A stretch of 34,092 bases of DNA from a virus (taxonomy: Duplodnaviria > Caudoviricetes), in IMG/VR virus record IMGVR_UViG_3300034965_000059, positions 1 through 34,092 of that record; one strand, written 5' to 3'. Position 1 is the first letter of the stretch. Each line of letters begins with the position of its first letter. The notes beneath the pieces are model-generated. The model did not search any database, was not told the DNA's origin, and saw only the letters and a program-made list of their open reading frames with translations. Of the stretch, positions 1-34,092 are shown piece after piece. Position numbers and translations under genes: made by a program.

Positions 1-127
1 CTGGAAGATATTGCATGGCCATCCCAAAGCAATTCACGCGGGAAAACTTAACCCGAGAGCGTTGGGAAAGGGGCAGGCTTAGTTACAAATTCCACGACGG
101 ACAGCGTAAGATCGAGGCAGCTTTTGC
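1..127. repeat. Terminal direct repeat, copy 1 (circular assembly overlap)
   Basis: Identical to 33966-34092. 127 is a common assembler k-mer length. Confidence 0.95.
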
Positions 128-1502
128 TGCAAAAAAAACCCAACTTTTTGTAGGAGAATTATCCAGGCAGTTTGGAAAGACATTCTGGCTTGTGACTAAA
201 GCTTTAGAGAAGGCATTTCAGAAAAAAAATGCGAAAGCTAAAATTGGCACTGCGTTTCAAACGGATTTACTCGAATTCATCCTTCCCACTTTTGACGTGG
301 TTATGGAGGACTGCCCCGATGATCTACGCCCTGTCTGGAAGAGCCAACAAGCTAAGTTTATTGTCCCAAGTACAAAGTCAGAAATAAAACTTATCGGTTT
401 AGACCGTAAGCCTAATGGGATGAGGGGAAATTTATTAGATTTTATCGGGCTAGACGAAGCAGGATTCATGTCGAGGCTTGATTACCTTTATAAGTCAGTC
501 ATAATTCCGGCAACGACCCACCGACCCGATTGCGATATTGTCGTTCTCTCAACTCCTCCTGATACTCCCGCTCATGAGTTCCTTGATTACGTTCAGAAGG
601 CTGAAATGGAGGGGGGATATCTGAAGTTGACGATCCGCGACAATCCTATGGTCGATGAAGCTACGATCAAACGATTGATCTTAGAATCCGGTGGGGAACA
701 TTCGACGACATGGCGCAGGGAGTATCTCGTAGAGCACGTGACAGACGCCAATCTCGCGATCATTTCCGATTGGAAAGATGAATATGTACAGGCCATTCCA
801 CGCGATGAATACTATGGTTTTTACCACAAGTACGTTCAAATGGACTTAGGTGTGTCAGACCACACGGCTGCTGTGTTTTCCTATTATGATTTTTTAAAAG
901 GACAGTTTATTATTGAGGATGAATTCGTGATCTCGGGGCCTCAGATGAACACAAACATTCTCCAGGCCCACCTCAAGCATCGGGAGCTCAAGAATTGGGG
1001 TGAGAATTATAAGGTCACTGTTCAAGACAACGAGAAAATATCCGATTGCGAAATTGATGCAGTAAATGAGGCTTGGAAACAAAATACGCCCAAAGTGTTC
1101 GTAAGGCTTTCGGATAATAACAATCCACTCCTCTTACAAGACTTGTCCTTGCTCCACGGCATTCATTTTATCCCTACCGACAAGGGGAGGCTTTCCGAGA
1201 TGGTGAACGCTGTGAAAATAATGGTGAGAGCGGGTGAAATAATTGTCCACCCTGATTGTCTCCAAACAAAGGGCTGTTTGAAATATGGAGTGTGGGACAA
1301 AAATCGCCAAAAATTTGCGCACTCAAAAGTCTATGGCCATTTTGATGCGCTTGCGGCTGTGATTTACGGGATCCGTAACCTAAACAAATTTGATAATCCA
1401 ATCCCTCAAGATTATGGAGCCGATCGTAATAACCAAGTGGTCTTTCCCTATGTAAATGGCTCCCAAAGTGTTAAAGCGTTAAAAAATGCTTTCCGACTGT
1501 GA
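15..1502 (+). CDS. terL: Terminase large subunit
   Basis: Walker A-like SRQFGKT, Walker B FIGLDEAGF, motif III STP, nuclease motifs MDLG and HFDALAA. Lies directly upstream of the portal. Confidence 0.93.
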   Translation: MAIPKQFTRENLTRERWERGRLSYKFHDGQRKIEAAFAAKKTQLFVGELSRQFGKTFWLVTKALEKAFQKKNAKAKIGTAFQTDLLEFILPTFDVVMEDCPDDLRPVWKSQQAKFIVPSTKSEIKLIGLDRKPNGMRGNLLDFIGLDEAGFMSRLDYLYKSVIIPATTHRPDCDIVVLSTPPDTPAHEFLDYVQKAEMEGGYLKLTIRDNPMVDEATIKRLILESGGEHSTTWRREYLVEHVTDANLAIISDWKDEYVQAIPRDEYYGFYHKYVQMDLGVSDHTAAVFSYYDFLKGQFIIEDEFVISGPQMNTNILQAHLKHRELKNWGENYKVTVQDNEKISDCEIDAVNEAWKQNTPKVFVRLSDNNNPLLLQDLSLLHGIHFIPTDKGRLSEMVNAVKIMVRAGEIIVHPDCLQTKGCLKYGVWDKNRQKFAHSKVYGHFDALAAVIYGIRNLNKFDNPIPQDYGADRNNQVVFPYVNGSQSVKALKNAFRL

Positions 1503-1511
1503 GGAATTTCA

Positions 1512-3527
1512 ATGAAAAAAACTTCAAATAACCTCGAGTATTTTGCAGCCATTCCGCCGGAAGAATCCGATAGGCTCGCCGACGAGATGCGCGAGAAGAT
1601 CCGCATATGGCGGAAGCATTGCGATGCACAAGGGTTCACATCCCTGTGGTCTAGAAAATTAAGAAATTATTATGGTAGCAGCATTAGTGGAAGCTCCTCC
1701 CAAACATTGACACGCGGTGGTTCAGAGGGTGAGCTGACCATGGTCAAAGTAAATGATTTGCACTCACTCATTCAGGAGCAGCTTGTCATTGTCACGTCGC
1801 AAAGACCCGCAGGTGTAGCAAAAGCCATCAATAGCGACACGAAGTCTCTGAAAGCAGCACGCATAGGGACCGCGATCGCCGAATATTATATGTCCCAAGG
1901 AGGATTTGAGGGGAAGTTCGTCAATGGGACAGAGGCAGCACTTTTGTGTGACGAATCTTTCTTTGAAATTTTCTGGGATAAGAGTGCTGGTGATCCCATA
2001 GCTGTCGACCCTGATTCTCAGAAGCCTGTTATGTCGGGTGACGCACTGTTAAGAGTTCACTGCACTTGGAATGTGGCGCGTGATATCGGCGCGACCATTG
2101 AGTCAAATAACTGGTACATCGTGTCGTACAAAATGAACAAATTCGACGCGGCTGCTAGCTACGATCGATTCTATGACCACATCATTTCGATCGGTGATGA
2201 TGACTTGCATCCGCTCCCCATGAATACTATTCCGGAAGGGTCTGACGAAATTTACGTCCACCTTTTAATTCATGACCGTACCCCTTCAGTTCAAAATGGT
2301 CGGTATGCGTTAATGATTGGGGATAAAATCGTAGTAGATTCGGCGCTTCCCTATAAAGACTTTCCTGTAGAAAGAATGGCGCCCAGCGACGTGATTGATG
2401 GCAACATGGGCTATGCCTCAGCAAACGACATTCTTGCTCTAGAAGAAATAACCGACGCATTGCATAGTATTGTCACAACCAACCAGGTTTCGCTAGGCGG
2501 GCAGTGCATAGTCGGACCAGAGGGTGCAAATATTAAGGTGTCTGATCTGGCAAAAGGGGTTCGGTATTTTGAGCTACCACCTGACCTTGTAGACAAGTTG
2601 AAACCCCTTCAATTGGCCAGAACACCACCGGAGATTTTTAATTATATTGGAATGCTGAATGAGAAAAAGGGCAAGGCTGTGGGATCCGTATCCGGCATTC
2701 TAAGTCAACAAGCTGCGCAAGGTGCATCTGGTTCCTCAATGGCACTGATTCAGACTCAGGCCATTTCCTATAATTCAGGAACGCAGCGGAGTTTTTTCAA
2801 AACAATGGGTGGTGTGATGACCAAGCTCATTGGAGTGCTACGCGTCTATGCAGATACTCCCAGAGTTGCTTCCATTGTTGGGAAGACTAAAAGTGCAGGG
2901 CTCAAAGAATTTAAATATACAGGCCACGATCTTGGCAGCATCTCCTCAATTGTTTACGAAATTGTGAATCCTATTTTCCAAACCTATGGCGGTCGTTTGA
3001 CAGCTGCTCAAGACCTCTTAAAAGCCGGTCAAATCAAGAGCCCAAAACAGTACATCAATCTTGTGGCGACAGGACAGGCCGATGTGTTCGATCAGGATGA
3101 CGAGGCCGATGGCTTATTAATACTTGAGGAAAACGAATGGTTAATGGAAGGGAAACCTGTCCGTCCATTGATCACGCAGCAGCATGCCGATCATATTAAA
3201 AGCCACACGAGTCAAATTACTTTAGAGGCACAGGTTGAGGATCCAGATTTTGTTGGACGAGTGTTGGATCATATCCAAGAGCACATCAATCTATGGCAAC
3301 AAGCCTCTGCATCTAATCCAGGCATTCTCATGGCCACAAACCAACAGCCTCTCATGCCTCCACCTCCTCAGATGCCACCGCCTCAAGTCGGCGCACCTGT
3401 CGGAGCACCAGGACTTGGCCCTCCTCCCGTCGCTCAAAAAGCCGCAGGGGTAACAGAGCCTAACTTGCCAAATTTACCAGGGACAACCGAGAAACCCACC
3501 ATTCCAGGGGTGACGGATGTTGTCTAA
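1512..3527 (+). CDS. Portal protein
   Basis: 671 aa directly after terL, with a Pro/Gln-rich tail typical of podovirus-type portals. SD GAGG. Confidence 0.82.
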   Translation: MKKTSNNLEYFAAIPPEESDRLADEMREKIRIWRKHCDAQGFTSLWSRKLRNYYGSSISGSSSQTLTRGGSEGELTMVKVNDLHSLIQEQLVIVTSQRPAGVAKAINSDTKSLKAARIGTAIAEYYMSQGGFEGKFVNGTEAALLCDESFFEIFWDKSAGDPIAVDPDSQKPVMSGDALLRVHCTWNVARDIGATIESNNWYIVSYKMNKFDAAASYDRFYDHIISIGDDDLHPLPMNTIPEGSDEIYVHLLIHDRTPSVQNGRYALMIGDKIVVDSALPYKDFPVERMAPSDVIDGNMGYASANDILALEEITDALHSIVTTNQVSLGGQCIVGPEGANIKVSDLAKGVRYFELPPDLVDKLKPLQLARTPPEIFNYIGMLNEKKGKAVGSVSGILSQQAAQGASGSSMALIQTQAISYNSGTQRSFFKTMGGVMTKLIGVLRVYADTPRVASIVGKTKSAGLKEFKYTGHDLGSISSIVYEIVNPIFQTYGGRLTAAQDLLKAGQIKSPKQYINLVATGQADVFDQDDEADGLLILEENEWLMEGKPVRPLITQQHADHIKSHTSQITLEAQVEDPDFVGRVLDHIQEHINLWQQASASNPGILMATNQQPLMPPPPQMPPPQVGAPVGAPGLGPPPVAQKAAGVTEPNLPNLPGTTEKPTIPGVTDVV

Positions 3528-3545
3528 ACCAACCGAGGGAAACAA

Positions 3546-4475
3546 ATGACTGATCAGCCGACGAATTCACCTGCACCTACTCCCGCTTCTGAAACACCGA
3601 ATCAACTGACTGCAAACCCATCAGAGTCGGGAGAAAAGGTTGATCAGTCAACCCATTCAGAACCCGCGGAGTCAAAGCCTGAAGAATATTTCGACGTAAA
3701 GGTAAATGGTCGAAATATTAAGATGACTCGCCAAGAGGTCATTGACCATGCCTCTATGAGCCATGCAGCCAATGACAAATTCAATGAAGCGAAGCGGACA
3801 CGGCAAGAGGTGGACAAGATCTTATCGAGGGCGAAATCTAACCCGCTCGAGGCCTTAATGGATCCAGCTTTAGGATTGACCCGCGATCAGCTCCGCGATG
3901 CTGTGGAAAAATGGTATTCGAAAGAGTTCATAGAGCCCGAAGCACTCAGCCCTGAAGAAAGAAAAATGAAGGAGTATGAGGAAAGAATTAAGGGTTACGA
4001 GACTCAGGAGAAAGAAAAAAAAGAGCAGGCGGAACGTGAGGCTGAGGAAAAAATGACTTCCCATCAGCGGGAATTCCTACAGGGTCAGATCATAGAAGCG
4101 TTAGAGAAATCTAATCTTCCAAAAACAAAAGAGACTGTTCGAAAAATGGCTTTTTACATGCGTCAAAATTTAGTGAATGGCTGGGACGCCCCTATGGAAA
4201 TGATAATCAGGCAGGTCAAAAATGAGAGACAGAACAGTGTGAGAGATGAAGTGTCAAATTCTAACGCTGAGCAATTGATTGACCTGTTTGGAGAAGAGCT
4301 TATAAATAAAATTAGGCAACACGACCTAAAACAGCTCCGAGATCGACGCAATTTACCACCTGTTGATACAGACAGAGGGCCTAGAGGCGGGGGCACAGGC
4401 CCAATGCCGGGAGAAAGGTTGTCATCCCGCGATGTAAATAACCGACTGAAGGAAATGCGTCTGGGGAAAATTTGA
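3546..4475 (+). CDS. Capsid scaffolding protein
   Basis: Acidic disordered N-terminus, VKVNG motif, charged coiled coil. Lies between portal and MCP. Confidence 0.78.
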   Translation: MTDQPTNSPAPTPASETPNQLTANPSESGEKVDQSTHSEPAESKPEEYFDVKVNGRNIKMTRQEVIDHASMSHAANDKFNEAKRTRQEVDKILSRAKSNPLEALMDPALGLTRDQLRDAVEKWYSKEFIEPEALSPEERKMKEYEERIKGYETQEKEKKEQAEREAEEKMTSHQREFLQGQIIEALEKSNLPKTKETVRKMAFYMRQNLVNGWDAPMEMIIRQVKNERQNSVRDEVSNSNAEQLIDLFGEELINKIRQHDLKQLRDRRNLPPVDTDRGPRGGGTGPMPGERLSSRDVNNRLKEMRLGKI

Positions 4476-4500
4476 CAAAACATGCAAACAAAAATACCCT
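4472..4500 (+). promoter_or_regulatory. Sigma70-like promoter for MCP
   Basis: TTGACA (4472-77), 17-bp spacer, TACCCT (4495-4500), followed by a structured leader. Confidence 0.45.
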
Positions 4501-4680
4501 ACGAATCAGCACCACTAGGGTAGTTTTAAAGCCTGGTTAAGCTGAGGGCCATCAACCATAACCGTGAAACTCGGCTGGATTGATCAAGCGAGCTGACTGG
4601 CCATTTAAAATCCTATGCGTCAAAATTAACTTTAATTTTAACCGTGAACACAAAGTGTTTACACATAGGATGGATATAAA

Positions 4681-5919
4681 ATGGCTGTAGCAAATGATCC
4701 CGTAACGATGGCAGGAAATTTTAAAAACCTCTACCAAGACAGCGGATTGATTAACGCAATTCCTTCTTGGATGATTCTCCAAGATCGATTCCCCTTTGAA
4801 GAAGCAGAAGCGGGCCTTGGCCAGTTTTATGTTTTTGGGGTGGTCCTTCAGCGGGAACAAGGATTTACGTACGCCCCTTCGTCTGGGAGCGGATCTGGTG
4901 TGCAAACTTTGAATGCGGCGGTCGCTGGCTACATCGGCCAGGCCCAAGTTGAGGGATATGCCATCTACATGCGTAGCCGACTTTCGTATGATGCGGCCGC
5001 GAAAGCTTCTCGTGCTGGCAAGAAAGCATTCGCTCAAGCTTATGGTGCAGTATTGAAGAATATGAAGGAGTCACATCAATTCCGTTTGGAATTATCTCTC
5101 CTTTACGGCCGAGATGGGCTTGGAATTGTTTCGACGAACACAACAGGTGCATTAGTCCTGACAACTGACAGCTGGGCCACTGGAATCTGGGCAAGTGGGA
5201 TGAAAGGGGCCCTGCTTGAGGCATTCACAGGCACCGGGGCAACAGTTACGCAGCATGACGGAGATTTGACTGTATCCGGTGTAGCCATTGCGACAAAAAC
5301 AATCACAGTAACAGGGACGAGTACATCAGTAGTAGCAAATGATGTTCTTTATTTCAAAGGTGCCAGAACAACCACGACTTACCGAGAGTGCGCAGGTCTG
5401 TTCAGGATCATGTCAAATACCGGCTCACTTTTTAACATTGATGCTGCGACCTATGAGCTCTGGGCCGGTCAATCCTATGCGGTGTCAGGGAACCTAACCT
5501 TGACAGCCATCATGAATGCATCCGCTCTCGGGATGGCATTCGGCTTAGAGAAAGCAATTCTCATTTGTGCTCCTGAGAAATTCGCCCAACTCGCAAGCGA
5601 CGAGGCAGCTTTAAGACGCTACGTGTCGGACTCCACAAAAACTAAACGTGGTGTGAAAGGAATTTCTTTCCTCATGGGCAATGTGGAAACCGAAATCCTT
5701 CCTCATCCTTTGTGCAAACAATCACACGCGATGATGATTAACGAGGATTCTGTACATCGTGTCGGAAGTACGGATGTCACGTTTTCCATGCCCGGCTCGT
5801 CTGAGCCAATGACCGTGCACGTCACCGATTCTACAGCCATTGAGCTGAGATCGATGTCGGACCAGGCCCTATATTCCGATCAGCCTGCTGCGATGGTTTT
5901 GTTGACTGGAATCACCTAA
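4681..5919 (+). CDS. Major capsid protein
   Basis: 412 aa after the scaffold, followed by a terminator. Size and position fit an HK97-fold MCP. Confidence 0.82.
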   Translation: MAVANDPVTMAGNFKNLYQDSGLINAIPSWMILQDRFPFEEAEAGLGQFYVFGVVLQREQGFTYAPSSGSGSGVQTLNAAVAGYIGQAQVEGYAIYMRSRLSYDAAAKASRAGKKAFAQAYGAVLKNMKESHQFRLELSLLYGRDGLGIVSTNTTGALVLTTDSWATGIWASGMKGALLEAFTGTGATVTQHDGDLTVSGVAIATKTITVTGTSTSVVANDVLYFKGARTTTTYRECAGLFRIMSNTGSLFNIDAATYELWAGQSYAVSGNLTLTAIMNASALGMAFGLEKAILICAPEKFAQLASDEAALRRYVSDSTKTKRGVKGISFLMGNVETEILPHPLCKQSHAMMINEDSVHRVGSTDVTFSMPGSSEPMTVHVTDSTAIELRSMSDQALYSDQPAAMVLLTGIT

Positions 5920-5938
5920 TATTCTATTTCGATTGTTT

Positions 5939-5977
5939 GGGGACTTATGGCAAGCGACATGTCATAGGTCCCCTTTT
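5939..5977 (+). terminator. Intrinsic terminator after MCP
   Basis: 14-bp stem GGGGACTTATGGCA/TGTCATAGGTCCCC (with G-U pairs) plus TTTT. Confidence 0.75.
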
Positions 5978-5999
5978 AAATTTGAAGGGATCTGAAAAC

Positions 6000-6566
6000 A
6001 TGAGCGTCTTAAATATAAAAGTTACGACAAAACGGCCAGACAGTTATTTGAAAACTTTGTTTCAGGGCACAAAAGGCAACCACACGATTATTAATTCACT
6101 GACAAATTTTTTAAGTGGAATTGCTACAGGATCCGAGAGCCCTGAAAGCTCCACCTCTCCGCTTTCGGTTCATTTATCTGTTCAAGGACAAGCCACGCGT
6201 GCAAGTGGAACAATCACTTTCACCGGAGCCTCTACGGCAAATGACACGGTAATTATTAACGGTGCGACATTCACTTGCGTTGCGAGTGGTGCAACCGGCG
6301 ATCAGTGGGTGCCAGGTGCAACCGCTACAACATCCGCCGCAAACCTTGCAGCCGCTATAAACGCATCTGTGACGGCTCTTGTTGCCGGATATGTCACAGC
6401 TGCGAATGTGGCAGGTGTTTTGACAGTCTACAGCGCATTTTACGGGATCGCAGGGAATCAGACAACGATTGCAGAGGGAGTAGATGCAGGATCTAAAATG
6501 GCTGTATCCGGAGCTAAGTTGACCGGCGGTGCAGCGGATGCGACAGCAAAAAACTTGAGCTTTTGA
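6000..6566 (+). CDS. Virion structural/decoration protein
   Basis: ATG at 6000 after the terminator (preferred over the 5937 start). Ala/Thr/Gly-rich beta domain (ASGTITF...AANLAAAINA...LTGG). Confidence 0.6.
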   Translation: MSVLNIKVTTKRPDSYLKTLFQGTKGNHTIINSLTNFLSGIATGSESPESSTSPLSVHLSVQGQATRASGTITFTGASTANDTVIINGATFTCVASGATGDQWVPGATATTSAANLAAAINASVTALVAGYVTAANVAGVLTVYSAFYGIAGNQTTIAEGVDAGSKMAVSGAKLTGGAADATAKNLSF

Positions 6567-6586
6567 TTTAAGAAAGTGGTGAGAGC

Positions 6587-8605
6587 GTGGCTATAGCGGT
6601 CCTTTTTAACGGTACTGTTTATTCAATTCCAGAAACAGGTGATGAATCCTGGGGCACGAATCTCACCACTTATTTATCTGCAATTTCCCAAGGCGCTCTT
6701 CAAAAGACCGGTGGGAATTTCACTCTGACAGCTGATTTAAATTTGGGAGCTAATTACGGGCTCCTATCGCAATTCTTTTCAAGCCGGACAGCATTGCCTT
6801 CGACCGCAGGAATTGTACGGCTTGCGGTAGCGGATTCTATTGGCTGGAGAAACAACGCAAATGGTGCGAATTTACTCCTTGCGGTTAATGGATCCAATCA
6901 ACTCACTTTCAACGGTGTTGTCCTTGAGAGTTTGGGTGCTTCGATTCCAGAATCACAGGTTACGAATCTTGTGGCTGACCTCGCTTTGAAGGCTCCGATT
7001 GCATCGCCTACTTTCACAGGCGTAGTAACCTCTCCTTCTTTTGTCGGTCCTCTAACAGGCCTTGCCTCGAGTGCTACGACCTCGGTGAGTTTAAGCGGTT
7101 CGATCACGGAATCTCAAGTCACAAATTTAGTCTCTGATCTTGCTTTGAAAGCACCCTTAATTTCTCCAAGCTTTACCACTCCTGCTCTCGGAACTCCTGC
7201 GTCGGGTATAATGACAAACGTAACAGGGACAGCCGCAGGTTTGACCGCAGGAAACGCGACACTTGCAGCAGGTCTTTCCGCAGACATTCCAGAGAGTCGA
7301 GTTACGAATCTGGTCTCAGATCTTGCCCTTAAATCTCCTTTGGCCAATCCAACTTTTACAGGAACGGTGGTTATTCCAACTCCATTCACTATAGGAGCTG
7401 TGTCACTTACAACCACGGCGACAAAACTTAATTATCTCACCTCAGCTACTGGAACGACTGGAACAGTCAGTACAAATATAGTTTTCTCAACAAGTCCTAC
7501 CCTTATCACTCCTATACTCGGAACTCCGCAGTCGGGATTGCTAACTTCATGCACAGGGCTACCTCTCACCACAGGCGTTACAGGAACACTTCCTATCGCT
7601 AATGGAGGTACTGGACAGACAACCGCAAACGCTGGTTTCAATGCGTTGTCTCCAATGACTACTGGTGGAGATTTAATTTACGGTGGTGCTTCAGGCGTTG
7701 CGACTCGATTACCTAATGGGACAGCTGGGCAAGTGCTTAGTTCTAACGGGACAACTCTTCCACCTACATGGATTCCTGCAGGCGGCACCGGAACTGTAAC
7801 CTCAGTCTCCTTAACCGTTCCTTCGATTCTAAGTGTCGCGGGTTCTCCTGTTACTACTACTGGCACTCTTGCGGTTACACTTTCAACTCAAACAGCGAGA
7901 ACATTTCTACAAGGGCCGCAATCAGGCTCTGCAGCAACGCCAACATTTGCAGCTTTAACTCCTCCTACAATTCAAAAATTTACATCAGGCTCTGGGACAT
8001 ACACCACGCCTACAAGCCCAGCTCCAATTTATATAATAGTTCAGATGGTCGGCGGCGGTGGAGGTGGTGGCGGTAGTGGAACGTCTCTTACAGCAGGGAC
8101 TATAGGCGGAAATAGTACCTTTGGAACTACTCTATTAGTAGCTAACGGAGGTTCCGGAGGCCCATCTGGTCTAGGAGCTGGGGGTGCTGGTGGAACTGCT
8201 TCTTTGGGTACTGGTCCAATTGGAATAGCTTTGCAAGGTGGATCTGGTAATGGCGGATCAGGAACAGGAAGCTCCACACAATATGCTGGTGGAAGTATGG
8301 GGGGAAATTCCCCATTCGGAGGAGCCGGTGTCGGTTCCTTGCCAGGTGCAGGTACGGCAGCAATAGCGAATACAGGATCAGGCGGAGGTGGAGCTGGAGC
8401 CGCTAATGGAGCTGGTATCTATTCTGGTATGGCAGGCGGAGCAGGCGGATACGTGAAAGCGATTATTTCAGGTGCATACCTCACGGCTACTTTTCCATAT
8501 GTAGTCGGTGGTTCTGGGGCTGGGGGCGGGGCCGGAGCTGGCGGTGGAACTGCGGGTGGAGCGGGTGGCTCTGGGGTTATAATTGTAAAAGAATACTACC
8601 AATAG
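6587..8605 (+). CDS. Tail fibre protein with Gly-rich C-terminal domain
   Basis: Three I(P/T)ES(Q/R)VTNLV.DLALK.P...P.FT repeats, a GTLPIANGGTG motif and a Gly-rich C-terminus ending GGSGVIIVKEY. Confidence 0.8.
   Translation: MAIAVLFNGTVYSIPETGDESWGTNLTTYLSAISQGALQKTGGNFTLTADLNLGANYGLLSQFFSSRTALPSTAGIVRLAVADSIGWRNNANGANLLLAVNGSNQLTFNGVVLESLGASIPESQVTNLVADLALKAPIASPTFTGVVTSPSFVGPLTGLASSATTSVSLSGSITESQVTNLVSDLALKAPLISPSFTTPALGTPASGIMTNVTGTAAGLTAGNATLAAGLSADIPESRVTNLVSDLALKSPLANPTFTGTVVIPTPFTIGAVSLTTTATKLNYLTSATGTTGTVSTNIVFSTSPTLITPILGTPQSGLLTSCTGLPLTTGVTGTLPIANGGTGQTTANAGFNALSPMTTGGDLIYGGASGVATRLPNGTAGQVLSSNGTTLPPTWIPAGGTGTVTSVSLTVPSILSVAGSPVTTTGTLAVTLSTQTARTFLQGPQSGSAATPTFAALTPPTIQKFTSGSGTYTTPTSPAPIYIIVQMVGGGGGGGGSGTSLTAGTIGGNSTFGTTLLVANGGSGGPSGLGAGGAGGTASLGTGPIGIALQGGSGNGGSGTGSSTQYAGGSMGGNSPFGGAGVGSLPGAGTAAIANTGSGGGGAGAANGAGIYSGMAGGAGGYVKAIISGAYLTATFPYVVGGSGAGGGAGAGGGTAGGAGGSGVIIVKEYYQ
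6944..7363 (+). repeat. Three ~26-aa intragenic repeats in the fibre gene
   Basis: Copies at ~6944, ~7104 and ~7286, conserved in protein and diverged at synonymous positions. Confidence 0.8.
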
Positions 8606-8614
8606 GGGATATAA

Positions 8615-8938
8615 ATGTTTGAACTACTTATAAAAAAACTTGATGGCAGTATTCATTGGAAAGAGCATTTTAATACTATTGAAGATGCTCAAAAATGGAT
8701 AACAGAAGAACAGACGCGCACCTATTGGGACGCAACAAACACTTTTGAAATCACAGATAAAACACCTCCTCCTATGAGTGATGCTGACAAAGCAGTTATT
8801 GCTGCGAAAGACACCCAAGTAAATACATTCAAACAACGCATCAAAGCTCTCGCGAATCAGCCTGATCTAACAGCCGCAGAAATAAAAGAAGCAATTTTTA
8901 AATATATTAAGATGAAAGTAATGCAGGGAGAATTATGA
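8615..8938 (+). CDS. Hypothetical protein, possible fibre assembly chaperone
   Basis: 107 aa directly after the fibre gene, with SD GGGG. Confidence 0.55.
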   Translation: MFELLIKKLDGSIHWKEHFNTIEDAQKWITEEQTRTYWDATNTFEITDKTPPPMSDADKAVIAAKDTQVNTFKQRIKALANQPDLTAAEIKEAIFKYIKMKVMQGEL

Positions 8939-9282
8939 ACGCAATGAAGCTTAAGATTCTAAATGAACTAATTGACCATTTATCAGCATCTCAGGGGGGA
9001 GATTTAAAATCTATGCTCGATGAATCAAAAAAGCCAAACCCTTTGGCAAGTGGGGACGGTGATGACGAGGAAGGGCTAAAAGACAAATTCGGGAATCCAA
9101 TTAAGCCTAAAGGCATTGCCATTGAAAAGATCTCTGTGATGGGAAAACCAAAGCCTGATATTTCTGACATCGTTAATAAGAAAGCGCCTGGGATGTTTCC
9201 GGAAGAGCCAGAGGGTGCAGATGATGAAAAGGAAATGAATGATGACGAGCTTAAGGAATTGATCGCAAAATACTTGAGGTGA
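8935..9282 (+). CDS. Hypothetical protein
   Basis: ATGA overlap with the previous gene, SD GGGAG, charged 115 aa. Confidence 0.7.
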   Translation: MNAMKLKILNELIDHLSASQGGDLKSMLDESKKPNPLASGDGDDEEGLKDKFGNPIKPKGIAIEKISVMGKPKPDISDIVNKKAPGMFPEEPEGADDEKEMNDDELKELIAKYLR

Positions 9283-9285
9283 TTG

Positions 9286-10203
9286 ATGGGTAATACCTGG
9301 ACCTCGGCGGATCTGATTAACGACATTCTTCTCCTGGGGCACGTCCCTACAGGAAACAATACTTTTACCCCTGCGAAAATTTTAAGGCTCGCCACGCTTG
9401 AGCTTCAAACTCCTGTCATGAAACAAATTCTTTCGACGCGCGGTGGCTACTATCTGGCCTATGCAGATCAAACCGTGACAGCAGATGGCCTTTATCCCAT
9501 TCCCTCTGATGCGATTGCAGGCTCTCTTGTCAATATTGAGCTAATTTCTGGGCAGACAATCATTCAATGCAACCTTGTGGATGAGTCCGAGCAGATGTCT
9601 ACCGATTCTCCGACCTCCACCTCTTATAGTGTTTTCATGAAAGGCAATTTCATCCAAATTTTGCCGATGCCCACTTTTGGGACTGTGCGGGTATGGTACT
9701 CCAAGCGCACAAGCGACCTAATTTTGACAAGCGCAGCATCTAAAATTAATGCGATCAATGCGGCCGTGGTTACTGTCAGCAGCATCCCATCGACCATTAC
9801 CAATGGGATGACGGTGGACGCTTGCGGTGATCAGCCACCTTTCAATATTTTGGGCACTCGGACGATTACCAACATCACAGGCACGGACATCACTTTAGAC
9901 ACGGCGGTTGATGATTTGGCGGTAGGTGATTGGTTGGCTTTGGAAGGGCAGACCCCAATTCCACAAATTCCTGTCGAGTACCGGGTCATTTTGGCTCAAA
10001 GAGTTGTTTGTAAGATATACGAGTTGCAAGGCTACGACTCCAAAATGAAGCTCGCGACTATGAAGCTCCAGGAATATGAAAAAGACATCATGAATCTTGT
10101 GACTCCGCGAGTGAAGAGTCAGACCAAGACCATTAACGCAATTCAAGGTGGGTTTCTAAGCGGCGCTGCATCACGATTTTCTAAGTTCCCGGCGGGTGCA
10201 TGA
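9286..10203 (+). CDS. Head-tail adaptor-like protein
   Basis: Position before the nozzle gene. Y.IP.D and P.IP.EY...L patterns resemble podovirus adaptors. Confidence 0.6.
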   Translation: MGNTWTSADLINDILLLGHVPTGNNTFTPAKILRLATLELQTPVMKQILSTRGGYYLAYADQTVTADGLYPIPSDAIAGSLVNIELISGQTIIQCNLVDESEQMSTDSPTSTSYSVFMKGNFIQILPMPTFGTVRVWYSKRTSDLILTSAASKINAINAAVVTVSSIPSTITNGMTVDACGDQPPFNILGTRTITNITGTDITLDTAVDDLAVGDWLALEGQTPIPQIPVEYRVILAQRVVCKIYELQGYDSKMKLATMKLQEYEKDIMNLVTPRVKSQTKTINAIQGGFLSGAASRFSKFPAGA

Positions 10204-13200
10204 GCCAAAGTCTTACATTATCCTTTTCGGGGATCTTCACTAGCCTCTCAGACTATCAAGGATTGCCTCCTGGAGCCTGCAACATCGCGGACAATGTTGA
10301 GTCACGATATAAAAATGTAGCAGAGCCGAGACGCGGTTTTGAGACACTGCCCAACTCAGCCATGAGTGGCGTTTATTTAAAACGAATTTCAAATTTTCCG
10401 ATTGCTGGAGTCGATCGAGTGGTGGGGCTCACAAGTCAAAATAACCTGGTCTATTATAGTGGGGCTAATCCCTGGCCGGCTATCCCAGGTGATGTGGTCA
10501 CAAATATTTTGCCACCGGATCCCATCAATGGAAAATCCAGGTTCATTTCTGCTGGCCAAAATTTATATGTGACCGCTCAGGACGGAATCAGAAGCTTATC
10601 GTCGGGGCCTGCCTCAACTATGCTTAGGGCAGGGGTGCCAAAGGGCTTGGATTTGAGCGCTGAAACCAACGGCGACTTGGACGGTTTTTTTGGAACAAAC
10701 GTTGTCACGTCAACCACTGGAAAGATTGCATCAGGTGTTGCAACCATTACCAACTTGAATGACACGAGCGGGATTGAGGTCGGGCAATACGTCACAGGCA
10801 TTGAAATCCCGGCTACCAGGGTCATTCAAGACATCACGTACAATTCACAGCTTTTCGGTGTTCTGGGCAACGCTATCTCCATTGCGTATGCCACCGGAGG
10901 GGTGGCTGGCTCGGAAATAGTGACGGTAGTTGGGAACGCAATTACCGTCACTATGCAAACAGGAGTATCTACAGCAACTCAGATTTCCACCAAAATCCTT
11001 GCAAGTCCCGCAGCAGTCGCCTTAGTGGGTCTGGTCATTAGTGGGACAGCAGGCACTGCGCAAACTGCCGTGGGTGCAACGCTCCTAACCGGAGGCTTGG
11101 ACAATTCAATTCCTGAAGGAACTAAAGTTTCATCGGTCGATACTTCCGAATCCATTATTATTCAAACAGGCACGACCACTGCGGGAAGTGCAACCGTTTC
11201 AGCCTTGGCTAGCTCTACAGGTGTTGTTGCCGGAGTCCTAGTCACAGGAGCAGGCATTCCAGACGGTGCGAAAGTAGTTAGCATTTCGGGTGCGGGCCCT
11301 TATTCAATTTCTTTGGATACAGCGGCAATCCAAACGGCGACAGGGGTGAGTTTGACCTTCTCCACTCCTGTCGTCATCAACCTTGATCAGAATGCGGTCT
11401 CAACTCTTACCTCCACTGTAGTGATCTTTTATCGTGGGAGCCAGGTAGCCTACCGCATGGTTTTTGGACGCGTGGAAAATGACATCGATGGTGGATCCGT
11501 GACTCGACTCAGTGCCCCAAGCACTCAGGCGATTGTAACCAATGGAGCCTATCCAACGAATGTAACAGTGATCGGGACCTTGCCCAAGAATGCCTCGAAC
11601 GAGATCACATTCGTTCAACTTTACCGGAGTGCCCAGACTGCGGACGTGGACATAACACCACTCGACCAATACTCCCTCGTGTATGAGAGAAAATTGGTCG
11701 CCAGTGATTTTATATCTCGAAGAGTTACTATTTTAGACGAGGTTCCTGATTCACTAATGGGTATCTCATTGTACACCGGTAGTGACCAAGAGGGTATTTC
11801 TCAGGCAAATTTCCCTCCTCCAATGGCTTGGGATGTTTGCAAATTCCGGGACTTTATTTTATACGGCAATGTGACAAGACCCAGCACGTTAAGCTTCACA
11901 ATTCTTTCGGTGAGTGGAGCTAGTGGAATTCAGATAGGTGACACAATTACAATTTCCGGAAGTTTTTTGGGAGTTGGGTTTTCAGAAGTCTACACGGCGA
12001 GTGCCGCTGAAAATCTCGCCTCAAAACAATTCAAAATTTACACTTCAGGGACAACGAGTCAAAATATCTCAGACACGGCCGACTCTCTGATTCGAGTTAT
12101 TAATTATGATGAGGATCTTCCCATTCACGCTGTTCTTATTTCCACAGAATCGGACCTCCCAGGTCAGATAAATCTAGAGAGTGACAACCCAAGTTATGAC
12201 ATATTCACAATCACGGCGAGTGCTCATGTTGATGCCTATGATCCTAGCCTTGATGATCTTGATTCCGATATTAATACGACTCGAAACGGAATATGCATCA
12301 GCAAATCAGGAGAATTAGAGGCAGTTCCTGCATTGAATATTTTAAATGCCGGTGATTCAAGTTCCGATGTCTTGCGGCTCATTCCACTTCGAGATTATGT
12401 CATTGTTTTAAAGACGGATGGGATTTACAAGATCCAAGGGTTGACGCCATCTGGCTTGGTGGTCAACCCATTTGACCTCACCACAAAAATTATCGGAGCT
12501 GACACGGCCGTGAGTTTGAACTCCGGTGTGTGGATGCTTTCCAATCAAGGTGTTGTGTCTATTTCGGACGGTGGGGTGGACGCCAAGAGCGTTCCTATTG
12601 ATGACCAATTGAATCGACGGATTGGGAGCTACATCGACAACCTCATCAACTGTTCTTTCGCCATAGGGTACGAGAGCGATCGAAAATACATTCTCTCAGT
12701 GCCTGATTCGGACAATGAATATTCTGAGGTTCAATACTGTTTTAATTATGTCACGAGTGCTTGGACAACATGGTCGCGGAACTTTTATAGCGGATTCATT
12801 CACTCGGAGGACGGGAAGCTCTATGTCGGCCGCGCTGACCCTTTGAATTTCGGGCTGTCGAAAGAACGAAAAACGGCAACCTATACCGACTACGTGGATG
12901 AGGCGGCGGCTAATGTGATTTCAGCGGTGGCGGGTACGGTTGTTACCCTGGATGATATCAGCGATGTCATTGCAGGAGATGTGCTCTACCAAAGCGCCAG
13001 TCTTTTCAGTCCGATCATTGCGGTTGATCTAGCGGCAAGCACCGCGACGGTACAGTACGCTGTGGGGTTCACGGCCGGGGCTGTATCGATCCTTAAGGCT
13101 TACGAATGCAACATTGAGTGGAAACAAGTGTTCGGAGACAATCCGGCATTCATGCGCCAATTCAGTGAGGGCATGTTCCTGTTCAAAAACACCCGGTTCA

Positions 13201-13478
13201 ATGCAGCCCGAGCGGGCTTCGTGACGGACTTTTCTCAAGCTTTAGAAAACGTCGATTTAGTAGGGTCTGGGACCGGCTTGTGGGGCCTATTCTCTTGGGG
13301 TGATCTGCCCTGGGGAGGAACCATCATCCCGTCGAAAATTCGGTTCTACATTCCTCAGAACAAACAAATTGCGACGTACTTAATTCCAAGCTTAAAGATT
13401 CAGCAGGGCTTCTCCGACTTCAAAGTGCTCGGCTTATCCATTAGCTACTATCCAATTTCACAGGAGTCCGGACTATGA
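10200..13478 (+). CDS. Tail nozzle / tubular-B-like protein with inserted beta domains
   Basis: N-terminal ADNV...PRRG motif, a propeller-like central region (VIVLKTDGIYKI, VWMLSNQGVVSI) and a C-terminal WG..WG..PWG motif. Confidence 0.68.
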   Translation: MSQSLTLSFSGIFTSLSDYQGLPPGACNIADNVESRYKNVAEPRRGFETLPNSAMSGVYLKRISNFPIAGVDRVVGLTSQNNLVYYSGANPWPAIPGDVVTNILPPDPINGKSRFISAGQNLYVTAQDGIRSLSSGPASTMLRAGVPKGLDLSAETNGDLDGFFGTNVVTSTTGKIASGVATITNLNDTSGIEVGQYVTGIEIPATRVIQDITYNSQLFGVLGNAISIAYATGGVAGSEIVTVVGNAITVTMQTGVSTATQISTKILASPAAVALVGLVISGTAGTAQTAVGATLLTGGLDNSIPEGTKVSSVDTSESIIIQTGTTTAGSATVSALASSTGVVAGVLVTGAGIPDGAKVVSISGAGPYSISLDTAAIQTATGVSLTFSTPVVINLDQNAVSTLTSTVVIFYRGSQVAYRMVFGRVENDIDGGSVTRLSAPSTQAIVTNGAYPTNVTVIGTLPKNASNEITFVQLYRSAQTADVDITPLDQYSLVYERKLVASDFISRRVTILDEVPDSLMGISLYTGSDQEGISQANFPPPMAWDVCKFRDFILYGNVTRPSTLSFTILSVSGASGIQIGDTITISGSFLGVGFSEVYTASAAENLASKQFKIYTSGTTSQNISDTADSLIRVINYDEDLPIHAVLISTESDLPGQINLESDNPSYDIFTITASAHVDAYDPSLDDLDSDINTTRNGICISKSGELEAVPALNILNAGDSSSDVLRLIPLRDYVIVLKTDGIYKIQGLTPSGLVVNPFDLTTKIIGADTAVSLNSGVWMLSNQGVVSISDGGVDAKSVPIDDQLNRRIGSYIDNLINCSFAIGYESDRKYILSVPDSDNEYSEVQYCFNYVTSAWTTWSRNFYSGFIHSEDGKLYVGRADPLNFGLSKERKTATYTDYVDEAAANVISAVAGTVVTLDDISDVIAGDVLYQSASLFSPIIAVDLAASTATVQYAVGFTAGAVSILKAYECNIEWKQVFGDNPAFMRQFSEGMFLFKNTRFNAARAGFVTDFSQALENVDLVGSGTGLWGLFSWGDLPWGGTIIPSKIRFYIPQNKQIATYLIPSLKIQQGFSDFKVLGLSISYYPISQESGL

Positions 13479-13885
13479 AATTAGCTAGCGTGCCTTCGCT
13501 TAGGACGGAAGATTTCGGAGCTGACCAACAAACTTTGACCTCTAAACTTTTCGTACAGCTCAATCCCTTCATTCAAGCGGTCAATCAAGTGTTGCTCCAA
13601 AATGTAGATTTCACAGACAACATTAAGAGTGTCACGAAAGATTATAATATTACTACTTTCCAGCCATTTGATTTGACCTGGCCATTTAGTGGAATCAATC
13701 CGGCTGAGTTGAAAGTGATTAAGGCACTTAAAGGAACGGATCAAGTACCCACAATTTTGATGTGTGCTTGGAATTACGATTCGACCACAAAATTAATCAC
13801 GGTAAGCCGCATGGTTGAGTTGAACGACACTTCAATTTCTACTTTATCCGGACAATATATTTTCACAATCAGGGTTTCGATTTAG
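13475..13885 (+). CDS. Small tail-associated protein
   Basis: ATGA overlap with the nozzle gene, 136 aa. Confidence 0.6.
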   Translation: MKLASVPSLRTEDFGADQQTLTSKLFVQLNPFIQAVNQVLLQNVDFTDNIKSVTKDYNITTFQPFDLTWPFSGINPAELKVIKALKGTDQVPTILMCAWNYDSTTKLITVSRMVELNDTSISTLSGQYIFTIRVSI

Positions 13886-13895
13886 AGGAGATCAA

Positions 13896-15311
13896 ATGCC
13901 TTATTTTACAGACTACTTGAAGAAAGAAGATGAAGAAAACCCTTCACAGGTGCAGATCTCCGGAGCAAGCCCCACAACTGATTCCTCGGGTGCTCTTTCA
14001 CAGCAGAAGGGTGACAACAAGGGCTTAGTGACAGGTAGCGGATATCAGAACCTGGACAAGTATCTCACCACGAATCAACCTCAGGCTTTTGGTCAGCAAG
14101 TTTTGGGGAAAGTAGGCTCAGAGGTCGGAGCTGTCCAGCAAAACATTGGAAAAATTGAAGGCGCGAAATCTCAAATCGCGGAACAAAATAAAACTCCAGA
14201 GCAGGCCCAATTGAATGCCGCCATTGCTAACCCAACAGGTGCAAATGCCGAGACATGGCAGGCTTGGCAGAATCAGAAATATCAGGGGCCACAATCCACG
14301 GCCGATGTCGGTGCATATAATCAATTGGGATCCGCGACTCAGAAAGCTCAAACGAGTGCAAAACTTTTAGGAAATGAAGCAGGGCGGTTCACTCTCCTGG
14401 ACAGCTACTTTGGCAGGCCCAATTATAATTTCGGCGAAAAGAGTTTGGATAACTTGATGCTTCAAAATGCCGGTGTCGGGCGACAAGCTCAGGGCCTACA
14501 GAATCAAGTCACAGCACTCAAAACAGAAGGCCAGGAGGTCGGTAAAGGTCTCCAGAACACGATCACAGGAACCCAGGGGCAAGTAGCCGCAAGCCGAGCT
14601 GCAACCAGAGGGGCAATCGGGATAGGCGAAAATGGCGAGGTTTTAACCGGAGACAAGGCCGGAGCTATTGGTCAGCAATGGAGTGCAGTTGATCAGGCAC
14701 TTGCAAGTCAGAATGCGGCAAGACAGGCAGAGAACGCTTCTATTTCAAGTGGTTTATCGAACGGTATTTTGAGCCCTGAACAAATGGCAAAGTTCGGATT
14801 AACTGCCGGTGAGCAGACTTATAATATCAACCCAGGATCTTATTTCACAGCAGGTGCGGATCTTACAAAGAACCAAGTGATGACACCTGAGCAACAAGCA
14901 AGAATCCGTGCCCTAAGTTCTATGGCAGGCATCACTGATACTTATGCTACGGGTGATTTGTCTGCCAAGAGTGATCCTTATAGTTTCAACACAGCTCAAT
15001 TCAAAAATGATGTTGGCGGTGCTAAGTCTGCTTATGAGCGAGAATCCGATGCATTATTTAAACAAGTAGCTGATCAAGATGTACGTGACGATGGAGGCGA
15101 TCCAAACGTTGCAGACGATCCTTATCAATATGCTAACTATTTACGTGGTGTTGTAGGGGGTAATGATTACAACGGATTCGCATCCTCGGATGTTAATACT
15201 CAAAACGCTTTGAAAAAATACAACGCAGCAAAAGCAGCACTAGATTCAAAATATGGTGTTGGAAATAGTATAGGTCCAACAGGTCGAACAATGGGCGGCA
15301 TCAGGAGATAA
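13896..15311 (+). CDS. Putative ejection (internal virion) protein
   Basis: SD AGGAG. Q/A/G/N-rich and predicted helical. Lies in the ejection module position. Confidence 0.58.
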   Translation: MPYFTDYLKKEDEENPSQVQISGASPTTDSSGALSQQKGDNKGLVTGSGYQNLDKYLTTNQPQAFGQQVLGKVGSEVGAVQQNIGKIEGAKSQIAEQNKTPEQAQLNAAIANPTGANAETWQAWQNQKYQGPQSTADVGAYNQLGSATQKAQTSAKLLGNEAGRFTLLDSYFGRPNYNFGEKSLDNLMLQNAGVGRQAQGLQNQVTALKTEGQEVGKGLQNTITGTQGQVAASRAATRGAIGIGENGEVLTGDKAGAIGQQWSAVDQALASQNAARQAENASISSGLSNGILSPEQMAKFGLTAGEQTYNINPGSYFTAGADLTKNQVMTPEQQARIRALSSMAGITDTYATGDLSAKSDPYSFNTAQFKNDVGGAKSAYERESDALFKQVADQDVRDDGGDPNVADDPYQYANYLRGVVGGNDYNGFASSDVNTQNALKKYNAAKAALDSKYGVGNSIGPTGRTMGGIRR

Positions 15312-15312
15312 A

Positions 15313-16377
15313 ATGGATCCATTAACAGCTAGTTTAGCGGTCGGAGCAGTATCTGGTATTGGTAGTTACATTGCTAATCAATCCGCAAATGACAGGGCCA
15401 AGGCACTACAGGACAAGTCATTCCAACAATGGATAGCATTGAATGTCCCAGACCCAGCTGAGCAGAAAGTCGTCTTAGATAAATTTGTCTCGCAAGGAAC
15501 TTTGGATCCGAAGCTTCAATCAGCTATCGCACAAAATCCCAGCGAGTTCGAAAACATCGTAACCAACGCTACTCATAAAACGGCTCAGAATAGAGCGTTG
15601 AGTGAGCTTGAAAATGTAGGATACGAAGGAGGGTTACGACTCCAAGATAAGGCGGCCCTCCAAGAAGCTCAGATGCAGGGGCAACAACAAGACCGTGCAG
15701 CCAGAGATAATATCGGCGCTGAAATGGCACGTCGTGGAACGAGTGACAGCGGTTTCAATGTGGCCGCCCGTCTTCAAGGTCAGCAAGCCTCCGGCGACAG
15801 AAATGCTGTCAACTCGATGAAGGTTGCGGCCGGTGCCCAGGATCGTGCTCTCCAAGCCATTATGGGTGCAGGGACACTTGGAACGCAATACCGAACCCAA
15901 GAATTTGGCGAGCAAGCACAGAAAGCCGGTGCTGCGGATCGAATCGCTCAATTCAACACAGCAAATTTACGTGACGTGAACGCTGCCAATATCGGAGCTC
16001 AGAATCAAGCACAGGCGACTAATCTTTCGAACGCTCAACAGCTTGCAAATCAAAACACGTCGCTCGCTAATCAGCAGCAAATGTACAACAAGGGGCTCGC
16101 TCAACAACAGTTCGAGAATCAGGCGAAAAAGACGGCCGGTATGACAGGTCAGTATGGCCAGCAAGCGGGGCTTGCACAACAACAGGGCCAGCAAACTGCA
16201 AACCTCATTGGGAGCATTGGAGGAGCGGCATCGGGTGCGATTGGACAATATGGATATAACCAAGCAATGGCCAAGAATCAAACTCAGGCAGCTCAGACAC
16301 CACCTACTTATGCTCAATTAGATGACTATTTTGCGACCCAGAAAAAACGTGAACAAGCTGGGATGGGGAGTGCTTAA
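15313..16377 (+). CDS. Putative ejection/DNA pilot protein
   Basis: Hydrophobic Gly/Ala N-terminus (MDPLTASLAVGAVSGIG) and a Q/A/N-rich coiled coil. Confidence 0.65.
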   Translation: MDPLTASLAVGAVSGIGSYIANQSANDRAKALQDKSFQQWIALNVPDPAEQKVVLDKFVSQGTLDPKLQSAIAQNPSEFENIVTNATHKTAQNRALSELENVGYEGGLRLQDKAALQEAQMQGQQQDRAARDNIGAEMARRGTSDSGFNVAARLQGQQASGDRNAVNSMKVAAGAQDRALQAIMGAGTLGTQYRTQEFGEQAQKAGAADRIAQFNTANLRDVNAANIGAQNQAQATNLSNAQQLANQNTSLANQQQMYNKGLAQQQFENQAKKTAGMTGQYGQQAGLAQQQGQQTANLIGSIGGAASGAIGQYGYNQAMAKNQTQAAQTPPTYAQLDDYFATQKKREQAGMGSA

Positions 16378-17571
16378 ATGCGTTCAAATTATTTCAGTCA
16401 AGACAACGACGATTTTTTGAGTGATGAGGAAAGCCCTTACTCCACCATTTCCGACCGCGTCCCTCTTGAGGATGTTTCAGGGCTTTCGGAATCTAGAGAC
16501 CTGCTTGCAAACGGGGGTATATCTGCACCTCCCACCATTTCAAACTATGGGCCAAATCCCGCTGTAAAAGCCGCCATTGCCCAAAGAACACTTGCATCGA
16601 AACCTAGAACCCATCCACCGGAAGTTCCGAGACACGGAGAATATTCAACCGATCCAGAGATGCAGCAATACGAGGTACAGCAAGCAGAGGTCGATAAACA
16701 AAGACATGCGATGCTCGGTGCAAATCAGGCGCTTGCTATGGGACAGATCGGTGCACAGCTAGCGACTGGTGGACAAAGTGAATATAAAGATTCAGGAGCC
16801 TCAGCTCTTACCCAAAAAGCCGGAGCTGAAATGCTTAAGGGTAAAGAGGAGGACATGGATCGGCGGAAAAATATCATGAACGCGATTGAACAACGGAAAT
16901 CTCGAGAAGGTATTCGTTCGGAAAACGCTCAGAACAGAGCTGCTGCAATGCAGATGACTCAAAGCAATAAAATAGGAACCGATCAGGACAAAGCCTATAC
17001 AACGATGAGGCATGATCTTGAGTCCTTCCGAGGAAACCAAGCCGCCCAACAAGCAGCTCTCAAGATTCAAAACGCTGACACTGCTTTAGCAATTGTTAAG
17101 AACAAAGATCCCAACACTTTATCAACTCAAGATTTGAACTTACTCGCGAACGAAATGGGAAAACTAGCCTCTGGTGGCGTTCCTGGAGAGCACGGCGTTC
17201 AAGCGATGATGCCTAATAATCTTCAGACAAAATTAGCTGAAATGCAAAGCTTCATTTCAAGCAAACCGACCGACGCTCAAGCGGGTGAGTATATTAAAAG
17301 GAATATGGCTTACCTTGATGAAATGAAGCAGGTCGCTCAAGGAACTTTGAATTCTTACCGATCTAACATTGCCAAAGGTTATAAGAATCGTGTGAAACCT
17401 GAGGACTATGCCTCGGCCGCTACTGATTATGGATTTGGGGAAGCTACTGCCCATAAAATGACCGCAGGAGCTGAAAGCACTTTTCCAAAACAAGTGAGAA
17501 AAGACGGGCATGTGGCTACGGTGTCAACTCAAGCGGAATTTGATGAAGCCAGAAAAGAGGGCTTTCAATAA
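16378..17571 (+). CDS. Putative ejection protein
   Basis: 397 aa, helical, abutting both neighbours. Confidence 0.55.
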   Translation: MRSNYFSQDNDDFLSDEESPYSTISDRVPLEDVSGLSESRDLLANGGISAPPTISNYGPNPAVKAAIAQRTLASKPRTHPPEVPRHGEYSTDPEMQQYEVQQAEVDKQRHAMLGANQALAMGQIGAQLATGGQSEYKDSGASALTQKAGAEMLKGKEEDMDRRKNIMNAIEQRKSREGIRSENAQNRAAAMQMTQSNKIGTDQDKAYTTMRHDLESFRGNQAAQQAALKIQNADTALAIVKNKDPNTLSTQDLNLLANEMGKLASGGVPGEHGVQAMMPNNLQTKLAEMQSFISSKPTDAQAGEYIKRNMAYLDEMKQVAQGTLNSYRSNIAKGYKNRVKPEDYASAATDYGFGEATAHKMTAGAESTFPKQVRKDGHVATVSTQAEFDEARKEGFQ

Positions 17572-19694
17572 TGGGATGGCGCGACACGATCCAGAAAGAC
17601 ACTCAGGAAGCTCTTGCACCCACTCCCTCGTGGCGGGACACGATTAAACCCGAGGCACCCATTGAAGCCCCTTCTCTCGAAACGCGAGCTTTAGACAAAG
17701 CCAAAGAATTTGGACGTTCAACTATTGAGAATCTGCCTGCGCTCGGAGCGATGGCTGGGGGCACGATCGGTGGGGTAATGGGATCAGGCGCCGCCGGAAT
17801 AGGTGCAATTCCTGGTAGTGTAGCCGGTGCAGGTCTTGGAGGTTATGCGGGAGAAGCTACAAAAAATCTCATCAATACTTATATGCAACCTAAGCAAGCC
17901 CCAAAAGGAACCGAATATCTAACCCAACCATTGATAGCCGGTGGAGGAGCCGCAGCCGGAGAATTGCTGGGTCATGGGATCGGTGCAGGATTAGGAGCTG
18001 CCGCCAGAACGATTGGCCCAAAACTTACCCCGGTAAAGGAATTCATTAGTAACAAAATGGGTCAGGGTAGCGATTATCTCCTTAAGAAAACTGGAAAAGT
18101 TTTGAGCAATATTCCAGAGGAATATACCGGGGAATATTTGGCCAGAAAAGGGGAATTAAGCCCAAGAAGTTCTGAAGAAATAATGGACCAAATAAGTGGG
18201 ATACACGGTGAGCGTGCCCATGCAGTTGAACAAGCTGAAAAAGGTGTTGTGAGAAACAAGGAAAATGTTGCCCGAGTTGAACAAGATTTGAGTGAGCGCA
18301 TTGCCGATGCGAAATTCAAATCAGGAACTGAAATATCACGAGCAAGCGATGATTATCAAAATGCTGCGCGAGGAGTTCAGGAAAAACTGAAAGGCAAAAG
18401 TGCTGCAGGTCTAAGGGATGATGTCTTAGAATCTATTGATGCTTTGAAAGATAAGGTTACTGCAGGGAGTGCCGATGCGTATGCGATTTTAGGAGATTCT
18501 CAAGGATCTTTAAGCCTGGGCCCCGCTCTTCAAACTTTGGACAATGGAATGAACCAACTCCAAATTGGAGGCCAGGCTATTTCTGATTCAGCAGTCAGTA
18601 GCTTGAAAAATCTCTCCAACTTGAAAGGCAGGCTTTCAGAGTTGGGTGGGACAATTACCTACCCAGAGGTAAAGGGGATCCTTCAACAGTTGGACAAGGA
18701 TATCGACTATAAAGGTATTGCAGGGGAGTACTATCCCGAGGCCCAGGCTGTAAAACGACAGGTGAGACAAGCGTTGGATAGCGTCTTAAAGGCCAAAAAT
18801 CCAGATTACGCCAAAGCTATGGCTGGGGTCTCTGAAGACGCGGGCCTTTTGTCCGAACTTTCCAAAAGCTTTGGCACTGAATCAAAAGCTCTGGGAAAAT
18901 TGAATCAACTCAGCTCTGATAAGGGTCGTTTAATTGATTTGCCCTTACTTCAAAAATTAGGACAAAAAACAGGAAAAGATTTTACCCCTTCTATTGATGA
19001 ATACCTGGGAGCTCAGGATGTTTTAGGCAGCCCTAGTAAATTAAAAGCGCTCAAGGAATCGACCCCTGAATTTAAAAAATTACAAGACCTCGAAGAGAAG
19101 CGAAGCCTATTAATGGATCCTGCATCGAAGCGTGCCTTAGAAGCCCAGATCACAAGCGGGGCTGAGCGCCAAGGGCTAACGGAGGCCGAAAAGAAGCTTG
19201 CTGAATCAGAGGCAGCTTTTGAACCTGTTCGAAAATTTGGCCAAGGATCTGTGCAAGCCAAGATGAAAGCTTTGATAGGGGCGAGGAACTTTGATGCTAA
19301 AAAATTGTTCTCCGATTTAGATCAAGCAACCGGCAAGAAATTTTCCCAGGAAGTAAAAGATCGCGCAATCATGGATGCTTTCACAAAAGCAGATACACAA
19401 GGCAGCAGAAAAACACTTTTTGGGACTGCTGCTGGGAGTGCATTAGGTAGCCCTGTTGCGGGTGCTAGCATCGGGTTTACTTTGGATAAGTATTCAGGTC
19501 AGGTTGTAAAATCTCTCCTTGATGGAAAAATAGCTGCATCAAAAGCGAGAGAAATGTTAGGAAAAACGATGGGAAAATATGCCCCAGCTATTGTCACCGC
19601 AGCACAGCAAGGCCCTCATGCTATGGCAGTCGCAGGGACAATCCTCGCTAAAGACCCCGAATTTCAAAAAATGATTCAAAGGAATGCCCCGTGA
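17571..19694 (+). CDS. Large putative ejection protein
   Basis: Glycine-zipper segments (GAMAGGTIGG...GAGLGG), duplicated WRDTI N-terminal motif, coiled coils. Confidence 0.62.
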   Translation: MGWRDTIQKDTQEALAPTPSWRDTIKPEAPIEAPSLETRALDKAKEFGRSTIENLPALGAMAGGTIGGVMGSGAAGIGAIPGSVAGAGLGGYAGEATKNLINTYMQPKQAPKGTEYLTQPLIAGGGAAAGELLGHGIGAGLGAAARTIGPKLTPVKEFISNKMGQGSDYLLKKTGKVLSNIPEEYTGEYLARKGELSPRSSEEIMDQISGIHGERAHAVEQAEKGVVRNKENVARVEQDLSERIADAKFKSGTEISRASDDYQNAARGVQEKLKGKSAAGLRDDVLESIDALKDKVTAGSADAYAILGDSQGSLSLGPALQTLDNGMNQLQIGGQAISDSAVSSLKNLSNLKGRLSELGGTITYPEVKGILQQLDKDIDYKGIAGEYYPEAQAVKRQVRQALDSVLKAKNPDYAKAMAGVSEDAGLLSELSKSFGTESKALGKLNQLSSDKGRLIDLPLLQKLGQKTGKDFTPSIDEYLGAQDVLGSPSKLKALKESTPEFKKLQDLEEKRSLLMDPASKRALEAQITSGAERQGLTEAEKKLAESEAAFEPVRKFGQGSVQAKMKALIGARNFDAKKLFSDLDQATGKKFSQEVKDRAIMDAFTKADTQGSRKTLFGTAAGSALGSPVAGASIGFTLDKYSGQVVKSLLDGKIAASKAREMLGKTMGKYAPAIVTAAQQGPHAMAVAGTILAKDPEFQKMIQRNAP

Positions 19695-19795
19695 GCGACG
19701 AAACAAAAGATACCCAAGATTCTGACGATAAACGTCAACTTGTGTTCGTGTGGACAGAAGACCCGGAACTTCGTAAAAGGAGGGTAGGAGAGTGA
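19691..19795 (+). CDS. Small hypothetical protein (34 aa)
   Basis: GTGA overlap with the previous stop. Manual translation MSDETKDTQDSDDKRQLVFVWTEDPELRKRRVGE. Confidence 0.35.
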   Translation: MSDETKDTQDSDDKRQLVFVWTEDPELRKRRVGE

Positions 19796-19802
19796 AATCC
19801 CT

Positions 19803-19943
19803 ATGGACATGTTTTTTAAAATTCTTGCCATTATTTTGACTCTAGGTTCTGGAATCCTTATTTTTGGATCCATGTTTATCAATCGAAAATCCCCCCTCCA
19901 AGACTCTTTCAATAAATCTTATCAAGACACGAATATTTATTAA
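19803..19943 (+). CDS. Small membrane protein (46 aa)
   Basis: Manual translation MDMFFKILAIILTLGSGILIFGSMFINRK..., one TM segment, AGGAG upstream. Confidence 0.5.
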   Translation: MDMFFKILAIILTLGSGILIFGSMFINRKSPLQDSFNKSYQDTNIY

Positions 19944-19951
19944 AATATTCA

Positions 19952-19980
19952 TTGACTACTAAATAAATAATATTCACAAT
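19952..19980 (+). promoter_or_regulatory. Promoter for the lysis cassette (possibly leaderless)
   Basis: TTGACT, 17-bp spacer, CACAAT. The ATG at 19987 lies 7 nt downstream. Confidence 0.45.
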
Positions 19981-19986
19981 TAACGC

Positions 19987-20334
19987 ATGTCAATCGTAAA
20001 TCCAAAAAACCGTACGGTTAAACGCCGTGACGTGGGTATTGCTGCGGGAGTTGTGGTCATTTCACAGCTGATTTCCGGTGTTAATTCCACACAAAATGCT
20101 ACCAATACCTTGGAAAAGTTCAAGGATGAACTGAATCGTATTTCAGTGGAGAGGGAGCAATATTTTGTTAGGAAGGTGGATATTGTGCCCATGAACACGA
20201 AATTAGATATGGTCAATGAGCAATTAATAAGACTGACTGAACAAGTCGCCTCTCTAAAAAACTATGTCAAACAGAATTATGTGGGCTTAGTGATTGAGCC
20301 TATCGAATCACCGATCAGGAAGGTGAAGCTATGA
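19987..20334 (+). CDS. Hypothetical membrane/coiled-coil protein of the lysis region
   Basis: Hydrophobic segment followed by a coiled coil. Overlaps the endolysin start. Confidence 0.6.
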   Translation: MSIVNPKNRTVKRRDVGIAAGVVVISQLISGVNSTQNATNTLEKFKDELNRISVEREQYFVRKVDIVPMNTKLDMVNEQLIRLTEQVASLKNYVKQNYVGLVIEPIESPIRKVKL

Positions 20335-20867
20335 GCTTGGATGCAGCCACCGAAAAGAGATTGAAATTAGTGGTGCCAGAGATCGCTATCCTCTGGAGGC
20401 GTGTTGCTGACACGATGTGGGCTATTCACAAAGTCCAATTGAAGGTGGCCTGTGGCTACCGATCATTCGCTGAGCAATGGAAAGTCTATGGCCAGGGGCG
20501 AGTGAAAGATAGGGCAGGCAATTGGATCATTTGCGACATTAGACAAGTGGTCTCCTATGCCCTTCCAGGGCAGTCATACCACCAGTATGGCTTGGGAATT
20601 GACAGCTGTTTTGCGGGAGCCGATCCTTACTTAGAACGAATCAATAAAAAGGACGCGGCGTTGTTGTGGGCTGAGTACGGACGGATATGCAAGGCACAGG
20701 GGCTCGAGTGGGGCGGGGACTGGAAACATCCGGACAGACCTCATTGCCAGCTAACGTTCGATCTCAGCCTCAACGATCTCCAAATCATCTATGAGAATTC
20801 CGGAATCAATGGGGTGTTCAGTCGGTGCAGTGCAATTGCTAAGTGCGGTAGCGAAGTCCTAACGTAA
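20331..20867 (+). CDS. Endolysin, M15-family L-Ala-D-Glu peptidase
   Basis: GYRS..EQ...Y.QGR, SYHQYGLGID and LEWGGDW...DRPHCQ motifs. Confidence 0.92.
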   Translation: MSLDAATEKRLKLVVPEIAILWRRVADTMWAIHKVQLKVACGYRSFAEQWKVYGQGRVKDRAGNWIICDIRQVVSYALPGQSYHQYGLGIDSCFAGADPYLERINKKDAALLWAEYGRICKAQGLEWGGDWKHPDRPHCQLTFDLSLNDLQIIYENSGINGVFSRCSAIAKCGSEVLT

Positions 20868-20879
20868 AACAAGGAGAGA

Positions 20880-21035
20880 ATGAATATGTTAACTGCGGTC
20901 AATGTAGCTTTATTTTTTGCGGTCGCTTTTGGAATCTCAGAATCACTTGCCCAAATTCCTCAAGTAAAAGCTAATTCAGTATTTCAAGCCATTAAGAATA
21001 TTCTAGGAATGCTCAGTGGAAAATCAAACAGCTAA
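20880..21035 (+). CDS. Holin-like small membrane protein (51 aa)
   Basis: Strong SD AAGGAG. Manual translation MNMLTAVNVALFFAVAFGISESLAQIPQVKANSVFQAIKNILGMLSGKSNS. Follows the endolysin. Confidence 0.6.
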   Translation: MNMLTAVNVALFFAVAFGISESLAQIPQVKANSVFQAIKNILGMLSGKSNS

Positions 21036-21249
21036 TCCTAGTTTGCTAAGTGCAATTATTGCGCTTTTGTCGGCCCTCCCCAGAATACTTTCTCTAATCG
21101 AGAGAGTGGGGAGGGCCTTAAGCACGGCCGAGGGGCGTGAATGGTTAACTAAATTTGAAGCCACAATTGATGGCCTCGAGAAAGCAGCGAACAAAAATGA
21201 AAAGATTCAAGCCGCTCAAAATGTTGCCGCTGCTATTTCTACTCTCTAG
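21016..21249 (+). CDS. Possible inner-membrane spanin (i-spanin-like)
   Basis: N-terminal hydrophobic helix plus a helical tail. Overlaps the lipoprotein gene. Confidence 0.45.
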   Translation: MENQTANPSLLSAIIALLSALPRILSLIERVGRALSTAEGREWLTKFEATIDGLEKAANKNEKIQAAQNVAAAISTL

Positions 21250-21547
21250 ATGTGCCAGTGTGGACGAAAAAAAAATAACCTCAGGGCCTCATGTAGTCAG
21301 CTGCATAGTGGACAGGTCGGACGGAGGATACCAGTGTGCAAGTATTGATCGTGCTCCTTCGTTCGTTGCTTTCAAAGATGCTGACGACCTCAGGTGTGTC
21401 AGTCCAAGTCAACTTGAGCAGTTTCTTAAAGCCTGCAAAAAAAAGGAAGTTGTAGAACTTAATTTTTGTAGCCAAGAATGTGTGGATAATTCGTTTTGTG
21501 CGAGCCCAAATGATTGGAAGCGAATAGGGGAAAGGTGTGCTCAGTAA
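21197..21547 (+). CDS. Cys-rich lipoprotein, possible o-spanin
   Basis: MKRFKPLKMLPLLFLLSRC is a signal peptide with a lipobox-like Cys. Confidence 0.55.
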   Translation: MKRFKPLKMLPLLFLLSRCASVDEKKITSGPHVVSCIVDRSDGGYQCASIDRAPSFVAFKDADDLRCVSPSQLEQFLKACKKKEVVELNFCSQECVDNSFCASPNDWKRIGERCAQ

Positions 21548-21839
21548 ACCGAGAGCCAATAATAGAAAACGGTGTGATTCCTGCGGCAAGGGAATGAATC
21601 TAAAAGATGAGGACATGTGCGACCGATGCGACCGAGCTTTAGAGAAAAGCCAAGAAACCGAAATTAAGGCGCGAGAGAAAAAACACGCAGCTCAATTTAA
21701 GTGTAAAAAATGCGGCAATGGCTTACCTCTACATCGTGCCCGATATTGCATGGAATGCATTCCCGACCATGCCAGCTCAAACGGTATCAATCGTTCTATT
21801 CCGGTCGATCTCGCGGATGACGATTACATGTACTGTTGA
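21537..21839 (+). CDS. Zn-finger protein
   Basis: Four CxxC motifs. Confidence 0.65.
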   Translation: MLSKPRANNRKRCDSCGKGMNLKDEDMCDRCDRALEKSQETEIKAREKKHAAQFKCKKCGNGLPLHRARYCMECIPDHASSNGINRSIPVDLADDDYMYC

Positions 21840-21927
21840 ATTCTAAATGATTTGGGTGGGGATTCAAGATCACTGTAGATCTTAAAACATAGACTAAATT
21901 TCAATCCTAAGTTAAATTCCAAAAAGC

Positions 21928-21960
21928 AAAAAAAATGCCCCTACCGTGAAGTAGAGGCAT
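21928..21960 (-). terminator. Intrinsic terminator on the minus strand
   Basis: The minus strand reads AUGCCUCUAC-UUCACG-GUAGGGGCAU followed by a U run. The stem is fully paired (G-U) only on the minus strand. Confidence 0.75.
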
Positions 21961-22025
21961 CAAATTTAGTCTTGTTGGCTTGAACGACTTCTTAGCGGGA
22001 TGAATTCAAGCTGTGAACTGGTTAC
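21928..22025 (-). ncRNA. Putative counter-transcribed antisense RNA upstream of rep
   Basis: Bounded by a minus-strand promoter and terminator. Second stem GCTTGAA/TTCAAGC. No ORF in the track. Confidence 0.5.
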
Positions 22026-22031
22026 GAAGAT

Positions 22032-22060
22032 ACTCTACAAAATATATCAGTAGGTATCAA
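22032..22060 (-). promoter_or_regulatory. Promoter for the antisense RNA
   Basis: Minus strand TTGATA, 17-bp spacer, TAGAGT. Confidence 0.45.
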
Positions 22061-22125
22061 GTCAATTCACAAATCGCTCTGACAACGCGATTCCTTAAGA
22101 CAAAACTTAAAGGAAAACGCTTTAT

Positions 22126-22980
22126 ATGACGATGGTTAAAACCGAAGAAAAAACTCGCCAAAGACTAATTTTCTCTGCCGGGCAATTCGTAGAATGTAAT
22201 ATAGCTTCATCTATGACTAAAGGACTCCGAACATATGAAAGAACCAATGGCAAAGCCACGCTCAGCCTTACAGCCATAAGTAAGAAGCATGAGTTACCTA
22301 GTGGAAAAGATCGCTTACTATTTTACTGGCTTAGAACTCAGGCCACTATGAACAAATCGCGCATAATAGATTTCCCAGGAGTGAACGCAACGCTTGAGGA
22401 CATGAGACAAGAAGTGAATGGCAGAAATGCGAATTGGCTAAAGGACTCTATCCTTAGATCACATCATACCCACATCTATTATACTAAGGGTGATCTAATG
22501 AAAGGGGGCTCCTCTCAAGGGGAGCTCATCATTCCCAAAATTGAAGGGATCAATTTTGAAGAGAAAAGAAAGCATCAGAAAGGAAAGCTCACTGTAAGTG
22601 AGCATTTCTATGATGGGTCAAGCATTCCGATTGACCTTGAGGTCATTCAAAAACTTGGCAGATGCTGGATCGGAATGGACATGTATACCTTCGTCAATAA
22701 GCGGCTCTACTCTGAGAAACAAAGAGCTGGCAGAGACATTTTTATAAAGCCAGAAGAGCTTGCAAAGCAGTTCGGTTTTAGCCCAGACACTCAGCCAAAG
22801 GACATTAGGAGATACTTTGAAAGAGGGATAGATGCCCTGAAGGATGTTAACTATGCCGCAATCCCATACTTTAATGAAAACAAGACCTTCGTCATTCCTT
22901 ATGTAGAGCTGCGTTCCATTTTAACTTTAGAAGCTCAAATAGCATTTGAAGAATTAGATGAACGTGCTGGTCAACTATAG
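22126..22980 (+). CDS. repA: Plasmid-type replication initiator (RepA_C / IncW-like family)
   Basis: LPSGKDRLLFYWLRTQA...SRII and LTVSEHFY...IPIDLEVIQKL.....MDMYTFVNKRL resemble the RepA_C pattern (LPYG..RLLL.WL.TEA; LS..F....PVP.D....L.....LD.Y.WL..R). Iterons lie immediately downstream. Confidence 0.8.
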   Translation: MTMVKTEEKTRQRLIFSAGQFVECNIASSMTKGLRTYERTNGKATLSLTAISKKHELPSGKDRLLFYWLRTQATMNKSRIIDFPGVNATLEDMRQEVNGRNANWLKDSILRSHHTHIYYTKGDLMKGGSSQGELIIPKIEGINFEEKRKHQKGKLTVSEHFYDGSSIPIDLEVIQKLGRCWIGMDMYTFVNKRLYSEKQRAGRDIFIKPEELAKQFGFSPDTQPKDIRRYFERGIDALKDVNYAAIPYFNENKTFVIPYVELRSILTLEAQIAFEELDERAGQL

Positions 22981-22983
22981 GGC

Positions 22984-23013
22984 TTGTCCACACCCTAAAA
23001 TAAGTTATCCACA
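22984..23013 (+). promoter_or_regulatory. Two DnaA boxes
   Basis: TTGTCCACA (22984-92, one mismatch) and perfect TTATCCACA (23005-13), 21 bp apart. Confidence 0.8.
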
Positions 23014-23056
23014 TTATAATGGTAAATATCAACAAATATGCAAATTGTAATTTCAA

Positions 23057-23139
23057 GAATGTACTATCTGTCACCCGGAATGTACTATCTGTCACCAGAG
23101 AATGTACTATCTGTCACCCGGAATGTACTATCTGTCACC
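23057..23139 (+). repeat. Four iterons (replication origin)
   Basis: Identical 19-mer GAATGTACTATCTGTCACC at 23057, 23078, 23100 and 23121, with periods 21/22/21. Confidence 0.92.
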
Positions 23140-23304
23140 AACATGGCTGGAGAGCCGCTACCAGTGGGCTTCTCCAGTCCCTTCCTGAATCTTTTCCTAA
23201 ATTTCCCTGAATATCTCTCCTAAATGGGGAGGGAGCGGAAAATTTTCGATTCTCTCAAGGGTGGGATCGGGTAAGTAAACCAAACCGCTTTACACCCTAA
23301 TTTC

Positions 23305-23333
23305 TAGACTTTTGACGCTCGCTAGCCTATAAA
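23305..23333 (+). promoter_or_regulatory. Promoter of the recET operon
   Basis: TAGACT, 17-bp spacer, TATAAA. Confidence 0.45.
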
Positions 23334-23381
23334 GACCTAGTCCGACCAATTACAAACCACTTAGAAACTTTGGTGTCAGTT

Positions 23382-23429
23382 AGCCCTTGAGATCTTCCTT
23401 GGTCGGATGGATGTCGAGGGCTTTTTTTT
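23382..23429 (+). terminator. Intrinsic terminator/attenuator in the operon leader
   Basis: Stem AGCCCTTGA...TCGAGGGCT followed by T8. Confidence 0.72.
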
Positions 23430-23438
23430 GGAGTGCAT

Positions 23439-23612
23439 ATGAAAACAATTAATCAAAGGCTTGCCGTCGGGATGCTCTTGGCTTTAATGAATCCGAAAGA
23501 TTTTAAGACAAAAGGGAGAGCGATTTTTTCAGATTCTGAATTTAAAGAGATCAATAAATTTTTGAGTAAGAAACCAAGATCTTCTAAATCTAAAGCCAAG
23601 GCGAGCAAATGA
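23439..23612 (+). CDS. Small basic protein (57 aa)
   Basis: SD GGAG. Manual translation MKTINQRLAVGMLLALMNP...KAKASK. ATGA overlap with the recE-like gene. Confidence 0.6.
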   Translation: MKTINQRLAVGMLLALMNPKDFKTKGRAIFSDSEFKEINKFLSKKPRSSKSKAKASK

Positions 23613-24430
23613 GCTTGCCAGCCATCGTTGAAAACTTCGCACCCCACTGGAAGATCCTTTCCAACGCGGACTACCACGCAGACAAAACAGCAGTTAGCTC
23701 CACAGCCCTGAGAAGGGTCCTTAAATCGCCGAACTCCTTCTTGGTGGGCCAACGTGGTCAATCGATGAAAGAAACGCCTGCAATGGCATTTGGGAGCGCA
23801 GTGCATGCGGCCATATTGGAACCCGAGCTATTCAAATCCCATTATGTTATCGCACCAAAGTTCTCAGGTACTGGTAGCGTGAAAGCTAAAGCGGATTGGC
23901 GGTTAGAACTCCCCAAGGATGCTGTGATCATGGATGAGGACGACTACAACGCAGTCCTGGAGATAGTGAACTCAGTTATGAAGCGTAGGGACGTGTGTGG
24001 GATCTTGAAAAGCGGCAAAGCTGAGCTATCGGGCTATTATGCGGACCCAGAGACCGGTATCCTCTGTCGGATCCGCCCTGACTGGCTCAACATGCGTGCA
24101 GGGGTGATGCTGGATGTTAAAACAACTCAGGACATTCAGCTAGAGGAGTTCTCCAAAAGCATTTGGAATTACCGCTACGACTTCCAGTTTGGATTCTACA
24201 AAGAGGGCATCGAGTTAATCACTGGACGTGACGTTGACTCGTTCTTTTTGGCGATTCAAAAGACACCCCCATATGAATGCGCTTTATACCTCGCTGATGA
24301 GCTGCTAATAGAACGCGGAAAGTCTGATTATCACTTAGCCCTAAACAAATTAAAATCGTGTTTGGATAGTGGGGTTTTCGAAGGGTATCAACAAGGGATT
24401 CAGGAGATAGGATTGCCAGCATGGGCGTAA
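23609..24430 (+). CDS. recE: RecE-like PD-(D/E)XK exonuclease (exonuclease VIII / DUF3799)
   Basis: YHAD..VSST, FGSAVHAAILEP, CRIRPDW...DVKTT and YRYDFQFGFY motifs. Upstream of recT. Confidence 0.88.
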   Translation: MSLPAIVENFAPHWKILSNADYHADKTAVSSTALRRVLKSPNSFLVGQRGQSMKETPAMAFGSAVHAAILEPELFKSHYVIAPKFSGTGSVKAKADWRLELPKDAVIMDEDDYNAVLEIVNSVMKRRDVCGILKSGKAELSGYYADPETGILCRIRPDWLNMRAGVMLDVKTTQDIQLEEFSKSIWNYRYDFQFGFYKEGIELITGRDVDSFFLAIQKTPPYECALYLADELLIERGKSDYHLALNKLKSCLDSGVFEGYQQGIQEIGLPAWA

Positions 24431-24645
24431 ATTTCGATGAATTGTTAAAAGAAGATCCGAAAAGATTAATTAAATTGGCTAATGAAAAAATAATTAGCAA
24501 AGAAAAGGTTTTTGATTTGGTAAAATATCAGGCGAAACAGATAAAAAAGTTAACTGATATAAAATATTGTCACGCTTTAGAAGCTGTTTCCAAAAATTAT
24601 GGATTTAAAAATCTTTATGCATTTTCAAAATGGAAAGACATTTGA
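24421..24645 (+). CDS. Small protein with a 'glyoxalase superfamily protein'-like helical motif
   Basis: QAKQIKK...YCHALEAVSKNYGFKN pattern. AT-rich. Confidence 0.55.
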   Translation: MGVNFDELLKEDPKRLIKLANEKIISKEKVFDLVKYQAKQIKKLTDIKYCHALEAVSKNYGFKNLYAFSKWKDI

Positions 24646-24696
24646 TTTATATGGCTTTTGTGTTAAAAATTCTCAAACAAATGAAGGAAAAAAATA

Positions 24697-25599
24697 ATGA
24701 GTATCGTAAAAAGTGAATCAAGAAGTTTAACCCCACTCGGAGCCTTGCAACAGAGCTTGAAACAATATTTGCCGGAGTTTCAAAAGCAACTTCCTTCGAA
24801 TGTTGATCCTGAGAAATTTCTTAGAATCGTTTTAAATACCGTAGCGATGAACCCAGCGTTTTTGAAATGCGATAAAGCATCTCTTTTTGCTGCTGCTGCG
24901 AAATGCGCAGGCGATGGGTTGTTTCCAGATGGACGTGAAGCCGCGATGATCCCTTATGGCAATCAATGCCAATATCAAATCATGATTTACGGGGTCTATA
25001 AGAAGGCACGTAACTCAGGAGAGATTGCACTCCTTTGCGCTGAAATCGTATATCCAGGTGACCATTTTAAATTCGGTGTCAGCAGTGAACGAGGAAAATA
25101 CCTTGATCATCAACCCAAGTTTGATTCAGAGAGAGATGTAAAGGACGCCATTGCTGTCTATGCACTTTCCAAAACCAAAGACGGGGAATGTGATTTCGAA
25201 GTGATGACTCGGCAAGAGATTGAACACGTAAGAAATAAGTTTTCCAAAGCTGCAAAGGGTCCTGCTTGGACTGACTCTTGGGGAGAAATGGCCCGTAAGA
25301 CTGTAGTTAAGAAGCTTGCCAAACGTCTCCCAGCCTCTTCAGATGACAAAAACGATCTTCGGAAAATGCTCGACAAAGAAGACGAAAATTACGACGCGTC
25401 TCTTTCTGTTCCTAAGAGTAAAGCCGAGGAATTTACTGAAAAGTTCAGTAATATGTCTTCAGTTTCTGACGCTGAAATCGTTGGTGAGCAAGTGAATGAA
25501 GTCGAACTCGAAGACGTCAAACACGAGCCAGGATCTTTCGGCGCGTTCCAGGGTACGACTATTGAGTCGAACAATGGAAAAGTGATTAGTCCGAATTAA
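24697..25599 (+). CDS. recT: RecT single-strand annealing protein
   Basis: GLFPDGREAAMIPY, EIVYPGDHF and WTDSWGEMARKTVVKKLAKRLP motifs. Confidence 0.95.
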   Translation: MSIVKSESRSLTPLGALQQSLKQYLPEFQKQLPSNVDPEKFLRIVLNTVAMNPAFLKCDKASLFAAAAKCAGDGLFPDGREAAMIPYGNQCQYQIMIYGVYKKARNSGEIALLCAEIVYPGDHFKFGVSSERGKYLDHQPKFDSERDVKDAIAVYALSKTKDGECDFEVMTRQEIEHVRNKFSKAAKGPAWTDSWGEMARKTVVKKLAKRLPASSDDKNDLRKMLDKEDENYDASLSVPKSKAEEFTEKFSNMSSVSDAEIVGEQVNEVELEDVKHEPGSFGAFQGTTIESNNGKVISPN

Positions 25600-25600
25600 A

Positions 25601-25807
25601 ATGAAGTGTCAAAATTGCGGATCCGTTTATCATTCACGCCGTAAAACCTCGTGGGTTCAGCCCGAGGATATAAAGCGTTTGCACGTAGTGCAATATCCCT
25701 GTACTTCCACTCCCAGAGCCTATATACAGCCAATTCGTTCTTTGAAATTCAGATATACGGTTCGAGCGCGTAAAATCATCTTGCGCTCGGTAAAATCTGT
25801 AAAGTAA
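25601..25807 (+). CDS. Hypothetical basic protein
   Basis: Starts 1 nt after the recT stop. N-terminal CxxC. Confidence 0.4.
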   Translation: MKCQNCGSVYHSRRKTSWVQPEDIKRLHVVQYPCTSTPRAYIQPIRSLKFRYTVRARKIILRSVKSVK

Positions 25808-25827
25808 ATTACGAAACCTTTGAGACG

Positions 25828-25855
25828 TTGAAAGTCTAATCTGTTTGAGTATATT
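25828..25855 (+). promoter_or_regulatory. Putative promoter for the reRNA-like element
   Basis: TTGAAA, 16-bp spacer, TATATT. Confidence 0.4.
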
Positions 25856-25861
25856 TTCCAT

Positions 25862-26065
25862 TAGGAAGCTCAAACGTAAAAGAAAAGACTGGAGTCCAAA
25901 ATTAAGCCTGTCTCTCGGAGACTCTGGCGAAGGGCAGTGGGTCATGACCATAGCTCTGTAACTCCTGGAAGATTGTTCAGGAGCGATTCGGTTGTGAATC
26001 GCCCTCACGGGGAATCCCCTTCGTTTACGGAGGGGAGGACATCAAGGATCATGTGACTTTTAATT
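25862..26065 (+). ncRNA. IS200/IS605 TnpB-type reRNA (omega RNA) scaffold plus putative guide, with no tnpB
   Basis: GAAT, hairpin (TCCCCTTCG-TTTA-CGGAGGGGA), GGACA, TCAA matches an IS605 right end. The upstream AATTAAGCCTGT pairs with ACGGG, and GTCC can pair with GGAC as a pseudoknot. Confidence 0.68.
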
Positions 26066-26153
26066 GGGTACTTTTTTAGGGGCTTGTGGTCATTCTCAGG
26101 TTAAAAGATCCAGCAAGTGGAAATGTGGGCGCCCCTTTTTTTCGGGAGTAGGA

Positions 26154-26294
26154 ATGGAAAAAAAATACAGAGACGCGGCTTTGATTACTCTGATTCTCAT
26201 CCTTCTTTGCATCGGAGTTTTCTTAGCTGTGAGTGGGAGTGACCTTAGCCCTCCGACCTTGAGGCCAGTAGGTGAGCCACCGAGGTTTCCCTGA
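26154..26294 (+). CDS. Small single-pass membrane protein (46 aa)
   Basis: SD GGGAG. MEKKYRDAALITLILILLCIGVFLAV... Confidence 0.6.
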   Translation: MEKKYRDAALITLILILLCIGVFLAVSGSDLSPPTLRPVGEPPRFP

Positions 26295-26316
26295 AAAAGT
26301 TACGAGATTTGTTTGA

Positions 26317-26637
26317 TTACTTCCTCCAGTCCGTGTCATCCCAGGCTCCCTTGCCCATATTACAATCAACGCAGAGGATCTGTAGGTTGGTTTCATCTAG
26401 AGCTCGGTAAGGGTAGCGGTAACGCGGCTTGATATGGTCTACATGGATCTCAATTCCTTCTCCTTCAGCTCCGCAGGCCTCGCATTTGCGACCGCGTTTC
26501 AGCAGTACCTTGTACCTCAGAGTCCTCCACCGTTTGGATGAATAGAAGTCCGATCTTTTAGGCTGTGGCTTCACTCTGAGGATCCAAGCACCAGCTGATG
26601 TGGTAATCAAGATTAGGAGAAGTTGGTAAAGGTCCAT
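26317..26637 (-). CDS. HNH endonuclease (possible N-terminal TM segment)
   Basis: FYSSKRWRTLRY, CEACG, HVDHIKP and NLQILCVDCN motifs. Start uncertain (ATG 26637 or GTG 26574). Confidence 0.88.
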   Translation of the reverse strand: MDLYQLLLILITTSAGAWILRVKPQPKRSDFYSSKRWRTLRYKVLLKRGRKCEACGAEGEGIEIHVDHIKPRYRYPYRALDETNLQILCVDCNMGKGAWDDTDWRK

Positions 26638-26830
26638 GACAAAAAAAAACATACCCGAAAAAGAGCTGGAAAACGGACATTCTGATCAATGCTTTAAGCC
26701 GCAGTGCATTAGCGTCAGATGTGACAGCGAGTTTTTAAAGGGCTTCATGGTGGGTATCAAAACCCAGCTCGAGAAAATTACCGAGAGGATTGAGGAGCTT
26801 GAGAAGGGTTGGGATAGGGATGAAGGTTAA
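26636..26830 (+). CDS. Hypothetical protein
   Basis: 64 aa with H/C motif and a coiled-coil end. Confidence 0.5.
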   Translation: MTKKNIPEKELENGHSDQCFKPQCISVRCDSEFLKGFMVGIKTQLEKITERIEELEKGWDRDEG

Positions 26831-27056
26831 GGAACGTCTTGCAGCGGAATTTGCGGACAAGTCCATTAGAACAGACGAAGGGCCAGTCTTAAGCAATGTA
26901 ATAGCGTTCCTTGCTGGCTTTGAGACCGCAAGAAAAATGGTGATTACTATAATGCATCGTGAGTATCAAAAAGAGACGTTGATACGGGAAATTACGAACT
27001 TAGGCGAGCAAAGGATCAGGACCCGAGTTTTGAGAGAGGATGCGGAGAATCCGTGA
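26820..27056 (+). CDS. Hypothetical protein
   Basis: ATG 26820 with G-rich SD. AFLAGFE motif seen in small phage proteins. Confidence 0.55.
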   Translation: MKVKERLAAEFADKSIRTDEGPVLSNVIAFLAGFETARKMVITIMHREYQKETLIREITNLGEQRIRTRVLREDAENP

Positions 27057-27063
27057 CGATGTT

Positions 27064-27324
27064 TTAGTCTTTGTCAAAGTCTTCTAAATGATCCTCTAAT
27101 CGTGACAAATACCCTCTCAGTGATCCTATGACTAAAGCCCAGTATTCGTCTGGACACTGAATGTTATTTGCGAAATCACACGCTTCGTTAACTGCCTGTA
27201 ATAACATTTCTCTACATAATTTTTTTGCTTCTTTTTCTGAGTTCATGTCTCCGAAAATAACTTCAATTCTTTTTTTCATCTCAGCTCCCAAATTCCCAAA
27301 TCTCCCCGTCCGGGGTTTCATCAA
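27064..27324 (-). CDS. Hypothetical protein
   Basis: Leftward operon. Likely start at ATG 27279 after GGGAG. Confidence 0.55.
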   Translation of the reverse strand: MMKPRTGRFGNLGAEMKKRIEVIFGDMNSEKEAKKLCREMLLQAVNEACDFANNIQCPDEYWALVIGSLRGYLSRLEDHLEDFDKD

Positions 27325-27493
27325 TTGACTCTACAATGAAGTCTTCAGGCGCATGTGGCGCTTTGTATCTAATTTTGCTGAGTTCATCTTGTACGATGCT
27401 AGTACGTGTATCGCATCCGTATTTGAACCTAGGTAGTTTCTTGTCTGTCTCGAACGAGAATGTTTTAGGGTATTTGACGATTGTGATTTTCAT
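27281..27493 (-). CDS. Hypothetical protein
   Basis: 70 aa with SD AAGGA. Confidence 0.6.
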   Translation of the reverse strand: MKITIVKYPKTFSFETDKKLPRFKYGCDTRTSIVQDELSKIRYKAPHAPEDFIVESIDETPDGEIWEFGS

Positions 27494-27495
27494 GA

Positions 27496-27684
27496 CTACA
27501 ATTCCTTATACAAAGGCAATGTTTTTGCCAACTTTCCACATTCTAGACAAAAATTGCCATCTAGACCAAATCTATAGGGCTGATCAGGCTTGTTGCATCT
27601 ATAACAAGGACCTAACCAATGATCTTTTCTCAACGTTTCTAAGCTTAATTTTTTTATATGTTCAGGCTAATTTAAATCGTTCAT
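27496..27684 (-). pseudogene. Zn-finger gene interrupted by an in-frame TAG at codon 6
   Basis: MNDLN*PEHIKKLSLETLRKDHWLGPCYRCNKPDQPYRFGLDGNFCLECGKLAKTLPLYKEL. TAATG coupling to the upstream gene. Confidence 0.6.
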
Positions 27685-27863
27685 TAAATCCACTCTTGTG
27701 TCGAGTAATCGAAATACAGGTTTCGTATCAATGATCGGCATTCGGTTTGCTCAAGTTCGTTTCTCAAAAAGATCCGTTTGGAGTGGGAGAGTTGATCCAC
27801 TAGCTTGGCTACTTGTTCTACTGGTTCAGATTCAATCAGGTTTAAATATTCGTCTCTTGTCAT
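27684..27863 (-). CDS. Hypothetical protein (59 aa)
   Basis: ATG 27863 lies downstream of the minus-strand promoter. Confidence 0.6.
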   Translation of the reverse strand: MTRDEYLNLIESEPVEQVAKLVDQLSHSKRIFLRNELEQTECRSLIRNLYFDYSTQEWI

Positions 27864-27885
27864 TTTTATCTCGCTTTCTATATCC

Positions 27886-27914
27886 ATTATACCGTGCGGC
27901 ATAAGAAAAGTAAA
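27886..27914 (-). promoter_or_regulatory. Promoter of the leftward operon
   Basis: Minus strand TTTACT, 17-bp spacer, TATAAT. Confidence 0.65.
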
Positions 27915-28059
27915 GAAGTCAGTAAGGGTATTTTTCAACCGATTCTGTGTACAACTTATGCTGTTTAGTAAATCGATTCTGGTTAGTTTACATGCTTTTA
28001 CTTGTATGAATAGGTCGGGTATTGCAAGCTTTATTATTATGCGTTAATGATAGCTCATT

Positions 28060-28416
28060 ATGAAAAAGAACACTTGTAGGCGTGGTCATGAATATACAGA
28101 AGAAAATCTGATAACCCGAGTCCGAAATCTAGATGGAAGAATAGAGAGAATCTGCAAGGCATGTGAGGCTCTTAGAGGAAAAAAGAAGCATGATATTCGT
28201 TTAAAAAAAGCAGGCAAGAAACGAGGAGAATGGGCATCACAATTAATGGACTCAAGAAGAGAATATCTTGAATGGAGACAACAAAACGACATGCCATTGC
28301 TTTGCAACAACAATCATTCCTTAACAGTGGGGACCATTCAAATACATGGGTCCGTTATTTATTGTGCAATTTGTAAAAATGAAGCGATTGTAAATAAAAG
28401 AGCCAGGATGCCTTGA
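28060..28416 (+). CDS. Protein with two C-x3-H...CxxC Zn-binding modules
   Basis: CRRGHEYTEEN...RICKAC and CNNNH...YCAIC, a module seen on phage HNH proteins. Confidence 0.65.
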   Translation: MKKNTCRRGHEYTEENLITRVRNLDGRIERICKACEALRGKKKHDIRLKKAGKKRGEWASQLMDSRREYLEWRQQNDMPLLCNNNHSLTVGTIQIHGSVIYCAICKNEAIVNKRARMP

Positions 28417-28423
28417 TAAAATC

Positions 28424-28452
28424 TTGACAGAGCCTGGCTGAACATCTAAGTT
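28424..28452 (+). promoter_or_regulatory. Strong sigma70-like promoter
   Basis: TTGACA, 17-bp spacer, TAAGTT. The -35 lies inside the inverted repeat AGCCAGG/CCTGGCT (28401-07/28433-39). Confidence 0.65.
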
Positions 28453-28459
28453 TTGATTG

Positions 28460-28991
28460 CTTAATAAAAAAACCAGATGAGTCGTTTATTCCATAAAACA
28501 TCCCATCTAGTCAAACAAAAATCTTAAGCCGAGCATATTTGAGCCTCACTCGTAAACCAGGCAAATTTCTAGGGCTGGAAACGGTCCTCGTTACTTTGAA
28601 AGTGTTCAAGCTTGTGTGGGTTAGAATGGCCGAAGAAAGGCCTCCTCACGCTTAAAGGACCGCTCGTGCAATAGCAGGATGCGATCAAGTTGACGGGCAA
28701 GGGGCTAGAATGGTCTGGCGGCTTTCAGAGATGAAGGAATTTAATAGGGTCTGACAAGGCGAAAATTCTTCTCGAGGGTTCGTACTGAGTTTTTGAGTAA
28801 TCAAAGATTGAGTTCTTCCCTCGAGGATAGTCGAGTGAGTGACTGCCATAGGCAACGAAGCATCTTGAGATGCACTCTCTTAGGGAATAAAAGCGGAATC
28901 CCTAGGTAGGGGAATCGTATGATTTTGTCCCTTGCCGCCCGCCCTCCCCCATAGTACGCTACCATTTTAGTTTAACTTTAGAGGGAAGGGA
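28460..28991 (+). ncRNA. Candidate large structured RNA / leader
   Basis: About 580 bp with no ORF in the track. Many nested stems, GNRA tetraloops and long-range pairings. Confidence 0.55.
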
Positions 28992-28995
28992 CACC

Positions 28996-29229
28996 ATGAG
29001 ACCACGACACGAAATTGAGCAGGAATATACAAATATAGCCGCCCAATACGGCGACAAGCTATTCAAAGTCACAGTGCTTCAAAAGGAAATTGAGCAGCTT
29101 TTTATAAAGCTGGCCACCCTTAATCAAGAGGCTGCGAGCGCAAATAATGCAGCTCCTCAGGTGGATGTGTCGGTGGATATCCCAGTTATGGGCACTGATC
29201 CCGCTCAAGATGAGCACGAGATTCAGTAG
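28996..29229 (+). CDS. Small coiled-coil protein
   Basis: SD-like GAGGGAAGGGA, 77 aa. Confidence 0.7.
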   Translation: MRPRHEIEQEYTNIAAQYGDKLFKVTVLQKEIEQLFIKLATLNQEAASANNAAPQVDVSVDIPVMGTDPAQDEHEIQ

Positions 29230-29269
29230 GTGAAAGGATGTATTGCAATATTTTTTGGGTGTATTATAA

Positions 29270-29818
29270 ATGTCAGATATGACATCCAAAAAACTGAATG
29301 TGAGAATGAAAAGTGGAGAAGTAGAGATTCATTTTGAAAATGGTGATGTCGCTATGATCGATAGGGAAGATTTAGAACTTTTTGCTTCAATGCGTTGGTA
29401 TACAATCCAGGGCTATGGGCAAACTAAATATTTAAAAGCTAACATTATCAAAGAAAATGGAACTGATTCGACGATTGAATTTCATAGAATGATTATGAAA
29501 TCATCTATAGAAGGATTCGAAATTGATCATATTAATAGAAATGGTCTAGATAATAGAAAAGTAAATCTTAGATTAGTAACCCATCAAGAAAACCAAACTA
29601 ATAGGGCGAAAAATAGAAATTCTACGAGTAAATATTACGGTGTCTCATATGATAAGGAAAAAAAATCATGGGTTGCCCAAGCTCAGTGTAAGACAAATAA
29701 ATGCGGCAGAAAAACGTTGGGGTATTTTAAATCAGAAGAGGACGCAGCCAGATATAGAGAACAAAAGATACAAATGGAACCAAATATATATTCAGGTCAT
29801 AGGAATGGCACAGTATGA
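29270..29818 (+). CDS. HNH endonuclease with AP2 domain
   Basis: FHRMI, IDHINRNGLDNRKVNLR...EN..N, SKYYGVSY...W.AQ and LGYFKSEEDAA motifs. True start may be ATG 29279. Confidence 0.92.
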   Translation: MSDMTSKKLNVRMKSGEVEIHFENGDVAMIDREDLELFASMRWYTIQGYGQTKYLKANIIKENGTDSTIEFHRMIMKSSIEGFEIDHINRNGLDNRKVNLRLVTHQENQTNRAKNRNSTSKYYGVSYDKEKKSWVAQAQCKTNKCGRKTLGYFKSEEDAARYREQKIQMEPNIYSGHRNGTV

Positions 29819-31035
29819 TAGTAAGATGTGCTTATGATAAATTAGTTCCAATTTCTGAGCTCAAATTAAATAAAAATAATCGCAACATACACCCCAAGGA
29901 GCAAATAGAGCGCCTGGGCGGCATCCTGGCATTCCAAGGCTGGCGATATCCGGTCAAAGTATCCAAGCGTTCTGGAATGGTCGTCTCGGGTCATGGTCGA
30001 GTCGAAGCTGCTCTTTTTAATAAATGGGATACCGTTCCAGTCAATTTCCAAGATTATGATGACGCGGAGTCTGAGTATGCGGATTCAATTGCAGATAATG
30101 CAATAGCTTCGTGGTCAGAACTCGATCTTCTTAGCATTCAAATGGATGTTTCTGGACTTTCGACGAACTTCAAAGTCGATTTTTTAGGGATGAAAGATTT
30201 TTCGATTGTCGATCCAGAAAAGCTCGAGCCAGGATGTGACGAGGATGAGGTTCCTGAGCATGTAGAATCAAAAACAAAATTAGGTGATATCTATAAGCTC
30301 GGGAACCATAGGCTCATGTGTGGGGATTCAACGAGCATCGATGCTGTTGAGAAGCTAATGGCGGGTGAGAAAGCTGACATGGTGTTTACTGATCCGCCTT
30401 ATGGAATTGATATTGTTCAGGGATCCTCCGTCGGAGGATCAAAACCTTTTGGATCTGTTGGCGGAGGAAAGCTCTGTAAAGTCGGTAAGTATTCTCCAAT
30501 CATAGGTGACTCGACAACTCAAACTGCTATTGATTCATATAATTTGTGTGCAGGCTTAGGAATAGAAACATTAATTTTTTGGGGTGGGAATTACTACGCT
30601 TCAGCTTTACCTGATTCATCATGTTGGATCGTATGGGACAAAGAAAACACTGGTAACTTTGCTGACGCTGAACTTGCATGGACTAATAAAAAGACTGCGG
30701 TTCGAATATTCAAGCATATGTGGAATGGGATGATCAAGGCATCTGAGCATGGTTCAAAACGGGTCCATCCTACTCAAAAGCCCATCGTATTAGCCGAATG
30801 GTGTTTTGAAAATTCCGGCAATCCTAACACTGTTTTAGACCTCTTCGGCGGATCAGGATCCACCCTCATCGCCTGCGAAAAAACAAAGAGAAAATGTTTC
30901 ATGATGGAGTTGGATCCAAAATATTGCTCGGTGATCGTAGAAAGATGGTGTAAATATACCAATAAAGAGGCATATTTACTTAATGGAAATGGGACGCAGA
31001 CCGCGTGGTCAGAAATTAAGGCCATGGGCCAATGA
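29815..31035 (+). CDS. ParB-N domain / N6-N4 DNA methyltransferase fusion
   Basis: VVSGHGRVEAA (ParB-like), HRLMCGDST, DPPY, HPTQKP and LDLFGGSGSTL motifs. Confidence 0.93.
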   Translation: MIVRCAYDKLVPISELKLNKNNRNIHPKEQIERLGGILAFQGWRYPVKVSKRSGMVVSGHGRVEAALFNKWDTVPVNFQDYDDAESEYADSIADNAIASWSELDLLSIQMDVSGLSTNFKVDFLGMKDFSIVDPEKLEPGCDEDEVPEHVESKTKLGDIYKLGNHRLMCGDSTSIDAVEKLMAGEKADMVFTDPPYGIDIVQGSSVGGSKPFGSVGGGKLCKVGKYSPIIGDSTTQTAIDSYNLCAGLGIETLIFWGGNYYASALPDSSCWIVWDKENTGNFADAELAWTNKKTAVRIFKHMWNGMIKASEHGSKRVHPTQKPIVLAEWCFENSGNPNTVLDLFGGSGSTLIACEKTKRKCFMMELDPKYCSVIVERWCKYTNKEAYLLNGNGTQTAWSEIKAMGQ

Positions 31036-31522
31036 AAAGGTCTACAGATACCAACACACAGTCATTGAAAAGAAGTGTATCGAATGTTCAAAAATATTTA
31101 AAGCGATCAGAAGACTTAAGTCTATTTGCTCAGAAGAATGTAAAAGTAAGCGAAGGAAAATGTTCAGACCTCCAACGTTTAGGGAGTGTGAGCAATGCGG
31201 GCTATCCTTTGGGCCATTGGATCATCTCAAGCAAAGGTTCTGTAAATATGAGTGTAAGGTCAAAGCTCAAACTACCGGTCGCACGTGCACTAGAAAAACA
31301 ATTACAAAAGCTCGATCAGCTCAAAGTCTCCTTAGATATCACATTCAGGCCGGCAATATTGTTAGACCAGAAATATGTGAAAAATGTGGCATCAAAGGTA
31401 AAATTGAAGGAGCACATAGGGATTACGAAAGACCGCTTGATGTTCGGTGGCTTTGTCGCTCTTGTCACATACGATGGGATAAATCAAAACCAAAAGGCGT
31501 TACCTATCGAGTCGAACTGTAA
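30983..31522 (+). CDS. Zn-finger protein with C-terminal HNH-like domain
   Basis: Two CxxC...CxxEC modules, then CEKCG...AHRDYERPLDVRWLCRSCH. Confidence 0.8.
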   Translation: MEMGRRPRGQKLRPWANEKVYRYQHTVIEKKCIECSKIFKAIRRLKSICSEECKSKRRKMFRPPTFRECEQCGLSFGPLDHLKQRFCKYECKVKAQTTGRTCTRKTITKARSAQSLLRYHIQAGNIVRPEICEKCGIKGKIEGAHRDYERPLDVRWLCRSCHIRWDKSKPKGVTYRVEL

Positions 31523-31551
31523 ATATTCAGGAAAAAAATCCGAGGTGATCC

Positions 31552-31968
31552 ATGCAAGCACCTAAACGACGTCCAGGTCAACCGACGAAATATCGCGCTG
31601 ATTTTCACTGCGATGATTTTATCAGATTGTCAGAGCAGGGAAAGACGTTCGCTCAAATCGCTAAGGAATGGAAAGTGGATCGGGATAGCGTGCTAGAGTG
31701 GTCTAAAACACATAAAGAATTCTCCGGCGCTGTAAAAAGAGGGCGTCAAATTGCTGAAGCTTGGTACATGGATTTAGGGCAAGCAGCGATGATTGGGCAG
31801 GCTTCCATGAACGGTCAGAAAATAAATATAAATGTAGGAATGTTTTGTTGGATGACGAAAAATATGTTCCGTTGGACAGACCGCGTCGAAACCACACCAC
31901 AAATTGTGGAGCCAAAGCCAGAAAATCCTTGTAAACAAATGACGGACGATGAATTAGATAATGCGTAA
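31552..31968 (+). CDS. terS: Terminase small subunit
   Basis: GQPTKY N-terminus, HTH (FAQIAKEWKVDRDSVLEW...EFS.AVK) and MTKNMFRW. Confidence 0.75.
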   Translation: MQAPKRRPGQPTKYRADFHCDDFIRLSEQGKTFAQIAKEWKVDRDSVLEWSKTHKEFSGAVKRGRQIAEAWYMDLGQAAMIGQASMNGQKININVGMFCWMTKNMFRWTDRVETTPQIVEPKPENPCKQMTDDELDNA

Positions 31969-32383
31969 ACTCTTAACCATAAGGAGACGACAAATGGGAA
32001 CTATTACAGAACAACATGTCCATGATATTTTCGACAACGCAATTAATCAATTGAGATCCTTAAACCCACCTGCCAATGAATTATCATCTGTGAAAATGAA
32101 ACTCGATGAAGCCGAAGCTTTCACTAAAAAGAAATTGGTTGGCGAGTATCCTGATGATGAAAATGTGGCTAATCAAAATAAGGTTAAGCAGGATCAAATT
32201 GACGCCCAGAAGGCTCAAACTGCTGCTGATGAAGCTCAGCTACAAGGTGTAAAATCTCCACAGCAAGTTCAGAAGGAAAAGGAACAACAGGCCCAAGGAC
32301 TGTCTGGGCAGTCACCGACAAATCCAGACGATTTTGGCGACGACCAATCATCGCATGAAAAACATCTTAAAAAAAAGCATTAG
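31961..32383 (+). CDS. Hypothetical Gln-rich protein
   Basis: Likely start at ATG 31994 after AAGGAG. Confidence 0.65.
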   Translation: MRKLLTIRRRQMGTITEQHVHDIFDNAINQLRSLNPPANELSSVKMKLDEAEAFTKKKLVGEYPDDENVANQNKVKQDQIDAQKAQTAADEAQLQGVKSPQQVQKEKEQQAQGLSGQSPTNPDDFGDDQSSHEKHLKKKH

Positions 32384-32819
32384 AAAGATTTCGGAGTTTT
32401 GTCAGAGGTACTGCGCCCCGAGTAAAGAGGAGATAATTGACTCACTCGTGGCCGGTACCTCGGCTTTAGAACTGAAACAGGGAGAATTCGTGGAATTGGC
32501 TCCGCTGCCTGGGTGCAATGGACCTTTTGTTTTGTCCGGGAATTCCTTGCCTGTGTTTGAATACACGGTGTTTGAGAAAAGGATTATGGAGTTTGTGAGG
32601 GTTAAGGTGGAGTTATCCAGGCCATCACGTATTCAATTCACATCCACCATTCAATCCACCACAGCACCGGAGCGTCATGGTGAATCGATTCCGATGAGGC
32701 ACCCCTATAGGCAGCCATTTGATAGGTTGTCTCTTCATTTGTTCAGCTATTTCCCGCACTATGTTAGTCCTTCAAAGCGGCATGCGGATCCACAAACGAT
32801 CGGAACAAAAAGGGATTAG
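32334..32819 (+). CDS. Hypothetical protein
   Basis: Fills the operon gap. Start uncertain. Confidence 0.4.
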   Translation: MATTNHRMKNILKKSIRKISEFCQRYCAPSKEEIIDSLVAGTSALELKQGEFVELAPLPGCNGPFVLSGNSLPVFEYTVFEKRIMEFVRVKVELSRPSRIQFTSTIQSTTAPERHGESIPMRHPYRQPFDRLSLHLFSYFPHYVSPSKRHADPQTIGTKRD

Positions 32820-32822
32820 AAA

Positions 32823-33008
32823 ATGAGCTTAATTTCTCTGCTTGTTACTTTGATTTTGGTAGGGCTGCTGCTTTACGTGATCCAAACGCTTCTGCCCATT
32901 GACCCACGCATTAAGCAGATCATTTCTGTCCTTGTGGTTATTTTTCTAATCCTTTACGTGCTTCAGGGTTTTGGGATCTTGGGTGGCAGCAGACTAAGGA
33001 TAGATTGA
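32823..33008 (+). CDS. Two-TM small membrane protein (Thivi_2564-like)
   Basis: LISLLVTLILVGLLLYVI...PID..IKQII.VLVVIFLILY pattern. Confidence 0.72.
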   Translation: MSLISLLVTLILVGLLLYVIQTLLPIDPRIKQIISVLVVIFLILYVLQGFGILGGSRLRID

Positions 33009-33325
33009 TGTCGCTTCTTAAAAAGTTTAAAACCAAAGCAATAGTCCCAGATCTCAAGTTATATGTCGGCCGGGTGCTCACCATACCAGGTGAGCCCAAG
33101 CCTATTATGATTGAAACCGTACAAGGCAACCTGGGCATGAGCTTAGGACACGAGAATGCTAGGCCCACGTTCTATGAGATCAATGGTAAGTACCTAATCG
33201 GTATGCTGAGGTTCCACGCCCAAATGTGCGGTGACCATTCGATTACAGAGCAGCAATTCCTAGACTTTGAAAACATGGAGATGAGTGCAAAAAAAATGGA
33301 CCCAAAGGAAAAGAAAGAATCATGA
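33005..33325 (+). CDS. Hypothetical protein
   Basis: Overlap-coupled to both neighbours. Confidence 0.65.
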   Translation: MMSLLKKFKTKAIVPDLKLYVGRVLTIPGEPKPIMIETVQGNLGMSLGHENARPTFYEINGKYLIGMLRFHAQMCGDHSITEQQFLDFENMEMSAKKMDPKEKKES

Positions 33326-33603
33326 AGGCTGCAAAAGTTGAAGTTGAGAAGGCAGTTGGTCACCACATCCCGCAAGGATTATTTTTCAGCGGAATTGCGC
33401 GGTCTGTTGAGGCCTATGATAATCAAGGGTTTAGAAATTTCCGGGTGCTGACACTCCATATAAAAGACGGCATTGTTGAGGACATCAAGTATTCAGATCC
33501 TTACGCATCCTACGAAGCCATTGCCAGGTTAGAACTCTGGAATGAGCTCTCTGTTCATAATTTAAACAATAATTGGAAACCTGGTGCGACTTTATCCAAG
33601 TGA
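33322..33603 (+). CDS. Hypothetical protein
   Basis: ATGA overlap, 93 aa. Confidence 0.65.
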   Translation: MKAAKVEVEKAVGHHIPQGLFFSGIARSVEAYDNQGFRNFRVLTLHIKDGIVEDIKYSDPYASYEAIARLELWNELSVHNLNNNWKPGATLSK

Positions 33604-33609
33604 GGCATT

Positions 33610-33831
33610 ATGTGGGAAATACCAACTAGCGTTTTTCTTGTGTGCGTAACATTCCTTTTGAAATTAAGTTATGACAAACATATTATTGATGAAAAAAAAG
33701 CCTTATTTACAGAGGAAATGGCTGCAAGCATGACGGACATTTTCGAGAAGCATGAGAATTTGTCAGCTGATTTTTCTGAGGTGAGGAAAAGGGTTGATGT
33801 GCTGACTCTCAAGGCTGGGTTTAACTTATGA
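33610..33831 (+). CDS. Hypothetical membrane-anchored coiled-coil protein
   Basis: SD GAGG and a hydrophobic N-terminus. Confidence 0.6.
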   Translation: MWEIPTSVFLVCVTFLLKLSYDKHIIDEKKALFTEEMAASMTDIFEKHENLSADFSEVRKRVDVLTLKAGFNL

Positions 33832-34016
33832 ATGATGATCAGTTGAATCTTTTGAAGTACGCCTTGGATGACATCTTGCTCGATTCCTATAAAAAGGGAG
33901 TGATTGAACTCGGTGAAGCCCTGACCTACCAACTCGTTCTGGAGATGAAGGAACTGAATCAAACCCTGGAAGATATTGCATGGCCATCCCAAAGCAATTC
34001 ACGCGGGAAAACTTAA
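33828..34016 (+). CDS. Hypothetical protein overlapping the terL start on the circle
   Basis: ATGA overlap with the previous gene, 62 aa. Confidence 0.55.
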   Translation: MNDDQLNLLKYALDDILLDSYKKGVIELGEALTYQLVLEMKELNQTLEDIAWPSQSNSRGKT

Positions 34017-34092
34017 CCCGAGAGCGTTGGGAAAGGGGCAGGCTTAGTTACAAATTCCACGACGGACAGCGTAAGATCGAGGCAGCTTTTGC
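33966..34092. repeat. Terminal direct repeat, copy 2
   Basis: Identical to 1-127. Confidence 0.95.

Follow-up and report, generated by a model that had tools for sequence, protein, structure and literature searches.

A gene-less IS605-family element with a conserved structured RNA in a phage genome

The phage record analysed here, a complete genome of 34,092 bases with direct terminal repeats whose whole length we call the window, carries at positions 25631-26045 a 415-bp, ORF-less element of the IS605 family (a PATE, short for palindrome-associated transposable element), both ends of which are intact. Judged by comparison with homologous copies, the interior of the element corresponds to a structured RNA, some 310 nt long, that has been conserved. 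Our preferred reading, which we put at a probability of about 0.63, is that of a non-autonomous selfish element whose conserved RNA would serve as omega RNA for a TnpB of the RIIr-5 type in trans, with homing as the outcome. The class as such is already published: PATEs have been defined (PMC3119063), their omega RNAs are described as acted on in trans (10.1101/2023.03.14.532601, PMC10691335) and stand-alone omega RNAs are stated to function in trans (PMC10691335). What appears to be new is the 5' extension of about 245 nt, which is non-coding and built of modules; one of these is common to a different omega-RNA family. Our literature search returned no description of the RNA family of the window or of phage TnpB decoys; omega-RNA models or alignments that accompany PMC10691335 and the Meers preprint may include the family.

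In passages of PMC10691335 the role of gene-less IS605 elements with omega RNA is called unknown, and the mechanism of RIIr-5-type TnpB unstudied. The family of the window provides a handle on that role: its RNA has been kept and carries an extended fold without coding overlap, so that selection on the RNA alone becomes readable and testable. For RIIr-5-type TnpB the family furthermore delimits a compact core, about 62 nt in length, whose pseudoknot covaries, and it reveals a 5' module of 70 nt common to two distinct omega-RNA families.

Ends, target site and setting of the element

The features in and around the element are, in window order:

23609-24430, + strand: exonuclease VIII-like gene, context upstream of the element
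24697-25599, + strand: recT, context upstream of the element
25601-25630, + strand: start portion of a short Cys-rich frame, opening 1 base past the recT stop
25627-25630, + strand: TTAT tetramer of the target (TTTAT if read from 25626), which marks the insertion site, is the predicted TAM and does not belong to the element
25631-25676, + strand: IS605-type left end with AAAA DNA guide (25643-46) and subterminal hairpin (25647-67)
25634-25951, - strand: 105-codon antisense frame spanning the element, probably a shadow frame
25700-25728, + strand: weak sigma70-like box (7 of 12) just before the structured RNA, with a predicted RNA start near 25735
25737-25808, + strand: 5' module, a long irregular hairpin, also in copy a of a second phage record (G001) and in two G001 copies of a different omega-RNA family
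25824-25896, + strand: domain 1, a long interrupted hairpin (helices 1-4; compensatory changes at 8 pairs across three copies)
25906-25983, + strand: three stem-loops (25906-28, 25931-57, 25962-83; helices 5-8; 8 pairs with compensatory change), recognisable also in a distant relative (L184)
25984-26012, + strand: compact omega core, with hairpin 25984-26001, whose loop 25991-95 pairs to the tail, and small stem 26002-12
26012-26045, + strand: right end with GAAT DNA guide, hairpin 26015-36, pseudoknot strand 26039-43 and TCAA cleavage motif
26046-26065, + strand: flanking phage DNA outside the element, the predicted guide by its position and by analogy with ISDra2 (as given in part of PMC8612924); the flanks vary among copies

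The preliminary description of this DNA had proposed an orphan TnpB-type guide RNA, and the motifs on which it built all lie where it placed them: GAAT at 26012-15, the 9-bp hairpin at 26015-36, TCAA at 26042-45, CCTGT, ACGGG, GTCC and a TTGAAA-16-TATATT stretch (25828-55). It rightly recognised an IS605 right end that bears the scaffold of a TnpB omega RNA, and this right end is identical at 36/38 positions to the end downstream of an intact tnpB in a viral locus (L004). It was correct, too, in seeing neither tnpA nor tnpB, none of which turned up in the whole phage record with searches whose controls were positive in 6 and 9 of 14 genomes, but it missed a convincing left end: behind TTAT (25627-30) there follow 12 nt, the AAAA guide and the subterminal hairpin, which in the window carries a bulge. 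Left end, TTAT target and GAAT-hairpin-TCAA right end therefore make the 415-bp gene-less IS605 element the unit, and what had been proposed as the guide is phage DNA lying to its right. Both ends present subterminal hairpins with DNA guides, a conserved target motif stands 5' of the left end, and there is no target duplication; the pairing of AAAA with TTAT and of GAAT with TCAA fits the IS608 guide-pairing rule. The last base of the element is A, and the base following it is G, C and G in three copies.

A blind blastn search of 72,556 plasmids matched the left-end stretch on three Acinetobacter plasmids, and the two examined (L002 and L003) have the same left-end layout, with GAAT-hairpin-TCAA closing gene-less elements some 330-350 nt on. 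Scanning of genome contigs yielded 25 loci, seven of which combine a left end, a tnpB-like frame and a right end of the window's type, a tally that is circular for the target because the query contained TTAT; with a query free of TTAT, and hence of this circularity, TTAT was found 12-15 nt ahead of the AAAA guide in 15/15 similar left ends. The shuffle control for the left-end pattern (0 in 300) carries little weight, since the pattern had been drawn from the window. Two pattern scans of viral contigs gave no exact left-end pattern (0 and 0), annotated phages contained no DNA match to the element and one weak match to the 5' module, and matches on plasmids were confined to the ends, none arising in protein mode. 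Gene-less elements sharing the left end of the window lie on the Acinetobacter plasmids at L002 2495-2820 and L003 2495-2847, and in Crenothrix at L022 2505-2810; L003 retains DNA coding for the tnpB C-terminus, and L002 is a more decayed, hairpin-rich form. One viral contig (L113) harbours two 105-base minimal elements, made up of left end, compact omega core and right end, at 2001-2105 and 2702-2806 (-), 700 bases apart. The flanks of the window element (25620-25630 and 26046-26050) form a 5-base inverted repeat centred on TTAT, and the empty site could thus form a small hairpin.

The element occurs as a single copy in its phage genome, 3' of the exonuclease VIII-like gene and recT. The Cys-rich frame at 25601, a putative gene, would close after 15 codons if the element were removed. 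The suggestion that the RecE/RecT neighbourhood is meaningful finds no echo elsewhere: among the loci of RecT relatives (33-45% identity) the right-end pattern is missing from 80/80, and the G001 copies lie in other surroundings. The phage has no close relative, its best RecT matches being 52-59% identical, and no empty site was found.

Several known kinds of element invite comparison. PATEs resemble the window element in their subterminal hairpins at both ends, a short left target motif, the absence of target duplication and of an ORF, and the presumed use of their omega RNA in trans; in contrast to them, the window element resides on a phage, and its interior is a covarying modular RNA of 310 nt rather than a recognisable tnpB coding stub. 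IStrons likewise place IS605 ends around a large structured RNA together with an omega RNA, and ORF-less forms are reported (in part of 10.1101/2023.11.20.567912). Identity with an IStron was rejected on the lack of any group I intron match and on the terminal base, which is A and not G. Domesticated guides of the TldR type adjoin a gene for nuclease-dead TnpB and have lost the transposon ends, whereas here the ends are present and no TnpB-type gene is adjacent. The omega RNA of IscB (HEARO) runs inward from the element end; this identity was discarded as well, there being no Rfam HEARO match and the G-U changes indicating the + strand.

Fold of the RNA and its omega core

The segment 25735-26065 folds much better than its shuffles (z -5.2, 0/100). 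Three copies are available, the window and two homologous copies in G001 (a and b, with scaffold identities to the window of 80.5% and 79.5%), and these are 72-81% identical to one another. Across them 218/221 cells are paired and 22/74 pairs have changed on both sides in a compensatory manner, a level of pairing and covariation reached by 0/500 shuffles in a test that rests on these three sequences, from which the structure was also derived; slid structures pair just 39-51%. One-sided changes yield G-U on the + strand. In the window RNA no helix is broken, and its own changes are compensated, two pseudoknot pairs included.

Against this fold, several particulars of the preliminary description do not hold. 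The CCTGT/ACGGG helix makes 5, 3 and 4 of its 5 pairs in the three copies, and competing local helices covary; the TTGAAA-16-TATATT stretch, taken for a promoter, falls within domain 1, with a -10 box that neither of the two other copies retains; and the start of the conserved RNA precedes the proposed one, at 25828, by about 90 nt. A GTCC/GGAY helix is possible, with 4/4 pairs in all three copies, but it hardly varies. A comparison with RNA covariance models had been suggested as a check, and in Rfam the window has no match at threshold; with HgcC (RF00062) the last 45 nt align well and the rest does not, giving 18-25 bits against a threshold of 50 (E 0.13 at 18 bits). HgcC is linked to IS605 ends. 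Group I intron, tRNA and tmRNA were considered as identities for the RNA and dropped, no match to any of them being obtained. Loci from the scaffold-pattern scans (L030, L225, L229-L231) were set aside as chance matches; one other scan match is G001 copy a.

At the 3' end, the supported pseudoknot pairs loop 25991-95 with tail 26039-43, in place of the GACGUU-tail helix predicted by RNAalifold (model R1). The GG-loop hairpin is present in 27 of 83 distinct right ends, and in these the loop-tail pairing is 5/5 in 24, 4/5 in two (the window and G001 b) and absent in one. Seven loop/tail sequence variants occur; the window has a double change of its own as well as a U-U where 24 others pair, and the same U-U is seen in G001 b. 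In intact elements the compact core overlaps the last tnpB codons, and all tnpB genes that end in a window-type core (10/10) encode Gly where RuvC-II has its Glu, followed further downstream by a V[ND]E motif, which part of PMC10691335 gives as the mark of TnpB clade RIIr-5. A pseudoknot to the last bases ahead of the guide is described as a conserved omega-RNA feature (in passages of PMC10097598). On these sequence grounds, the pseudoknot likely ties the 3' core to RIIr-5-type TnpB, and the RNA is likely an omega RNA for TnpB supplied in trans. The scaffold terminates at the right end, and the flank behind it, the predicted guide, differs among copies.

The omega RNA (reRNA) of ISDra2, as portrayed in parts of PMC8612924 and PMC10097598, similarly ends at the right end, takes its guide from the flank and has a pseudoknot to the last pre-guide bases, and its scaffold of 231 nt is of a similar order of length to that of the window. 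The two differ in the pseudoknot partner, which in the window, as a hairpin loop, precedes the end by about 50 nt and in ISDra2 lies at about 103 nt, and in the 5' part, which is non-coding and structured in the window but overlaps tnpB and is dispensable in ISDra2. Closer still are IS605/IS1341 elements with RIIr-5-type TnpB (treated in part of PMC10691335; L011, L013, L111, L149, L160, L237), which share the left end (some 80% identity across 60 nt), the TTAT target, the right end, the 3' core and the pseudoknot; in them, unlike in the window, the TnpB zinc finger is encoded upstream of the core.

The fold could also have been selected as single-stranded DNA, for aiding TnpA in bringing the ends together or for protecting the circle. 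IS605 elements move as a single top strand (according to passages of 10.1101/2023.03.14.532601), which is the very strand that folds here, but the loop-tail pseudoknot is an omega-RNA feature that overlaps the TCAA that TnpA must read, and a promoter-like box stands ahead of the fold in five elements; we consider this origin of the fold very improbable. Nor does the antisense frame at 25634-25951 make a persuasive case for a real small protein with the top-strand RNA as its regulator or cargo. The frame is open for about 70 codons from a shared Met in most of 19 database entries, and 17/36 differences from G001 a fall on third positions; yet the changed codons are non-synonymous in 23 cases against 6 synonymous, the frame is broken in G001 b, it shifts or ends early in at least 4/19 entries, two different frames are found at its end, the 19 entries were found precisely because the frame had been called, no family matches, and the predicted pTM is 0.25. 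A coding role is, on this balance, highly unlikely.

Related copies and the 5' extension

Scanning viral contigs for right ends returned 108 loci. Enough upstream DNA is present for 57 distinct right ends, 43 of them behind tnpB and 14 without it (six of the 14 with a left end within 300 nt), and gene-less ends on phages are therefore common. A single locus (L216) matches the whole interior of the window element, and it belongs to G001, a 38-kb phage record (L227, L228) that contains no tnpA or tnpB and five gene-less IS605 elements of two omega-RNA families: two copies of the window's family and three of a second one (family B), located at 15198-15589 (-) and 31069-31375 (-) and ending at 10656, 24247 and 28251 (+). 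Copies a and b each have their own ends and TTAT, and their flanks are unrelated. The family-B element at 23913-24247 (L228 4913-5247) sits behind TTGAT and splits a conserved small phage gene, the halves of which are contiguous in two other phages; family-B elements are therefore true insertions. Just left of the element ending at 10656, at about 10381-10400 of G001 (L227), there is a TTGAT and, directly after it, a stretch that agrees perfectly over 13 bases (14 of 16) with the guide of that element. It provides the split gene with a new start and would constitute a self-target in cis.

Further members of the family are more distant. L184, in record G006, is a shorter fourth member, scoring 75 bits where any other of the 100 loci searched reaches at most 45, and an open RIIr-5-type tnpB lies 4.7 kb from it. 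In G006, the open RIIr-5-like tnpB at 12150-13349 (L237) and a gene-less relative at 17015-17279 (L236) share one viral contig, a natural pair for testing action in trans. The antisense frame, employed as a protein probe, retrieved 19 called entries besides that of the window, one being G001 copy a; by eye, 14/19 run into left-end-like sequence at about the distance seen in the window, which leaves no room for tnpB. These gene-caller products indicate, at the protein level, some 18 further copies of about 400 bp.

Upstream of the core, where intact elements have coding DNA, the family of the window has the three stem-loops, domain 1 and the 70-nt 5' module. The module also fronts two family-B elements and was met nowhere else in the 231 loci searched. 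The starts of the RNAs are nested, that of L184 at the stem-loops, that of G001 b at domain 1, and those of the window and G001 a at the module, and each start sits behind a sigma70-like box that comes after the left end. Out of 12, the box at this position scores 7 in G001 copy a, 9 in G001 copy b, 8 in one copy of family B and 11 in L184.

Whether the extension descends from tnpB coding DNA was addressed by several comparisons. In the window, the DNA upstream of the core gave no profile score for the tnpB zinc finger, against 105 bits for the control L003, and alignment at the DNA level yielded z values of 0.4, 0.4 and 2.0, so that this origin was not adopted; a protein-level tnpB-like signal appears in G001 a alone (0/200 shuffles reach it) and not in the window (120/200). 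Such descent is thus suggested at most by a hint in one of three copies. No tnpB-bearing parent element with the extended scaffold was found in the loci and genomes searched, which comprised a sample of 151 genomes from the class of G005 (0/151 at E 1e-12, a search run without a positive control), the Silvanigrella prophage record (0) and four genomes that gave left-end matches only.

Proposed mechanism and alternative readings

The mechanism we propose is modelled, for its TnpA and TnpB steps, on ISDra2 and ISGst as set out in portions of PMC8612924 and 10.1101/2023.03.14.532601. TnpA from another element would excise and insert 25631-26045, by analogy with ISGst and ISDra2, and a promoter behind the left end would give rise to an RNA of about 330 nt, which a TnpB of the host or of a co-resident element would then load. 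With the right flank as guide, the target would be TTTAT plus flank, a combination that exists only at the empty site, be it after excision or in a sister phage. A cut at the empty site would be repaired from a filled copy, restoring or spreading the element (homing). With the element residing in a phage, sister phages without the insert would be cut as well, the nearest approach to the 'competitor target' of the preliminary description. Finally, and here we are guessing at the least supported step, the non-coding 5' domains may replace the lost tnpB message and stabilise the RNA until loading.

The preliminary description had itself named a decaying IS scar or a non-autonomous element as an outcome that would speak against its reading. 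The latter is what we find, but the scaffold is well conserved, and the element is therefore not simply a decaying scar. The window copy may nevertheless be impaired, because of the U-U in its pseudoknot, the bulged left-end hairpin and the weak promoter box (7 of 12). These same traits, together with the single genomic copy and the lack of tnpA and tnpB on board, would suit a silent passenger, that is, the same element with an RNA that works elsewhere in the family but is here not expressed or has no matching TnpB. Against this, the changes peculiar to the window are compensated, even at two pseudoknot pairs, no helix is broken, and the U-U recurs in G001 b, and we regard a silent copy as rather improbable.

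Use of the RNA in trans, as the preliminary description had it, is plausible; its stand-alone phage guide or decoy is not supported. According to that proposal, the phage keeps the RNA as a weapon, steering a TnpB or TldR of the host to a gene of that host or of a competitor, or as a decoy that titrates TnpB. The scaffold is indeed under selection with no nuclease in cis, G001 holds five gene-less elements, recT adjoins the element, and the cutting of empty-site sister phages is a by-product that could benefit the carrier. However, both transposon ends and TTAT are retained, the guide is merely flank, copies lie at unrelated sites, one of them splitting a conserved gene, and right ends are missing near recT in all 80 loci. 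The guide, moreover, has no TAM-flanked match in its own genome and, as a 20-mer, no exact match in the metagenome collection. A phage-weapon role of the RNA is accordingly unsupported, and we deem it quite improbable.

Beyond the preferred reading of a selfish element with a trans-acting omega RNA, a bolder idea may be entertained, albeit as a speculation that is on balance unlikely: a long-lived gene-less IS605 lineage would have built new RNA domains after the loss of tnpB and become a parasite of TnpB transposons, its stacked, exchangeable 5' modules letting its RNA out-compete the cis omega RNA for TnpB or carrying an activity of their own, and the result would be an RNA-only homing drive against sister phages.

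As to the phage itself, the window terminase (15-1502) has one match among annotated phages, in a Silvanigrella prophage at 26% identity, which is the sole host lead and too weak to name a host. The region of the element also contains three HNH-type frames, at 26317-26652 (-), 28060-28416 and 29270-29818, one of which opposes the main direction of transcription.
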